Source: Alphaproteobacteria bacterium
GTDB lineage: Bacteria > Pseudomonadota > Alphaproteobacteria > GCA-2731375
DNA length: 64,000 nucleotides
Assembly (NCBI GenBank): GCA_965232515.1
Contig: CBDDPY010000002.1
Span: 3,360,001-3,424,000 of the forward strand
Direction: 5' to 3'
In this document: piece by piece, positions 1-64,000 of the stretch
Layout of the letters: every line of letters starts with the position of its first letter
Numbering within the stretch: position 1 is the first letter of the stretch
The notes under the pieces: model-generated
What the model was told of the DNA's origin: nothing
What the model saw: only the letters and a program-made list of their open reading frames with translations
Database searches by the model: none
Program-made: the position numbers and the translations under genes

Positions 1-395
1 AATTCGGCGCCTCGCTGACCTGGTACGACGAGGTCGTGCCGATCATGCTGGCCTGGCTGTCCTATTTCGGCGCCTCGCTGGCGGCGTTGAAGCGCGGGCA
101 TCTGGGCTTTCCGGGTTTGGTTCAGGTCGCGCCGCCGAACGTGCGCCTGATACTGCTGGTGTTCGTCGAGGTGCTGGTGATCGCCTTCTTCGTGATCCTG
201 GCCTGGAGCGGCTGGCAGATCATCATCATCATCGCCGGCGACACGCTGACCAGCCTGCCCTGGGTGCACATGTCGGTGACCCAGTCGATCATCCCAATCG
301 GCGCCGTGCTGTTCATCGTCGCCGAGCTGCTGACGCTGCCGGACGAATGGCGGGCGGCGCGCGAAGGCCGGCGCCTCGCCCACGGCGACGGCTGA
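1..395 (+). CDS. dctQ: TRAP transporter small permease (5' partial)
   Basis: Frame is open from the window edge (FGASLTWYDEV...); hydrophobic 4-TM-like protein directly upstream of DctM. Confidence 0.85.
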   Translation, partial: FGASLTWYDEVVPIMLAWLSYFGASLAALKRGHLGFPGLVQVAPPNVRLILLVFVEVLVIAFFVILAWSGWQIIIIIAGDTLTSLPWVHMSVTQSIIPIGAVLFIVAELLTLPDEWRAAREGRRLAHGDG

Positions 396-410
396 GGCGG
401 ACCGACCGTC

Positions 411-1694
411 ATGGCCGCGCTCATCATGCTGGTCGCGCTGATCGCGCTGATCCTGATCAACATGCCGATCGCCATCGCGCTCGGCGTCGTCGCGGTGTCG
501 GCCATCGTGCTGACGGACGGCTTCGGCGCGCTCCTGTCGATGGGCGTGGTGATGTTCGAGGCGGCGACCAAGTTTCCGCTGCTGGCGATCCCGATGTTCG
601 TGCTGGCCGGCGGCATCATGAACACGACGGGCATTTCGCGGCGTCTGATCGCCTTCGCCTCGGCGATGTTGGGCTTCATCCGCGGCGGCCTCGCCATGGT
701 CAACATCGCCACCTCGATGTTCTTCGCCGAGATCTCGGGCTCGGCCGTCGCCGACGTCACCGCCATCGGCTCGATCCTGATCCCGGCCATGCGCCAGCGC
801 GGCTACCCCAACACCTTCGCGGCGGCCGTCACCTCGTCGTCCGCCTCGCTGGCGATCATCATCCCGCCGTCGATCCCGATGATCCTCTACGCCGTGATCG
901 CCGACACCTCGGTGATCCAGATGTTTATCGCCGGCGTCGTGCCCGGCATCATCGGCGCGGCCGGCCTGATGGGTCTCTCCTACTGGTTCGCCCGCCGGCG
1001 CGGCTATCCGGTCGAGGAGGTTTTCCAGATCAGCCATGTCTGGCGCACCTTCAAGGACGCGGCCTGGGCCTTCCTGCTGCCGATCATCATCTTGGGCGGC
1101 ATCTTCGGCGGCATCGTCACCGCGACCGAGGGCGCGGGTCTTGCCGTGGTCGCGGCGATCTTCATCGGCGGCGTCATTTACCGCGAGCTGACCTGGGCGC
1201 AGCTCGCGCGGTCCATGGTCGAGGGCGCGATTCAGACCTCGGTCGTCGTGCTGCTGATCGTCACCTCGGCGCTGCTGGGGCTTTACCTGACCCAGACCCG
1301 GCTGCCGCACGAACTCGCCAACTGGGTGATCAGCCTGACCGACAACCAGATCCTGGTCCTGGCGATGTTCAACGTGCTGTTCATCGTGCTGGGCTTCTTC
1401 CTGCACGGCGCCGCCGCGATCATCCTGGTGGTGCCCATCGTCATGCCGATCGTGCACCAGCTCGGCATCGATCCCGTGCATTTCGGCCTGATCGTGACGT
1501 TGAACCTGGCGATCGGCCAGCAAACGCCGCCGGTCGCCAGCGTCCTGATCGTGACCTGCTCGATCGCCAAGGCCGACGTCTGGGCGGTGACCAAGACAAA
1601 CGTCTATTTCATCGGCGTGCTGCTGGCGGTGCTGATGCTGGTGACCTACGTGCCGGCGATTCCGCTGTTCCTGGTCGAGACCTTCTATCGCTAA
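411..1694 (+). CDS. dctM: TRAP transporter large permease
   Basis: LLAIPMFVLAG, SGSAVAD, IIPPSIPMI and TPPV motifs; 427 aa, hydrophobic. Confidence 0.95.
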   Translation: MAALIMLVALIALILINMPIAIALGVVAVSAIVLTDGFGALLSMGVVMFEAATKFPLLAIPMFVLAGGIMNTTGISRRLIAFASAMLGFIRGGLAMVNIATSMFFAEISGSAVADVTAIGSILIPAMRQRGYPNTFAAAVTSSSASLAIIIPPSIPMILYAVIADTSVIQMFIAGVVPGIIGAAGLMGLSYWFARRRGYPVEEVFQISHVWRTFKDAAWAFLLPIIILGGIFGGIVTATEGAGLAVVAAIFIGGVIYRELTWAQLARSMVEGAIQTSVVVLLIVTSALLGLYLTQTRLPHELANWVISLTDNQILVLAMFNVLFIVLGFFLHGAAAIILVVPIVMPIVHQLGIDPVHFGLIVTLNLAIGQQTPPVASVLIVTCSIAKADVWAVTKTNVYFIGVLLAVLMLVTYVPAIPLFLVETFYR

Positions 1695-1723
1695 GCTGGG
1701 CTAGGCTGGCCGGAGAGAACCCC

Positions 1724-2677
1724 ATGGTGAAGATCGCGCTGCTGGATGACTACCAGAACGTCGCATTGAAGATGGCGGACTGGTCGGTGCTGCCGGGCGA
1801 CGCCGAGGTGACGGTGTTCAACGAATATCTCGGCGACGGTGACGCCGTCGCCGCGCGGCTCGCCGACTTCGAGATCGTCGGTATCATGCGCGAGCGCACG
1901 CCGTTTCCGCGCGCGCTGTTCGAGAAGCTGCCGAACCTGAAGCTGCTGGTGACGACTGGCATGCGCAACGCATCCATCGACCTCGCCGCCGCCGCCGATC
2001 ACGGCGTCATGGTCTGCGGCACGAGGGGCCTCGCCCGCAACACCGTCGAGCTGACCTGGGCGCTGATCCTGGCCGCCGCGCGCTCGCTGCCGTTCGAGGA
2101 CCGCCGGATGCGCGAGGGCGGCTGGCAGACGACGCTCGGCCGCGACCTAGAGGGCGCGACGCTCGGCGTCATCGGCCTCGGCCGACTGGGCAGCCAGGTC
2201 GCGACCATCGGCAAGGCCTTCGGTATGAACCTGCTGGCCTGGAGCCAGAACCTGACGGGTGAGCGGGCAGCGGAATTCGACGCGACGCTGGTCTCGAAGG
2301 ACGAGCTGCTTGCGCAGGCCGATTTCGTCACCATCCACCTGGTCCTGAGCGGCCGCACGCGCGGCCTGATCGGCGCCGCCGAGCTGGCGCGGATGAAGCC
2401 GGATGCCTATCTGATCAACGCGTCCCGCGGGCCGATCGTCGACGAGGCCGCGTTGATCGCGGCATTGGAAGCGAAACGGATCGCCGGCGCCGGCCTCGAC
2501 GTCTACGACATCGAGCCGCTGCCCACCGACCACCCGCTCCGCCGCCTCGATAACGTCGTGCTGTCGCCGCATATCGGCTACGTCACGGGAAATACCTATC
2601 GGGTGTTCTATGGCGACATGGTCGAGGCGATCGCCGGCTACCTCGACGGCGCGCCGGTCCGGCAACTTCAGGCCTGA
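1724..2677 (+). CDS. D-2-hydroxyacid dehydrogenase family protein
   Basis: MVKIALLDDYQ start after GGAGAG RBS; GLGRLG Rossmann motif, INASRG, SPHIGY. Confidence 0.93.
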   Translation: MVKIALLDDYQNVALKMADWSVLPGDAEVTVFNEYLGDGDAVAARLADFEIVGIMRERTPFPRALFEKLPNLKLLVTTGMRNASIDLAAAADHGVMVCGTRGLARNTVELTWALILAAARSLPFEDRRMREGGWQTTLGRDLEGATLGVIGLGRLGSQVATIGKAFGMNLLAWSQNLTGERAAEFDATLVSKDELLAQADFVTIHLVLSGRTRGLIGAAELARMKPDAYLINASRGPIVDEAALIAALEAKRIAGAGLDVYDIEPLPTDHPLRRLDNVVLSPHIGYVTGNTYRVFYGDMVEAIAGYLDGAPVRQLQA

Positions 2678-2926
2678 CATTCTGCGCGTGTCGCAGAGAA
2701 AGTTCCGAAAATTAGAGATAATTCAAAGAATAAACTTCCATATATTGAAGTAAACATATCTGTGCGCTCACCCTCGCATTAACATAATTTTCAGCCGACC
2801 AACCATATATTCAATCATGACGGCAGGTTTTCTACAAATCTGTCGAAAAAGACAAAATTTTACATAAGTTATCCAATCGGGTGATGGTCGAATGGCGGGA
2901 AATTGGGGGAGACATGGTGGAATGTC

Positions 2927-3466
2927 ATGCTCTCGAGCTACGGACACCCCTTCGAGGCAAAGCAGCTAAGGCCGCTTAACCTTGGTCCCCTCGACGTGCT
3001 GGTCGTGGACGACAATCCGCAGATCCGCGAACTGCTCGTCACCATCCTGGACGCCCTGCACGTCAAGCACATCCGCGAAGCCACGGACGGCGACGCCGGC
3101 TTCAAAGAGGTCTGCGCCTCGCCACCGGACATCGTCCTGACCGACTGGGTCATGGAACCGGTCAGCGGCGTCGAACTGGTCCGGCGCATCCGACAGTCCG
3201 AGAAGAGCCCGAACCCGTTCCTGCCCGTGGTCATGATCACCAGTTCGTGCAGCTCGACCGAGGTGATCGAAGCGCGCGATGCCGGCGTCAGCGAGTTCCT
3301 GGTCAAGCCGATCACGCCGAAAGCGCTGTACGAACGCATCGTCTCGCTGGTCGAGCGGCCGCGCCCGTTCATCCGCACCAAGTCCTTCTTCGGACCCTGC
3401 CGGCGGCAGGATCGGCTGGCGGGCTATGGCGGCCCGGAACGGCGGCGCGGCGGCACCGATCGCTGA
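2927..3466 (+). CDS. CheY-like receiver protein with Arg-rich C-terminal tail (Cle-like)
   Basis: VVDDN, LTDWVM, MIT and LVKP receiver motifs; tail FFGPCRR...YGGPERRR. Confidence 0.85.
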   Translation: MLSSYGHPFEAKQLRPLNLGPLDVLVVDDNPQIRELLVTILDALHVKHIREATDGDAGFKEVCASPPDIVLTDWVMEPVSGVELVRRIRQSEKSPNPFLPVVMITSSCSSTEVIEARDAGVSEFLVKPITPKALYERIVSLVERPRPFIRTKSFFGPCRRQDRLAGYGGPERRRGGTDR

Positions 3467-3502
3467 TCAGACCGCGAGACGAACGTTCAAGGGACGGGAA
3501 TC

Positions 3503-4021
3503 ATGGGCAAGCCAGCAGCGAAATCCGCCGCGCCGCCGCGTGGCAAACCGGGCGACTTCGAGGAGATCGTGCCGCCGAACCTGCTGTTGAAAAAGCTGGG
3601 ACCCGGACGCGGCGTCGATCCGGATCTGCTGATCGAGGCCGAAACCGCCGTCTATGCCTTGCAGGCGAAGTTCGAAAAACGCTTCATGACCGAGATGAAC
3701 GCGCTGCAGGACACCTTCAACGAGATGAAGCTGAACAACGATTTCGACATTCAGCACGTCGCCAACACGGTGCGGGAATTGACCGGCGAAAGCGGCACCT
3801 ACGGCTATCCGCTGGTCAGCCGCTTCGGCCGGTCGTTGTGCGTGTTCATGGACGACATGACGAACCTCGATGCCGAGCAGGTCGGGTTGATCGACGCCCA
3901 TCTCGATGCCATGCGCGCCGTGGTCGGCGGCAAGGTGCGCGGCGACGGCGGCAAGATGGGTCAGCAGCTCGTGCACGAGCTCGAAATGGTGACGTCGCGC
4001 ATGTCGATCACCCTGCCCTGA
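3503..4021 (+). CDS. Hpt-fold phosphotransfer-like protein, canonical His apparently absent
   Basis: VRELTGESGTYGYPLVSRFGRSLC resembles AHDLKGxGGTFGYPL Hpt proteins that accompany such receivers. Confidence 0.7.
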   Translation: MGKPAAKSAAPPRGKPGDFEEIVPPNLLLKKLGPGRGVDPDLLIEAETAVYALQAKFEKRFMTEMNALQDTFNEMKLNNDFDIQHVANTVRELTGESGTYGYPLVSRFGRSLCVFMDDMTNLDAEQVGLIDAHLDAMRAVVGGKVRGDGGKMGQQLVHELEMVTSRMSITLP

Positions 4022-4084
4022 CGGCGCCGCCGTCCATCGAATTCCACTAGGCGACAAGAGGGCGAACCGGGTAGCCTGCGGCCC

Positions 4085-5563
4085 ATGTCGCAGGAACCAC
4101 CTCACAGCGTATCGGAAACAGGGCTCGCACGCCTCGCCCGGCGGATCGCACGCGATCTGGACTATCTGAACTATCCGCCCCGGAACTGGGTCGTGCCGCA
4201 CGATGACGGGCACGGCGGCCAGCTCGTTGACGTCGCCATCGTTGGCGGCGGCATGTGCGGCCTGACGCTCGCCTTCGCGTTGCGGCGTGTCGGCGTCGGC
4301 AACATCCGCCTGATCGACAGCCAGCCGGACGGTCAGGAAGGCCCCTGGGTGACCTATGCCCGCATGGCCACCCTGCGCTCGCCCAAGCACCTGGTCGGCC
4401 CGGCGCTCGACCTGCCCAGCCTCACCTTCCGGGCCTGGTACGAGGCGCAGTTCGGCGTCGATGCCTGGGAGGCGCTCGGCCGCATCGACCGGACGATGTG
4501 GATGGACTATCTGCGCTGGTACCGCCGGGTCCTGGACCTGCCGGTCGAGAACGGCGTGACGATGACATCGCTTGCGTCCGAAGGCGACGCCATCCGCCTT
4601 GATCTCGAAAGGGCGAGCGGCCCCGACGTGCTGCGGGCCCGCAAAGTGGTGCTGGCCACAGGACGCGACGGGCTGGGCGGTCCCTATACGCCGGCCGTCG
4701 CCGCGGGCCTGCCGGCCGATCGCTGCAGCCACTCGGCCGACGACATCGATTTCGCGGCGCTTGCCGGCAGGCAGGTCGCGGTGCTGGGCGGCGGCGCCTC
4801 GGCCTGCGACAACGCCGGCGTCGCGCTCGAGATGGGCGCCGCCGAGGTGCGGCAGTTCGTGCGCCGCGACGACCTGCCGCGCGTCAACAAATCCAAGGGC
4901 GCGGTCTATGCCGGCTATGCGCTGGCGTTTCCGCACCTGGACGACGCCTGGCGCTGGCGCTTTCTGCATTACGTGCTGGACGAACAGGTGCCGCCGCCGC
5001 GCGAATCCATGCTGCGGCTCTCACGGCACGCCAACTATCACCTGCAGCTCGGCTGCCCCTGGCGGCGGGCCGAAGCGGACGGCGACGGCATCGCCATCGA
5101 CACACCCAAGGGCGTGTTTCACGCCGACCACGCGATCATCGGCACCGGCTTCGACGTCGACATCGGCCGTCGGCCCGAGCTGGCGGCGCTCGCAGATCAC
5201 GTGCTGCTCTGGCAGGACCGGGTCGCCATCGACGATGGCGAACTGTCCCGTCAGTTCGGCCGGTTTCCCTATCTGGGTCCGGACTTCGCTTTCCTGCCGC
5301 GCGCGCCCGACGGCCCAGGCTGGCTCGCCAACGTGCATTGCTTCAACTATGCCTCGACGCTGAGCCACGGCCCCGTCAGCGGCGATATCCCGCTGCTCGG
5401 GTTCGGTGCCGAGCGCCTCGCCGGCGGGGTCGCCGCCAGTTTCTTCGACGCGGACAAGCAGGCCCATTTCGCCGACCTGCAGGCCTTCGACGAACCGGAA
5501 CTGCTGGGCGACGAATGGTCGGTCGACGACGCTGACCCGCCGCAGCGCCGACAACAATCCTGA
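4085..5563 (+). CDS. FAD/NAD(P)-dependent monooxygenase, HpyO (urate hydroxylase)-like
   Basis: GGGMCG FAD motif, EGPWVTYARMATLRSPK, second GGGASA motif; substrate not established. Confidence 0.8.
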   Translation: MSQEPPHSVSETGLARLARRIARDLDYLNYPPRNWVVPHDDGHGGQLVDVAIVGGGMCGLTLAFALRRVGVGNIRLIDSQPDGQEGPWVTYARMATLRSPKHLVGPALDLPSLTFRAWYEAQFGVDAWEALGRIDRTMWMDYLRWYRRVLDLPVENGVTMTSLASEGDAIRLDLERASGPDVLRARKVVLATGRDGLGGPYTPAVAAGLPADRCSHSADDIDFAALAGRQVAVLGGGASACDNAGVALEMGAAEVRQFVRRDDLPRVNKSKGAVYAGYALAFPHLDDAWRWRFLHYVLDEQVPPPRESMLRLSRHANYHLQLGCPWRRAEADGDGIAIDTPKGVFHADHAIIGTGFDVDIGRRPELAALADHVLLWQDRVAIDDGELSRQFGRFPYLGPDFAFLPRAPDGPGWLANVHCFNYASTLSHGPVSGDIPLLGFGAERLAGGVAASFFDADKQAHFADLQAFDEPELLGDEWSVDDADPPQRRQQS

Positions 5564-6481
5564 TCAGTCGGCGGCGAGCCCGCCGAAACGTTCCCGGAAG
5601 TAGGCCGCGGCCTCGGGCAACGGCCCCTCGGCCGTTTCCGCCGCGGCCATCAGGTGTTCTTCGGCCGGTAGGGCCGTGAGGCGGTAGAGGTTGCGGCAGA
5701 GCGCGCGGGCGGGCCGGCCCGGCCAGTCGACCGGCAACAGCTCGTCCGGCAGCATGGGATCGCGCAACAGCACCCGCCGATAGTCGTGCACCAGCAGCGT
5801 TCGGACCAGGAAGCAACTCCGCGGGTCCGGCGCCGACGCCTCGCCCAAGGCCTGGTAGATCGGCCGGAAGTGATCGACGAAGGCCGCGTAGTCGGCGGCG
5901 AGCCGGTCGAGATCCCAGGCGCCACGCACCAGCGCCTGCAGCGCCGGCAGCTGGTTCGTCGCCTGCGCCGTCATCACCACCAGCCGGTCGGTCAGACCCT
6001 GATCCTGGAAGGTTTGGGTCAACGCCTCCATGTCCGGCGCCGGATGCGCCAGCACGGTCGGCGCGAACGTGCCGAATCCCAGCCATTGCAGCTCGCGCCG
6101 CACGGCCTCGCGCGCCGCACTGTCGAGCTCGCCGGCCAGGACCAGCCGCCACTGGCCGTCCCACGGCGCCCGCGGCGGCGCGTAGATCCGCCGGTGCGCC
6201 GCCTCGAAGCGCTGGCGGCCGCTTTCGGTCAGGCTGTAATAGCTGCGCCGGCCGAGCTGACGCGCGGCCAGCCAGTCGTCGGCCACCAGCCGGAACACGG
6301 CCGTGCGCACCATGCGCTCGTTCAGGCCCAGCGGCGCGACCAGCCGGATCAGACTGCCAAGCCAGACCGAACCGCCATGCGGCAGGATGGCGTCGCCGAA
6401 CACCGTGACGATGACCGACTTCCCCTTCAAGTCGATCTGCCGCCTGAGCTTGTCGATCAATCCGTCGAGCCGCCGGGTCAT
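5564..6481 (-). CDS. paaX: Phenylacetate degradation repressor PaaX
   Basis: KSVIVTVFGD, ERMVRTAVFRL, WDGQW, LLVHDYRRVLLRDPMLPDELLP. Confidence 0.93.
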   Translation of the reverse strand: MTRRLDGLIDKLRRQIDLKGKSVIVTVFGDAILPHGGSVWLGSLIRLVAPLGLNERMVRTAVFRLVADDWLAARQLGRRSYYSLTESGRQRFEAAHRRIYAPPRAPWDGQWRLVLAGELDSAAREAVRRELQWLGFGTFAPTVLAHPAPDMEALTQTFQDQGLTDRLVVMTAQATNQLPALQALVRGAWDLDRLAADYAAFVDHFRPIYQALGEASAPDPRSCFLVRTLLVHDYRRVLLRDPMLPDELLPVDWPGRPARALCRNLYRLTALPAEEHLMAAAETAEGPLPEAAAYFRERFGGLAAD

Positions 6482-6592
6482 GGCGCGCTTCGGCCTCCTG
6501 TTGGTCGATTCAGTCTGTCGCCGGACATAGTTCACACCCCTGGCCTTGTCCACGGCCGCCAGAGCGGCGCAATGGCGTTGACAGATCGTAAA

Positions 6593-6631
6593 TGATACAT
6601 ATACTACGATCTATCCTATAAATTGGTATCA
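6593..6631. promoter_or_regulatory. PaaX-type operator TGATAC-N27-GTATCA
   Basis: Inverted hexamers 27 nt apart between divergent paaX and the paaA-like gene; same architecture as known PaaX operators. Confidence 0.7.
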
Positions 6632-6646
6632 TATTGGAGAGCCACG

Positions 6647-7459
6647 ATGCCGGATTGGAAGACTTACGACAAGGGCGATCCAATGCCCGAGGATTATCGG
6701 AAGCTGCTGATCCATCTGATGACCTTTCAGGCCGATTCCGAATATGCCGGCGCCCAGCGCGTCGCCGAAAACATGCGCTTCGCGCCAAGGCCGGAGGAGG
6801 CCTACCGGCTGTCGAAGAAGGTCATGGAGGAGATGGGCCACGGCTACTATGTCTGGGCGCTGTTGCAGGATCTCGGCGTCGATGTCGACGCCCGGCTGCA
6901 GGAACTGGTCCAGCATCCCGACAACCCGGATCCGAAGAAGGTCAACGTGATCAACGGTTTCCGCAAGGAGAACTGGTCGCAGTGGTTCGAGTGCTGGGAA
7001 GACGTGGCGCTGTTCTCGACCGTCGTCACGCCGGCCGCGGTGGCGTTTCTGGGTCAATACCGCGAGTGTTCCTACAAGCCCTGGGCCCGCGTCAACGTGC
7101 GCATTCACAAGGAAGAGCACGGCCATCTGGCGTTCGGCGTCTGGGCGTCCAAGCGCTGTATCGAGTTCGGCGGCGAGGAGACGCGCGCCTTCATGCAGAC
7201 CCGCATTCCGAAATTCATGCGCGTCGGCCTCGGCTTCTACGGCCGGCCGTCGACCGGCGGTGCGAAGTCCGCGATGTTCGACAAGTATTACGAATACGGC
7301 ATCAAGGTGAAGAAGCCTGAAGAGCTTCAGGCCGAGTATCTCGAATTGCTTGAGTCGCGGTTGGCCGAGGTCGGCCTGGAAGTGCCCGCCGACATCGAAG
7401 CCGACTACGACATGCGCATGGGCTACGAGGCCGACGAGCCGGCCACGGCGGCACAGTAG
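6647..7459 (+). CDS. PaaA/PaaC-family ferritin-like protein, divergent
   Basis: GDPMPEDYRK, ADSE, EEMGH, CSYKPW, EEHGH; GGAGAG RBS. Confidence 0.8.
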   Translation: MPDWKTYDKGDPMPEDYRKLLIHLMTFQADSEYAGAQRVAENMRFAPRPEEAYRLSKKVMEEMGHGYYVWALLQDLGVDVDARLQELVQHPDNPDPKKVNVINGFRKENWSQWFECWEDVALFSTVVTPAAVAFLGQYRECSYKPWARVNVRIHKEEHGHLAFGVWASKRCIEFGGEETRAFMQTRIPKFMRVGLGFYGRPSTGGAKSAMFDKYYEYGIKVKKPEELQAEYLELLESRLAEVGLEVPADIEADYDMRMGYEADEPATAAQ

Positions 7460-7470
7460 GAGGACGCGCG

Positions 7471-7881
7471 ATGATGCGTGAAGAAGGCGTCGCCGAGCTG
7501 CCGAACCGGCTGTTCGCCGACGGCCGCAGCATCCTGGCCCGCTTCGGCTATCGGCACGTCGCGAACGGCGCCGAACGCGATGACTGGGCCGCCATGTGGG
7601 ACCTGCTGCGGCCGGACTTCGCAACGGCGGAACGGCCGGACATCGCAACCTACGACGTGCTCTCCGAGGAGGCGCAATCGCTGGCCCGCGCCTACATGCG
7701 CGTCCGGCTGGAGGCCGACCGAAATCTGGAGGCCTGCGAGCGGCTGCATGTACAGCTCTATGCCGACGGTATCGACAAGGACGTCGTCGAGGACTACGCC
7801 GTCGTCCGCGACGCCTATGAAGACAGCGTCGAGGCCTTCGGCGCCGCACGCGAAAAACTGGCGCCGCACCTGTCCCGGTAG
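7471..7881 (+). CDS. Hypothetical acidic helical protein, co-transcribed with the paaA-like gene
   Basis: GGAGGA RBS, 11-nt gap, GC3-rich codons, followed by a terminator. Confidence 0.7.
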   Translation: MMREEGVAELPNRLFADGRSILARFGYRHVANGAERDDWAAMWDLLRPDFATAERPDIATYDVLSEEAQSLARAYMRVRLEADRNLEACERLHVQLYADGIDKDVVEDYAVVRDAYEDSVEAFGAAREKLAPHLSR

Positions 7882-7905
7882 GTGTTCGTCACAACACCTG
7901 AATTC

Positions 7906-7933
7906 GGCCCCGCACGTCGGGGCCTTTTCTTTT
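7906..7933 (+). terminator. Intrinsic terminator
   Basis: GGCCCCG-cacgt-CGGGGCC stem followed by TTTTCTTTT. Confidence 0.8.
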
Positions 7934-7953
7934 GTGCAATTAGGCCGGCCGGC

Positions 7954-8736
7954 TCAGACCGCGCCGGCGGTGGCGACTGGCGCCTCAAGTTCCAACGCCG
8001 CCAGACGTGTCTGCATCTCGCTTTCCCAACGCGCCAGCAGGTCGGCGTTGCCGTATTGCCGCAGGCCATAGCTGCGATAGAGCTCGAACCGCCGCGAATC
8101 CAGCCGGCCGAACGTGGCCGCGACCCGCGGATGCCAGTAGTTGACCGCCGCCTGCGCCGCCAGTCGGTCGCCGGTGCGCTCGATCGCCTGGCGCAGGCCG
8201 GTCTCGCCCAACGCGGCGTGTTCGGCCTCGCGCGGCACCACGTCACGCATCACGGTCGCGAGCGGCGCATAAGAGCACGCCGCCAGCTCGGCCAACTGGA
8301 TCGACGAGGCGATGCCCATGGCCATGTTCATGGTCACCGCGTCCAGCCAGCCCTGGACCGGATAGTGGAAGACGTTCAAGCGTTTGTCGCCGGCAATGCG
8401 GCGGGTGCCGAGATCGAGCTCGCGGTTCAGCCGCGCCGCCCAGGGGTGCGAACGCAGATACAGCGCCGGGTTGACGCCGAAACGTTCCAGCAGCGCCAGC
8501 ACGGCCTCCGCATGGGCGAACTTTTCACTCACCATGCGGGCGGCGATGCTGCGTTCGCGCAGGCCCGGGGCGCTGTTGATGTGATCGACGAAGCCAGCGG
8601 CGCCCGCGAGCTCCGAATCCACGAACACGACCATCAGTCGCATCAACTCGCCGCGATAGCCGGGCGACAGCTCGTCGTCCGCATCCAACCGGCCGCCGCC
8701 GCCTATGCGCTCGATCATGTCCGCGTCGGTCACCAT
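7954..8736 (-). CDS. Second PaaA/PaaC-family protein with degenerate metal site
   Basis: YRGELMRLM, VDSELAGAAG, EKFAH, CSYAPL, REAEH. Confidence 0.8.
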   Translation of the reverse strand: MVTDADMIERIGGGGRLDADDELSPGYRGELMRLMVVFVDSELAGAAGFVDHINSAPGLRERSIAARMVSEKFAHAEAVLALLERFGVNPALYLRSHPWAARLNRELDLGTRRIAGDKRLNVFHYPVQGWLDAVTMNMAMGIASSIQLAELAACSYAPLATVMRDVVPREAEHAALGETGLRQAIERTGDRLAAQAAVNYWHPRVAATFGRLDSRRFELYRSYGLRQYGNADLLARWESEMQTRLAALELEAPVATAGAV

Positions 8737-8764
8737 CGCAGGATACTCCCGAGTCGTCAGAAAG

Positions 8765-8803
8765 AGATACAAGAATAGACAATTTATTGTTCGATTGGTA
8801 TCA
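8765..8803. promoter_or_regulatory. Second PaaX-type operator AGATAC-N27-GTATCA
   Basis: Same spacing as 6593-6631; shares the 14-mer ATTGGTATCATATT (6622-6635 and 8794-8807). Confidence 0.7.
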
Positions 8804-8853
8804 TATTTTCCGTAAGATTGGATTTGCAGCGGACCGAGCGAGAACGGCGCGCC

Positions 8854-9303
8854 ATGGTCGATATCGTGATTTTCGTCGGCACCGAGTCGGGCAACGCGGC
8901 GATGGTTGCCGACACGCTGCGCGACGAACTGGGTGACAACGGCCACGCGATCGATGTGATCGAGGACTTCGAGGCGGACCCGCCCGCCCTCGAGGCTGAC
9001 AAAGTCGTACTCTTGTGCACGGCGACGCATGGGCTCGGCGAACTGCCGGACAACATCATGCCGCTGCACGACCGGCTGACGCAGGACCGGCCCGATCTCA
9101 CCGGCATCCGCTATGGCGTTATCGCCCTTGGCGACCAGACCTACAGCGACACCTTCTGCAATGCCGGCCGCCAGATGGACACGCTGTTCGCCGAGCTCGG
9201 CGGCGCCCGCGTCGGCGAACGGCTGGAGATCGACGCCTGCACCCAGCCGCTGCCCGACGAGGAGGCCATCGACTGGGCCAAGGAGTGGGTGGCGATGTTA
9301 TAG
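8854..9303 (+). CDS. Short-chain flavodoxin (MioC/YqcA-like)
   Basis: GTESGNA FMN loop, TATHGLGELPDN, ALGDQTY..FCNAG. Confidence 0.92.
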   Translation: MVDIVIFVGTESGNAAMVADTLRDELGDNGHAIDVIEDFEADPPALEADKVVLLCTATHGLGELPDNIMPLHDRLTQDRPDLTGIRYGVIALGDQTYSDTFCNAGRQMDTLFAELGGARVGERLEIDACTQPLPDEEAIDWAKEWVAML

Positions 9304-9365
9304 CGGCGACTTTTTCGCCGGACGGCGTATGCTAGGGCACCGTCGAATCGATGCCGGGTTGGGGC

Positions 9366-12300
9366 ATGATTTTCGCGCACGAGCCGCCGGCTGAAACGCC
9401 GCCGCGGGCCGCCATATCGGCGCTTTATCGCAAGGACGAAACCGCCTGCCTGCAGGCGCTGCTGGCCGAGCTCGATCTGGCCGACGAGCAGCTCGCCGGC
9501 ATCGACGCGCGGGCGCGTTCGCTGGTGGCGGAGGTGCGCCGGCGGCGCATCGGCGAAGGCGGCATCGACGCCTTCATGCACGAGTACGACCTCGACAGCC
9601 GCGAGGGCGTGGTGCTGATGTGCCTGGCGGAAGCGCTGCTGCGCATTCCCGATGCCGAGACCGCCGACCGACTAATCCGTGACAAGCTGGCCGATGCCGA
9701 CTGGGACGCCCATCTCGGCCGGTCGGAATCGCTGTTCGTCAATGCCTCGACCTGGGCGCTGATGCTGACCGGCCGGGTGATCCGCCTCGGAAGCCTGCGG
9801 GAAGACGATCTCGGCGCCCTGCTGCGGCGGCTGGTGGCGCGCAGCGGCGAGCCGGTGATCCGCCAGGCCGTGGTCCAGGCCATGCGCATCCTGGGGCGGC
9901 AGTTCGTCCTGGGGCGCACCATCGCCGAAGCGCTGAAGCGCGCCGACGAGGCCGAAACGAACGGCTATCGGCATTCCTACGACATGCTGGGCGAGGCCGC
10001 GAAGACCGCCGCCGACGCCGAGCGCTACGCACGGGCCTACGAATCGGCGATCGCCGCCATCGGCAGGCACGCGAACGGTCGCGGCCCGATCGACGGTCCC
10101 GGCATCTCGGTCAAGCTGTCGGCCCTGCATCCGCGCTACGAGCTGGCGCAGATGTCGCGGGTGACGGACGAATTGCGGCCGCGCCTGCTGGCGCTCGCCG
10201 TCGCCGCGAAGGACGCCGGCATCGGCTTCACCGTCGACGCCGAGGAGGCAGACCGCCTCGACCCCTCGCTCGATCTGTTCGACGCGCTGGCGACCGACCC
10301 GGCGCTTGCCGGCTGGGACGGCCTCGGCCTCGCGGTGCAGGCCTATCAGAAACGCGCGCCGGCGGTGATCGACTGGCTCGCCGACCTCGCGCGGCGCGGT
10401 AAGCGGCGCTTGATGGTCCGGCTGGTCAAAGGGGCGTACTGGGACACCGAGATCAAACGCAGCCAGGAAGGCGGCTTCGCGGGCTATCCGGTGTTCACGC
10501 GCAAGCTCAACACCGATGTTTCCTACCTCGCCTGCGCCAAGCGGCTGCTGGCGGACGAACAGGCCTTCTATCCGCAGTTCGCCACCCACAACGCGCACAC
10601 GCTCGCCGCCGTGGTCGAGATGGCCGGCAACCGGCGTGACTTCGAGTTCCAGCGCCTGCACGGCATGGGTGATGCGCTCTACGCGCAGGTGGTCGGCGGC
10701 GGTCTTGGCGTCGACTGCCGGATTTACGCGCCCGTCGGCAGCCACGAGGACCTGTTGGCCTATCTGGTGCGCCGGTTGCTCGAAAACGGCGCCAACACAT
10801 CGTTCGTCAACCGCATCGTCGACGAAAAGGCGCCGATCGACGACATCGTCGCCGACCCCATCGCCAAGGCCCGCGCGCTCGACGCGGCGCCGCATCCGCG
10901 CATCCCGCTACCGTCCCGGATCTTTGGCGACGAGCGGCGCAATTCCGTCGGCCTGGACCTGAGCGACATCACGGTGCTGCGACCGCTGGCATCGGAGATC
11001 AACGCCGCGGTGGACGGCAATTGGATGGCGGCGCCATTGGTGGCCGGCGAAACCCAACCAGGCCAGGTCGCCGACGTCACCGATCCGTCGGACCGCCGTC
11101 GGATCGTCGGCGCCGTCGTCGACGCCACGGCTGAGGATGCCGCCGCCGCGATGTCGGCCGCTGCTGCAGCGGCGCCGGCTTGGGACGCGACGCCGGCCGA
11201 TACGCGCGCCGCCTGCCTCGACCGCATGGCCGACATTCTGGAACGCGATATGGCGCGCTTCATGGCGATGGCCGTGCGCGAGGCCGGCAAGACCCTGCCC
11301 GACGCCGTGGCGGAGGTGCGTGAGGCTATTGATTTTTGCCGGTATTACGCGGCCCGTGCCCGGGCCGATTTCGCCGCGCCGCTGGCGCTGCCGGGCCCGA
11401 CCGGTGAGCGCAACGAGATCGCCCTGCACGGCCGCGGCGTCTTCGTCTGCATCAGCCCGTGGAACTTTCCGCTGGCGATCTTCTGCGGTCAGGTGACGGC
11501 GGCGCTGGCCGCCGGCAACGCCGTGATCGCCAAGCCGGCCGAACAGACGCCGCTGATCGCGCACGCCGCGGTCTCGGCGCTCTACGAAGCCGGCGTGCCC
11601 GCCGAGGCCCTGCAATTGCTGCCCGGTCCGGGCGAGGTCGTCGGCGCTGCGTTGATCGCCGATCCCCGGCTGGCCGGTGTCGCCTTCACCGGCTCGACCG
11701 AGACCGCGGCCATCATCAACCGCACGCTCGCCGCGCGCGACGGACCGATCGTGCCGCTGATCGCCGAAACCGGCGGCCAGAACGCCATGCTGGTGGATTC
11801 ATCGGCCTTGCCCGAGCAGGTGGTGACGGACACCGTCGCCTCGGCCTTCCAGAGCGCCGGCCAGCGCTGTTCGGCGCTGCGCGTATTGTTTTTGCAGGAC
11901 GATGTCGCCGACAAGACTATCGACATGCTGGCCGGCGCCATGGACGAGCTGAGTGTCGGCGACCCCGCCTTGCTGCGCACCGACGTCGGCCCGGTGATCG
12001 ACAATGACGCCAGGCAGATGCTAGAAGACCACGCCGCACGCATGGACCGCGAAGCCACACTCATCCGGCAGGTCGAGATGGGGGAGGAAACCGCACACGG
12101 CACCTTCGTCGCGCCGCGCGCCTATGAGATCGACAGCCTGGACTGGCTGCACGGCGAGGTGTTCGGACCCGTCCTACACATCGTGCGCTATCAACAGTCC
12201 CACCTCGAGGCGGTGATCGACGCCATCAACGGCACCGGCTTCGGCCTAACGCTGGGCATTCACAGCCGCATCGACGCCACGGTCGAGTACATCCATGCGC

Positions 12301-12515
12301 GCCTGCGCGTCGGCAACACCTATGTCAACCGCAACCAGATCGGCGCGGTGGTCGGCGTGCAGCCGTTCGGCGGCGAAGGCCTGTCCGGCACCGGCCCCAA
12401 GGCCGGCGGTCCACGTTATCTGCACCGCTTCGCGACCGAGCGCACGCTGTCCATCGACACCACGGCGCAGGGCGGCAATGCCGCCTTAATGTCACTGGAC
12501 GACAGCGGCGACTGA
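9366..12515 (+). CDS. putA: Bifunctional proline dehydrogenase / P5C dehydrogenase
   Basis: LMCLAEALLRIPD, RLVKGAYWD, FATHN, ETGGQN, SAGQRCSA, GTGPKAGGP. Confidence 0.97.
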   Translation: MIFAHEPPAETPPRAAISALYRKDETACLQALLAELDLADEQLAGIDARARSLVAEVRRRRIGEGGIDAFMHEYDLDSREGVVLMCLAEALLRIPDAETADRLIRDKLADADWDAHLGRSESLFVNASTWALMLTGRVIRLGSLREDDLGALLRRLVARSGEPVIRQAVVQAMRILGRQFVLGRTIAEALKRADEAETNGYRHSYDMLGEAAKTAADAERYARAYESAIAAIGRHANGRGPIDGPGISVKLSALHPRYELAQMSRVTDELRPRLLALAVAAKDAGIGFTVDAEEADRLDPSLDLFDALATDPALAGWDGLGLAVQAYQKRAPAVIDWLADLARRGKRRLMVRLVKGAYWDTEIKRSQEGGFAGYPVFTRKLNTDVSYLACAKRLLADEQAFYPQFATHNAHTLAAVVEMAGNRRDFEFQRLHGMGDALYAQVVGGGLGVDCRIYAPVGSHEDLLAYLVRRLLENGANTSFVNRIVDEKAPIDDIVADPIAKARALDAAPHPRIPLPSRIFGDERRNSVGLDLSDITVLRPLASEINAAVDGNWMAAPLVAGETQPGQVADVTDPSDRRRIVGAVVDATAEDAAAAMSAAAAAAPAWDATPADTRAACLDRMADILERDMARFMAMAVREAGKTLPDAVAEVREAIDFCRYYAARARADFAAPLALPGPTGERNEIALHGRGVFVCISPWNFPLAIFCGQVTAALAAGNAVIAKPAEQTPLIAHAAVSALYEAGVPAEALQLLPGPGEVVGAALIADPRLAGVAFTGSTETAAIINRTLAARDGPIVPLIAETGGQNAMLVDSSALPEQVVTDTVASAFQSAGQRCSALRVLFLQDDVADKTIDMLAGAMDELSVGDPALLRTDVGPVIDNDARQMLEDHAARMDREATLIRQVEMGEETAHGTFVAPRAYEIDSLDWLHGEVFGPVLHIVRYQQSHLEAVIDAINGTGFGLTLGIHSRIDATVEYIHARLRVGNTYVNRNQIGAVVGVQPFGGEGLSGTGPKAGGPRYLHRFATERTLSIDTTAQGGNAALMSLDDSGD

Positions 12516-12540
12516 CCGCTAGACCGGCCCGCATCAGCCG

Positions 12541-13551
12541 ATGCGGACCCTTCCTATCAAGCCATTGTTTCGGGCGGGATGTTTGACCCTGCTGCTGCTC
12601 GCCGTATGGTCGCCGTCCCGGGCCCAGACCGTGCCGGCGCTGCCGCCGGCGGCCGTCGAGCTGATCGCTCGTGCTGCCGACCGCGGCGACGCCAACGCCA
12701 TCGTCAACGTCGTCGCTGGCGCTATTGCCGCCAACCCGGCAGCGACCGACGCCATCGTCCGGCAGGCCGTCGAGATCGCGCCGCAATACCGCGACCGCAT
12801 CGTCGCCGGCGCCAGCGCCGCGTTTCCGGGCTTTGCCACGACGATTGCCGATGCCGCGACGACGGCAGCCCCGACCGCGCCTGCCACGGTCGCGGAGCCA
12901 GAGGTGCCATGGCCGCTATCGGGCGAGATCGCGCTGGGTGGCAGCAAGAACACCGGCAACACTGAGAGCGAAGAGCTGAACGTCGCCATCAAGACGCTCT
13001 ATGAAAGCGGCAAGCTGGAGACCGAGGGCAAGCTCGACTTCGACGTCCGGCGGGAGGACGAGAACACGACGAAGCAACGTCTCGTCGTCGACCTCCAGCC
13101 GCGCTACGCCTTAAGTGAGCGTTGGTACGCCTTCGGCTTCTTCGAATATCGCGACGACCGCTTCAGCGGTTTCGAGTACGAGTTTATCGAAAGCGCCGGT
13201 CTGGGCTATCGCGTGTTCGACAGCGAACGCCTGAGCTGGGCCCTCGAGGCCGGTCCCGGCGCGCGTCAAAGCAAGGTCGAGGATACCGGCGACGTCGACG
13301 ACCAATTGCTGTTCCGCGCGGCCTCGCGCTTCGCCTGGCAGATTTCGGAAACGGCCAAGTTCAGCAACGATACCGAATTCATCGTCGACAGCGAGCGCCG
13401 GCGCACCGAAAACGAGACGGCGCTCAGCACAAAAATCATCGGCGATCTCTCGGGGCGGTTGTCGTTCGAAATCCGGCACAATTCCAATCCGCCGGATGAT
13501 AACGAAAGCACCGATACACAGACGAAGATATCGCTCGTCTACGGATTTTGA
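12541..13551 (+). CDS. DUF481-like outer-membrane beta-barrel protein with N-terminal helical extension
   Basis: Signal peptide, GNTES, DRFSG, GLGY, C-terminal LVYGF. Confidence 0.8.
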   Translation: MRTLPIKPLFRAGCLTLLLLAVWSPSRAQTVPALPPAAVELIARAADRGDANAIVNVVAGAIAANPAATDAIVRQAVEIAPQYRDRIVAGASAAFPGFATTIADAATTAAPTAPATVAEPEVPWPLSGEIALGGSKNTGNTESEELNVAIKTLYESGKLETEGKLDFDVRREDENTTKQRLVVDLQPRYALSERWYAFGFFEYRDDRFSGFEYEFIESAGLGYRVFDSERLSWALEAGPGARQSKVEDTGDVDDQLLFRAASRFAWQISETAKFSNDTEFIVDSERRRTENETALSTKIIGDLSGRLSFEIRHNSNPPDDNESTDTQTKISLVYGF

Positions 13552-13602
13552 GGCCGAAGGCGAAGGGGCGCAGCGAAACGGCCGCGCCCCCGCCAGATTT
13601 GA

Positions 13603-15795
13603 TCAGGCCTGACCCAGATCGTGCTGCGACAGCGGCAGCGACCGGATACGCTGCCCGGTGGCGTTGAAGATGGCGTTCGCCACCGCCGGACCGACGGGCG
13701 GCGTGCCCGGCTCGCCGACGCCCGTCGGCGCCGCTGTCGACGGCACGATATGCACCTCGACCTTCGGCATCTCGTCGATGCGCAGCGGCAGGTAGTCGTG
13801 GAAGTTCGACTGCTCCACGAGACCGCCGTCGAGCGTGACCGCCTCCTGCAGAATGGCGCTCAGGCCATAGCCGATGCCGCCCTCCATCTGCGCCCGAACA
13901 ACGTCCGGATTTACCGGCACGCCGCAGTCGACGGCGCAAACCACGCGCTCGACCTTGACCGTGCCATCGTCGCGGACGCTGACCTCGGCAACCTCGGCAA
14001 CAAACGAGTTGAAGGACTCGTGCACGGCAATACCGCGCCCTCTGCCCTGCGGCAGCGGCGAGCCCCACCCGGCCTTTTCGGCCGCCAGCTCCATCACGGC
14101 CAGGTGCCGCGGATGCTGCTGCAACATGCCGCGCCGGAACTCGAGCGGGTCTTTGCCTGCTGCCTCGGCCAACTCGTCGATGAAAGCTTCGGTCGAGTAG
14201 GCGGTGTGTGTGCTGCCGACGGCGCGCCACCACAGCACCGGGACCGTCACATCGGTCGTGTGCACATCAACTGTGATGTTGGGGACCTCATAGGGAAGAT
14301 TGTTCGCTCCCTCGACCGAGGTCTGGTCGATGCCGTTCTTGACCAGCGCGCCCTCGAACGGCGTGCCTTTCAGGATCGACTGGCCGACGATCCGGTGCTG
14401 CCAGCCGACGAGCTTGCCGTCGGCGTCCAGGCCCGCCTGCAGCGTGTGGTAGTACATCGGCCGGTAGCGGCCGCCCTGGATGTCGTCCTCCCGGGTCCAG
14501 ACGACCTTCACCGGCGCCCGACCGTTGATCGCCTTGGCGATGGAGACGGCCTCGCTGACCATGTCCGCGTCCGGCGTCGCCCGCCGGCCGAAACTGCCGC
14601 CGGCCAGCATGGTGTGCACCTTGACCTGCTCCGGCTTCAGCCCGGCGATGCCAGCGGCCGTCATGTGGTCGATGGTCTGCAATTGCGAGCCGGTCCAGAT
14701 CTCGCACGAGTCAGGGCCGAGCTGCACCACGCAATCGAGCGGCTCCATCGGCGCGTGCGCCAGGAACGGGAACTCATAGGCCGCTTCCAGCACCTGCGCC
14801 GCGCTCGCCATCGCCGCGTCGACATCGCCGTCCTGACGGGCGATGTCCCCCGGCTTGCCGGCGATTTGCTTGTATTCGGCCATCATCTCGGCGCTGCCGC
14901 GGCGCTCGGCGGCGCTGTCGTCCCAGGTGATCTCCAGCGCGTCCCGACCGGTCTTGGCGGCCCAGAAGCCCTTCGCCAGCACCGCGACGCCGCGCGGGAT
15001 TTCGACCACGTCCATCACGCCCTTGACGGCCTTCGCCGCCTCCGCGTTGACCGAGACCGCCTTACCGCCGAACCGCGTCGGGCGCGCGATAACGGCCGTC
15101 AGCATGCCGGGCAGCGTCATGTCGATGGTGTACTGCGCCGCGCCCCGCGTCTTGTCAGGGGAGTCGACGCGCGGCACGTCTTTGCCGATCAGCTTGAAAT
15201 CGGCCGGATCCTTCAGCACGACCTCAACCGGCGGCTCGAGCTTCGCCGCCGCGTCGGCCATCTCGCCGAACGTCGTCTCCTGACCGGTGGCCGCGTGGCG
15301 AATCACGCCGCTCTCGACCGAAATCTCGCTCGGCGGCACACCCCAATGATTGGATGCCGCGGCGACCAGCATGGCCCGCGCGCCGGCGCCGGCCTGCCGC
15401 ATCTGCGCATATGAGTTGGCGATGCTCGAACTGCCGCCGGTGCCCTGGTAGGGACCCCAATGCAGATTGTTGTAGAGCGTCGGGTCCGACGGCGAGGATT
15501 CGACGCGGATCTGCGCCCAGTCGGCATCGAGCTCTTCCGCCACGAGAGTCGCCAGGCCGGTGTAAACGCCCTGGCCGAACTCGATGTGCTTGGACAGCAC
15601 GGTGACCGTGTTGTCTGGTGCGATGCGCACGAAGGTATTCGGCACGATCTTGCCGCCGGCCGGGGCCGGCGCCGCCGCCTTCGCGGCGCGGGTCGGCAGC
15701 TGCAGGCCGATGACGAGACCGGCGCCGGCCATGGCGCTGGCCTTCAGGAAATGCCGACGGGTCGGCTGCAGGCTATGTTTCAAGTTGCCCAGCAT
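13603..15795 (-). CDS. iorB: Xanthine dehydrogenase-family molybdopterin subunit (IorB-like), Tat-exported
   Basis: TRRHFLK Tat motif, EFGQG, GGSFGRR, WWRAVG, GVGEPG. Confidence 0.88.
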
Positions 15796-15799
15796 CGGA

Positions 15800-16258
15800 T
15801 CAGGCCTCCATCAGCTTGGCCGCTTCGTGGATCGCGGCGCGGATGCGGACATAGGTGGCGCAACGGCAGACATTGCCGCTCATGGCGGCGTCGATGTCCG
15901 CGTCGTTCGGCTTCGGGTTCTCGGCCAACAGGGCCACGGCCGACATCACCTGGCCCGACTGGCAATAGCCGCACTGCACAACATCGAGCTTTTCCCAGGC
16001 GGTCTGCACCGCCGTCGCCGCCTTGCCGGCCACGGCCTCGATAGTGACGATTTCGGCACCCTCGAGATCGGCGGCGGCGATCGAGCACGACCGCGTCGGC
16101 ACGCCATCGACATGGACCGTGCAGGCGCCGCACAGCGCCATGCCGCAGCCGAACTTGGTGCCGGTCAGACCCAGCTCGTCGCGAATTACCCACAAGAGCG
16201 GCGTGTCCGGCTCGGCCTCGACCTGCCGCACCTCGCCGTTGAGGTTGAGTGTGATCAT
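15800..16258 (-). CDS. iorA: (2Fe-2S)-binding subunit (IorA-like)
   Basis: [28 protein letters not shown]. Confidence 0.92.
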
Positions 16259-16306
16259 GAATTGGCTCCTGCCATGCACGTGTGACGGGACGGCGGGGGC
16301 CGACAT

Positions 16307-16362
16307 AAAAAAGCCGGACGTCAACGAGTGCATGATCGTCAAGGATCAGGCGACGTCCGGTT
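16307..16362 (-). terminator. Terminator-like hairpin in the iorA leader
   Basis: CCGGACGTC/GACGTCCGG stem followed by a U6 tract on the minus strand, about 50 nt upstream of the iorA ATG. Confidence 0.55.
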
Positions 16363-16527
16363 CGGTAACCCCCACATTTCTACGTTCCCGACCTTGTAGG
16401 TAGAGCGGCCGGCCAGCCGATCAAGCTATATCGGAACGGCACAGAACAATTCCCGTCGCCATGCCTGGGCAGGACGAAGGCGCGAATGCTAGTCTGCCCG
16501 CCAACCAATTCAACCGAAGCAGTACAG

Positions 16528-17646
16528 ATGACCGACAGAGATCCCGACGCCATCCAGCAAGCTTGTCGACACGCCCTGTCCTATCGCCACGCGCAAACGG
16601 CGCGCCAACAGCTGAACGAGTTGGCCGATTATGTCGACGCCGAGGCAAAACCGGACTCCAGCGGCACGGGCGCGTTAATCGAGGATCTGGAGGCCCGCAT
16701 CGCGACCTTGCTCGGCAAGCCGGCGGCCGTATTCATGCCGAGCGGCAAGACGGCGCAGCTGATCACGCTCCGGCTCTGGTGCGAGCGCGCCGGCACACCG
16801 ACCATCGCCGTCCATACGCGCAGCCACATCGAGGAGGACGAGGCCCGGTCGTACCAGTTCCTGCACGGCCTGAAGTCGATGGCTCTCGGTCACCCTAACC
16901 GGCCGCCGGCGCCGGCCGATGTCGACGGCCTGGCCGGTCCCATCGGCGCCGCCGTCGTCGAGCTGCCGATCCGCAACCTCGGCTGGCGGCTGCCGTCGTG
17001 GGACGACCTGGTGACGATCTCGGAAAAGCTGCGCGGGCGCGGCATCGCCTTCCACGCCGACGCGGCGCGGATCTGGGAGATCCAGCCCTACTACGACCGG
17101 CCGCATGCCGAAATCGCCGCGTTGTTCGATTCAGCCTACGTGTCGTTCTACAAGGGCTTGAACGGTCCGGTCGGCGCGGCCATTGCCGGTCCGGACGATC
17201 TGATCGCCGAAGCGCGACTCTGGCAGCAGCGCGCGGGCGCGCGGCTGAGCACGCTGTTTCCCTATGTCATCGCGGCGAAACGCGGGCTGGACGAAAAGCT
17301 GCCGCTGATGCCGACCTACTTCGCCAAGGCGCGGGCGATCGCCGATGCGCTGCGGCCGCTGCCGGGTGTCCGGGTCACGCCGGACCCGCCGCAATGCAAC
17401 TCGTTTCAGATCGTGCTCGAAGGCGATGAATCACAGCTCGACGAGGCGCGCCTGGACGTCGCCGAGGCCACGGGGATCTGGCCGTTCCGCCGCGCCGTCC
17501 CCTCACCCATCGAAGGTCTCGCCGTGTTCGAGGTGGTGATCCTCGACGCCGCGCTGGAGCTGTCGGACGGCGAGATCGCCGGCTGCATCCAGCTATTGGC
17601 GGAACGGCTGCACGCCCGCGGCGCCGGGCTCACCGGCGCCGCCTGA
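16528..17646 (+). CDS. Low-specificity threonine aldolase family (PLP)
   Basis: FMPSG, HADAARIWE, YVSFYKGL. Confidence 0.88.
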   Translation: MTDRDPDAIQQACRHALSYRHAQTARQQLNELADYVDAEAKPDSSGTGALIEDLEARIATLLGKPAAVFMPSGKTAQLITLRLWCERAGTPTIAVHTRSHIEEDEARSYQFLHGLKSMALGHPNRPPAPADVDGLAGPIGAAVVELPIRNLGWRLPSWDDLVTISEKLRGRGIAFHADAARIWEIQPYYDRPHAEIAALFDSAYVSFYKGLNGPVGAAIAGPDDLIAEARLWQQRAGARLSTLFPYVIAAKRGLDEKLPLMPTYFAKARAIADALRPLPGVRVTPDPPQCNSFQIVLEGDESQLDEARLDVAEATGIWPFRRAVPSPIEGLAVFEVVILDAALELSDGEIAGCIQLLAERLHARGAGLTGAA

Positions 17647-17656
17647 ACAATCCGGG

Positions 17657-18142
17657 TCAGTCGCGGAAGTTCACGTACTGCAGCGGCAGCTCGTTCTTCA
17701 TGCCCTTGACCAGCTCGATGGCCGATTGCAGATCATCGCGCTTCTTGCCGGTGACGCGCAGCTCGTCGCCCTGAATCGCCACCTGCACCTTCAGCTTGCT
17801 GCCTTTGACTTCCTTGACGATCTTCTTCGATAGCTCGCGGTCGACGCCCTGGCGGACCTTCACGACCTGGCGCATGGACTGACCGGCCGCGTTCTCGGCC
17901 GTCTGGTAGTCGAGCACCCCGGCCTCGATGTCGCGGCGGGTCAGATGGCCCTGCAATAGCTCGCGCATCTGCCGCAGCTTCAGCTCGTCATCGGCCAGGA
18001 TCGTCAGCGTCTCGTCCTTGCGCTCGATGCTGCATTTGCTGTTCTTGAAGTCGAAGCGCTGCTCGATCTCGCGGCGCATGTTGTTGAGCGCGTTATCGAC
18101 CTCGGACAGGTCGGCGCGGGAAACGATGTCGAAGGACGGCAT
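17657..18142 (-). CDS. yajQ: YajQ family nucleotide/c-di-GMP-binding protein
   Basis: MPSFDIVS, RFDFK, IQGDELRVTGKKRDDLQ, NFRD. Confidence 0.96.
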   Translation of the reverse strand: MPSFDIVSRADLSEVDNALNNMRREIEQRFDFKNSKCSIERKDETLTILADDELKLRQMRELLQGHLTRRDIEAGVLDYQTAENAAGQSMRQVVKVRQGVDRELSKKIVKEVKGSKLKVQVAIQGDELRVTGKKRDDLQSAIELVKGMKNELPLQYVNFRD

Positions 18143-18206
18143 GTGATCAATCCGTGACAGTGGATGTTGCCCCGGCTTAGCCGGCGCGGGCGGGAAAGAC
18201 AAGGGC

Positions 18207-19313
18207 CTAGTCGGCAGGCCGCACGCGGCTGGGCAAACGCTGGTCGAAGGCCATCAGCACCTCGTGCGCCCGCGCGCCCTGCCAGGCGCCGACCTCCTCG
18301 AGACTGATCGATTCGCCGCCCTGCTCGCCCATGACGATGATCTCTTCGCCGAGTTCCGGCGCGTCGATGCCGGTCAGGTCGAGCTTGGTGTATTCCAGCG
18401 ACACGCCGGTCACCGGCGCGCGCCGGCCGCGCAACAACATGGCCGCCGGCGCGCCTGGCAACGGGTTGCGATAGCCCTGGTAGAGGCCGATCGGCACCAC
18501 GCCCACCGTCTTGTCCGGCCGGCCGGCGGGATGGCCGACATGGATCAGCCGGGTCCCGATCTCGCGCAGGACCGGCCGGAAGCCCGACATGTCGCCGACG
18601 CCGGGAGCCACCGACGAGACGCCGTAGAGCAGGTGCCCGGGACAGATCGCGTTCGCCGTCGAGGTGATGCCGGCGAGCAGGCTGGAGCTGGCGATGGCCT
18701 GGGTCACCGGCACCTCGAGGCCGGCGGCGGCGAGTTCGGCGAGCAATGCGTCGAAGGCGGCAATGCGTTGGCGCGACCGCTCGGCGTCATCGGCCTCAAA
18801 GAATGAGGCGTGCGTGTAGACGCCTTCGACCGCGATGTTCGGCAGGCCGGCGATGTCGAGGATGAAGGCCCTGGCATGTTCGACCGGCACGCCGAGCCGA
18901 CCCATGCCGGTATCGACCTTCACATAGACGGGCGTCGGCATGGTGGCCGCGGCCGAGACCGCCTGCGCCAAATCCATGTTGTAGACGGTCGGGATCAGGC
19001 CATGGCGCAGCAGGTCCGGCATCGCCGCCGGCAGCGGCCCGCCGAACATCAGCAAGCGCGTCTCGATGCCGGCCTGGCGCACGGCGAGCGCGTCGGCGAC
19101 CGACGCGGTGGCCAACGCGTAAACGCCGAGGTCGCCGAGCGTGCGGGCCACGTCGATGGCGCTGTTGCCGTAGGCGTTCGCCTTGATCGCGGCGATGACC
19201 TTGCCGTCAGGGCCGAAGCGGCGGCGGATCTCGGCGTAGTTGCCGGCGAGCGCGCCCAGGTCCAGTTCCATCCAGACGGGGTGCGCGGGCGCGTCGGGTT
19301 CCAGCATCGGCAT
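18207..19313 (-). CDS. Alanine racemase-fold PLP enzyme, atypical
   Basis: IKANAYG, KVDTGMGRLG, EGVYTH; C-terminal domain lacks the VGYG loop; start codon uncertain. Confidence 0.8.
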   Translation of the reverse strand: MPMLEPDAPAHPVWMELDLGALAGNYAEIRRRFGPDGKVIAAIKANAYGNSAIDVARTLGDLGVYALATASVADALAVRQAGIETRLLMFGGPLPAAMPDLLRHGLIPTVYNMDLAQAVSAAATMPTPVYVKVDTGMGRLGVPVEHARAFILDIAGLPNIAVEGVYTHASFFEADDAERSRQRIAAFDALLAELAAAGLEVPVTQAIASSSLLAGITSTANAICPGHLLYGVSSVAPGVGDMSGFRPVLREIGTRLIHVGHPAGRPDKTVGVVPIGLYQGYRNPLPGAPAAMLLRGRRAPVTGVSLEYTKLDLTGIDAPELGEEIIVMGEQGGESISLEEVGAWQGARAHEVLMAFDQRLPSRVRPAD

Positions 19314-19381
19314 GGCCTCGTTTGCGGCGTCGCCCACTATATGCCACCGTTCGGGCGTCAGGGTCACGTGGGGAGGCGGTG

Positions 19382-20470
19382 ATGGAATTCGCGCTGTTCA
19401 ACGTCCTGCAGCAGCGGGCGCGCGACAAGAGCTCGGGCCAGGTGCTGGCGGAGGCGGTCGAGCATACGCGGATCGCGGAACAGCTCGGCTTCGCCGCGGC
19501 CTGGTTCGCCGAACATCACTTTTCGAACTACAGCCTTTGCCCCTCGCCCCTGATGATGCTGGCGCACTGCGCCGGGGTGACGGAACGCATCCGGCTCGGC
19601 TCGGCGGTGATCGTGCCGCCGCTCTACATGCCGGCGCGCCTGCTGGGTGAGATCGCCATGGTCGACGCGCTGAGCGGCGGCCGCCTCGACCTCGGCGTCG
19701 GCAGCGGCTATCAGGCCTACGAGTTCGAGCGTTTCGGCGTCGACCTCGCCGACAACAAGGCGATGACGCACGAGATGCTGGACATCATCGAGCAGGGCCT
19801 GGCTCAGCCGCATTTCAGCTATCAGGGCAGGCACTACCAGCAGCAGCAGACGGCGATCAACGTGCGGCCGGTGCAAGAGCCGCACCCGCCGATCTGGATC
19901 GCCGGCAACGACCCGGAGTTCCACCGCCGCGCCGCGGTCAAGGGCTACACGCCGTTCATCTCGGGCGTGCTCGGCAGCGGCCGCCGGCTGGGCCGGCTGC
20001 GGGAACAGGTGGCGGAAGCTTTTGCGGCCGAGGGCCGCGATCCCGAGACCATGCCGTTGGGCGTGCTGCGCTTCTGCCACGTGACGCACGACCGCAAGGA
20101 CGCCGAGGCGTATGCGGAATCCGCCCGCTACCAGCAGCGCATCGCCGTGTCCCTGCGCACCCGACGCGAGACCGTGGTCGACGACTACTGGATCGCCGAG
20201 GAGCCGTTCGACGAGGAGCTGCCGCTGGAGAAGATCGAGGCGAACCTGCCGCTGGGCGCGCCCGAGACCGTGGCCGAGCGCCTGGTCGAGGAGATCCGGC
20301 TCTACCGGCCGACGCAGATGGCGATCTACTTCCAGGTCGGCGACGTCGACAGCGCCAAGGCAATCCGCTCGATGGAGCTGCTGGCCTCAGACGTGATCCC
20401 GGCCATCGAAAAGGCCTTCGGCCAGCCGCTGGCCGAGATCAACAGCCCGGTCCCGGCCGCGGCCGAGTGA
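19382..20470 (+). CDS. LLM-class flavin-dependent oxidoreductase
   Basis: WFAEHHF, SGGRLDLGVGSGY, PVQEPHPPIW. Confidence 0.93.
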   Translation: MEFALFNVLQQRARDKSSGQVLAEAVEHTRIAEQLGFAAAWFAEHHFSNYSLCPSPLMMLAHCAGVTERIRLGSAVIVPPLYMPARLLGEIAMVDALSGGRLDLGVGSGYQAYEFERFGVDLADNKAMTHEMLDIIEQGLAQPHFSYQGRHYQQQQTAINVRPVQEPHPPIWIAGNDPEFHRRAAVKGYTPFISGVLGSGRRLGRLREQVAEAFAAEGRDPETMPLGVLRFCHVTHDRKDAEAYAESARYQQRIAVSLRTRRETVVDDYWIAEEPFDEELPLEKIEANLPLGAPETVAERLVEEIRLYRPTQMAIYFQVGDVDSAKAIRSMELLASDVIPAIEKAFGQPLAEINSPVPAAAE

Positions 20471-20476
20471 GCCACC

Positions 20477-20490
20477 GGGGGGGGGGGGGG
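20477..20490. repeat. G14 homopolymer
   Basis: 14 consecutive G just after the LLM stop codon. Confidence 0.9.
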
Positions 20491-20661
20491 TCGCGCGGCG
20501 GAGATCGCGGAACAACCCCATGCACAGGAACCGTCAAGCGAAATAAACGGCGGAAATCCGGGTCGTTTCGATTGTTCCGAAAATGTCGAAATGATGTGGT
20601 TTGGTGGGACCCCGCGCGGCGGACGTTTGTCGCGGCGGCGAACGCCGGTGAGGGCCGCGGG

Positions 20662-23600
20662 CTAGCGGTTGGCGGGGGTTTTTCGCCGTTGCCGGCGGCG
20701 CAGGTAGCCGGCGCCCAGCAGGCCGGTGGCGAACAGGAGCGCCGAGTCCGGCACCGAGACCGGGGACGGCGCCGGGACGAACATGAAATCGGCCAGGGCG
20801 GTGAGCTCGAACCGGAAGCTGTTGGTGTCGACCACGGCAAAGTCGAAGAGATCGGTGATGTCCTGCAGGAAGGTGAGATCGAAGGCGTCGTCCAAACTGA
20901 GGCTGGTGTCGAGCACCAGCGCCTCGAAGGCGAAGTCGTTGCCCAGGATCAGATCGCCCTCGGTGAGGATCAGATCGAAGGTATCGCCGGCCATGAACGT
21001 GACCGTCGGGTCGACCAGGAACTGCAGCGTGCCGCCGAGCGTCGCCGAGCCTTCGATGTTCAGGAAATCGGCCGTCCCGGTGGCGTCCAGATCGAACAGC
21101 GACAGGCCGCCGGCGGTCTGCGTCAAGTCCCCGGTCAGCACGGTCTGGGCGCCCAGCCCCAGCGCGCCGACCGACAGCGCGCCGCCGTTCCCGAACAGTT
21201 CGCCCACGCCCAGGCTGATCTCGCTGCCGGCGAAGATCTGTCCCCCGGCCAGATTGTTGACCGCGTCGACGCCGTTCGCCAGCGCGACCGAGCCGGTAAT
21301 CACGCCACTGTTGTTGATCGTATCGCCAGCCTGACTGCCGAAGACCGCGAGCCCGGAGGCCGCGCTGATCGCGCCGGCATTGTCGAGCGTGGCCTGGGCC
21401 GAACCGACCAATCTCACGCCCGCAACGGTTCCGCCAGTAACCGACGCGGTTTCGGTGACGGCGACCGTCGTCGCGCCGCTGCCATTGTTGGTCGCGACAA
21501 TGCCAGCCAACGCGCCGTTGACCGCGCCCGAGGCCGTGATGTTGAGATCGGTGCCGTTGTTGATGCCGATGATGGCCGAGTTGGTGGCGCCGGCGACATC
21601 GGCCGCCGCGATGGTGAGCGCGCCGCTGCCGTTCTGCGTGGCGAAGATGCCAACGGCCGAGCCGCTGACCGCGCCCGTGGTGGTGACCGACATGTCGCCG
21701 CCAACGGCACTGCTGTTATAGGCCGCGATGGCGTTTTGCACGCCGCCGCCGCTGACATCGCCGGCCTCGATGGTCAGGTCGCCGCCGCCCTCGTTGTTGG
21801 CGAAGATACCGACGCCGGCGGTGCCGCTGACGGCGGCGGCACGGATGGTCAGGCTGCCGTCGTTGTAATCGACGGCATGAATGCCGGTGTTTCCGCCGGT
21901 AACCGACGACGTCGCGGTGGCCTGGATGCTCAGGTTGCCGCTGCCTTCGTTGAGGGCGATGATGCCGTTGTCCCCGCCGCTGACCGCGCCCGAGGCGCTG
22001 ATGAAGAAGAACGAGTTGCCTTCCGAGAAAGCATCGATCCCGTCGTCGCCGCCGCTGACCGCGCCCGAGGTGGTGATCGTCAGTGAACTGGCAAGACCGT
22101 CGCCGCCGCCACCGTTATTCCGGTTGCTGGCATTAATGCCGTCGCCGGATGTGCCGCTGACCGCGGCGGCGGTGATGCCCAGCGCGCCGCCGCCATTGTC
22201 GGCCGTTATGCCATTCGCCCCGCCGCTGACCGCGCCGGTGGCGCCGATCGACAGAGATTGGCCCTCGTTGGCGGCATCGATGCCATTCACCCCGCCGCTG
22301 ACCAGGCCCGAGGTGGTGATCGACAGACTGCCGCTGTAGTAGCCGCCGTAGGCCTCGATGCCGTCGCCGGTGGCGCCGCTGACCCCGGCCGCGATGATGG
22401 TCAGGCTGTCGCCGTTGTAATCGCCGTTGCTGGCATCGATGCCATTCACCCCACCGCTGACCGCGCCAGTGGCGGTGATCGACATGGCACCACCATATCC
22501 GAAGTTGCCGGCGGCGATGCCGGCGCCGGTCACGCCGTCGACCCCGGCCGTTTCGATGGTCAGCGCGCCGCTGCCGTTCTGGTCGGCGACGATGCCGTTC
22601 GACCCGCCGCTGACCGCCCCCGAGGTGCGGATCGTCAGGTTGCTGCTGCCTTCGTTGAGGGCGATGATGCCATTGTCCCCGCCGCTGACCGCGCCCGAGG
22701 CGCTGATGAGGAAGAACGAGTCGCCTTCCGAGAACGCATCGATCCCGTCGTCGCCGCCGCTGACCGCCCCCGAGGTGCGGATCGTCAGTGAATCGGCAAT
22801 ACCGGCGCCGCCGCCACCGTTATTCCGATTGCTGGCATTAATGCCGTCGCCGGATGTGCCGCTGACCGCGGCGGCGGTGATGCCCAGCGTGCCGCCGCCA
22901 TTGTCGGCCGTTATGCCATTCACCCCGCCGCTGACCGCGCCGGTGGCGCCGATCGACAGAGATTCGCCCTCATTGGCGGCATCGATGCCATTCACCCCGC
23001 CGCTGACCAGGCCCGAGGTGGTGATCGACAGACTGCCGCTGTAGTAGCCGCCGTAGGCCTCGATGCCGTCGCCGGTGGCGCCGCTGACCCCGGCCGCGAT
23101 GATGGTCAGGCTGTCGCCGTTGTAATCGCCGTTACTGGCATCGATGCCATTCACCCCGCCGCTGACCGCGCCGGTGGCGGTGATCGACATGGCACCACCA
23201 TATCCGTAGTTGCTGGCGTCAATGCCGTCGCCGGTCGCGCCGTCGACCCCGGCGGTTTCGATGGTCAGCGCGCCGCTGCCTCGATGGTCGGCGACGATGC
23301 CGTTCGACCCGCCGCTGACCGCGCCCGAGCTGCTGATCGTCAGATCGCCACTGCCGACGGCGGTATCGGCATCGATTCCGTCGCCGGCGATGCCGCCGCT
23401 GATCGTGCCGCCGCTGGTTATCGTCAGGCCGCCCGGCCCGCCCGTCGTGGTGATGGCCACGGCGTCCCCCGCGGCGGTGGAGACCGTCGAGTCTTCGGCG
23501 ACCGACAGCGTCTGGGGGCCGGCGCCGGTCTGGCTGACGCCGGACACCGTGGTCGGCGTGCCGAGCGCGCCGACATTGACGGTCAGGTCGTCGACGGTGG

Positions 23601-23871
23601 TCGACACCGGGTCGATCGGCGTCGGCGGCGCCAGGCAGGTGACCGTGTCGCCGGCCGCCGCCATCGTCGGATCGGCGCCATCGGAGACACAGCCCACCGG
23701 CAGCGCCTGGGCATGGGCCGCGGGCGCGCCGACAACCGTCGACCCCAGCGCCACGACCGTCAGCACCGTCGTTGCCAGCAGCCCGGTCCGCCAGGAACGC
23801 CGCGCCGATGCGCCACTGTCCGCATCAAGCACGCATGGCCGCATCGCGGTCGCGGAATGCCGGCTTGTCAT
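20662..23871 (-). CDS. Large Gly/Ala/Asn-rich beta-helix surface protein with PEP-CTERM-like anchor (about 1069 aa)
   Basis: Signal peptide ending AAHAQA; many GAVSGGxxGI repeats; C-terminal VPDSA, hydrophobic helix and RRRQRRK. Confidence 0.8.
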   Translation of the reverse strand: MTSRHSATAMRPCVLDADSGASARRSWRTGLLATTVLTVVALGSTVVGAPAAHAQALPVGCVSDGADPTMAAAGDTVTCLAPPTPIDPVSTTVDDLTVNVGALGTPTTVSGVSQTGAGPQTLSVAEDSTVSTAAGDAVAITTTGGPGGLTITSGGTISGGIAGDGIDADTAVGSGDLTISSSGAVSGGSNGIVADHRGSGALTIETAGVDGATGDGIDASNYGYGGAMSITATGAVSGGVNGIDASNGDYNGDSLTIIAAGVSGATGDGIEAYGGYYSGSLSITTSGLVSGGVNGIDAANEGESLSIGATGAVSGGVNGITADNGGGTLGITAAAVSGTSGDGINASNRNNGGGGAGIADSLTIRTSGAVSGGDDGIDAFSEGDSFFLISASGAVSGGDNGIIALNEGSSNLTIRTSGAVSGGSNGIVADQNGSGALTIETAGVDGVTGAGIAAGNFGYGGAMSITATGAVSGGVNGIDASNGDYNGDSLTIIAAGVSGATGDGIEAYGGYYSGSLSITTSGLVSGGVNGIDAANEGQSLSIGATGAVSGGANGITADNGGGALGITAAAVSGTSGDGINASNRNNGGGGDGLASSLTITTSGAVSGGDDGIDAFSEGNSFFFISASGAVSGGDNGIIALNEGSGNLSIQATATSSVTGGNTGIHAVDYNDGSLTIRAAAVSGTAGVGIFANNEGGGDLTIEAGDVSGGGVQNAIAAYNSSAVGGDMSVTTTGAVSGSAVGIFATQNGSGALTIAAADVAGATNSAIIGINNGTDLNITASGAVNGALAGIVATNNGSGATTVAVTETASVTGGTVAGVRLVGSAQATLDNAGAISAASGLAVFGSQAGDTINNSGVITGSVALANGVDAVNNLAGGQIFAGSEISLGVGELFGNGGALSVGALGLGAQTVLTGDLTQTAGGLSLFDLDATGTADFLNIEGSATLGGTLQFLVDPTVTFMAGDTFDLILTEGDLILGNDFAFEALVLDTSLSLDDAFDLTFLQDITDLFDFAVVDTNSFRFELTALADFMFVPAPSPVSVPDSALLFATGLLGAGYLRRRQRRKTPANR
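21930..23335. repeat. Tandem duplication of 705 bp (235 aa) inside the surface protein gene; ends approximate
   Basis: Matching strings at constant offset 705 (21941/22646, 22336/23041, 22561/23266). Confidence 0.9.
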
Positions 23872-24114
23872 CGGAGACCCCCTGAAACGCTGCCGCCCAA
23901 CCTTTGAGCGTTTACTATTTTTAGTAGTAGTACCGCAAACCGACACCGTCGGCAACTTCGATGCGGTCTCAAATTCGTGAACGTGCCGGCCGCAAGCCGC
24001 ATCGACCGCCGCTCTCGCAATACCGGCGGACAAGAAAACCGCTTGCATCGCCGCGACGCGGTATGAATGCTCCGGCGGACAAATGATGTCGGTTGCTTGG
24101 GGTCGAGATTGACT

Positions 24115-25260
24115 ATGGATCAATCGGCGCCTGACGAGGCGAAAGACGAGACAAAATCCGAGGCAAAGCCGGCGGCCGACGGGAAGATCGATATCAGCTT
24201 CTCGAGCGGGCTCGCCGGTTTCCTGCGCCAGCAGGGGGTCGCGCTCGCCTTCACCTCCTATCAGGCGGGCGGGCTCTATCTGATCGGCCACGATGCCGAC
24301 GGCAAGCTGGCCCTGCATCAGGCGGGCTATCATCACGCCATGGGCGTGGCCGGCGACGGCAACCGGCTCTATCTGGGCAGGGCGACCGAGATCGTGCGGC
24401 TGGAGAACGTGCTGGCGGCCAATCAAATGGTCAACGGCGTGCACGACAAGGCCTATGTGACGCGCAACATTCAGGTGTTGGGCGGCATCGACATCCACGA
24501 GATCGGGGTGCGGCAGAACGGCGTCATCGTGTTCGTCAACACCCGCTACTCCTGTTTGTGCGAGCCGAGCCGGACCCACAGCTTCAAGCCGATCTGGAAG
24601 CCGTCCTTCATCTCCAAGCTGGCGCCGGAGGACCGCTGCCATCTGAACGGTCTGGCCATGAAAGCGGGCGCGCCGAAATACGTCACCGCGATCAGCCGCG
24701 CCGATGTGGTCGACGGCTGGCGCGACCGGCGCGAGCAGGGCGGCATCGTCATCGATGTGGAGACCGACGCGATCGTCGCCGAGGGCCTGTCGATGCCGCA
24801 CAGCCCGCGCGTGTACGACGGGCGGCTGTGGGTGTTGAACTCGGGCAGCGGCGAGTTGGGGCACATCCATCTGAAGAGCGGCGCGTTCGAGCCGGTGGCG
24901 TTCTGCCCGGGCTTCCTGCGCGGGCTCGCCTTTCGCGACGGCCATGCGATCGTCACGCTGTCGAAGCCGCGCTACAAGCGCTTCGACGGCCTCGCGCTCG
25001 CCGACCGGCTGGCGGAGAAGGACGCCGAGGCCTGGTGCGGGGTGCAGATCGTCTCGCTGGCCACCGGCGACGTGGTGCACTGGCTGCGCTTCGACGGGGC
25101 GCTGGCCGAGCTGTTCGACGTCTGCGTGCTGCCGGGGGTGCGGAACCCGCTGACGGTGGCGGCCAATTCCAAGGAGATCCGGGACTTCCTGACCTTCGAG
25201 CCGCCGGCTTGGGCGACGGATGGACCGCGTCCGGAGCAAGGGGGCGATGGCCATGTCTGA
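24115..25260 (+). CDS. TIGR03032 (DUF4915)-like protein
   Basis: LAFTSYQAG, DIHE, FVNTRYSCL, FISKLAPEDRCHLNGLA, GLSMPHSPR, FCPGFLRG. Confidence 0.9.
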   Translation: MDQSAPDEAKDETKSEAKPAADGKIDISFSSGLAGFLRQQGVALAFTSYQAGGLYLIGHDADGKLALHQAGYHHAMGVAGDGNRLYLGRATEIVRLENVLAANQMVNGVHDKAYVTRNIQVLGGIDIHEIGVRQNGVIVFVNTRYSCLCEPSRTHSFKPIWKPSFISKLAPEDRCHLNGLAMKAGAPKYVTAISRADVVDGWRDRREQGGIVIDVETDAIVAEGLSMPHSPRVYDGRLWVLNSGSGELGHIHLKSGAFEPVAFCPGFLRGLAFRDGHAIVTLSKPRYKRFDGLALADRLAEKDAEAWCGVQIVSLATGDVVHWLRFDGALAELFDVCVLPGVRNPLTVAANSKEIRDFLTFEPPAWATDGPRPEQGGDGHV

Positions 25261-25888
25261 GACCGGTATGCAATCCGGCGGCGGGGGGTCGGTCCTGCGC
25301 CTGCTGATTCTGCTGGTCCTGCTGGCCCTTCTCGGCGCGGTCCTGTGGCTGGGGCTTGGCGTGAAGGCGGCCCTGGACGAACAGGCCCGGATCGGCCGGG
25401 AGACGCTGGCCGGCCTCAAGGGCGGGGCCGAGGCCACCGTGTCTTTCCAGCTCAATCAGGAAAATGGCGGCCTGCAGCGGGTGCTGAGCCTGATCAATCA
25501 GGGGCCGGGGCCGGCGCGGGTCCGCCAGGTGCTGATCAATGTGGACGGCGCGCCGCTGGGCAGCGGCGCGGCGGAGGACTGGCGGCAACTGCTGACCCTG
25601 ATCCAGCGCGAGGGCGTGACCTCGACCGCCTCGGTCCTGAACGACGGCCGGATCATTCCCGCCGGCGGTCGGCAGCGTCTTTACTCGATCCGCATCGACG
25701 ACCCCGAACAGCGCACCGAGATCGACGCCGTGCTCGACCGCATCCGTTTCGGCCTCTGCTATTGCTCGGTCTATGGCCAATGCAAGACCACCGGCACGAT
25801 CCCGGCCCGCGCCGACCGCGGCTACGCGGCGCTGCATGCGGCCTGCCGCCTTGAGACCGAACCGGGTGACGCGGGCGGCGCGAGCTAG
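25253..25888 (+). CDS. Hypothetical membrane-anchored protein
   Basis: Overlaps the TIGR03032 stop; N-terminal TM helix; CYCSVYGQC motif. Confidence 0.7.
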   Translation: MSETGMQSGGGGSVLRLLILLVLLALLGAVLWLGLGVKAALDEQARIGRETLAGLKGGAEATVSFQLNQENGGLQRVLSLINQGPGPARVRQVLINVDGAPLGSGAAEDWRQLLTLIQREGVTSTASVLNDGRIIPAGGRQRLYSIRIDDPEQRTEIDAVLDRIRFGLCYCSVYGQCKTTGTIPARADRGYAALHAACRLETEPGDAGGAS

Positions 25889-26114
25889 TCGCCCAGCAGT
25901 TCGAGGCCGTCATCCGCTTGCACGCCAACGCGGAACTGACGCTTGGCGCTGACGGCGGCGCTCGATCCGCGCACCTGCGGCAAGCCGGCGGTGTTCCAGT
26001 CGGCAAGCGGCATGGGCAAGAAAGAGAGCGCCGGCGCCGAGATGGCTATCGCGGTCAAACGGGCAGACGGCCAATGTATGATGGCCTGCAACTAGCGCGT
26101 CGAGGTGAAGCGCC

Positions 26115-26789
26115 TTGGTTTTCTGGATAGCGAGCGCGGTTGGATTAGCGATCGCCTACCTCTTCGGTTCGGTACCCACGGGTTATCTGGCGGGCAGACT
26201 GCTCAAGGGCATCGATATCCGCGAGCATGGCTCCAGATCGACCGGCGCGACGAACGTCTTGCGGACGCTCGGGAAATGGCCCGCGTTGGTGGTGCTCCTG
26301 GTCGATGTGCTGAAAGGCGCGGGGGCGATCGTCTTTGCCCACTGGTTTTTTCCTTGGCTCTATACGTTGCCGTCCGTCACGCCGCCGACGGCGCTCGATC
26401 CGCCGGTCTGGGCGCCTTGGGCTGTTTGCCTGGCCGGGCTTGCGGCGTTGTTGGGGCATGGCCGTTCGATCTGGTTGAACTTTACCGGCGGCAAATCCGC
26501 GGCGACGGGGCTGGGCGTGTTGCTGGCGATGTCCTGGCCGGTCGGTTTGGGCGCCGCGGCGGTATTTGGCGTCGTGCTGGCGGTTTTTCGGATTGTCTCC
26601 CTCGGTTCGATACTGGCGGCGTTGGCCGCGGTCGCCCTGATCTTCGGCTTGGCGCACCCGTTGCCCTATCAGTTGCTGGTGATTGCCGGCGGCCTTTACG
26701 TGATTGTGCGCCATCGCGCCAACATCCGGCGGCTGCTGGCCGGGACGGAGCCGCGCCTGGGGCAAAGCAGCCCGGAACCGGAAACGTAA
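26115..26789 (+). CDS. plsY: Glycerol-3-phosphate acyltransferase
   Basis: YLFGS, DIREHGS.STGATNVLR, DVLKG, GGKS, RHRANI; TTG start after GAGG. Confidence 0.92.
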   Translation: MVFWIASAVGLAIAYLFGSVPTGYLAGRLLKGIDIREHGSRSTGATNVLRTLGKWPALVVLLVDVLKGAGAIVFAHWFFPWLYTLPSVTPPTALDPPVWAPWAVCLAGLAALLGHGRSIWLNFTGGKSAATGLGVLLAMSWPVGLGAAAVFGVVLAVFRIVSLGSILAALAAVALIFGLAHPLPYQLLVIAGGLYVIVRHRANIRRLLAGTEPRLGQSSPEPET

Positions 26790-26831
26790 TCGCGCGACCT
26801 ATTCGCGGCATGATCTCGCGCCGCGACCGTC

Positions 26832-27620
26832 TCACGCGCCGTCTTTGCGGGCCTTGAAGTCCGGTTGCCGGCGTTCGCGGAAGGCGGCGAGGCCTTCCTG
26901 GATGTCGTCGCCCTGGCCGGCCGCCATGGCGAGCCAGTATTCCATGGCGTCGGCCGCCTCGACGCTTTGGTAGAGCGTCGTCAGGGCGATGCGTTTGTAG
27001 GACTGGACGGAGACGGGCGACATGACGGCGATCTCCGCGGCCATGCCGACGGCGCGGTCGACGAGCTCGGCCGCGGGCACCACCAAGTTGACGAAGCCGA
27101 AGTGTTCGGCGCGGGCGCTCGACAGCTCGGTGCCGCGCATGATCATCTCGTTGACGATCGCCGGCGGCAGCAGGTGCGGCAAGCGCGACGACTGGCCGGC
27201 GATGGGCACGATGCCGAGCCTGGCGCCCGGCACGCCGAAGGTCGCGTCAGGCGTCGCCAGCCTGAGATCGCTGTTGAGCGCGAGGCAGAACCCGCCCGCG
27301 TAGGCCGCGCCGTTGACGGCGGCGATCACCGGTTTCATGGTGTTTCGCGGGCACAGGAAGACCTGCATGTGTTCTTCTTCGTAGAGATGGCCGAGATTGC
27401 CCGGCGCCATGGCCTTGATGTCGTGGCCGGCGCAGAAGGCCTTGTCGCCGGCGCCGGTGAGCACGATCGCGCGCACCGAGGCGTCGGCGTCGAACGTCCG
27501 AAAGGCCTCCAGCATCTGCGCGATCATCGCGGGCGTCATGGCGTTCCGCTTGTCGGGCCGGTCGATGGTGATGAGCGCGACGCCGGGTTGCGCGACCTCG
27601 GCCGTTACGATCCCGTCCAA
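26832..27620 (-). CDS. Enoyl-CoA hydratase/isomerase family protein
   Basis: FCAGHDI, AAVNGAAYAGG; TTG start after GAGGG. Confidence 0.9.
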   Translation of the reverse strand: MDGIVTAEVAQPGVALITIDRPDKRNAMTPAMIAQMLEAFRTFDADASVRAIVLTGAGDKAFCAGHDIKAMAPGNLGHLYEEEHMQVFLCPRNTMKPVIAAVNGAAYAGGFCLALNSDLRLATPDATFGVPGARLGIVPIAGQSSRLPHLLPPAIVNEMIMRGTELSSARAEHFGFVNLVVPAAELVDRAVGMAAEIAVMSPVSVQSYKRIALTTLYQSVEAADAMEYWLAMAAGQGDDIQEGLAAFRERRQPDFKARKDGA

Positions 27621-27621
27621 A

Positions 27622-29187
27622 TCACCCTCCCCTCATTTCCAATGGCGTTGTGTGTTCGGCGTGCCGTTTCATGAGTTCCTTGCGAAGCACCTTGCCGCCG
27701 GCGTTTCGCGGCAGTTCGTCGACCACGATGAATTCGGCCGGGACCTTCGCGGGCGAAAGGTTCTCCCGGCAATGTTGCGTCAGCCCATCGGCGACGTCGT
27801 CGTTTCCGGCGTCACGAGCGACGATAAAGGCGGTTACCTTTTGGCCGAGCACGGCGTCCGGCGTGCCGACGACCGCCACGTCCAGAACGGCGTGGTGTCG
27901 GGCGAGCGCATTCTCGACCTCGATCGGCGAGATGTTCAGGCCGCCGCGGATGATCATCTCGGACGTGCGGCCGGAGAGGAAGATGTTGCCGTCCGCGTCG
28001 ACGCGACCGATGTCCTGGGTATGGATCCACCCGTCGCGCACGCGCTCGGCCGTCAGCGCCGGATCGCCGAGATAGCCGCGCATCAGCGTCGGTCCGCGCA
28101 TGGTGATCTCGCCGGTCTCGCCGACAGCGAGCGGCCGGCCGTCGGGGTCGCGGACGCAGACCTCGAAGCCCGGGCTGATCTTGCCGACGCCGTGCGCGAG
28201 ATGCGGTTCGTCGGCCGGTTCGACGGCGGCGCCGGGGATCTCGGTCATGCCGTAGTTCGCGATCAGCGATACGCGGCTGAAGGCCCGGAACCGCTCGACG
28301 TCGGCATGGCTGATCGGCGCCGACGCCGTGTAGAGCGCCCTCAGCGACGAGAGATCGTAGCGGTCGTTGCCCTCAAGGTTGAGGATCATCAGCACCATCG
28401 CCGGCACGAAGGCCGCGGTGGTGACGCGGTGGCGTTCGATGGCGGCCAGCGCGCGTTCGGGATGGAAGCGCTCGAGCAGGACCAGGGTCGCGCCCGCGTA
28501 GATCACCGACGCGGCGCTGAAGATCAGGCCGTAGATGGTGTGGAACGGCAGCGCGCCGAGGACGACGTCGCCGGGCGAGAGCTTCCAGGTCCGCATAAGG
28601 ACCTCGTGCAGCGCCCGCAGCGTCGCGCGGCTGTGGACGATCGCCTTCGGCTTGCTGGTGGTGCCGGAACTGAACAGCACCACGGCCCAGTCGTCCGGAT
28701 GGTCCGGCATGGCGGCAGGCCGGACGGCGGCCGATGGATCTTTGCCCCGCACCCAATGGGGCAAGGCGCCGTCCGTCGAGTCCGACAACGTGTGCCAGGC
28801 CGCCGCGGTCGGCGGTGGAATGGATGCGGCCGCGCGCCGGCCGGCCAGCACGTGCCGCGCGCCGGTGACCTCGAGATAGTGGTCGACGTCGGCGCCCGTG
28901 CCGGTCGGATCGCCGACGACGATAACGGCCTCGATCGCATGCAGCGCCCAGTAGGTGACGACCGACTCGGCGCAGACGTCGAGCAGCACCAGCACCGGAT
29001 CGCCGGCCTCGATGCCGAGCGTCCGCAGCGTCAGAGCGCAGGCGTCGATCTCCGATCTCAATTGTCCGTAGCTAAGGCAACGACGTTCGTCGACGACGCC
29101 GTCCTGCTCCGATCGGTTATCGGCATGTTGCCAGATCGCCGCCACAATGGGTGGCGGCGGGGCGTTCGGTCCCCTCGTCCCGGTCAT
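27622..29187 (-). CDS. Acyl-CoA synthetase (AMP-forming)
   Basis: FSSGTTSKPK, YGMTE, GWIHTQD, LPRNAGGK. Confidence 0.92.
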   Translation of the reverse strand: MTGTRGPNAPPPPIVAAIWQHADNRSEQDGVVDERRCLSYGQLRSEIDACALTLRTLGIEAGDPVLVLLDVCAESVVTYWALHAIEAVIVVGDPTGTGADVDHYLEVTGARHVLAGRRAAASIPPPTAAAWHTLSDSTDGALPHWVRGKDPSAAVRPAAMPDHPDDWAVVLFSSGTTSKPKAIVHSRATLRALHEVLMRTWKLSPGDVVLGALPFHTIYGLIFSAASVIYAGATLVLLERFHPERALAAIERHRVTTAAFVPAMVLMILNLEGNDRYDLSSLRALYTASAPISHADVERFRAFSRVSLIANYGMTEIPGAAVEPADEPHLAHGVGKISPGFEVCVRDPDGRPLAVGETGEITMRGPTLMRGYLGDPALTAERVRDGWIHTQDIGRVDADGNIFLSGRTSEMIIRGGLNISPIEVENALARHHAVLDVAVVGTPDAVLGQKVTAFIVARDAGNDDVADGLTQHCRENLSPAKVPAEFIVVDELPRNAGGKVLRKELMKRHAEHTTPLEMRGG

Positions 29188-29540
29188 TTCACCCCGCGAA
29201 GATCCTGTGCGACGACGAGCATGGACATTCCATCCGGCGCCGGCAAGCGCACGATATCATCGCGATGCCGCGGCGCGTCATCCGAGAGCACCTGACCACC
29301 ATCGCCCAGCCAGCGGGCGACTAGCCCGCATTTCTCAAACCCGGCACGGTCTGCGCGTGGGGTTCGATGTTCTTGCGGATCGACTCGGCGTGCGGCCGCA
29401 GATCGCGCCGGAACCCGGGCGGCGAATCGTCTGCCTTGTCCGCAAAAGGTCGCTTTCAGACATTTTCCCCGGCGCCGGATCGTGTCCATATTTCAAGACG
29501 GAATCGGGCGTCGATAGACCGCCAGCATGCGGAGAGAGAC

Positions 29541-32102
29541 ATGGCACGGATACCGGAACGGGCGAACGTCGTGATCATCGGCCTCGGCGGGATCGTGGGG
29601 GCATCGGTCGCCCATCACCTCGTCGAGCGGGGGTGGGACGACATCGTCGGCATCGACACATCGTCGATCCCAACCGATATCGGCTCGACATCGCATGCGT
29701 CGGATTTCTGCTACGCGACCAGCCACGATTTCCTCTCCTGCTGGACCACGCTCTATTCCATCGATTTCTACGAAAAGATGGGCCACTACGCCAAGGTGGG
29801 CGGGCTGGAAGTCGCCCGGGTCGGCGACGATGCCAGGATGGACGAGATCAAGCGCAAGGTCGCGTCCGGCAAGGCCTTCGGCACCGGCGCGCGGCTGGTG
29901 ACCCCGGCCGAAATCAAACAGAAGTTCCCCCCGATCGAGGAAGACCTGGTGCAGGGTGGCATGTGGGACCCCAATGCCGGGCTTGTCGTTCCGCGTTCGC
30001 AGGTCGTGGCCGGCCTGCTGGTCGAGAACGCCGAGAAATCCGGCAAGCTGAAAGCCTTCGCGAACACGCCCGCCACCGGCCTGATCATCGAGGACGGCCG
30101 CATCCGGGGCGTCGAAACCCCGCGCGGCAGGATCCTGGCCGACCGCGTCGTCGTCTGCGCCGGCCTCTGGGGGCGTCTCGTCGCCGGCATGGCCGGCGAG
30201 GACCTGCCCGTCATGCCGGTCGACCATCCGCTGCTTTGGTTCGGCCCCTATGACGCCTTCGCCGGCACCGGCAAGGACATCGGCTGGCCGCTGCTGCGCG
30301 ACCAGGGCAACTCCGCCTATATGCGCGACACGGGCGATCCCAAGACGACCGAAGGCGGCATGATCGAATGGGGCTACTACGAGGAAACCGAGCCGCGCCT
30401 CTGCCATCCGCGGGACCTGCTGGAGAAAACGCAAGCGCGCCTTTCGCCGTCCCAGCGCGACCTGGATATCGAGCAGGTCATGGAACCGCTGGAGCGGGCG
30501 ATGGAGCTGACGCCCGTTCTGTCGGCGCTTGGCTACGACGAGAAACGATCCTTCAACGGCCTGCTGCAGGTCACGACGGACGGCGGCCCCTCGATCGGCG
30601 AAAGCCAGAAGACGCGCGGCCTTTGGTATGCCGTCGCGATTTGGGTCAAGGACGGTCCGGGCATGGGCAAGCTGATCGCCGACTGGATGACGGACGGGCG
30701 CACGGAGATCGACCATCATGCGATCGACTATGCGCGCTTCTATCCGTTCCAGACCGACGAGGCGTTCATCCACGCGCGCTGCACCGAAACCGCGCGGAAG
30801 ATCTACAATCCGGCGGTGCATCCGCGCGAGCCCTTCGCCGGCGGCCGGGACGTGCGCCGCAGCCCCTTCTACGCGCGCGAAAAGGAGCTCGGCGGCTATT
30901 TCATGGAACTCGGCGGGTGGGAACGCGCGCACGGCTACGCCAGCAACGAACATTTGCTGGAGAAGTACGGAAATCAGGTGCCGGTGCGCGAAAACGAATG
31001 GGACAACCGGCATTTCTGGCGCGTCTCGAACGCCGAGCATCTCGAGATGAGCGCCGACGTCGGCATGGTCAACCTCTCGCACTTCGCCATGTACGACGTG
31101 ACCGGACCGGACCACGTCAAGTTCATGGAACATCTCTGCGTCGCCAGGGTCGGCGGCGACAATCAAGTCGGCAAGGGGATCTACACCCACTTCCTCGACG
31201 AACGGGGCATGGTGAAGGCCGACTTCACGGTGTTCCGCATGGCCGACCGCTTCCGTTTCATCGACGGCGCGGACGCGGGAAACCGGGACTTCGTCTACAT
31301 GAAACGCATGGCGGCCGATCTCGGCCATGACGTGGAAATTGCCGACGTCTCGACCGATTTCACCACGATCGGGCTTTGGGGCCCGAACGCCAGGGCGACG
31401 CTGCGCAAGGCGGTGACGGCGCCGGATGCCCTGGCCCACGAAAACTTCCCCTTCGCCGCGATCAGGCAAATCGAGATCGCCGGCAAGGAGGTCACGGCGT
31501 TCCGCATCTCGTATGTCGGCGAACAGGGCTGGGAACTGCACACGGCCTACGAGGACGGCCTCGCGGTCTGGGATGCGCTTCGGGCCCTGGACGTCATGCC
31601 GTTCGGGGTGGAGACCTACGCCAATTCCCGGCGGATGGAAAAGAGCCTGCGTCTGCAGAACGCGGATCTGCTGACCGAGTACAATCTGCTGGAAGCCGAC
31701 TTGGCGCGCCCGAAGGTCAAGGATGCGGACTTCATCGGAAAGGCAGCCTATCTGGAACACCGCGCGCGGGCGCATCAGCCGGCCATGCTCTGCACGCTGG
31801 TGATGACCGACAACGTGGATTCGAAGGGCGTCGCCCGTTATCCCGTCGGCATCCTGCCGATCCTGGATCCGGCGACCGGCGACACCCTGGTCGATACCGA
31901 AGGCCGCCGCTCCTTCACCACCTCCATCGCCTACGGCCCGTCGATCGGCAAGAACATCGCGCTCGGCTATCTGCCGCACGCGCACGCGGTCAAGGGCAAG
32001 ACGTTCCAGGTGGAGTATTTCGGCGAGACCTACCCGGTCGCGGTGGCCGGCGTCGGATATGCGCCGCTTTACGACCCGGACAACCTGAAGCCACGCTCAT
32101 AG
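29541..32102 (+). CDS. FAD-dependent oxidoreductase with GcvT domain (dimethylglycine/sarcosine dehydrogenase-like)
   Basis: GLGGIVG, GSTSHAS, RISYVGEQGWE, RMEK. Confidence 0.9.
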   Translation: MARIPERANVVIIGLGGIVGASVAHHLVERGWDDIVGIDTSSIPTDIGSTSHASDFCYATSHDFLSCWTTLYSIDFYEKMGHYAKVGGLEVARVGDDARMDEIKRKVASGKAFGTGARLVTPAEIKQKFPPIEEDLVQGGMWDPNAGLVVPRSQVVAGLLVENAEKSGKLKAFANTPATGLIIEDGRIRGVETPRGRILADRVVVCAGLWGRLVAGMAGEDLPVMPVDHPLLWFGPYDAFAGTGKDIGWPLLRDQGNSAYMRDTGDPKTTEGGMIEWGYYEETEPRLCHPRDLLEKTQARLSPSQRDLDIEQVMEPLERAMELTPVLSALGYDEKRSFNGLLQVTTDGGPSIGESQKTRGLWYAVAIWVKDGPGMGKLIADWMTDGRTEIDHHAIDYARFYPFQTDEAFIHARCTETARKIYNPAVHPREPFAGGRDVRRSPFYAREKELGGYFMELGGWERAHGYASNEHLLEKYGNQVPVRENEWDNRHFWRVSNAEHLEMSADVGMVNLSHFAMYDVTGPDHVKFMEHLCVARVGGDNQVGKGIYTHFLDERGMVKADFTVFRMADRFRFIDGADAGNRDFVYMKRMAADLGHDVEIADVSTDFTTIGLWGPNARATLRKAVTAPDALAHENFPFAAIRQIEIAGKEVTAFRISYVGEQGWELHTAYEDGLAVWDALRALDVMPFGVETYANSRRMEKSLRLQNADLLTEYNLLEADLARPKVKDADFIGKAAYLEHRARAHQPAMLCTLVMTDNVDSKGVARYPVGILPILDPATGDTLVDTEGRRSFTTSIAYGPSIGKNIALGYLPHAHAVKGKTFQVEYFGETYPVAVAGVGYAPLYDPDNLKPRS

Positions 32103-32236
32103 CGCGCCGTCCCTGCCCGCGGCGCCCGCGAAGCCGGCCGCGGCGCGGAAACGACGCAACGGTTCCTGGCATAATGACCGCGGCGATTTCCGAGGTGAGC
32201 ATCGCCACGTATCTATGATCCGCTCGAGGAGGCGGT

Positions 32237-32956
32237 GTGCTGGAAGCGATCATCGAGATCCAGCGCGAGATCTATTTTGCGCTCGGCGGGCACATCGGCC
32301 TTTTTGCCGAGGACGGCGACTGGACGACGCTCGCCGCCTTTCTGCCGCTCGGCGTCGTGTTCGGCGCCGTGCATGCCCTGACGCCGGGGCACAGCAAGGC
32401 GGTGCTCGCCACCTATCTCGCCGGGTCGCCGACAGGTCTCAGCCGGGGCCTGCTCGTGTCCTTGGCGCTGTCCTTCACCCATGTCACGTCGGCCATCGTC
32501 ATCGCGCTGCTGTCGCTGCCCCTGCTGACGCGCACGCTCGGCGGGGTCGGCGAGGCGCCGCTGCTGGAGGACCTGAGCCGCGGCCTGCTCGGTCTGATCG
32601 GGCTGTGGATGCTGTTTCAGGCCATGCGCCACCGGCCGCATGCCGTCGATGCCAGGACCGGCGTCGCCGCGGGCGTGACGGCGGGTCTGATCCCCTGCCC
32701 GCTGACGCTGTTCGTGATGACCTTCGCCATGGCGCGCGGGGTGCCGGAGGCGGGCCTCGCCTTCGCCGTGACCATGGTGGCGGGCGTGGCGCTGACGCTG
32801 TCGGGCGTCGCCGTGGCAACCGTGCTGTTCCGGCAATCGGTGATCCGCCTCATTCAGGAACGGCCGGCGGTTCTCGAACGCGTTGTCCGTGGGGTACAGG
32901 CGGCGGCGGGGCTGCTGCTCGTCGCCATCGCCATCGGCGAGCTCCTGTCGGGATGA
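32237..32956 (+). CDS. Nickel/cobalt transporter (RcnA/NicO-like)
   Basis: HALTPGHSK motif, GLIPCP, multiple TM helices. Confidence 0.85.
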   Translation: MLEAIIEIQREIYFALGGHIGLFAEDGDWTTLAAFLPLGVVFGAVHALTPGHSKAVLATYLAGSPTGLSRGLLVSLALSFTHVTSAIVIALLSLPLLTRTLGGVGEAPLLEDLSRGLLGLIGLWMLFQAMRHRPHAVDARTGVAAGVTAGLIPCPLTLFVMTFAMARGVPEAGLAFAVTMVAGVALTLSGVAVATVLFRQSVIRLIQERPAVLERVVRGVQAAAGLLLVAIAIGELLSG

Positions 32957-33008
32957 CAGCTTCCGGCGCAGCCGAATTTGGACGTGGGCGCGCCATGACC
33001 AAGCGTGC

Positions 33009-33899
33009 TCACGCCTTGCTCAGTTCCTCGGCCAGCAGGTCGTAGACGACGCGGATGCGGCGGCTGGTGTGGAGCTCGCGGTGGGTGACCAGCCAGATCG
33101 GCACCGGGATCGACACGACGTCGGGCAGAATGGGTTCGAGGCCGGGCATCTGGGCCGCATCGTATTTGAACAGGATGCCGATGCCGAGGCCCTGCTGCAT
33201 CAGCGCCAGCATCACGGTGCCGCTCTCGGTGAGGAGCTTGACGTTCCGCACGGTCAGCGACAGGCCGAACGGGTTCAGGACCGGCGGCAGCCGCTCGGGA
33301 TGCTCGAAGCCGATGAAGTCGGCGTCCGACAGGTCGGCCGGCGTGTCGGGCCGACCGTAGCGGTCGAGATAGTCGGGCGATGCGTAGAGGTGGGCGGTGG
33401 TCTCGCCGACCAGTTTGGCGATCAGGTCCGGCTGTTCGGGCCGCCCGTGCCGGATGGCGATATCGGCCTCGCGCCGGGTCAGGTCACGGACCTCGTTCAC
33501 GGCGAGAATGTCGATCTGGATGCCCGGCGCGATCGCACGCAGCCGTTTCAGCATGGCCGGCAGATGATATGTCGCCAGCATGTTGGTCGCGGTGATGCGG
33601 ACCAGGCCCTCGACGGCCTGCGACCGGCCGGACGCCGCCAGCGAAATGCGGCCGGCGGCATCGCCCATGGACCGGAAATGATCGAGCAGCGCGAGCCCGG
33701 CCTCGGTCAGCGCCAGCGAGCGGCCGACCCGCTCGAACAGCGTCACGCCGAGGTCGGCCTCAAGCGCCGCGACCTGCCGGCTGAGCGTCGGCTGGGTCTG
33801 GCCGAGGGCCCGGGCGGCCGCCGATAGCGAGCCCGCCTCGGCGGTGGCGAGGAAGGCCCGGGCCTGGTTCCAGTCGAAGGCGGCGATCACTCGATCCAT
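33009..33899 (-). CDS. LysR family regulator
   Basis: FDWNQARAF..GSLSAAARALG.TQPTLSR HTH. Confidence 0.95.
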   Translation of the reverse strand: MDRVIAAFDWNQARAFLATAEAGSLSAAARALGQTQPTLSRQVAALEADLGVTLFERVGRSLALTEAGLALLDHFRSMGDAAGRISLAASGRSQAVEGLVRITATNMLATYHLPAMLKRLRAIAPGIQIDILAVNEVRDLTRREADIAIRHGRPEQPDLIAKLVGETTAHLYASPDYLDRYGRPDTPADLSDADFIGFEHPERLPPVLNPFGLSLTVRNVKLLTESGTVMLALMQQGLGIGILFKYDAAQMPGLEPILPDVVSIPVPIWLVTHRELHTSRRIRVVYDLLAEELSKA

Positions 33900-33984
33900 G
33901 CATATTCGTATAACGAAAATCGAAATTTCGGCAATTTCTATTTGATCGATGCATGGATAGGTAGGCCGCGAAAGGAGCCACCCC

Positions 33985-34740
33985 ATGCATTCCCTTGGTC
34001 ACCCCGCCACGTCCGCCGTTGTCCGCGCCGAGGACGACACGATTCCCGTGCTGGCCCGCTGGATCGGCTCGTGGCAGATCTCGCTGCGGCGCCGACCGCT
34101 GAGCGCGGTCGAGCTTAGCCGCAACTACGACCGGGCCGCGCCGGACTGGGGCCGAACGATTGACCGGCTCGGCGTGCCGCATGCCTACGAGGCAATGCTC
34201 CGTCGCGTTCTGTCCGAGGACGCGCCGGTCGTTCGCAAGACGCGGCGTCGCGTCCTCGATTGCGGCGTCGGCACCGGCGCCCTTGCCTGCGCGCTTGCCC
34301 GCGTCCTGCCGGATCCGTTCAGGCTGGACGCCATCGACATCTCGCCGCGCATGCTGGCGCTGGCTCACGGCCAGTTCCGCGATCTCGGCATCGAGGCGAC
34401 ATTGCGGCAAGGCGACGTCTGCCGCCTGCCCTACGACAATGCCGCGTTCGATCTGGTGATCACCGGCCATGTGCTGGAACACCTCGCCGATCCGGGCGCG
34501 GCGCTCGCGGAGATGGTCCGGGTGTTGAAGCCGGGCGGCCGGCTGATCGCCTGCCTGACCCGCCGCAGCGCCCTCGGCATCTATGTGCAGCTGAAATGGC
34601 GCACGCACCGGGTGACCCCGGCCGAGGCCGAGCGCTGGCTCCGCGCCGCGGGCCTGCGCGATGTCGACTGCCCGCCGGTCGACGCCCATGCCGTCAGCCG
34701 GCAGCTCAGCCTTGCCTGCATCGGCCGGAAGCCGTTCTAA
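33985..34740 (+). CDS. Class I SAM-dependent methyltransferase
   Basis: VLDCGVGTG, DISPRM, LKPGG. Confidence 0.88.
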   Translation: MHSLGHPATSAVVRAEDDTIPVLARWIGSWQISLRRRPLSAVELSRNYDRAAPDWGRTIDRLGVPHAYEAMLRRVLSEDAPVVRKTRRRVLDCGVGTGALACALARVLPDPFRLDAIDISPRMLALAHGQFRDLGIEATLRQGDVCRLPYDNAAFDLVITGHVLEHLADPGAALAEMVRVLKPGGRLIACLTRRSALGIYVQLKWRTHRVTPAEAERWLRAAGLRDVDCPPVDAHAVSRQLSLACIGRKPF

Positions 34741-34762
34741 GATGTCTGCAACGGAGAAAAAC

Positions 34763-35386
34763 ATGCAGCCGGACATCCGCTTCTACGACCGCGTTGCCGA
34801 ACGCTATGCCAAGAAGCCGATCGCCGACCAAGACGCCTACCAGCGGAAGCTGCGGACCACGCGCCAATACCTGCGGTCCGATATGGAAGTCCTGGAGTTC
34901 GGCTGTGGCACCGGCGGGACCGCCATCGCGCATACGCCGTTCGTGAAGCACATCCTGGCGATCGATTTCTCGGCCGCGATGATCGACATCGCCCGGCGCA
35001 AGGCCGCAGCGGCCGATGTCAAGAACGTGACCTTCGAACAGGCCGACATCGACGACTTCCAGGCGCCCGACGGCAGTTTCGATGCGGTCATGGGCCACAG
35101 CGTCCTGCATCTGCTGGACGACAGGGACGCCACCATCGCCAAGGTGCATCGCCTGCTGAAGCCCGGCGGCGTATTCGTCAGCAGCACGACATGCGTGGGC
35201 GATACCATGAAGATCTTCAAGATCATCGGGCCCATCGGCCGGCGCCTGGGCCTGCTGCCCCTGCTCCGGGTCTTCACCACGACGGACCTGACGGACAGCC
35301 TGACCGCCGCCGGCTTCGCCATCGACCACCAATGGCAGCCGGCCCGCGGCAAGGCCGTGTTCATCGTCGCCAGGAAGGCGGCCTAG
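34763..35386 (+). CDS. Class I SAM-dependent methyltransferase
   Basis: VLEFGCGTG, DFSAAM, LKPGG; GGAG RBS. Confidence 0.9.
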   Translation: MQPDIRFYDRVAERYAKKPIADQDAYQRKLRTTRQYLRSDMEVLEFGCGTGGTAIAHTPFVKHILAIDFSAAMIDIARRKAAAADVKNVTFEQADIDDFQAPDGSFDAVMGHSVLHLLDDRDATIAKVHRLLKPGGVFVSSTTCVGDTMKIFKIIGPIGRRLGLLPLLRVFTTTDLTDSLTAAGFAIDHQWQPARGKAVFIVARKAA

Positions 35387-35405
35387 CCCTCGCCCTGTCG
35401 GCCGG

Positions 35406-36041
35406 CTACCGTTCCGGCGCGGTGAGGGCCGCGGCGCCAGGCGTCTGGTGCGCCTCGCGCAAGCGGCGCAGGTGGGCTTCGTAGAGCACAAAGCCGATTT
35501 GCCGGTCGACGGCGAAGAGCCAGGCGATCAGCCAGCCGGGAAAGCGCCGCCAGCGGGCGAGCCCGAGCGCGCGCAGGAAACCGTCCACGCCCTCCTCGCA
35601 GAGCGGCGAGGCATAGGCGTCGGCCACCGTCACCTCGTGGCGCACGCGCAGCCAGCGCAGGTCGCGCACGATCCGCCGAACCTCGGGCTTCAGGCGCTTC
35701 ATTTCCTGCCGCCGCCGCCAGGCGGTCAATGCCTCGTCCACGGCATCGGCCGGCCGCACGGCGCGGGCGTGATAGGGCCGCCGGTAGGCGGGGTTCCTGA
35801 CCAGCCAGATCAACCGCCCTTCGGTGGTGATCGCGCGCGTGGCGGTGATCTCCGTCCCCGGCGCCGTGTAGCAGTTCCGCGGATCGAGCCAGGTCGACAC
35901 CCAGTCCGCGCGCAGGAACTGAAGTCCGTCCGCGAGCCGGTCCAGGCAAACGGCCTGCCCCGTCACACCGGGCCGCACCGTCAACAGCCGCCGCTTCAGC
36001 ACCGCCGAAGGAATTTTTACGTAGTGTCGATACCGCGCCAT
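35406..36041 (-). CDS. Hypothetical basic protein
   Basis: GC3-rich ORF, globular-looking translation; no recognised family. Confidence 0.55.
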   Translation of the reverse strand: MARYRHYVKIPSAVLKRRLLTVRPGVTGQAVCLDRLADGLQFLRADWVSTWLDPRNCYTAPGTEITATRAITTEGRLIWLVRNPAYRRPYHARAVRPADAVDEALTAWRRRQEMKRLKPEVRRIVRDLRWLRVRHEVTVADAYASPLCEEGVDGFLRALGLARWRRFPGWLIAWLFAVDRQIGFVLYEAHLRRLREAHQTPGAAALTAPER

Positions 36042-36307
36042 GCCTGCAACTCCGATTGTTCCGTCCCGCATGGCGCAGGTGCGGTTGGCCATGCCGTCGG
36101 GCCATCCTGTCCGCTGGCGGCAGCGCGCGAAATCCAACCTTCGCCGGCTTTATCCGATTTTGGCAGGAAAACCGGGGCGCATCGGAAGCAGCGAACCGGA
36201 TTCGCAGCAGACACCGCCGGCGGGGCAAGGCGCGGCGCGTTGCCGCTTTATCCGCGTCGTGCTACTGCATCGCAACATAGGTTGCTGCGCCGCGGTGGAG
36301 GGCACGG

Positions 36308-37522
36308 ATGCGCAGAATACTGTTGCGGACGGTCCTGCTCGTTCTGACGCTCGCGGGCACCGCCGAAGCGCAGCCGCTGCCCGAACTGACGCTCGCCCAA
36401 GACGCGACGACCGTATCGGGCCTGTCGAGCGGCGCCCACATGGCCGTGCAGATGCATGTGGCGTTTTCCGAGCGTATCGCCGGCGCCGGCGTCGTTGCCG
36501 GCGGGCCCTATTACTGCGCGCGCGGCGATGTGCTGACCGCGCTGAACCAGTGCATGCGGACGGCGCCGGGCGGCCCCGACGCGGCGGCCCTGCGGACGGC
36601 CGCGGAAGGCTTCGCGGCGGCCGGGCGGATCGATCCGTTGCGCGGCCTTGCCGGCGACCGGGTCTACCTGTTCAGCGGCAGCAAGGATCGGACGGTGCGG
36701 CGGCCGGCGATGGACGCGGCGCGGGACTTCTATCTCGCCGCCGGGGTCGCGGCGGCGGATATCCGATACGTGACGGACGTGCCGGCCGGCCATGCCTTCC
36801 TGGCGCCCGACGGCCCCAACGCCTGCGCGGCGACCCGGCCGCCCTTCGTCAACGATTGCGGCATCGACCAGGCCGGCGACATCTTGACCTGGCTGTACGG
36901 CGACCTGTCAGCGCCGGCGGCGGCCGAACCGGCGCGTCTGCGCGCCTTCGACCAAAGCGCCTTTCTCGCCGATCCGGAAGCGCACGGCATGGCCGCGACC
37001 GGGTTCGTCTATGTGCCGGCGGCCTGCGAGGCCGGCGAGACCTGCCGGCTGCACATCGCCTTTCACGGCTGCGAACAGACGCCGGACCGGATCGGCGACC
37101 TCTACGCGCGGACGACGGGCTATAACGGCTGGGCGGAAGCCAACGATATCGTCGTGCTGTATCCGCAGGCGCAGATCATACCTTCGCCGCTCACCAATCC
37201 GTTCGGCGGCAACCCGAAGGGCTGCTGGGACTGGTGGGGCTATGACGACGCCGTCTATTACGCGCGCGAGGGCCGGCAGATGGCGGCGGTCGCCAAGATG
37301 GCGGCGCGGCTCGGCGCACCGGTCGGCGCCGTTGGCGACGATCGGTTCTGCGCCCGCCACCAAGCCGCCAACTGGACCCACTGGCTGGAAGACCGGGTCA
37401 CGTTCTGCGGCTTCTACTGGGTCTGCGCGGTCGGCTCGGGCGACGCGGTCGGGTCCGTCTATGCGCCGTCGACGCTGTTCGAGAGCCCCGAGGGCGTCTT
37501 CTCGACCACCTCGTGCGAGTAG
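36308..37522 (+). CDS. Secreted PHB depolymerase-like esterase
   Basis: Signal peptide, SGLSSG lipase box, AGGPYYCA, FHGC, NPKGCWDWWGY. Confidence 0.88.
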   Translation: MRRILLRTVLLVLTLAGTAEAQPLPELTLAQDATTVSGLSSGAHMAVQMHVAFSERIAGAGVVAGGPYYCARGDVLTALNQCMRTAPGGPDAAALRTAAEGFAAAGRIDPLRGLAGDRVYLFSGSKDRTVRRPAMDAARDFYLAAGVAAADIRYVTDVPAGHAFLAPDGPNACAATRPPFVNDCGIDQAGDILTWLYGDLSAPAAAEPARLRAFDQSAFLADPEAHGMAATGFVYVPAACEAGETCRLHIAFHGCEQTPDRIGDLYARTTGYNGWAEANDIVVLYPQAQIIPSPLTNPFGGNPKGCWDWWGYDDAVYYAREGRQMAAVAKMAARLGAPVGAVGDDRFCARHQAANWTHWLEDRVTFCGFYWVCAVGSGDAVGSVYAPSTLFESPEGVFSTTSCE

Positions 37523-37548
37523 CGCCAGCGCCGAACGTCCGGGCGCGC

Positions 37549-37998
37549 TCACTGCCCTTCGAAGTGGAAAACGATCTCCCGCGGCCGGGGCGTGCGCCGG
37601 TTTTCGAACATGAAGATGCCCTGGTAGCGGCCGAGCAGCAGTTCGCCGTCGGCGATGGGAACGGCCAGGTGCGTCTGGGTCAGCGCGCCCTTGATATGAG
37701 CCGGCATGTCGTCAGGGCCTTCGGCGTCATGGCGATAATGGGTCGCGCCTTCCGGCGCCTGCGCGGCGAAGAAATCCTCGAGATCGCGCAACACGTCGGA
37801 GTCCACGTTTTCCTGGATGAGCAGCGAGGCCGAGGTATGGCGCATAAAGAGCGTCAACAGCCCCGCCGCCAAGGCATTCGCGTCGATCCAATTCCGGACA
37901 TCACCAGTGATCTCGAACAGGCCCTGACGCGGCGCCGTCACGGTGTGACGCGCCTGGACGAACTTTTTCACGGAGAGCGGCGTGGCTATGGCATCCAT
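37549..37998 (-). CDS. yjbQ: YjbQ/UPF0047 family protein
   Basis: HTSASLLIQEN, HDAEGPDDMPAHIK, LGRYQGI. Confidence 0.9.
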   Translation of the reverse strand: MDAIATPLSVKKFVQARHTVTAPRQGLFEITGDVRNWIDANALAAGLLTLFMRHTSASLLIQENVDSDVLRDLEDFFAAQAPEGATHYRHDAEGPDDMPAHIKGALTQTHLAVPIADGELLLGRYQGIFMFENRRTPRPREIVFHFEGQ

Positions 37999-38009
37999 AA
38001 CGATCCTTT

Positions 38010-38339
38010 CTAGTAGCGCGGCATGTCCGGCGCGATCAGCCGGGACCAGGCGTCGATCCCGCCGGCCAGGTTCCAGGCATTGTCGAAGCCGTTGTCGCGT
38101 AGAAACGCCGTGACCATGGCGCTGCGCACCCCGTGATGGCAGACCACGACCAGCGGCCGGGCGCGGGGCAGCGTTTCGATCTGTCGCGGCACCTGCTGCA
38201 TGGGAATGGTGACACTGCCGTCGATGACGCAAATCGCCACCTCGGCCGGTTCGCGAATATCGAGCACGGTGTGGGCGGCGCCGTCGGCACGCATCCCGGC
38301 CAGGATCTGAACGTCGATATCGTGGTCTGGGCGTTGCAT
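38010..38339 (-). CDS. Rhodanese-like sulfurtransferase
   Basis: LDIREP, VCHHGVRS, NLAGGIDAW. Confidence 0.9.
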   Translation of the reverse strand: MQRPDHDIDVQILAGMRADGAAHTVLDIREPAEVAICVIDGSVTIPMQQVPRQIETLPRARPLVVVCHHGVRSAMVTAFLRDNGFDNAWNLAGGIDAWSRLIAPDMPRY

Positions 38340-38390
38340 GCGGTGCGCCCCGCCTAGGCGCAAGCGCACGAGATGCGCACGCCCACAAGC

Positions 38391-38633
38391 CTAGCCCGCG
38401 TCGGAAAACACGCAGTCCGGCGGATCGGCCTCGCGCCGGCCGAGACGCGGGTCGTAGCGAAACAGCGTCGCGCAGTAGGAACAGCGGATCGTGTCCGCCG
38501 CGCCCATCTCGAGAAAGATATGCGGATGGTCGTGGGGCGTGGATGCGCCGGCGCACTTGAATTCCTTGACGCCGATGCGGATCTCCGGAATGCCCCGATC
38601 GTTCTTGAACTTCGCATAGCCGTCACCCGCCAT
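38391..38633 (-). CDS. zf-CHCC zinc-finger protein
   Basis: FKCAG..PHDHPHIFL..CSYC. Confidence 0.85.
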   Translation of the reverse strand: MAGDGYAKFKNDRGIPEIRIGVKEFKCAGASTPHDHPHIFLEMGAADTIRCSYCATLFRYDPRLGRREADPPDCVFSDAG

Positions 38634-38835
38634 CGCGTCTCGCCAGCTCACGCTCGATGAGCGCGATTTCGGTGAACTGCTGATCCAGCGAACGGTCGCT
38701 CAGCCGGCCGCCGTCGATCAGCCCGCGGAGTTCCGCGCGCTTCGTTTCGAGCTCGCCGCGCGTGAATCCGGCCCAGGCGTTCGCCACCGGCGTCGGCGCG
38801 GACCGTTGCCGGCGCGCGGGCGGTCGTTGCGTCAT
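38623..38835 (-). CDS. Small hypothetical protein (70 aa)
   Basis: ATGA overlap with the nfuA stop; overlaps the zf-CHCC start; helical-hairpin-like sequence. Confidence 0.55.
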   Translation of the reverse strand: MTQRPPARRQRSAPTPVANAWAGFTRGELETKRAELRGLIDGGRLSDRSLDQQFTEIALIERELARRDGG

Positions 38836-39386
38836 GCCGGCCGCACCTCGACGACTTCGGGGATGTAGTGGCGCAGCATGTTCTCGATCCCCGCCTTCAG
38901 GGTCGCCGTCGAACTGGGGCAGCCGGCGCAGGAGCCCTGCATGTGCAGGTAGACGACGCCCTGCTCGAAGCCGTGAAACAGGATGTCGCCGCCGTCCTGG
39001 GCCACGGCCGGCCGGACGCGCGTGTCCAGAAGCTCCTTGATCTGGACGACGATCTCGTCGTCCTCGTCGGCGCCGGCATGCGCCGACACCGCACCGCCGC
39101 CGCCGCTGAACAGCGGCGCGCCGGACGTGAAGTGCTCCATGATCAGACCCAGGATCGAGGGCTTGAGCCGGGCCCAATCGCGATCGTCGGACTTCGTCAC
39201 GGTGATGAAGTCGGCCCCGAAGAACACGCCGGCGACGCCGTCGATCTCGTAGAGACCGGCCGCCAGCGGCGAGACCGCCGCATCCTCGCGCGTCGGAAAG
39301 TTGGCCGTGCCGCCGGGCATCACCGCCTGGCCCGGCAGGAACTTGAGCGTCGCCGGATTGGGGGTCGCTTCGGTTTGAATGAACAT
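38832..39386 (-). CDS. nfuA: Nfu-type Fe-S carrier (NifU family)
   Basis: MFIQTEATPNPATLKFLPG, VRPAVAQDGGD, GSCAGCPSS. Confidence 0.93.
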   Translation of the reverse strand: MFIQTEATPNPATLKFLPGQAVMPGGTANFPTREDAAVSPLAAGLYEIDGVAGVFFGADFITVTKSDDRDWARLKPSILGLIMEHFTSGAPLFSGGGGAVSAHAGADEDDEIVVQIKELLDTRVRPAVAQDGGDILFHGFEQGVVYLHMQGSCAGCPSSTATLKAGIENMLRHYIPEVVEVRPA

Positions 39387-39431
39387 CCTTTGGATCTCCT
39401 GCTTCGACCGGTCCTGCGCCGTCGGTCCGGG

Positions 39432-39830
39432 TCAGGCGGCGCGATCCGCTTCCGGACCGTCCGGCGGACGCCGCCAGAATTCGACCGCCGCGGCGAATGC
39501 CGCGGCATGAAACGCCGACGCCCCGGTGTCCGAGCCGTCGTCGGTAAAGCGGCCGAGCCGCTGCGCGGCATCGAAGAAGCCCGGCGCCGGCAACCCCCCG
39601 CGGGCCTTGCTGACGACCAGCGCGGCAATGAACGGATGGCCGTTCGCCGCGTCATCCCGCATCGACTGTTCGAGCGCCGACGTGACCCGGTGGATCGTCA
39701 GCGGCGGCGCGAGCGCCAGGGCCTGGACCAGTGCCTGATAGGTAATCGGGGCGGCCGCCGCGGCGACGTTCCGCAGATGCGTCCGTACCCGCCGGGCCAA
39801 TGCCCGCGTTGCCGCCGCGGAATCCGGCAT
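39432..39830 (-). CDS. Hypothetical protein, possibly winged-helix-like
   Basis: Starts 2 nt after the MarR stop; PITYQAL, PFIAALVVSK.RGGLPAPGFF. Confidence 0.65.
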   Translation of the reverse strand: MPDSAAATRALARRVRTHLRNVAAAAAPITYQALVQALALAPPLTIHRVTSALEQSMRDDAANGHPFIAALVVSKARGGLPAPGFFDAAQRLGRFTDDGSDTGASAFHAAAFAAAVEFWRRPPDGPEADRAA

Positions 39831-39832
39831 CG

Positions 39833-40435
39833 CTACGCCGTGCCGACGCCGGTCGGTCGCGGCGGCGCCGTGCCGTCGGCCGCGAAGTTGATGCAGAGCT
39901 CGTCCAGTTCCGCCGCGAGCAGCGGTTCGTTCATAAAGCCGCAGGCATAGGTCGCCGGCCCGGCGCGACAGCAGCCGTCGCCTTCGAAATGCACGCAGTT
40001 TTCGCAAGTGCCGAACAGCGGCCTGTCCGTCTCGGCGGCGACGCGGCCAAGCATGCGCTGAAGGACCTGGGCAAAGTTGCCGCGCAGGCCGGGCGGCAGC
40101 GCGTCGGCCGCCCGCACCAGGGCCTCGATGGGATCGTCGGCGATCATGTCCCGGGCCCTGTCGGTCAGGTCCAGCCGCACGCTTCGGCCATCGGATTCGG
40201 ACCGGCTCTGCCGCAGGAAACCCTGCGCGACCAGGCTCTTGATCGCCTGGGAGGCGGTGCCGCGCGTGGTGCCGTGAAAGGCCGCGAACGCCGAGGGCGT
40301 GCGGGAAAAGCGGTTGGCGCGGGCGAAATACCTCAAAACGGCCCACTGGCCCGGCGTCAGACCGCCGACCAGGCCCTCGCCCGACGCGATCCGTCCGAGA
40401 TGCAGGATCAGCTCGGCGATGACTCGGCTGTCCAT
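39833..40435 (-). CDS. MarR family regulator with Cys-rich C-terminal domain
   Basis: LTPGQW.VLRY, TRGTASQ, DGRSV.L.LT; CENC...CC...C...C. Confidence 0.88.
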   Translation of the reverse strand: MDSRVIAELILHLGRIASGEGLVGGLTPGQWAVLRYFARANRFSRTPSAFAAFHGTTRGTASQAIKSLVAQGFLRQSRSESDGRSVRLDLTDRARDMIADDPIEALVRAADALPPGLRGNFAQVLQRMLGRVAAETDRPLFGTCENCVHFEGDGCCRAGPATYACGFMNEPLLAAELDELCINFAADGTAPPRPTGVGTA

Positions 40436-40470
40436 GTGGCGCTCCCTCTGCCCGTCCTATCCACGCAAGA

Positions 40471-40545
40471 TAGTAGCGCTTTCAAACTAACTTGACAAGA
40501 TTATGATTTCGATTTCATACTAAATTAGTTTGGTTTCGCTATCAG
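40471..40545. promoter_or_regulatory. Three related 19-bp operator-like sites in a divergent promoter
   Basis: 40471-40489, 40504-40522 and the reverse complement of 40527-40545 match pairwise at 13/19. Confidence 0.5.
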
Positions 40546-40575
40546 TTTGGCGATAGCAGCAAAGGGTGATACGAC

Positions 40576-41091
40576 ATGCAAATCAGCCCCAGCGCCTATA
40601 TGGGCGTCGAAACGCTGGTCCGTCTGGCGTCGCAGAACGCGGACAAACCCTGCACGACCCGTGGCCTTGCCGAATGGATCAATCGTTCGGTCTCGTATAC
40701 GGAGGGCCTGATGGCGCGGTTGCGCGACGCCGGCCTTGTCGTCGCCCGACATGGCCCCGGCGGCGGCTATCTGCTGGCCAGACCCGCCGATCGGATCACC
40801 GTGGCGGAAATCCTGCAGGCCGTCGACGCGCCGGCAAGCCCGTCCGAGCGGCCCCTGAATGCGACGACGCTGGAAGCGGTCGAGATCCACAATTTGCACG
40901 GCACCGACTTTCTCTGGGCAGCGCTGAAGAGCAACGTCCTGCTGTTCCTGAACCGCGTCTCGCTGGCCGAGCTCGCGCCGGAGACGGCCGCGCTGGTCAA
41001 CGATCGCCAGCCCGACGGCGCGCCGTCTTCCGCGGCGGACGGGCGCAGGACGGCGCCGCGCCGGCCGGATTCCGAACACCCATCCGCATGA
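40576..41091 (+). CDS. Rrf2 family regulator lacking the Cys triad
   Basis: SVSYTEGLM..LRDAGLV..HGPGGGYLLAR..ITVAEIL.AVD. Confidence 0.9.
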   Translation: MQISPSAYMGVETLVRLASQNADKPCTTRGLAEWINRSVSYTEGLMARLRDAGLVVARHGPGGGYLLARPADRITVAEILQAVDAPASPSERPLNATTLEAVEIHNLHGTDFLWAALKSNVLLFLNRVSLAELAPETAALVNDRQPDGAPSSAADGRRTAPRRPDSEHPSA

Positions 41092-41109
41092 TCACGGGAG
41101 ATGCGCTGA

Positions 41110-41445
41110 ATGAACCAGTCTCAGGCTTTGCAGCAGATCGGCACGGCGGTTTCGCAGAACGACGTCGTGCTGTTCATGAAGGGCACGCCGCGGTTTCCGC
41201 AATGCGGCTTCTCGGCCATGGTCGCCGCGACCCTGTCTCAGCTCCAAGTGCCGTTCGTCGGCATGAATGTGCTCGATGACGATGCGCTGCGCCAGGGCGT
41301 CAAGGCGTATGCGAACTGGCCGACGATCCCGCAGCTCTATGTGAAAGGCGAGTTTGTCGGCGGCTGCGATATCGTCCGGGAGATGCACGAAAGCGGTGAG
41401 CTCGAACAGCTCCTGCGGGACAAGGGCCTGCTGCCGGCGGCGTGA
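41110..41445 (+). CDS. grxD: Monothiol glutaredoxin
   Basis: [31 protein letters not shown]. Confidence 0.96.
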
Positions 41446-41491
41446 CGTCGCGCGACGCCGTTCGCCCGGGAACGCCGTTCGGAGATGCATC

Positions 41492-41821
41492 ATGACCTAT
41501 GTGGTGACGGAAGCCTGCATCAAGTGCAAGTACATGGACTGTGTCGAGGTCTGTCCGGTCGATTGCTTCTACGAAGGCGAGAACATGCTCGTCATTCACC
41601 CCGACGAATGCATCGACTGCGGCGTCTGCGAGCCGGAATGCCCGGCCGAGGCCATCCTGCCGGATACCGATCAAGGCGCCGAGGCCTGGCTCGAACTCAA
41701 CCGCGACTATTCGGCCCAATGGCCGAACATCGCCCAGAAAGGCGACACCCCGCCGGACGCCGATGCCTATCAGGGCGTCGCCGACAAGTTCGAGCGATAT
41801 TTCAGCCCGAAGCCCGGGTGA
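41492..41821 (+). CDS. fdxA: Dicluster ferredoxin FdxA
   Basis: [38 protein letters not shown]. Confidence 0.96.
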
Positions 41822-41840
41822 CGGCGTTTCTCCGACGGCG

Positions 41841-42221
41841 TCAGCGCTTGTTGTTCTGCGCGGCTTTCCAGGCGGCAAAGCCGCCGGCGAGCGAGGCCGC
41901 GTCGCGGTAGCCCATGTCGAGCAGGGTCTTGGCCGCCAGCGCCGAGCGGCCGCCGGTGCCGCAATAGCAGATGATCCGGCATTCCGGCTTCAGCTCCGGG
42001 TTGTAGGCCGGGCTCTCGGGATCGGCCTGGAACTCGAGCAGCCCGCGCGAGGCGTGGATCGAGCCCGGGATCACGCCGTGCTCCTCGCGCTCCCAGGCGT
42101 CGCGCACGTCGACCAGGATGGTGTCGGGATCTTCCTGGTGATAAGGCAGGTCCGGCACCGAGACCGTCTCGATGGCGGCATTCGCCTCGGCCAGCAAGGC
42201 CTTGAATCCCTTTTTCAGCAT
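41841..42221 (-). CDS. Rhodanese-like protein
   Basis: VDVRD, RGLLEF, YCGTGGRS, LAGGFAAW. Confidence 0.9.
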   Translation of the reverse strand: MLKKGFKALLAEANAAIETVSVPDLPYHQEDPDTILVDVRDAWEREEHGVIPGSIHASRGLLEFQADPESPAYNPELKPECRIICYCGTGGRSALAAKTLLDMGYRDAASLAGGFAAWKAAQNNKR

Positions 42222-42500
42222 GCACGCCTCCCCGTTCCAGTCCATCACGATACGCGGACCCATATCGGCCAAACTTGATTTCGGTCAAGCCGTCGCTGGC
42301 CGCAGACGCCAGCGCTGTCGCGCGTCGTTGAGGGGATACAAGATCAGGACTCGCTCCTGCACAACCATGGTGTGTTAACGTCTCAAGAAGTCTGCCGAAA
42401 ACTGGGGATCGGTTGATGGACCGTATTGCAGGTGAGTTGGCGAACCCACGCCCGGACTCACGACGCTTTCGTCGTTCTAACGTCCCGTGAAAGCGAATTC

Positions 42501-43241
42501 ATGGCTGGCGGTTCTGGCGACGTTTTTTATCCAAGCATTTATCGTCGAATTCAGGCGGCCCTCGTCGACAGCATCATCTTCGCCACGGCGTTCTTCGGTA
42601 GCGCCATCGCAATTGCATCCGTCGACCTCCACGGGATCGTGAAGGCTGGCATCGTCGCCTTCCTGATATTTCTGCTGGAGCCTGTGCTGGTTTCGACCAC
42701 AGGCGCCACGATCGGACATCGGATTTTCGGCATTCGGGTTCAAAACGCGCGGCACGGCGGCAACCTCGACATCTTTCGTGCCACGCTGCGTTTCGTGGTC
42801 AAAGCGCTGTTTGGCCTACCCTCATTCCTTTGGGTCTTGATGACGAAACGTCATCAAGCCTTCCATGACCTGATGTCCCATTCCGTGGTGACGTTCAAAG
42901 ATGCCGGGAACATCGACGAACGACATCTGCGCAGAGACCGTTCCATCGAAGAGAGCGACTATCTCTATCCATCAAGAACGCGGCGGGTGGTCGTCATCGT
43001 TCTTTACGTCGTGCTTAGCCGAATTGTCATGGGTGCCGGTATCGGCGCGTTCGTTTCCGGTGCTTGTGTCAGGTTGAGCAATTGCGATCCAACGGACAAC
43101 GCCATCCTTATCGGGTCGGAGTTGGCCTGGCTCGTTCTGCTTGTGGTTTTCCTCGTCGCCGGCTGGCGTGGAAGATTGATTGGCGCCAGGCGGCGATTGA
43201 GAGACGATGGTCCGGCCGCTTCGAATTCAGGCAGCGAATGA
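42501..43241 (+). CDS. RDD family membrane protein
   Basis: RRIQAALVD, GATIG, RHQAFHD; visibly lower GC than its neighbours. Confidence 0.8.
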   Translation: MAGGSGDVFYPSIYRRIQAALVDSIIFATAFFGSAIAIASVDLHGIVKAGIVAFLIFLLEPVLVSTTGATIGHRIFGIRVQNARHGGNLDIFRATLRFVVKALFGLPSFLWVLMTKRHQAFHDLMSHSVVTFKDAGNIDERHLRRDRSIEESDYLYPSRTRRVVVIVLYVVLSRIVMGAGIGAFVSGACVRLSNCDPTDNAILIGSELAWLVLLVVFLVAGWRGRLIGARRRLRDDGPAASNSGSE

Positions 43242-43366
43242 CCTTCGCCTAACTGGATCGTCGGCGAAAAACGTCGCGACGATCGGACAAAGCACCCGCC
43301 AATGCGCCTGAGCCGTGGCGGGTGCTGGTCAGCACCATCCGGATTCAGATACCGCCCAACGACGGC

Positions 43367-44158
43367 TCAACGGAAGTCGAAGCCGAGTTCGTGGAGCTGG
43401 GCGCGCAAGCTGTCGCGAAGCTGGGGCACGAATTTCTTGTCCATTTCGTCGCTCCAGGAGTCGGGCGTGGTCGGCTTGCCGACAGACCCGTAGTGCGCGG
43501 CGAGCGCGGCGTCGTAATCGGCCACCTCCTCTACCATGGTGCGGTTGCCGCGGAGCGCACCGTAGCGGTCTTCGTGCACCATGGCGCCGTATTCCATGCG
43601 CGGCTTCTGCTTCGGCGCCTCCGCGGGCCAGCCGAGGCACATGCCGAAAACGCAATAAACCCGGTGCGGCAGGCCGAGCGCGCGCGCGGTGGCGACGGCG
43701 TCGTTGCGCACGGCGCCGATCATCACGCCCTTGAGGCCCAGTGAGTCCGCGGCGAGATAGGCCGACATGCCGACGAGCGCCGCGTCGATGCTGGACACGA
43801 GGCCGATCTCGAGGTTGTTGTCGGCGATGTCGTGGCCGTGCCGCTTGGTCGCATATTCAATCCGGGTCAGATCGGCACAGAACGCAAGAAACACGGGTGC
43901 TTCAAGAATATGCGGCTGATTTCCGGTAATTGGATGGATTTGCCGTTTTATTTCCGGATCGCGAACCACAATCACGCTGTAGGCCTGGATGTTCGACGAG
44001 GTCGGCGCGCGGAAGGCGGCGCCGAGAATGGCGTCGACCGTTTCGGGCGCCACCGGCCGGTCGGTGAACTTGCGCACGCTGACGCGGTTCAGCAGCGTTT
44101 CGATGGTGTCGCTGGTTGTCGGGGCGTCGGCGGACGGGACGGCTTGTTGCTCTTGCAT
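43367..44158 (-). CDS. Nitroreductase, NfsA/FRP-like
   Basis: RVSVRKF, APTSSNIQAYS, IGAVRN, KPR. Confidence 0.9.
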   Translation of the reverse strand: MQEQQAVPSADAPTTSDTIETLLNRVSVRKFTDRPVAPETVDAILGAAFRAPTSSNIQAYSVIVVRDPEIKRQIHPITGNQPHILEAPVFLAFCADLTRIEYATKRHGHDIADNNLEIGLVSSIDAALVGMSAYLAADSLGLKGVMIGAVRNDAVATARALGLPHRVYCVFGMCLGWPAEAPKQKPRMEYGAMVHEDRYGALRGNRTMVEEVADYDAALAAHYGSVGKPTTPDSWSDEMDKKFVPQLRDSLRAQLHELGFDFR

Positions 44159-44438
44159 ACCGGGGACGGTCTCCTGGCAAAATGTCTGGGGGTGTCAGAG
44201 ATTGGCGCATCTGCGAGGTTAGATGACCCTTACATGTACTGCTAACCGTATGTCGACGACGTCGGCATGGAACTTCGTTTGTCGCCGAGGCGGCCACCTC
44301 CACGGAAAGCGTTGTTGTTCGGCTGATTTTTTCGATCGGCAGGCGCAGAATTCGCGAATTCAAATTCTACAAGCGACAATCCGCAGATGTTAGACAGCTG
44401 GATCTGAAAAGCCCGTCGGTGATGGGTAGGGTGTATCC

Positions 44439-45380
44439 TTGAGCTTCGATCTATTGCTTCATGCGCGAAACGGCGAACGCACAACGCCGGAAGCTCTGGA
44501 GCTATGGTTTTCCGCGCAACCGAACTATGACGTTGGGCATGGTCAGGCGGTCTATGAGAATGAGTGGACGGATGTCCATTTCATTTTCGAATTCACACAA
44601 GAAACCTACCTGGAAGACCAGCCACCACCTGATCTGATCCTGTTGCTCAATTTCGCCCGCCCGTCGCCGTTCGCTCGCGAGGCCGCGATCGAGGTGAGTA
44701 AGGTTGTCGAGCAGTTCGACTTCGACGTCACCGATCCTCAACTAAATGACCCGACACGCGCCACGTGGAATCCGGAGGACTTCATTTCCTCATATCACCG
44801 TCACGCGGCAGGCGCCGCTCGCATGCTCATTCAACAATCGGACACCCTGGGGCAGGTGGGCCATTTGCGGCTGCCGCAACGTGTCCTGAACGACATTTGG
44901 TCATGGAACCACAAAGCACCGGAACGCCAGTCATGGCTCAGACGGACCGGCCGCGATTTGTTCTTGCCAACCCAGATGATCTTTTCGGTTGGCGGCAATC
45001 TATATGATGCGGTGGTTTGGACGGACGTCATTCCCTCGTTGCTACCGCCGGCGAGCCACATTCTGCTCCACCGGTCCGAACTCGCTCCAAGACGCCTACC
45101 GCTGCTCAAAAGACGCGAGACGTATGAGTTGATCCCAAGATCGATGCTCAACGGTCTGCTCTCGGAATTCTACGATCCGGTACCGGAGATCCCCGGCGCA
45201 ATCTGGCCGCCAAATGACAACCGAAATGGTTCGCTCGAAGCGGCGCTGAAGAGCCGTGCCGTCGGGTCCGGGGCGCTGAACAAGACGCTGTATGCCGACG
45301 AACTGGACGGTGTGCCGGAGGACGATCGTCTCAACATCGTCCCGTTCAGTTCAGTCTTGGATGAGGCGTTTTTCGACTAG
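44439..45380 (+). CDS. Hypothetical protein with atypical composition
   Basis: 313-aa ORF, TTG start, lower GC; no recognised family. Confidence 0.6.
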   Translation: MSFDLLLHARNGERTTPEALELWFSAQPNYDVGHGQAVYENEWTDVHFIFEFTQETYLEDQPPPDLILLLNFARPSPFAREAAIEVSKVVEQFDFDVTDPQLNDPTRATWNPEDFISSYHRHAAGAARMLIQQSDTLGQVGHLRLPQRVLNDIWSWNHKAPERQSWLRRTGRDLFLPTQMIFSVGGNLYDAVVWTDVIPSLLPPASHILLHRSELAPRRLPLLKRRETYELIPRSMLNGLLSEFYDPVPEIPGAIWPPNDNRNGSLEAALKSRAVGSGALNKTLYADELDGVPEDDRLNIVPFSSVLDEAFFD

Positions 45381-45569
45381 GGCATCCGGACGGCAAGGAG
45401 CTTCCGTACACCGGACGGGAGGGTTGCCGCCATGACGGTCCGGGACCTGCAAAGAAATCGGGGTCAGGCGCTGCAATCAAGCAACGCGCAATTTTAATGT
45501 CATCGAGCCTTCGCCTGGACTTTATGCGCACAAGACCTGACACCATTTCGTGAAGCGTGGCGGATCAGA

Positions 45570-46217
45570 TCAGGCCGGCGCGACGCGGCGCATGGTGACG
45601 CGGGGCGTCCAGGTGCGCGGCAGGTCGGCGGGGGGTTTGCGGATCACCTTGAAGCCGGCGCGGCGGAACATGGGCTCGGTGCCGAAATAGGCGTTGTCAT
45701 CGCCGGTACGGGCGGCCCCCGCGCGCGGATAGGCTTCGACCGCGGGCGCGCCCTTCTCGAAGGCATAGTCGGCCGCCGCGCGAATCAGCGCCACGGCGAT
45801 GCCGCGGCCGCGTTCGGCCTTGCGCACGGTGACGCAGGGGATGACCCAGACGTCGACGTCGTCGACCCGCGGCGTCGCCCGCGAGCGGTCGACGCGCCCG
45901 AGCTCGCCCCGCGGCGCAACGGCGATCCAGCCCACAGGGTCGTCGCCGTAGAAGGCGATGAGTCCCGGTGCCCGACTACGACGGCGGGCGAGGCTGGTCA
46001 GGGCATCGCGCCGGCGCTGGTTTAGCGACCCCTCGCCCGGCAGGTCGCGCGTCTCGGCGTCGCTAAGGCGCGGATACATGCACCAGCACCCCCGCCCCCA
46101 ACTGCCAGCAAGCACCGTGCCTAAGGCATCCATCAGCCGCGGCGTCAGCGGTCGCATGTCGAGTGGCGGTGGTGATGTCGTCTCGCGGTTCTTCGCCTTC
46201 CGCGATGTCGTCGGCAT
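45570..46217 (-). CDS. GNAT family acetyltransferase
   Basis: CWCM, PVGW..VAPR, RGRGIA, VEAYP, F.RAGF. Confidence 0.88.
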   Translation of the reverse strand: MPTTSRKAKNRETTSPPPLDMRPLTPRLMDALGTVLAGSWGRGCWCMYPRLSDAETRDLPGEGSLNQRRRDALTSLARRRSRAPGLIAFYGDDPVGWIAVAPRGELGRVDRSRATPRVDDVDVWVIPCVTVRKAERGRGIAVALIRAAADYAFEKGAPAVEAYPRAGAARTGDDNAYFGTEPMFRRAGFKVIRKPPADLPRTWTPRVTMRRVAPA

Positions 46218-46368
46218 TATTCCCTCCAGGTGACCCCTTCATCGCCAGATCGGCGATTGAACGTAAACCGGATTGTCTGAGCGCAGCGCTGGCCAGGCTT
46301 GAATTGCTGCGGCTGACTATATCCAGGTCATTGACACCCAATCATACCCATGATCACTTCGCCGGATC

Positions 46369-46665
46369 ATGAAGGAGAAGCTGGAAACAGTGCTCGAAAA
46401 CATCTGCGATGAAGCCTCGTTCATTGCATTCCTGTCGGCACTTTCGGAGGACTGGAACGAAGAGCAGCGAATTGAAGCCACTCAACCGAGTTCGCCTTAT
46501 GGCCGGGGCGCGAATGGCTGGGAGAACGGATCAATTGGTTCGTTTCTCGAAGCCGCGAGCGCATACGGCCAGGCTCACCTGAGCAATCCGGCTTCTCGGC
46601 TTAAGCACAACAATCCCTGGCGACAGGCGGCAGAAATTATCTATTCGGGGAAGTTCTACGAATAA
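46369..46665 (+). CDS. Small conserved-looking protein, possibly immunity-like
   Basis: WENGSIGSFLEA...NPWRQAAEIIYSGKFYE; lower GC. Confidence 0.6.
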   Translation: MKEKLETVLENICDEASFIAFLSALSEDWNEEQRIEATQPSSPYGRGANGWENGSIGSFLEAASAYGQAHLSNPASRLKHNNPWRQAAEIIYSGKFYE

Positions 46666-46772
46666 CGGTCTTATGCAGCCGGCAAGGAATCAAAGAGCCA
46701 AACAAGCTGTCGAAGCGACAGTTCTGAAGATATTGCAGTTGCTTTCGAACGCATCTCGGCGAAATCTAGAAA

Positions 46773-47147
46773 ATGGCCCGGACGTTGTACAGCTTCAAAC
46801 TCAGGAGGCACGTGCCTCTGCTCACCGACGAAGAATACGAGAGGGTGTCGGTTCATCTGCAAGGGCGCATCTCCGCCGTGATGCGGTACCGGAAGGTACA
46901 TGGCTGCTCGTTGGAAGAAGCGCTATTGCGCGTACCCGAAAGCGTCCGGGCTCTTGATGCGTACGAGGACATAACGGGCCACAGATTGGATCATCCCGAT
47001 CAACTGTATGCCGTGCGCCTCTCAGAGTATGGCCGCCCCTGCCCGGCGTGCGAGCGACCGTACAGGACGCCAAGAGCGAAATTATGCGCTGAGTGCGGGT
47101 TTCGGTTGCCGAAAAACGAAGTCGCCGGACCGGCCACTCAACAGTAG
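46773..47147 (+). CDS. Hypothetical protein with C-terminal zinc ribbon
   Basis: YGRPCPACERPYRTPRAKLCAECG. Confidence 0.65.
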   Translation: MARTLYSFKLRRHVPLLTDEEYERVSVHLQGRISAVMRYRKVHGCSLEEALLRVPESVRALDAYEDITGHRLDHPDQLYAVRLSEYGRPCPACERPYRTPRAKLCAECGFRLPKNEVAGPATQQ

Positions 47148-47160
47148 AGCATGCCGGCTC

Positions 47161-48675
47161 TCAACCTTCGTCCATGAAGTCGACGGTTGCCGGTGTCGGG
47201 TCGGGTGGGGGGCGGCGGATTCTTGTGGTCTGTTCGTAGGCGTGGGCGAGCCGGAACAGAGTGGCTTCCTGGAAGGCCGAGGCGAAGAAGGAGAGGCCGA
47301 CGGGGAGGCCGTGGAGGTAGCCGGCGGGAACGGTGATGTGGGGATAGCCGGCGACGGCGGGGACCTGGGCGGCGGCGATCGAGCGATTGTCGCCGTTGAC
47401 CCAGTCGATGAGCCACGGCGCCGAGGTGGTGGGCGCCACCAGCGCGTCGAGGCCGTGGGCGGCTAGCGCGGCGTCGATGCCCTCCTCCCGGCTGAGGCGC
47501 CGGGCGGTGGCGACGGCCTCGCGGTAGGCGGGCTCGGTGAGCGGGCCCTTGGCGGCGGCGCGGTGCATGCGGTCCTGGCCGAAATAGGGCATAGCGCGCT
47601 CGGCGTTGGCTTCGTTGAAGGCGATGACGTCGTCGAGCGAGCGCACCGGCACATCGCCGCCGCGGCCGGCCAGGTAGGCGTCGAGGTCGGCCTTGAACTC
47701 GTAGCTCATGAGCTCGGCCTCGGCGACCGTCAGCCGGGGCAGGTCGGCATAGTCGACCGGGTCGATCAGCTCGGCCCCGGCCTCGCGCAAGGCGGCGAGT
47801 GACGTTTCGAAAATGCGGTCGACGCCGGCCTGCAGGCTGCAGTAGGCGCGGACGACGCCGATGCGCGCGCCCTGAAGGCCGCCCGACGTCAGCGCGGCCA
47901 TGTAGTCGACCGGCCAGCCGCTGGCGGCCTCGGTCGCCGGGTCGGCCGGATCGGGGCCGGCGATGGCGGCGAGCAGCACGGCCGCATCGGCGACCGAGCG
48001 CGTCATCGGGCCCGCCGTGTCCTGGCTGTGGGCGATGGGCACGATGCCGCTGCGGCTGACCAGACCGATGGTGGGCTTCATGCCGACGATGCCGTTCATG
48101 GCCGCGGGACCGACGACCGAGCCGTCGGTCTCGGTGCCGATGGCGGCGGCGCAGAAGCCGCAGGCCGTGGCGACGGCCGAGCCCGAGCTGGAACCGCCCG
48201 GCGTGCGGTCGAGCGCGTAGGCGTTGCGGGTCTGCCCGCCCCGGCTGCTCCAGCCGCTGGACGATTGCATGCTGCGGAAGTTGGCCCATTCGCTCAAGTT
48301 GCTCTTGGCGATAATGACGGCGCCGGCTTCGCGCAGGCGCTCGACCACGTAGGCGTCAGCCGCCGCACGCGTGCCCTCCAGCGCGATGGAGCCGGCCGTG
48401 GTGGTCATTCGATCCGATGTGTCGATGTTGTCCTTCACGACGATCGGCAGGCCGTGCAGCGGGCCGCGCACCCGGCCGTCGGCGCGCTCGGCATCGAGAC
48501 CGGCGGCGATCGCCAGCGCATCCGGATTGCGCTCGATGATGGCGTTGACGCCGCCGTCGCGCGCGTCCATGCGCGCGAAACACAGCTCGGCCAGCGCGAC
48601 GGCGGTGAGGTCGCCGCCGGTGAGGTGCGCCTGCAGCTCGGCGAGCGTGGCGGTGTCGAGGGCGATGTCGGGCAT
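47161..48675 (-). CDS. Amidase (amidase-signature family)
   Basis: VKDNID, GGSSSGS, GTETDGS. Confidence 0.94.
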
Positions 48676-48678
48676 AGT

Positions 48679-49575
48679 TCAGGTCACGTCCTTGGTTTCG
48701 CGAACGTCCAGTAGATCACGCAGGCTGTCGCCAAGGAAATTGATGCTGAGCACGGTGAGCATGATGGCGACGCCGGGGAACACGCCGAGCCACCAGGCAC
48801 GCGAAATGAAGCTGCGGGATTCGGCCAGGATCAGGCCCCAGGTCGGGGTCGAGGCCTCGACGCCGAGGCCGAGGAACGACAGCCCGGCCTCGGCCAGGAT
48901 GGCGTAGGACACGCTGACCGTCGCCTGGACGATGATCGGCGCCGTGGCGTTCGGCAGGATGTGCCGCCACATGATGCGGACGTCGGACGCGCCGACCGTG
49001 CGCGCGGCATCGACATACTGCTCGGCCTTGATGGTCAGCACCATGCCGCGGGCGATGCGGGCGAAATCGTCGACGAACGCGAGCGCAATGGCGACGATCA
49101 CGTTGGCAAGGCCGGTGCCGAACACGGCGACCAGATAGACCGCGATGATGAAGTTCGGAAACGCCCATTGCAGGTCGATGTAGCGCATGATGATGGTGTC
49201 GATGAAACCGCCGTAATAGCCGGCGGCAACACCCAGGATCAGGCCGGCGACGAGCGCGATCAGCACCGTCGAGACGCCCACGAAGAGCGACACCTGCGCG
49301 CCATAAATCAGCCGGCTGAGCAGGTCGCGGCCGAGATCGTCCGTACCCAGCGGGTGCGCCAGCGACGGCGCGCCGATCATGTCGTATTCCATGTCGTTGG
49401 GATCGAACGGCGCGATCAGCGGCGCGGCGATCGCCGCAAACGTGAACAGGCCGAGGATGATCAGGCCGACGAGCGCCTTCTTGTCGCGCAGGATGTAGCG
49501 CCACCAGAGCTGGCCGCGGCTCAAAGGTTTGGGCGCGGCGAAATCGGCGGCGGCGATTGTGTCGGTCTTGCTCAT
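48679..49575 (-). CDS. Peptide/nickel ABC permease (DppC-like)
   Basis: HPLGTDDLGRD, HILPN, LSFLGLG. Confidence 0.94.
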   Translation of the reverse strand: MSKTDTIAAADFAAPKPLSRGQLWWRYILRDKKALVGLIILGLFTFAAIAAPLIAPFDPNDMEYDMIGAPSLAHPLGTDDLGRDLLSRLIYGAQVSLFVGVSTVLIALVAGLILGVAAGYYGGFIDTIIMRYIDLQWAFPNFIIAVYLVAVFGTGLANVIVAIALAFVDDFARIARGMVLTIKAEQYVDAARTVGASDVRIMWRHILPNATAPIIVQATVSVSYAILAEAGLSFLGLGVEASTPTWGLILAESRSFISRAWWLGVFPGVAIMLTVLSINFLGDSLRDLLDVRETKDVT

Positions 49576-49581
49576 GGCCGC

Positions 49582-50529
49582 CTACTCGTACCGGATGCGG
49601 GGGTCGATGACGGTGTAGAGCATGTCGACCACCAGGTTCGAGAAGACGAAGATCGCCGAGACCACCAGGATCGCGCCCTGCACCACGGGATAGTCGCGGT
49701 TCAGGATGCCCTGGATCAGCACGCGGCCCAGGCCCTTGATGGCGAAGACGTTCTCGACCACGACCGCGCCTGCCATCAACAGCGCCAGCGCGATGCCCAT
49801 CACCGTGACGACGGGGATGAGGGCGTTCGGCAGGGCGTGCACGAAGACGAGCTGCGGCTTCAGCAGGCCCTTGGAGCGGGCGACGCGGATGAAGTCGGTC
49901 TTCAACACCTCGAGCATGGACGAGCGGATCATGCGGGCCATGATCGCCGCGAACGGCGTGCCGACGGCGATCGCCGGCATGATCAGGTGCGAGAACCAGG
50001 GCCAAAAGCCTTCGGCCAGCGGCACGTAGCCGATGGCCGGCAACCATTGCAGCTGGGCCGCGAAGACGATGATCAACAGGATCGCCAGCCAGAAGTCCGG
50101 CATGCTGAGCCCGAGGAAGGCGACCACCGTGACGCCGTGGTCGAGCGCAGAGTGTTTTCGGAGCGCCGAGATCAGGCCGGCCGGCACGGCGATGATGAGC
50201 GCCAGAAAGAAGGCGAGCACCGTGAGCGAGATGGTGCGCGGGAAGGCCTCGGCGATGATCTGCGAGACCGGCACGCGGCTGCCGTAGATCGAGGCGCCGA
50301 GATTGCCCTGCAGCACCTGAACGAAGTATTTGCCGTACTGCACGTAGGTCGGCTGATCGAGGCCGAAGTCCTCGCGCATCTGCTCGGCCGCGGCCGGATC
50401 GCCGGTGTCGAAGACCATGGCCAAGAGTGGGTCGCCCGGCACGGCGCGCAGCATGAAGAAGACCAAGGTCGCCACCGCCCACATGACGACGATGGCGCCG
50501 AGCGTGCGTCGCAAAAGGTATTTCGTCAT
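49582..50529 (-). CDS. Peptide/nickel ABC permease (DppB-like)
   Basis: PGDP, ARSKGL, HALPNA, RDYPVVQG. Confidence 0.94.
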   Translation of the reverse strand: MTKYLLRRTLGAIVVMWAVATLVFFMLRAVPGDPLLAMVFDTGDPAAAEQMREDFGLDQPTYVQYGKYFVQVLQGNLGASIYGSRVPVSQIIAEAFPRTISLTVLAFFLALIIAVPAGLISALRKHSALDHGVTVVAFLGLSMPDFWLAILLIIVFAAQLQWLPAIGYVPLAEGFWPWFSHLIMPAIAVGTPFAAIMARMIRSSMLEVLKTDFIRVARSKGLLKPQLVFVHALPNALIPVVTVMGIALALLMAGAVVVENVFAIKGLGRVLIQGILNRDYPVVQGAILVVSAIFVFSNLVVDMLYTVIDPRIRYE

Positions 50530-50564
50530 GGCGTTAGCGTCCGATCTGTCGCACGGCCGCGCCT

Positions 50565-50649
50565 GTCATCCCGGCGAAGGCCGGGATCCATGGGGCGGCG
50601 GGCGTGTCGGCGGCGAATGCAGATGGATCCTGGCCTGCGCCAGGATGAC
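50565..50649. repeat. CGTC-type REP doublet (REPIN-like)
   Basis: GTCATCCCGGCGAAGGCCGGGATCCA...TGGATCCTGGCCTGCGCCAGGATGAC inverted pair. Confidence 0.8.
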
Positions 50650-50804
50650 GAGGGTGGCGCGCTGGACGCGTGTTCTGCTCGCGCGCACGCGGCGGGCTGA
50701 CGGTTCGGTTGCTGTCAGTGTTCGTCACGGTGTCACCGTTTGGCTGTCGAAGTGGGGCGGCGGCGCACCGGGGTGCCGATGCGCCGCTGTGGTGTCCCCT
50801 TCGG

Positions 50805-52595
50805 TCAGGCCATGGTGACGCGGTCGAGCTCGACGAGGCCGGGAATGCGGCTGATCGCCGGATAGTCGACCGATTTGCTGTGCACCAGGATCGAGATCGG
50901 GTGGAACAGGAAGGCGCAGGCAACCTTCTCAGACGTGATGCGGTTCGCCTCCTGCACCATCGCCTTGCGCTTCTCGGGATTGGTCTCGAGCCGCTGCTTA
51001 TCGATCAGCTCGTCGGCCCGCCTTTCGGAGAAATAGCCGAAGGCCATCTTTTCCTTGTCGCGCTTCAGGCCATTGAACTTGGAGTCCGTCTGCATCCAGT
51101 CGACGATGGCGTCGTCGGGATCGAAATCGCCGCCGCTGCCGAGCCGCGCGAGATCGAAGTTCATCTTCAGATAGTCGTCGAGCACGACCGGGCCATCCTT
51201 GGTTTCGAGCTCGACCTCGATGTTGAGGTTGCGCCTGAGGATGCCGGCGACGACCTGGGACTCGCGCCGGTTCGGCGGCGAGTGCAGCAGCTTCAGCTTG
51301 GGGAAGCCCTCGCCGTTCGGATAACCGGCGTCGGCCAGCAGCTGCTTCGCCACTTCGAGCTCGTAGCGTTGCGGGCTGTCTTTCTCGAGGTCCGGATCGA
51401 AATAGAAGCCCATGGCCGGGTTGACGGAACCGAAGGCCGGGATGCCGCGGCCGAACCGGGCCTGCTTGATATAGCGGTCGCGGTCGAGCGCCTTGGCGAT
51501 GGCGAGCCGCACCTTGAAGCCCTTCTCCTTCATCAGCTCCGCGACCGGCTTGTTGAAGTCAGGCACGCGGAACGGATCGCGCCAGGGATTCATCCACACG
51601 GCCTGGAAGCCGGGATCGGGCGTATCGTTGACGACGAGGTCGGGATTGGCCTCGAAGCGGTCGATCAGTTCGGGCGCCGGCGCGTTGCCGCCGATCAGCT
51701 GCACGTCGCCGGCCTCGATCGCGGCCGCCAAGGGCTCGGGGTCGGAGATCGGCGTGATCGTAACCTTGTCGAGCATTGGCCGTTCGGGGTCGTAGTAGTT
51801 CTCGTTGCGCTCGAGCACGACGCCCTGGCCAAGCTGATGGAACGTGATCTTGAACGGCCCGGTGCCGACCGGCGTGAGGCCATATTGCGGATCGCCCATG
51901 GCCTTCAGCGCGCCGCGGCTGACGATGGTCATGGCGCGGCCACTGGAGCGTTCCAGCGTCTTCACCAGGAACGAGGCCTGCGGCGCTTTCAGCGCGATCT
52001 TCACCTTGTAGTCGCCCATCGCCTCGATGCCGGCGACGTTGGCGACGACGCGGGAATGGATCGACTGTTTCGGATCGCTGGAGCGGTTGTAGGTGAAGAC
52101 CACGTCCTCGGCGGTAAACGGATCGCCGTTGTGGAAGGTGACGCCTTCGCGCAGGTTGAAGGTCCATTCCTTGCCGTCGTCGGACACCGACCATTCGGTG
52201 GCAAGATCGCCTTCCGCGACGAGATCGGCGTTGATGTGCGTGAGTCCGCTCAACGCATTCGAGGTGATCTGGAACTGCAGCACCTGGTTCATGCGGGCCG
52301 GATCCAGCGTGACAATCTCGTTGGCGCCGGCCCAGGCCGCACGCAGATGGCCGCCGCGCTTCGCGGCCATGGCCGGCCGGGCGCCGATGCCAGTCATGAG
52401 ATGAGCGGCGGTGAGCGTGCCCGCCGCCGCCATCAGCCGCAGCACGGTCCGGCGCTCGAGGCGCGGGCCGGAAAGCGCGGCCCGGTCGAGGCCGAACAGC
52501 GGGTCCCGCGGGTCGAAGTCGTAGGCCTGTTCAAGCTCACGACGTACGCGGTCCTCAGACGATACAGGTAAGGGTGTCGTTGTTTTCCTGGTCAT
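50805..52595 (-). CDS. ABC substrate-binding protein, family 5, Tat-like signal
   Basis: ERRTVL twin-Arg, LREGVTFHNG.PFTAEDV, GTGPF. Confidence 0.93.
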   Translation of the reverse strand: MTRKTTTPLPVSSEDRVRRELEQAYDFDPRDPLFGLDRAALSGPRLERRTVLRLMAAAGTLTAAHLMTGIGARPAMAAKRGGHLRAAWAGANEIVTLDPARMNQVLQFQITSNALSGLTHINADLVAEGDLATEWSVSDDGKEWTFNLREGVTFHNGDPFTAEDVVFTYNRSSDPKQSIHSRVVANVAGIEAMGDYKVKIALKAPQASFLVKTLERSSGRAMTIVSRGALKAMGDPQYGLTPVGTGPFKITFHQLGQGVVLERNENYYDPERPMLDKVTITPISDPEPLAAAIEAGDVQLIGGNAPAPELIDRFEANPDLVVNDTPDPGFQAVWMNPWRDPFRVPDFNKPVAELMKEKGFKVRLAIAKALDRDRYIKQARFGRGIPAFGSVNPAMGFYFDPDLEKDSPQRYELEVAKQLLADAGYPNGEGFPKLKLLHSPPNRRESQVVAGILRRNLNIEVELETKDGPVVLDDYLKMNFDLARLGSGGDFDPDDAIVDWMQTDSKFNGLKRDKEKMAFGYFSERRADELIDKQRLETNPEKRKAMVQEANRITSEKVACAFLFHPISILVHSKSVDYPAISRIPGLVELDRVTMA

Positions 52596-52666
52596 CTTTC
52601 GCCTCCCATCGGCAATTGTGGTTGCAGGATCGTTGCGGGTTCTGGCGCCCCCCGGCGCCGGTACTG

Positions 52667-53677
52667 TCAGGAACCAATCTCCGTGCAGGCGGCCCAGTGG
52701 CCGTCGGCGACCTCGCGCAGCGGCGGCGGGTCGCGCCGGCAGCCGGCGACGGCGATCGGGCAGCGCGGGTTAAAGACGCAACCCGGCGGCGGATCCATCG
52801 GGCTCGGCACCTCGCCGCCGATGACCTGCTGCGGCCGGGTCGCCTCGATGTCGGGATCGGGCACCGGCACGGCGGCCAGCAGGGCTTTCGTATAGGGATG
52901 CTGGGGGTTGTCGAACAGCGCGTCGCATTCGGCGATCTCGACGACTTTGCCGAGATACATGACCGCGACCCGATGACAGAGATGGCGGATCACGCTGAGG
53001 TCGTGTCCGATGAACAAGTACGTCAGGCCGAACTCGGCGCGCAGCGCCTCCAGCAAGCTGATGATCTGGGCCTGGATCGAGACGTCGAGCGCCGAGACCG
53101 CCTCATCGCAGACGATGAAGTCCGGGTTCAATGCCAGCGCCCGGGCGATGCCGACCCGCTGCCGCTGGCCGCCGCTGAGCTCGTGCGGGTAGCGCTCGGC
53201 GAAGCCGGCGGCGAGACCGCAGACGTCGAGCAGCTCGCGCACGCGGCCATCGATGGCGCCGCGCTCACTCGCGTCCCAATGGATGTAGAGCGGCTCGCCG
53301 ATGATCTCGCCCACCTTCATGCGCGGGTTCAGCGAGCTGTAGGGGTCCTGGAAGATCGCCTGGACGCGGCGGCGGAAGCCCCTGACGCCGTCGCCGTCGA
53401 GCGCGGCGATGTCGTCACCGGCGAACCGGATCACGCCGCCGGTCGGTTCTTCGAGCTTGAGGATGCAGCGGCTGATCGTCGTCTTGCCGCAGCCGGATTC
53501 GCCAACGAGCCCCAGCGTCTCGCCGCGCGCGATGGTAAAGCTGACACCATCGACGGCCTTGACCTGTCCGACGACGCGCTCGAACAGCATACCCTTGGTG
53601 ACGGGGAAGTATTTCTGCAGCCCGTCCAGTTCGAGGAGGGACTCGGCGGAACCGGATGCATGTGTCGACTGCAGCAT
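52667..53677 (-). CDS. Peptide ABC ATPase (DppF-like)
   Basis: [20 protein letters not shown]. Confidence 0.95.
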
Positions 53678-53691
53678 GGTTCCGCGCGCCC

Positions 53692-54726
53692 TCAGGCCGG
53701 CGTTACCGACGGCAGCGCCGCGATCTGCCAGCAGGCGGAATCGTGACCGCCGCCGACATGGTGCAGGGGCGGCACCTCTTCGCCGCACTGCGCGGTGGCG
53801 AACCGACAGCGCGGCCGAAAGGCGCAGCCGACAATGTCCGCGGTCAGATCCGGCGGATTGCCCGGGATCGGATCGAGCGCAGCGCCGCGCGGGCGGTCAA
53901 GCCGCGGCACCGATTCCAAAAGACCGATCGTGTAGGGGTGGCTGGGGTGGCGGTAGATCTCGCGCGCCGGCCCCTGCTCGATGATGCGGCCGGCATACAT
54001 CACGTTCACCCGGTGGGTGTAGCGGGCGACGATGCCGAGATTGTGCGTGATGATGATCAGCGCAACGCCGAGCCGCCGGCAGAGGTCCTGCATCAGCGCC
54101 AGGATCTGCGCCTGGATTGTCACATCCAACGCAGTGGTCGGCTCGTCGGCGATGATCAGCGCCGGCTCGCAGCTCAGGGCCATGGCGATCATCACCCGCT
54201 GGCGCATGCCGCCGCTGAGGTGATGCGGATATTGCGTCAGCCGCCGCGCGGGATCGGAGATCCCGACCATGGTCAGCAGCTCGATCGCACGCTCGCGGGC
54301 CGCCGATGCCGAGAGGCCCAGATGCAGGCGCATGGTTTCGGTGAGCTGCCGGCCGATCGACAGCACCGGGTTCAACGAGGTCATCGGCTCCTGGAAGATC
54401 ATGGCAATCTGCCGGCCGCGGATGTGGCGGATGCCGTCCTCGTCGAGCTGCAGGAGATCGGTGCCGCGGAAATGCGCCGTGCCGCCGACGATGCGGCCGG
54501 GCGGCTGCGGCACCAGGCCGAGAGTCGCCAGCGCGCTGACCGATTTGCCGCTGCCGGATTCGCCGACCACGGCGACGATCTCGCCGGGCGAGACGCTGTA
54601 GGAAACGCCGTTGACGGCGCGAACGATGCCGATCGGCGTGCGGAACTCGACCGTCAGGTCGCGGATCTGCAGCAGCTCGTGCCGCGCCGCGTCGTCGACG
54701 GGCTGGACGACCCCCGGTTCGGCCAT
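53692..54726 (-). CDS. Peptide ABC ATPase (DppD-like)
   Basis: [24 protein letters not shown]. Confidence 0.95.
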
Positions 54727-54850
54727 CCGTCAGCGCCTCCGGCGATCGCTATCGCGGCGGCGCGTCTGCTCGGCCGCCCGTTCAGGCAATAGGTTCGCGG
54801 TCCCCGACAAGAGGGTCGTTGCCACCTCCACCGTTGCATCGCCTGAGGCG

Positions 54851-54880
54851 ATCATTATCATTATCGATAACGATAATGAT
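54851..54880. promoter_or_regulatory. 30-bp palindromic operator
   Basis: ATCATTATCATTATCGATAACGATAATGAT, one mismatched pair; lies between the divergent dpp operon and gntR. Confidence 0.75.
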
Positions 54881-54905
54881 TCGTGGTCTGGAAGCGCCTG
54901 TCAAT

Positions 54906-55655
54906 ATGTTGAAGCTATCGCCAGCCCTGGCGGAGGCTCAAACGCCGCTGCTGCGCGTGCGCAAGAGCAACGCCGTCTACCACGCGCTGAAGCGGTCGAT
55001 CCTGCTGCGCGAAGCGCTGCCGGGTGCGGCGATCGTCGAGCAGCACATCGCCCAACAGATGGGCTGCAGCCAGGGCACGGTGCGCGAGGCGCTGCTGCGC
55101 CTGCAGGAGGACGGCCTGGTGGCGCGGCGCGGCTATCAGGGCACTGTTGTGTCGACGACCTCGCCGGCCGAGGCGGCGCAGATGGCCCGCATCCGTATCG
55201 ATCTGGAGACGGACGGCATCCGCCTCGCCGCGGCGGCGATGCCGGTGGCCGATATCGAGGCGCTCAACGATCTGATCGCGCGCATGGAAGCGGCGCAGGC
55301 GATCGGCGATCACTATCAGTCGAGCGAGCTCGATCGGGAGTTCCACCTGACGATCTTCCAGGCCTCGGGACTGACGGCGCTGGAACCGATCCTGACGCGC
55401 TGCGCGCTGCACATGCACCGCTACACCTTCGGCAACGAGGACAAGGAGGAGACCGGCGCCACGGCTGGCGATCAGCACCGCGACATCCTGAAAGCGTTGG
55501 AGAACCGCGACGCCGACGCCGCCGCGCAGATCCTGGAAGCCCATATCATGGCGGTGATCGATTTCTGGTCACCGACCCTGCGCCGCGCCATGGACGGCGA
55601 CGGCGCGCAGGTTCCGGTCGCGCCAGCGTCGGAGATCCGGACGACGGCCGACTAG
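54906..55655 (+). CDS. GntR family regulator (FCD domain)
   Basis: SQGTVREAL.RL..DGLV, DREFH, QHRDIL. Confidence 0.92.
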   Translation: MLKLSPALAEAQTPLLRVRKSNAVYHALKRSILLREALPGAAIVEQHIAQQMGCSQGTVREALLRLQEDGLVARRGYQGTVVSTTSPAEAAQMARIRIDLETDGIRLAAAAMPVADIEALNDLIARMEAAQAIGDHYQSSELDREFHLTIFQASGLTALEPILTRCALHMHRYTFGNEDKEETGATAGDQHRDILKALENRDADAAAQILEAHIMAVIDFWSPTLRRAMDGDGAQVPVAPASEIRTTAD

Positions 55656-55758
55656 CAAGCACCGACAGTTCGGGCACGGCGGCGCAGTACGACGGGCGCG
55701 ACTTGTACGGCGCCCGCGCGACGCGATCGCCCCCGGCCACTTCGTGCAGCCGGCGATC

Positions 55759-55856
55759 TAGGGGTCAGGCCATCTAGGGGTCAGGGAAATGAGGTTGGTT
55801 GCCAGCCATGATATGGAACCGCGGCCGTCCTCATTTGGTCCATGACCTGACCCCTA
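55759..55856. repeat. REP-like hairpin element, copy 1 (degenerate, left end duplicated)
   Basis: TAGGGGTCAGG occurs twice, then AAATGAGGTTGGTTGCCAGCC...CCTCATTT...GACCTGACCCCTA. Confidence 0.75.
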
Positions 55857-55945
55857 ATCCTTTGATCTTGAAGATTGTTTTATTTTGGCCCTATTCTTGC
55901 GCCAGTTTTCATCGGCAGATGGGCCTTATTCCAACAGGGGGGACT

Positions 55946-56536
55946 ATGCTCAGGACACTCATCATCGCGGCGGCACTGACGCTCGTTTTGCCGCAGACGG
56001 CGAAAGCCGCGCCCGTGCTCGACGTCAGCCCATCGGGCTTCTTGCTCGGCGCCACTGGGGTCGATGTTGGCGGCACACTGTTCGACGTCGAGTTTATCGG
56101 TGGAACCTGCATTTCCCGGTTCAGCGGTTGCGACAATGCGGCCGATGATTTCGCCTTCACGACGGAAGCGGACGCCGTGGTGGCGGCCTCGGCCTTGCTC
56201 GACAGCGTGCTGTTAGACGGCCCGCTCGGTGACTTCGACAGCGACGCGGGGCTGACAAGAAGCTGTGGACCCTCCTGCGACATTTTCGTGCCGTTCGCAA
56301 CCGACGGCATCGAGTTTACCGCCATCGTCGCGTCGAACGACGATGACGAGGCCGATGATGAAGTCAGCTCGTCGCCCGCGTCTTTGCCGATTGACTTGAA
56401 CCTGGACCTTATTGAGATCGCCACCTTTGCCGTCTTCACCCCTAGCGAAGCCGTAGAGGTGCCCGCGCCGGCGTCCTTGGGTCTGCTTGCCGTCGGCCTC
56501 GCCGGTCTCGGCCTCGCCCGGCGGCGGCGCGGCTGA
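55946..56536 (+). CDS. PEP-CTERM-like exported protein
   Basis: Signal peptide; acidic; VPAPASLGLLAVGLAGLGLARRRRG terminus. Confidence 0.88.
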   Translation: MLRTLIIAAALTLVLPQTAKAAPVLDVSPSGFLLGATGVDVGGTLFDVEFIGGTCISRFSGCDNAADDFAFTTEADAVVAASALLDSVLLDGPLGDFDSDAGLTRSCGPSCDIFVPFATDGIEFTAIVASNDDDEADDEVSSSPASLPIDLNLDLIEIATFAVFTPSEAVEVPAPASLGLLAVGLAGLGLARRRRG

Positions 56537-56550
56537 GAGGTTTTTGCATA

Positions 56551-56640
56551 TAGGAGTCAGGTCTTGGATTAAATGAGGTTGGTTGCCAGCCGCGATATGG
56601 AATCGCGGCCAACCTCATTTAATCCAAGACATGACTCCTA
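56551..56640. repeat. REP-like hairpin element, copy 2
   Basis: 32-bp inverted arms with one mismatch and an inner CCGCGAT/ATCGCGG stem; direct repeat of the copy 1 core. Confidence 0.85.
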
Positions 56641-58233
56641 ATCCTTCAAGGCGAAGATGGTCACCTTGGCCGTGCTTGCACGGAGCCACCAGAATCGCGC
56701 CGCCGCGCCCGAGGTCACGGCCAGGTACTGCCGGCCGTCGATCGCATAGGTAACGACGCCGCCGGCGAGCGGCGCGCCAAGGTCGTGCCGATAGAGCACC
56801 CTGCCGTCACGGGCGTCGAGCGCCAGAACATGACCCGTCAGTTCGCCGGTGAAGATCAGGTCGGCCGAGGTGGCGACGATACCGGCCAGCATCGGGCGAT
56901 CCGAGCGATAGCGCCAGCGGATGGCGCCGGTCGCGGCGTCGATCGCGGTGAGCCAGCCATGCGCATCCGCCAAGGGATCGGGGCGGAAGCCGCCGCCCAT
57001 ATAAACCTCGCCCGGCCGGTAGAAGACATCGACATGCTTGTTATAGGTGCCGCACCAATCGACCGACGACACGAACAGCGCATCAAGGCCGGGATTGTAG
57101 GCGGGGCCGTTCCACTGCACGCCACCGAGCACGCCGGGACAGGCATGCACGCCCTCGTGCGTCAGCGCCGCGTCGACATTCTTCTGCGTCGCGACGGGGA
57201 CCTCGTAGACCAGCGCGCCCGATCCGCGGTCGAGCACGCGCAGCACGCCCTCCTTGCCGACGCTGGTCACGAGGTCGCGCGCCTGCCCGTCGATCACGGT
57301 CGAAAACAACGGACTGGCCTGGGTCAGATCCCAGTTATGGATGTCGTGCGGCACGGTCTGATGATGCCAGCGGCGTTCGCCGGTCCGGGCGTCGAGCGCC
57401 AACACGGAATCGGTATAGAGGTTGTCGCCGGGCCGGACCTCGCCGAGGAAATACGGCGCCGGATTGCCGACCGGCACGAAAACCGTGCCCGTGGCGACGT
57501 CGAGCGACAGCGGCGTCCAGATGCCGCCGCCGCCGACAACCCGGTCGGGCGCGTTGCGCCAGGTCTCGGCGCCAGGCTCGCCGGCCGCCGGCACGGTGTT
57601 GAAACGCCAGACCGGTTCGCCGTCGCGCAAACGAAAGGCGCCGACCCAGCCCTTGACGGCGTTCTCGCCGCCGGCCGGGCCGATGATGACCAGATCCTCG
57701 AAGATCACTGGCGCCATGGTCACCCTGGCGCCGGCCGCGACGTCGACGATCTGCCGGTCCCAGATCGGCGCTCCACTCGCCGCGTCGAGCGCCAGCAGGT
57801 AACCGTCGGCGGTGCCGCGCACGAGCCGACCGGCCTTCAAGGCGGCGCCCCGATTCGACGCCCAGCGCCTGTCGGCCTTCAGCGTCCAGAGATGCCGCCA
57901 GCGCTCGGTGCAGGTCGCGGCGTCGAGCGCGACGGTCTCGACAGTCGTCGTCAAGTACATGACGCCGCGGTCGACCAACGGACTGGGGTAGAAGGGATCA
58001 GTGCCGCCGATGTCGATGCGGCAAACCGGCGCCAGGCCGGCGACGTTGTCGCGGTTGACGAGATCGAGAGCGACGAACCGCCGGCCGCCGTAGTCGTGGT
58101 TCGTCAGCAGCCAGTCGGACGAACGGTCGGCCGCGTTCAACTCCGCCTGCGTCGGCCGCGGTTGCGACCAGGCGCCGTTGCAGATCAGCGCACCGAACAA
58201 GCCGGCCAGTACCAACCTCCGCGAACCGTTCAT
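56638..58233 (-). CDS. PQQ-dependent dehydrogenase-like beta-propeller protein
   Basis: Signal peptide, repeated ALDA.TG..W motifs, GGGIW, GDNLYTDS, CPG..GG..W, DGRQY. Confidence 0.88.
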   Translation of the reverse strand: MNGSRRLVLAGLFGALICNGAWSQPRPTQAELNAADRSSDWLLTNHDYGGRRFVALDLVNRDNVAGLAPVCRIDIGGTDPFYPSPLVDRGVMYLTTTVETVALDAATCTERWRHLWTLKADRRWASNRGAALKAGRLVRGTADGYLLALDAASGAPIWDRQIVDVAAGARVTMAPVIFEDLVIIGPAGGENAVKGWVGAFRLRDGEPVWRFNTVPAAGEPGAETWRNAPDRVVGGGGIWTPLSLDVATGTVFVPVGNPAPYFLGEVRPGDNLYTDSVLALDARTGERRWHHQTVPHDIHNWDLTQASPLFSTVIDGQARDLVTSVGKEGVLRVLDRGSGALVYEVPVATQKNVDAALTHEGVHACPGVLGGVQWNGPAYNPGLDALFVSSVDWCGTYNKHVDVFYRPGEVYMGGGFRPDPLADAHGWLTAIDAATGAIRWRYRSDRPMLAGIVATSADLIFTGELTGHVLALDARDGRVLYRHDLGAPLAGGVVTYAIDGRQYLAVTSGAAARFWWLRASTAKVTIFALKD

Positions 58234-58327
58234 GCATCGCCCTCCCGTCGATCGTGAACGAACCCAATCGTGACATTGGCGCGGTTCAGGTCAATCAGGA
58301 TTGGCAGAACCGAACGGCTCTCGGCCA

Positions 58328-58669
58328 TCACGCATTCTCCAGGTGCAGGGCGAGCCAGAGCGTGGGTCCGTCCGGAGCCGTCATTTCGACGCGATGGCGG
58401 CAATGGGCCGGCAGCAGCAGGCTGTCGCCGGGTGCGAGGTCATGGTCGTGGTGGTCGCCGTCGGCGGCCTCGATACGCAGGCGCGCCGCGCCGGCCAGCA
58501 GCAGGATCCATTCGTCCTGGGTCTGGTCGTACCATTCGCCGGGTGGCGTCGCCTGCCCGCGCGAGACGATGCGTTCGAGGCGCAGGCCCCGGCGCTGCAA
58601 CAACGGCTCGAATACCTCCGCGCCGTCGTCCGGCGGCAGATTGCGCAGGAGGTTGCGGATCTCCGTCAT
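58328..58669 (-). CDS. Cupin domain protein
   Basis: LERIVS.GQATP.GEWYDQ..DEW, PAHCRHRV. Confidence 0.88.
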   Translation of the reverse strand: MTEIRNLLRNLPPDDGAEVFEPLLQRRGLRLERIVSRGQATPPGEWYDQTQDEWILLLAGAARLRIEAADGDHHDHDLAPGDSLLLPAHCRHRVEMTAPDGPTLWLALHLENA

Positions 58670-58689
58670 GGCGCGACCCGGCGGCGTGC

Positions 58690-59742
58690 CTAGTCTTCCA
58701 GCACATCGTGGGCGTAGGCGAACAGCGCAGGCGTGCCGCCGGTGTGCAGGAAGATCACGGTGTCGTCCTTTGTCAGACGGCCGGTCTTCACATGGTCGAT
58801 CAGGCCGGCCATGGCCTTGGACGAATAGACCGGATCGAGGAAGACGCCCTCGGTCCGGGCCAGCAGGCGCAACGCCGCTCGCGATTCCGGCGTGACGATG
58901 CCGTAGCCCGGGCCGATATAGCCGTCATGATTGTCGATATCGCCGGGCTCGACGGTCAGATCGAGGCCGAGGCGGTCGGCGCAGCCCCGGGCGATGCGGG
59001 CGATGTCGACGGCGCGGTCTTCGTCCCACTTGATCGGCGCGACATTGACCAGGCGCGCGGACGGGCGCAACGCCTTCAGGCCCAGCGCCAGGCCGGCAGG
59101 CGTCATGTTGGCGCCGGATGTATAGACATGGGTCGGGTCGATGCCGGCGGCCGCGCATTGCCCGTCAAGTTCGACCGCGGCGTTGACATAGCCGACGGCG
59201 GACAGCGACAGCATCGGCAGGTCGAAGGGCGCGACGACATAGGGCTTGGCGCCGGCGGCGGCCAGGATCTCGGCCTTCTCGGCGAGCCGCAGCGGCAGCT
59301 TCTGGATGTCGTCCTCGTCGACGACCTCGACCGAAGCGCCCATCAGGTGGTCGAGCAGCAGGTTGCCCTGCAGCACGCCGCCCTTCTGTCCGTGCAGCAG
59401 CACCAATGACGCCTTCAGGCCGAGCTTGCAGGCCGCCGCCGTCATCTGCCGGCACCAGTTCGATTGCGTATAGGCACCGGCGACGATGGTGTCGGCGCCC
59501 TTGGCCTTGATGTCGGCGAACAGGAATTCGAGCTGGCGCGTCTTGTTGCCGCCAAAAGCGAGACCGGTGAGGTCGTCGCGCTTGAGCCAGATCTGCGGGC
59601 CGCCCAGTTCCGCCGTGAAGCGCGAGCAGTGATCGAGCGGCGTCGGCAGGTGCGCCAACGGAATGCGCTCGATCGTGGCGATACGGGCCGCCACGTCGTC
59701 GGCGGTGAAGGTTGGCTCGTTGCGGGTCTCGGCGATGGTCAT
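58690..59742 (-). CDS. D-cysteine desulfhydrase / cysteate sulfo-lyase family PLP enzyme
   Basis: KRDDLTG..GGNKTR, QSN, LDPVYSSKA, LHTGG. Confidence 0.88.
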   Translation of the reverse strand: MTIAETRNEPTFTADDVAARIATIERIPLAHLPTPLDHCSRFTAELGGPQIWLKRDDLTGLAFGGNKTRQLEFLFADIKAKGADTIVAGAYTQSNWCRQMTAAACKLGLKASLVLLHGQKGGVLQGNLLLDHLMGASVEVVDEDDIQKLPLRLAEKAEILAAAGAKPYVVAPFDLPMLSLSAVGYVNAAVELDGQCAAAGIDPTHVYTSGANMTPAGLALGLKALRPSARLVNVAPIKWDEDRAVDIARIARGCADRLGLDLTVEPGDIDNHDGYIGPGYGIVTPESRAALRLLARTEGVFLDPVYSSKAMAGLIDHVKTGRLTKDDTVIFLHTGGTPALFAYAHDVLED

Positions 59743-59746
59743 GGCG

Positions 59747-60535
59747 TCACTCCGAAAGGCGGTATTGCGTGGGCGTGCCCTGGTCGGGGCCGGTGATGGC
59801 GTAGCCGCCGTCGACGGGCAGGTCGATGCCGGTGACGAAGCGGGCGTTGTCGGACAACAGGAACAGCACGGCCGCCGCCACTTCCTCGGCATCGGCGACG
59901 CGGCCGAGCGGGTGGTAGTCGGCCGCGATCCGGTCGGCCTTGGCGCGGTCGCCGCCGGCGGCGTCGATGATCGGCGTGGTCCAGGTCCAGGCCGGTGAGA
60001 CCAGGTTCACGCGGATCCGGTCGGCCGAATAATGCATGGCCTGATTGCGGGTGACCTGGCGGATCGCGGCCTTGGTGGCAGGATAGATGCCGCGGCCGCG
60101 CTGGCCGAACTTGGCGGCGATGGAGCTGAAGTTCACTACCGCGCCGCCGCCCCGCTGACGCATGGCCGGGGCCGCGGCCTCGACCATGTGGGCCGGGCCG
60201 ACGATGTTGCAGTCGAAGCCGGCGAGCCAGCGCTCGCGCGTGGAGTCGAGGCCGTCGTCCTTGAACACAACGGCGCCGTTCACCAGGCCGTCGATGCCGC
60301 CGAAGGCGGCCTCGGCGCGGCCGACGCAGGCGGCGATGGCGGCATCGTCGGTGACATCCGTCGCCATAAACTCGCCGGCGTCGGCGAGCTCGGTCGCGAG
60401 CGCCTCGCCGGCCTCCACGTCAATATCGGCGATCAGCGCCCGGCCGCCGGCGGCCACCAGGCCGCGCGCCGTCGCCGCGCCGATGCCCTTGGCGCCGCCG
60501 GTGATGATCGCGACCTTGCCGGTCAAGCCGTCCAT
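59747..60535 (-). CDS. SDR family oxidoreductase
   Basis: TGGAKGIG, YPATK, VDGGY. Confidence 0.93.
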   Translation of the reverse strand: MDGLTGKVAIITGGAKGIGAATARGLVAAGGRALIADIDVEAGEALATELADAGEFMATDVTDDAAIAACVGRAEAAFGGIDGLVNGAVVFKDDGLDSTRERWLAGFDCNIVGPAHMVEAAAPAMRQRGGGAVVNFSSIAAKFGQRGRGIYPATKAAIRQVTRNQAMHYSADRIRVNLVSPAWTWTTPIIDAAGGDRAKADRIAADYHPLGRVADAEEVAAAVLFLLSDNARFVTGIDLPVDGGYAITGPDQGTPTQYRLSE

Positions 60536-60771
60536 ATCCGTTCCCTCCTCCCGTGTAGCGCTCGGCGCGAAAAGCATACACAATTTCAGACGCGCGGCCG
60601 CTTCCCATGAAGTGGAAAGCGGCCGCGCGTTTGTTTTCGCTCACGGCAGCGGACCTAACGGTCCGCGCCTGCGCGGGCGCGCCGGACGACCGGCGGGCCG
60701 CAGTCGCGGCCTGGTATAGTTTTGTTTGGGCGCGCTACGGCGACGAAGAACGACGAGTGGGAGGAATTCGC

Positions 60772-62463
60772 ATGCATGACCTGGTGATCACCAACGCCTC
60801 GATCTGCGACGGCCTGGGCAACCCCGCTTTCGAGGGCAGCCTGGCCGTGAAAGACGGCCGCATCGCGATGATCGGCGCCAAGGGCGACGACCTGGGCGCG
60901 GCGGCCGAGACCGTGGACGCCCAAGGCCTGACGCTGGCGCCGGGGATCATCGACATCCACACGCATTACGACGCGCAGCTGACCTGGGACGCTTACGCGA
61001 CGCCGTCGAGCGGGCTTGGCGTCACCACCGTGGTGATCGGCAATTGCGGCTTCACCATCGCGCCCTGCAAGCGGGGCGACCGCGATATCACCATGCGCAA
61101 CCTGACCCATGTGGAAGGCATGTCGCTGGAGGCCATGCGGGCCGGCATCGAATGGGACTTCGAGAGCTACGCCGATTATATGGACTCGCTGACGCGGCGC
61201 GGCGTGGTGCCGAACGTGGCGGCGTTCGTGGGCCATTCCTCGGTGCGGACGTTCGTGCTGGGCGCGGACGCGTCGAAACGCGCGGCGACGCCGGACGAGG
61301 TGGCGCGGATGAAGCAGATCGTGCGCGAGGCGATTGCGGCCGGCGCCGTCGGCTTCGCGACCTCGACGCTGGAACAGCATAACGGCGAAGGCGGCGTGCC
61401 GATGCCGTCGCGGCTGGCCGACGATCACGAGATGCTGGAGCTGACCGGGGCGCTGGGCGAGGCCGGGCGCGGCGTCTTCATGCTGACCAAGGGCACGCGG
61501 TCGGATATTCCGTGGCTCGAGAACATCGCCGCCAACAACGGCCGGCCGGTGATGATCGCCGCCATGTTCATCGATCCGGGCGACCCGGAGCGGGTGTTCC
61601 GCGAGCTCGGTGAGATTGCCGAGGCCAATGGGCGCGGCCGCGAGCTGATCGGCCAAGTCGGCTGCTTCCCGCTGGGCATGGAGTTCACCATGCGCCACCC
61701 CTACCCGCTGGAAGCGCTGATCGCCTGGCGGCCGGCGATGGAGGCGGAAGGTACCGACGACTACAAGCGCGTGCTGGCCGATCCCGCCTTCCGCCAGGGC
61801 CTGCGCGACGAGGTCGCGGTGCCGGGCGTGCCGAACCGCTTCACCAACCAGTGGGACACCATGTTCATTGCCGAGGTCGGCAAGCCCGAGCACCAGCACC
61901 TCGTCGGCAAATCGGTGGGCGAAATGGCGCGCGCCGAGGGCAAGGACAATTTCGACTGGTTCCTGGACTTCGGCCTCGCCGACGACCTCGACACGCTGTT
62001 CCAGGTCAGCCTGTTCAACATCGACGAGGACAACGTCATCCACCTGCTGAAGCATCCGAACGCGGCGGTGGCGCTGTCGGACGCGGGCGCGCACCTGTCG
62101 TTCCTGTGCGACGCCGGTTTCGGACTGCACCTGATGGGCCACTGGGCGCGCGAGCGCGGCGACCTGAGCCTGGAGGAAGCGGTACGGATGGTCACCAGCC
62201 GGGCGGCCGATGTGTATCGCATCAAGGACCGCGGGCGCCTCGTGCCCGGCGCCTGGGCCGACCTGATGCTGTTCGACCCGGCCACCGTCGGCCGCGGCGA
62301 GAAGCGGAAGGTGAACGACCTGCCGACCGGCGCCGTGCGCCTGGACACGCCGGCTGTCGGCCTGCACGGCGTCTGGATCAACGGCGTCCGCACCTTCGAT
62401 GCCGACGGCGTGATCCAGGACTGCGGCCGGCCGGGTCAGGTGTTGCGGGACTTCGCGGCCTAG
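60772..62463 (+). CDS. N-acyl-D-amino-acid deacylase family amidohydrolase
   Basis: PGIIDIHTHYD, GVTTVVIGNCG, SDAGAH, ADLMLFDP. Confidence 0.92.
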   Translation: MHDLVITNASICDGLGNPAFEGSLAVKDGRIAMIGAKGDDLGAAAETVDAQGLTLAPGIIDIHTHYDAQLTWDAYATPSSGLGVTTVVIGNCGFTIAPCKRGDRDITMRNLTHVEGMSLEAMRAGIEWDFESYADYMDSLTRRGVVPNVAAFVGHSSVRTFVLGADASKRAATPDEVARMKQIVREAIAAGAVGFATSTLEQHNGEGGVPMPSRLADDHEMLELTGALGEAGRGVFMLTKGTRSDIPWLENIAANNGRPVMIAAMFIDPGDPERVFRELGEIAEANGRGRELIGQVGCFPLGMEFTMRHPYPLEALIAWRPAMEAEGTDDYKRVLADPAFRQGLRDEVAVPGVPNRFTNQWDTMFIAEVGKPEHQHLVGKSVGEMARAEGKDNFDWFLDFGLADDLDTLFQVSLFNIDEDNVIHLLKHPNAAVALSDAGAHLSFLCDAGFGLHLMGHWARERGDLSLEEAVRMVTSRAADVYRIKDRGRLVPGAWADLMLFDPATVGRGEKRKVNDLPTGAVRLDTPAVGLHGVWINGVRTFDADGVIQDCGRPGQVLRDFAA

Positions 62464-62493
62464 CGCGGGCTGCCCTTCGACATTCGATGGCCG

Positions 62494-62600
62494 ATCCTTC
62501 GAGACGCGCCCTTACGGGCGCTCCTCAGGATGAGGTTTGCATTTTATATCAACGCCTTACCTCATGCTGAGGAGGTCCCGGAGGGACCGTCTCGAAGCAT
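62494..62600. repeat. REP doublet, CCTCATxCTGAGGAG type
   Basis: CTTCGAGACG..CTCCTCAGGATGAGG...CCTCATGCTGAGGAG..CGTCTCGAAG inverted pair between convergent genes. Confidence 0.8.
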
Positions 62601-62613
62601 GCGATATCGCCCG

Positions 62614-62949
62614 CTAGACCAGCGGCACGAAGTCGTAGTCGCCGACGCCCTGCAGGATCAGGAAGGTGGCCGACGTGTCGCCGGCATTGGTGACGAGGTG
62701 CGGCCGGCGGGGTTCGACGGCATAGCTCTCGCCCGGCTCGAGCGTCAGCTCGGCCTTGGGGTTCTGCAGGAAGATACGCAGGCGGCCCTCGAGGACGTAG
62801 AAGGTATCGCTGATCTGGCTGTGATAGTGCCAGGGCACCTTCTGGGTCGGCGAGAGGCGGATTTCGTTGATACGGAAGCCGGGGCGTTCGGCATGCCGCG
62901 CACGGTATTCGACCTCGTAGAGATGGCTGGCGTCCGTTACCGCTTCCAT
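62614..62949 (-). CDS. Cupin domain protein
   Basis: VPWHYHSQISDTFYVLEG...PH.V.N. Confidence 0.88.
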   Translation of the reverse strand: MEAVTDASHLYEVEYRARHAERPGFRINEIRLSPTQKVPWHYHSQISDTFYVLEGRLRIFLQNPKAELTLEPGESYAVEPRRPHLVTNAGDTSATFLILQGVGDYDFVPLV

Positions 62950-63016
62950 GGTCGATGCTCCTGTTCCGTTCGGATCAGGATCGGTCGAAACGCCGGCGAC
63001 GGCAATAGATGCGCGG

Positions 63017-63808
63017 TCAGCGGCCGGCATAGGCGGGCGCGCGGCGGGCCTGCCAGGCGTCGAGGCCCTCGCGCAGGTCGTGGCTCGGAACCAGGCGGGC
63101 GAACTGTTCGCTCTCCGTCTGCAGGCCTTCGGCGATGCCCATGTTGAGGCCGCGCGTGACCGCGGTGATGATGCCAGCGATGGCCAGCGGCGAATGCCGC
63201 AGGATGCGTTCGGCGAGCGCGCGGGCAGCGGGCAGCAGGTCGTCGTGCGGCACGACCTGGTTGACGAGGCCGAGGTCCAGCGCCGTCTCGGGCGAAAAGC
63301 TGTCGCCGGTGAGCAGCCGTTCGAGCGCCCGCTTGCGGCCGGCGAGGCGGGGCAGGCGTTGCGTGCCGCCGAAGGTCGGCGGCATGCCGAGCGCGATCTC
63401 CGGCTTGGCGAACGACGCGCGGTCGCTGGCAATGGCGAGATGCACGGCCTCGGTGATCTCGCAGCCGCCGCCATAGGCGAGGCCGTTGACGGCGGCGATC
63501 ACCGGCTTGACGAAGGCTTCGAGCCGCGCGGTCATGGCCTGACCGCGGCGGACGAAGTCGCGCACCGCGGCATTCGGGCCGGCCGCGACGCTCTGCGAGA
63601 ACTCGGCGATGTCGGCGCCGGCGGAAAACGCGCGATCGCCGGCGCCGGTGACGATGATGACGCCAACGTTGGGGTCCGTCTCCAGGCGGTCGAGCGCCGC
63701 CATCAACGCATCGGCCATGGCGTAGTTGATGGCGTTCAGCTTCGCCGGACGGTTCAGGGTGAGGGTGGCGATGCCGTCGGCGATCTCGCAGAGAACGGGG
63801 CTCGACAT
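63017..63808 (-). CDS. Crotonase / enoyl-CoA hydratase
   Basis: FSAGADI, GGGCE, KPEI, GGTQRLPR. Confidence 0.94.
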   Translation of the reverse strand: MSSPVLCEIADGIATLTLNRPAKLNAINYAMADALMAALDRLETDPNVGVIIVTGAGDRAFSAGADIAEFSQSVAAGPNAAVRDFVRRGQAMTARLEAFVKPVIAAVNGLAYGGGCEITEAVHLAIASDRASFAKPEIALGMPPTFGGTQRLPRLAGRKRALERLLTGDSFSPETALDLGLVNQVVPHDDLLPAARALAERILRHSPLAIAGIITAVTRGLNMGIAEGLQTESEQFARLVPSHDLREGLDAWQARRAPAYAGR

Positions 63809-63844
63809 GGGTGACGCTCCTTGATTACGGAAGGAGCGTCACCC
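63809..63844 (-). promoter_or_regulatory. Perfect 14-bp hairpin covering the crotonase RBS
   Basis: GGGTGACGCTCCTT-N8-AAGGAGCGTCACCC immediately before the ATG. Confidence 0.65.
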
Positions 63845-63901
63845 TCGCGCCGGATGCCCCGCCCGGCAATCGCCGAATATTCAACCGACGATGACGCGTT
63901 T

Positions 63902-64000
63902 TCATGCCCGACGCCGCTTCATCTCGGCGGCGAGGCGGTCGGCGAGACCGGGGCTGACCTCGGTCATCGGCAGGCGGACCTCGGGCGACGCGATCAGGCC
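63902..64000 (-). CDS. 3' end of a probable DapA-family aldolase (partial)
   Basis: GLIASPEVRLPMT...MKRRRA*; VRLP is typical of DapA C-termini. Confidence 0.55.
   Translation of the reverse strand, partial: GLIASPEVRLPMTEVSPGLADRLAAEMKRRRA

Follow-up and report, generated by a model that had tools for sequence, protein, structure and literature searches.

A PaaX-controlled ferritin-fold oxygenase module with a flavodoxin: a candidate iron-sulfur-free variant of the phenylacetyl-CoA epoxidase

Which reaction is carried out by two PaaA-like proteins that are encoded beside paaX and a flavodoxin gene, in a genome without paaABCDE? The question arises from a 64,000-nucleotide stretch of an Alphaproteobacteria bacterium genome (contig CBDDPY010000002.1, positions 3,360,001 to 3,424,000), here called the window, for which a preliminary description had proposed an aryl-CoA oxygenase or auxiliary epoxide-handling system fed by flavodoxin. 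The five genes that it placed at 5564-9303 are all present there in the open reading frame list (Table 1). The likely start of paaX is the ATG at 6481, although the open frame extends to a GTG at 6553, and its product is the sole PaaX of the genome, with 316.1 bits to TIGR02277 (cut-off 264.55) and matches to Pfam PaaX, PaaX_M and PaaX_C. The ferA gene has a GGAG 7 nt 5' of its ATG. FerA and FerB match PF05138 with 93.4 and 66.2 bits, respectively, and the flavodoxin matches PF00258 with 98.9 bits and NF005989 with 143 bits, the latter under the cut-off of 160. U136 matched no Pfam or NCBIfam family, and every one of its homologues is named "hypothetical". The hairpin between the convergent u136 and ferB genes consists of seven G-C pairs followed by TTTTCTTTT. 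An FMO-like gene adjoining paaX was considered as a further member and rejected, since none of 80 related loci carries it.

Table 1. Coordinates of the module and its predicted control elements in the window
Feature	Position	Strand	Description
paaX	5564..6481	-	PaaX, GntR-type repressor predicted to respond to phenylacetyl-CoA
ferA-u136 promoter, sigma-70-like	6578..6605	+	TTGACA, 16 nt, TATACT; 11/12 consensus positions
Operator O1, PaaX-type (predicted)	6593..6631	.	TGATAC-N27-GTATCA
ferA	6647..7459	+	PaaA-like ferritin-fold diiron subunit, 270 aa; predicted catalytic subunit
u136	7471..7881	+	Small helical protein, 136 aa; predicted FerA partner
Terminator-like hairpin and T-run	7906..7934	+	Between convergent u136 and ferB; intrinsic-terminator-like
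ferB	7954..8736	-	Second PaaA-like ferritin-fold subunit, 260 aa, altered metal site; predicted non-catalytic/modified partner
Operator O2, PaaX-type (predicted)	8765..8803	.	AGATAC-N27-GTATCA
Flavodoxin promoter, sigma-70-like	8776..8804	+	TAGACA, 17 nt, TG-TATCAT; 10/12 consensus positions
Flavodoxin gene	8854..9303	+	Short-chain MioC-like, 149 aa; predicted electron donor to the oxygenase

The matching operators noted at both promoters are confirmed. The window has two copies of GATAC-N27-GTATC, at 6594-6630 and 8766-8802, where 0.01 would be expected; none of 100 shuffles produced two, and the 7.39-Mb genome has no other exact N27 match. The left half-site of O1 sits within the spacer of the ferA-u136 promoter, and the right half-site of O2 overlaps the -10 element of the flavodoxin promoter. 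According to the part of the source available, the E. coli PaaX site, TGATTC(N27)GAATCA, has the same architecture as O1 (PMC9493321). Across related loci the motif lies 5' of FerA in 59 of 80 (23 exact, 36 with one mismatch) and in the FerB-flavodoxin intergenic region in 12 of 18, in line with the claimed co-regulation of the flavodoxin. PaaX would repress both divergent promoters via TGATAC-N27-GTATCA until phenylacetyl-CoA, the product of PaaK, releases it. In the paaF/G/I/K cluster of the same genome, no operator was found with up to two mismatches allowed, which speaks against a role of the module in that pathway.

As first reported, paaB, paaD, paaE, paaG, paaK and paaZ are absent from the window. 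The suggestion that a canonical paa operon could lie elsewhere in the genome did not hold: there is no paaABCDE, and only PaaK, PaaI, PaaG-like and PaaF-like genes were found, 1.67 Mb from the module. The genome contains no PaaB and no canonical PaaA, its best TIGR02156 match reaching at most 98 bits against a cut-off of 280; in a tblastn search of the genome, canonical PaaB and PaaC were unmatched and PaaD and PaaE were matched weakly only. FerA and FerB have no PaaB or PaaE-type partner in the genome on which to rely at a distance. Since PaaN (best match 59 bits) and PaaZ (118 bits) are also absent and the PaaG-like protein (321 bits) is under its cut-off of 345, no complete phenylacetate pathway can be seen here. 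The genome does encode, at other sites, genuine BoxB (861 bits) and BoxC (916 bits).

The lack of PaaN and PaaZ could mean that the module is, in this organism, a horizontally acquired remnant without a working pathway. The atypical layout, with FerB and the flavodoxin beside FerA and far from paaG and paaK, points the same way, as does the distribution in the organism's own order, where any TIGR02156-type match occurs in 7 of 33 genomes and three matches occur in this genome alone. We nevertheless regard a remnant as very improbable. None of the five reading frames is broken, and their GC3 is high; the promoters, both operators and the terminator are intact as well, and the genome has kept PaaK, PaaI, the PaaG-like and PaaF-like genes, an MBL-fold homologue (60% identity) and an unlinked FprA-type homologue (48-50% identity; G000:C2:1960986-1962266). 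At 96% completeness, moreover, a gene may have been missed.

The surroundings of the module in relatives are more telling about its reaction. The neighbourhood is conserved: u136 lies directly 3' of ferA in 80 of 80 related loci, paaX is divergent from the FerA gene in 67 and is backed by an FprA/adrenodoxin-reductase-type flavoprotein in 50 (E 1.2e-74 to M. tuberculosis FprA and 5.4e-72 to adrenodoxin reductase). The flavodoxin, at 54-68% identity, is divergent from FerB in all 18 loci with readable DNA upstream of FerB, so the flavodoxin linkage is conserved as well. Canonical PaaA and PaaB are both missing from 43 of 50 FerA genomes, while PaaG and PaaN are above their cut-offs in 49 and 39 of the 50, and in 44 of 49 genomes paaG is preceded on its own strand, within 3 kb, by a FerB-type gene. 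In a Terasakiella genome, where canonical PaaA and PaaB were not found, FerB is followed on one strand by PaaF-like, PaaG (417 bits), PaaH (674), PaaI, PaaJ/PcaF and PaaK (681), and the divergent strand carries the flavodoxin and then directly PaaN (844 bits) and a PaaY-like gene. Some 8 kb away, an FprA-like reductase and PaaX are divergent from FerA, U136, an ABC transporter and an MBL-fold gene. All paa functions except PaaABCDE are found around the module, leaving a pathway with a hole.

It is rather unlikely, in our judgement, that this PaaX-regulated oxygenase serves another reaction, whether hydroxylation or epoxidation of a related aryl-CoA (a substituted phenylacetyl-CoA, for instance) or an auxiliary task, epoxide handling or deoxygenation, beside the true epoxidase. 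A full PaaABCDE accompanies FerA in 7 of the 50 genomes, PaaA and PaaB occurring in the same seven, and in Caenispirillum both sets lie within one cluster; such coexistence fits redundancy and also a different or auxiliary reaction. The long branches between FerA/FerB and PaaA and the missing PaaN and PaaZ of the window's genome are compatible with another reaction too. PaaG is also not a strict marker of an epoxidase: of the 48 genomes with PaaG in a class-level sample, 10 lacked any TIGR02156-type match at E<=1e-12, showing that parts of the pathway can have other uses. However, PaaG and PaaN act on substrates that derive from the epoxide, and the 43 genomes lacking PaaA and PaaB offer no alternative epoxidase candidate. 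FerB is, furthermore, first in the catabolic operon in the 44 genomes noted above. No second aryl-CoA ligase is conserved across the 80 loci, in which the only ligase cluster is a PaaK-like gene (11 loci). Of the original wording, the oxygenase stands and the unspecified role does not: the step indicated by the gene neighbourhoods of relatives is that of the phenylacetyl-CoA epoxidase.

How the two ferritin-fold proteins divide the work is suggested by their phylogeny and metal ligands. In a quick tree, FerA, FerB, PaaA and PaaC form four separate clades (SH-aLRT 99-100), with long branches separating FerA and FerB from PaaA, so neither falls within the PaaA or PaaC clade. FerA keeps the diiron ligand motifs, namely the helix-1 Glu and both EXXH, but has a Thr where the alignment puts the Asp of "LVDGAA" in PaaA, a residue that we take to be a metal ligand; this Thr counts against the epoxidase reading. 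FerB retains the helix-1 Glu, the helix-2 His and the helix-4 EXXH, but Lys or Arg replaces the helix-2 ligand Glu that is kept by PaaA, FerA and the third paralogue. The solved structures closest to FerA are the PaaA chains 4IIT and 3PVR (E about 1e-14), and the FerB model (pLDDT 88.9) best matches the fold of PaaA chains (TM 0.80), followed by PaaC chains (0.69).

This greater likeness of FerB to PaaA than to PaaC leaves some room for two separate enzymes, with FerB and the flavodoxin as the epoxidase of the catabolic operon and FerA-U136, encoded beside paaX and the ABC transporter, having some role in uptake or sensing. FerA and FerB are mostly at different loci, FerB and the flavodoxin lying jointly within 8 kb of FerA in just 6 of 80, and two Azospirillum genomes contain FerA with no FerB-type match. 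We consider such a division improbable, as the substituted ligand Glu is in FerB and the complete motifs are in FerA, the same operator stands over both genes, and the two co-occur in 48 of 50 FerA genomes, counted as those with at least two sub-cut-off PF05138 genes. In the epoxidase reading, the pairing of FerA with FerB is a prediction.

U136 is modelled as a long helical hairpin (pLDDT 84), and a PDB fold search with the model was empty at E<=0.001. A relationship to PaaB was rejected (hhalign probability 0.5%). A complex model supports binding of U136 to FerA, with ipSAE of 0.88, 0.87 and 0.88 against 0.00 for the best of three controls; the runs share at least 90% of contacts, with partner pLDDT of at least 83. 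Among solved complexes, 58 of 80 attain this ipSAE mark, as do 2 of 110 mismatched pairs; these counts are only approximate here since custom alignments were used.

Taken together, the module is probably an iron-sulfur-free variant of the phenylacetyl-CoA ring 1,2-epoxidase, a reading whose substrate and product derive from gene context. FerA would stand for PaaA as the diiron catalytic subunit binding phenylacetyl-CoA and O2. Its paralogue and partner FerB, in which the metal site is modified, would fill the position of PaaC. U136 may clamp helices 1-2 of FerA, a PaaB-like role for an unrelated sequence. Electrons are predicted to pass from NADPH to the FprA/adrenodoxin-reductase-type flavoprotein, then to the flavodoxin and FerA, so that a flavoprotein and a flavodoxin would do the work of PaaE, the FAD/2Fe-2S reductase. 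PaaD would be dispensable in such a scheme, which leaves the chain without an iron-sulfur cluster.

The closest known system is PaaABC(D)E of E. coli and Pseudomonas (3PW1, 3PVR, 4IIT), which likewise has PF05138 proteins as both large subunits, one catalytic with the full diiron motif and one a paralogue, is controlled by PaaX via a hexamer-N27-hexamer operator, and occupies the same place in the pathway beside paaG, paaN and paaK. The module differs in that FerA and FerB form clades of their own and reach just 85.7 and 54.6 bits to the PaaA equivalog TIGR02156 (cut-off 280), in having U136 in place of PaaB and a flavodoxin with an FprA-type reductase in place of PaaD and PaaE, and in that FerB retains most ligands. 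BoxAB, the benzoyl-CoA 2,3-epoxidase, is another diiron epoxidase that acts on an aryl-CoA; it has this wider fold, its reductase is likewise separate, and FerB matches BoxB, though weakly (23.5 bits; 3PER, E 2e-4). It differs in that BoxB is about 470 aa and BoxA is an Fe-S flavoprotein. A flavodoxin-type protein is paired with a ferritin-fold dimetal protein in class Ib ribonucleotide reductase, where the flavodoxin-like NrdI directly serves NrdF. NrdF, however, is a radical-generating subunit and no aryl-CoA oxygenase, and is unrelated in sequence beyond the fold; the NrdF2:NrdI entry 8J4X is a weak fold match to the FerB model (rank 44). The best FerB sequence match among solved structures is SSO1313 of Sulfolobus (4MUD; E 2.5e-10, TM 0.74 to the FerB model), an archaeal protein of 235 aa whose entry title, [quoted passage not shown], gives no function or partners.

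A published category of paa clusters has PaaA/PaaC-type genes without PaaB, PaaD and PaaE, as does the module. In the portion of that work available, it is recorded for Bacillota, Halobacteria and a few further classes, Betaproteobacteria being named as lacking it, and no U136-type subunit, FprA-type reductase or split of FerA/FerB from PaaA/PaaC is described there; the word flavodoxin does not occur in the main text.

In summary, the proposal of a distinct oxygenase system fed by flavodoxin is supported: FerA and FerB lie outside the PaaA and PaaC clades, the genome offers no remote PaaB or PaaE-type partner, and the flavodoxin linkage is conserved and co-regulated. The module most likely takes the place of the classical PaaABCDE across many bacteria, a substitution by FerA, FerB, U136 and a flavodoxin that has apparently not been described so far.

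Our analysis best supports the view that the module of paaX, FerA, U136, FerB and a flavodoxin is a variant phenylacetyl-CoA epoxidase. FerA and FerB are PaaA-like ferritin-fold proteins, and U136 is the protein encoded directly after FerA. In the mechanism we propose, FerA would be the catalytic subunit, FerB a partner with a modified site and U136 a new small subunit; electrons would be supplied along a predicted chain from NADPH through an FprA-type reductase to the flavodoxin, and PaaX would control the whole set. The features on which this reading rests are collected in the table.

Features of the module, its flanks and related loci. Coordinates without a prefix refer to the window; G000 is the window's own genome, C1 and C2 are contigs, and L095 to L097 are numbered loci.
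Feature	Position	Strand	Description
Response-regulator-like ORF (187 aa) and 172-aa ORF	2903-4021	+	Upstream of the FMO-like gene
FMO-like flavoprotein	4085-5563	+	492 aa; FMO/lysine-N-hydroxylase-like; flank of the module; convergent with paaX, gene ends meeting with zero spacing
paaX	5564-6481	-	TIGR02277 316.1 bits (cut-off 264.55); Pfam PaaX, PaaX_M and PaaX_C all present
Operator	6593-6631		TGATAC-N27-GTATCA; overlaps TTGACA-16-TATACT promoter
FerA	6647-7459	+	270 aa; PF05138 93.4 bits (cut-off 28.5); PaaA equivalog TIGR02156 85.7 bits (cut-off 280)
U136	7471-7881	+	136 aa; belongs to no family in family scans
Terminator-like hairpin	7906-7924		Lies where the U136 and FerB genes converge
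FerB	7954-8736	-	260 aa; PF05138 66.2 bits (cut-off 28.5); TIGR02156 54.6 bits (cut-off 280)
Operator	8765-8803		AGATAC-N27-GTATCA; overlaps the -10 of TAGACA-17-TATCAT promoter
Flavodoxin	8854-9303	+	PF00258 98.9 bits (cut-off 25); MioC-like
PutA	9351-12515		Other flank; not conserved with the module
paa cluster	C2:1696879-1700390		PaaF-like, PaaG-like, PaaI, PaaK; adjoins a Liv-type ABC transporter
FprA-type homologue	C2:1960986-1962266		Unlinked; 48-50% identity
BoxC and BoxB (L096)	G000:C2:2136041-2139114		Genuine; BoxC 916 bits, BoxB 861 bits
Cluster of the third PF05138 gene (L095)	G000:C2:4284718-4296000		Outside the window; PF05138 protein of 238 aa, 97-103 bits to PaaA
Caenispirillum cluster (L097)	G002:C1:2862001-2881000		Canonical paaABCDE and flavodoxin<>FerB-paaG unit

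A quick maximum-likelihood analysis of 39 sequences resolved FerA, FerB, PaaA and PaaC as four separate clades with SH-aLRT values of 99-100 and long stems, FerB standing apart from PaaC; the comparison with PaaA and PaaC that the preliminary description had put forward as a check thus places both proteins outside the canonical clades. FerB does not belong to BoxB either, scoring 23.5 bits on TIGR03225 against a cut-off of 499, with a length of 260 aa against about 470 aa. The closest solved relatives of FerA are PaaA chains (E about 1e-14), and those of FerB are, by sequence, SSO1313 (4MUD) and PaaA; by structure, the FerB model (pLDDT 88.9) matched PaaA chains (TM 0.80) and then PaaC chains (0.69). 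The FerA ligand motifs, comprising the helix-1 Glu and both EXXH motifs (E32, E62-x-x-H65 and E157-x-x-H160), were invariant in all 16 sequences compared. FerB retains the helix-1 Glu, the helix-2 His and the helix-4 EXXH in the alignment, and carries Lys or Arg at the position of the helix-2 Glu in the first EXXH of PaaA and FerA (K72 in at least 90% of 18 sequences); PaaC is without most of these ligand residues in the same alignment. An in-frame TGA encoding selenocysteine in FerB was considered, as many FerB-type matches carried the flag '1 TGA', and was rejected when tblastn of six such loci gave no internal stop; the flags arose from match edges.

Family scans and structural searches left U136 without a named relative. 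Its model shows two short helices and a long helical hairpin (pLDDT 84). A Foldseek comparison with the PDB yielded nothing at E ≤ 0.001; what it did return were generic helical hairpins. The protein atlas returned unnamed clusters with scores of at most 0.84, and every homologue is named 'hypothetical'. The idea that U136 is a diverged PaaB was rejected, given an hhalign probability of 0.5%. Complex models of FerA with U136 gave ipSAE values of 0.88, 0.87 and 0.88, against 0.00 for the best of three controls; 58 of 80 solved complexes and 2 of 110 mismatched pairs attain this mark, counts that serve only as a rough guide with the custom alignments used. The runs agreed in at least 90% of contacts with a partner pLDDT of at least 83, and the modelled interface joins the U136 hairpin to FerA residues 36-91, within which the invariant stretch 46-62 lies. 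Because U136 belongs to no known family, memory of a solved complex is an unlikely source of this result, which is nonetheless a model rather than a measured interaction.

Matching operators stand at both promoters, as the preliminary description had claimed; each consists of inverted hexamers separated by 27 bp. Their core, GATAC-N27-GTATC, is found twice in the window where 0.01 copies were expected, and none of 100 shuffles contained two; in the whole 7.39-Mb genome, these are the only exact N27 sites. The E. coli PaaX site is given as TGATTC(N27)GAATCA in the available portion of PMC9493321, and in comparison with that site the window operators share the architecture and differ by one base per half-site. 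Of 80 related, FerA-bearing loci, 59 carry the motif ahead of FerA, 23 of them exactly and 36 with a single mismatch, and 21 do not. Ahead of FerB it was found, with at most one mismatch, in 12 of 18 loci, and of the six FerB loci without it, four (L038, L046, L053 and L058) also have no paaX beside FerA. A divergent FerB-flavodoxin pair with an exact GATAC-N27/28-GTATC in between was found in five further places in four genomes. The predicted PaaX regulon now reaches a flavodoxin.

The FerA family is tight, with 59-85% identity across Alpha-, Beta- and Gammaproteobacteria, and its members bear only generic names in their sources. A U136 homologue directly follows FerA in all 80 loci, of which 67 also have a divergent paaX. 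Downstream of U136, genes for a Liv-type substrate-binding protein (35 loci), permeases (28 and 27) and ATPases (30) were found, and clustering of the neighbours also returned an MBL-fold protein in 20 loci and a PaaK-like ligase in 11. FerB and the flavodoxin occur together inside the fetched 8-kb flanks of FerA in only six of the 80 loci, which makes the tight five-gene layout of the window unusual. The linkage of FerB and the flavodoxin to each other, also asserted in the preliminary description, is conserved, the two being divergent in 18 of 18 loci with readable upstream DNA.

In 50 of the 80 loci, neighbour clustering also placed a flavoprotein roughly 440 aa long behind paaX. The Terasakiella representative matched M. 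tuberculosis FprA (1LQT, E 1.2e-74) and adrenodoxin reductase (1CJC, 5.4e-72) over residues 5-417, which assigns it to the NADPH:ferredoxin/flavodoxin-reductase type. The FMO-like flavoprotein flanking the module in the window was rejected as its reductase and placed outside the module, as none of the 80 related loci holds a relative. The flavodoxin itself falls below the cut-offs of both named equivalogs (MioC, 143 against 160 bits; PRK08105, 125 against 158). An electron chain without an iron-sulfur cluster would account for the missing PaaD, whose Pfam domain is of the Fe-S-assembly type according to the accessible text of PMC13186573.

In Terasakiella, one strand carries FerB followed by genes for PaaF-like (351 bits), PaaG (417), PaaH (674), PaaI (146), a PcaF/PaaJ-type thiolase (757) and PaaK (681), and the divergent strand carries the flavodoxin, PaaN (844 bits) and a PaaY-like protein (307). 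About 8 kb away, genes for the FprA-like reductase and PaaX are divergent from FerA, U136, an ABC transporter and an MBL-fold gene. No canonical PaaA or PaaB was found in this genome. All pathway functions are therefore present but PaaABCDE, and the module genes occupy its place. In the Caenispirillum cluster, some 3 kb separate canonical paaABCDE from the flavodoxin<>FerB-paaG unit, whose flavodoxin and FerB genes have an operator between them; redundancy and division of labour could be told apart in this natural test case.

For genome counts, 50 of the 80 loci were kept before counting, with long contigs preferred, and 30 were left out. Canonical PaaA (at least 280 bits) was present in 7 of the 50 FerA genomes and PaaB in the same seven, four of which were confirmed to carry full paaABCDE operons. 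At least two sub-cut-off PF05138-type genes were found in 48 of 50, both FerA-only genomes being Azospirillum. PaaG exceeded its cut-off in 49 of 50 genomes and PaaN in 39 of 50, including 32 of the 43 without canonical PaaA. A sub-cut-off PF05138 gene lies within 3 kb upstream of paaG on the same strand in 44 of 49 genomes and is directly adjacent in 21. In a class-level sample of 301 genomes, PaaG was found in 48 at E ≤ 1e-100; 23 of these have canonical PaaA, 15 have sub-cut-off matches only (8 with such a gene beside paaG, as read from coordinates) and 10 gave no PaaA-type match at E ≤ 1e-12. The ten (G083, G087, G129, G179, G223, G259, G263, G271, G324 and G372) mean that PaaG alone is no strict marker of the epoxidase; either PaaG has another role in them or yet another oxygenase is to be found. 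Two were inspected, and neither G129, with PaaG-PaaK alone, nor G087, with PaaF-PaaG-PaaJ, has a PaaA-type gene.

The window's ORF list and family scans bear out the reported absence of PaaB, PaaD and PaaE, with neither PaaD nor a PaaE-type FAD/2Fe-2S reductase among the ORFs. Genome-wide, PaaB gave no PF06243 match, canonical PaaB and PaaC gave no tblastn match, and PaaD and PaaE queries gave only weak tblastn matches elsewhere (53-83 bits). The best TIGR02156 score in the genome, 98-103 bits against a cut-off of 280, came from a third paralogue. PaaX is present in one copy; PaaZ (best 118 bits) and PaaN (best 59 bits) are absent. In the separate paa cluster, PaaI (140 bits) and PaaK (713 bits) exceed their cut-offs, and the PaaF-like and PaaG-like proteins score 337 bits (cut-off 371) and 321 bits (cut-off 345). 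No AT-rich PaaX operator with two or fewer mismatches was found at this paaF/G/I/K cluster or at the FprA homologue. The epoxidase reading is weakened by the lack of PaaN, PaaZ and an operator at the paaK cluster in this genome, as it is by the presence of both systems in seven genomes, by FerA without FerB in two and by PaaG being an imperfect marker.

The presence of BoxB and BoxC gives the organism an aerobic benzoyl-CoA epoxide pathway beside the module. The third PF05138 gene is accompanied by genes for a MarR regulator, a BenC-like Fer2/FAD/NAD reductase, an SDR, gentisate 1,2-dioxygenase (584 bits), an FAA-family hydrolase, a PaaK-like ligase and a thioesterase, and this cluster resembles an aryl-CoA hydroxylase route that leads to gentisate. 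Several relatives have similar paralogues of 85-105 bits. Of 33 genomes in the organism's order, just 7 gave any PaaA-type match, two of them at 75-80 bits; this also counts against the epoxidase reading and suggests that transfer brought the module into this genome. Contigs C3 (5516 bp) and C4 (10862 bp) of the assembly have a G+C of 0.46 and 0.42, compared with 0.65 for the main contigs, and are probably foreign or contaminant pieces.

Contigs from RNA libraries (X4, X6 and X7), 95-100% alike to the window, cover parts of 4000-10000 at a flat depth of 2-6, and the poly-A run X21 gave no reads there; this coverage does not show transcription and speaks neither for it nor against it. X4 and X7, whose contigs are 95-99% alike to this region, are labelled with another organism, and the species name on the poly-A libraries is also that of the DNA data sets that match this region best. 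A close relative of the window's bacterium seems to accompany eukaryote samples.

In the portions of the sources at hand, paaABCDE is described as relatively invariable within the phenylacetate pathway (PMC2653477), and PMC13186573 puts PaaA and PaaC forward as its markers in genomes. The latter source, in the part available, also reports paa clusters with PaaA/PaaC-type genes and without PaaB, PaaD and PaaE in Bacillota, Halobacteria and a small number of further classes; flavodoxin is mentioned nowhere in its main text. Among the papers searched, which lay outside subscription journals, none joins PaaX, PaaA or the epoxidase with a flavodoxin or names PaaA-like paralogues of the FerA/FerB kind, and within that set the module is apparently undescribed.

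We see an even chance that FerA, U136 and FerB, together with the dedicated flavodoxin and FprA-type reductase, constitute a second, undescribed and iron-sulfur-free class of phenylacetyl-CoA epoxidase built around a new small subunit, and that this is the main form in many Rhodospirillales, Rhodocyclales and Oceanospirillales-type bacteria. That an FMN/FAD-only chain is adapted to microoxic, denitrifying or iron-poor habitats is pure conjecture. In 43 of 50 genomes, an otherwise complete-looking paa pathway is paired with a different oxygenase set and electron supply. If this set is an epoxidase, it would offer a naturally occurring point of comparison for the ways in which a diiron aryl-CoA epoxidase can be built and reduced, U136 would be a new subunit family with a testable binding surface, and the potential of genomes and metagenomes for phenylacetate, styrene and phenylalanine degradation would have to be read differently. 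If the second class is true, surveys by canonical PaaA, PaaC or PaaB would overlook or wrongly class a sizeable fraction of phenylacetate degraders.
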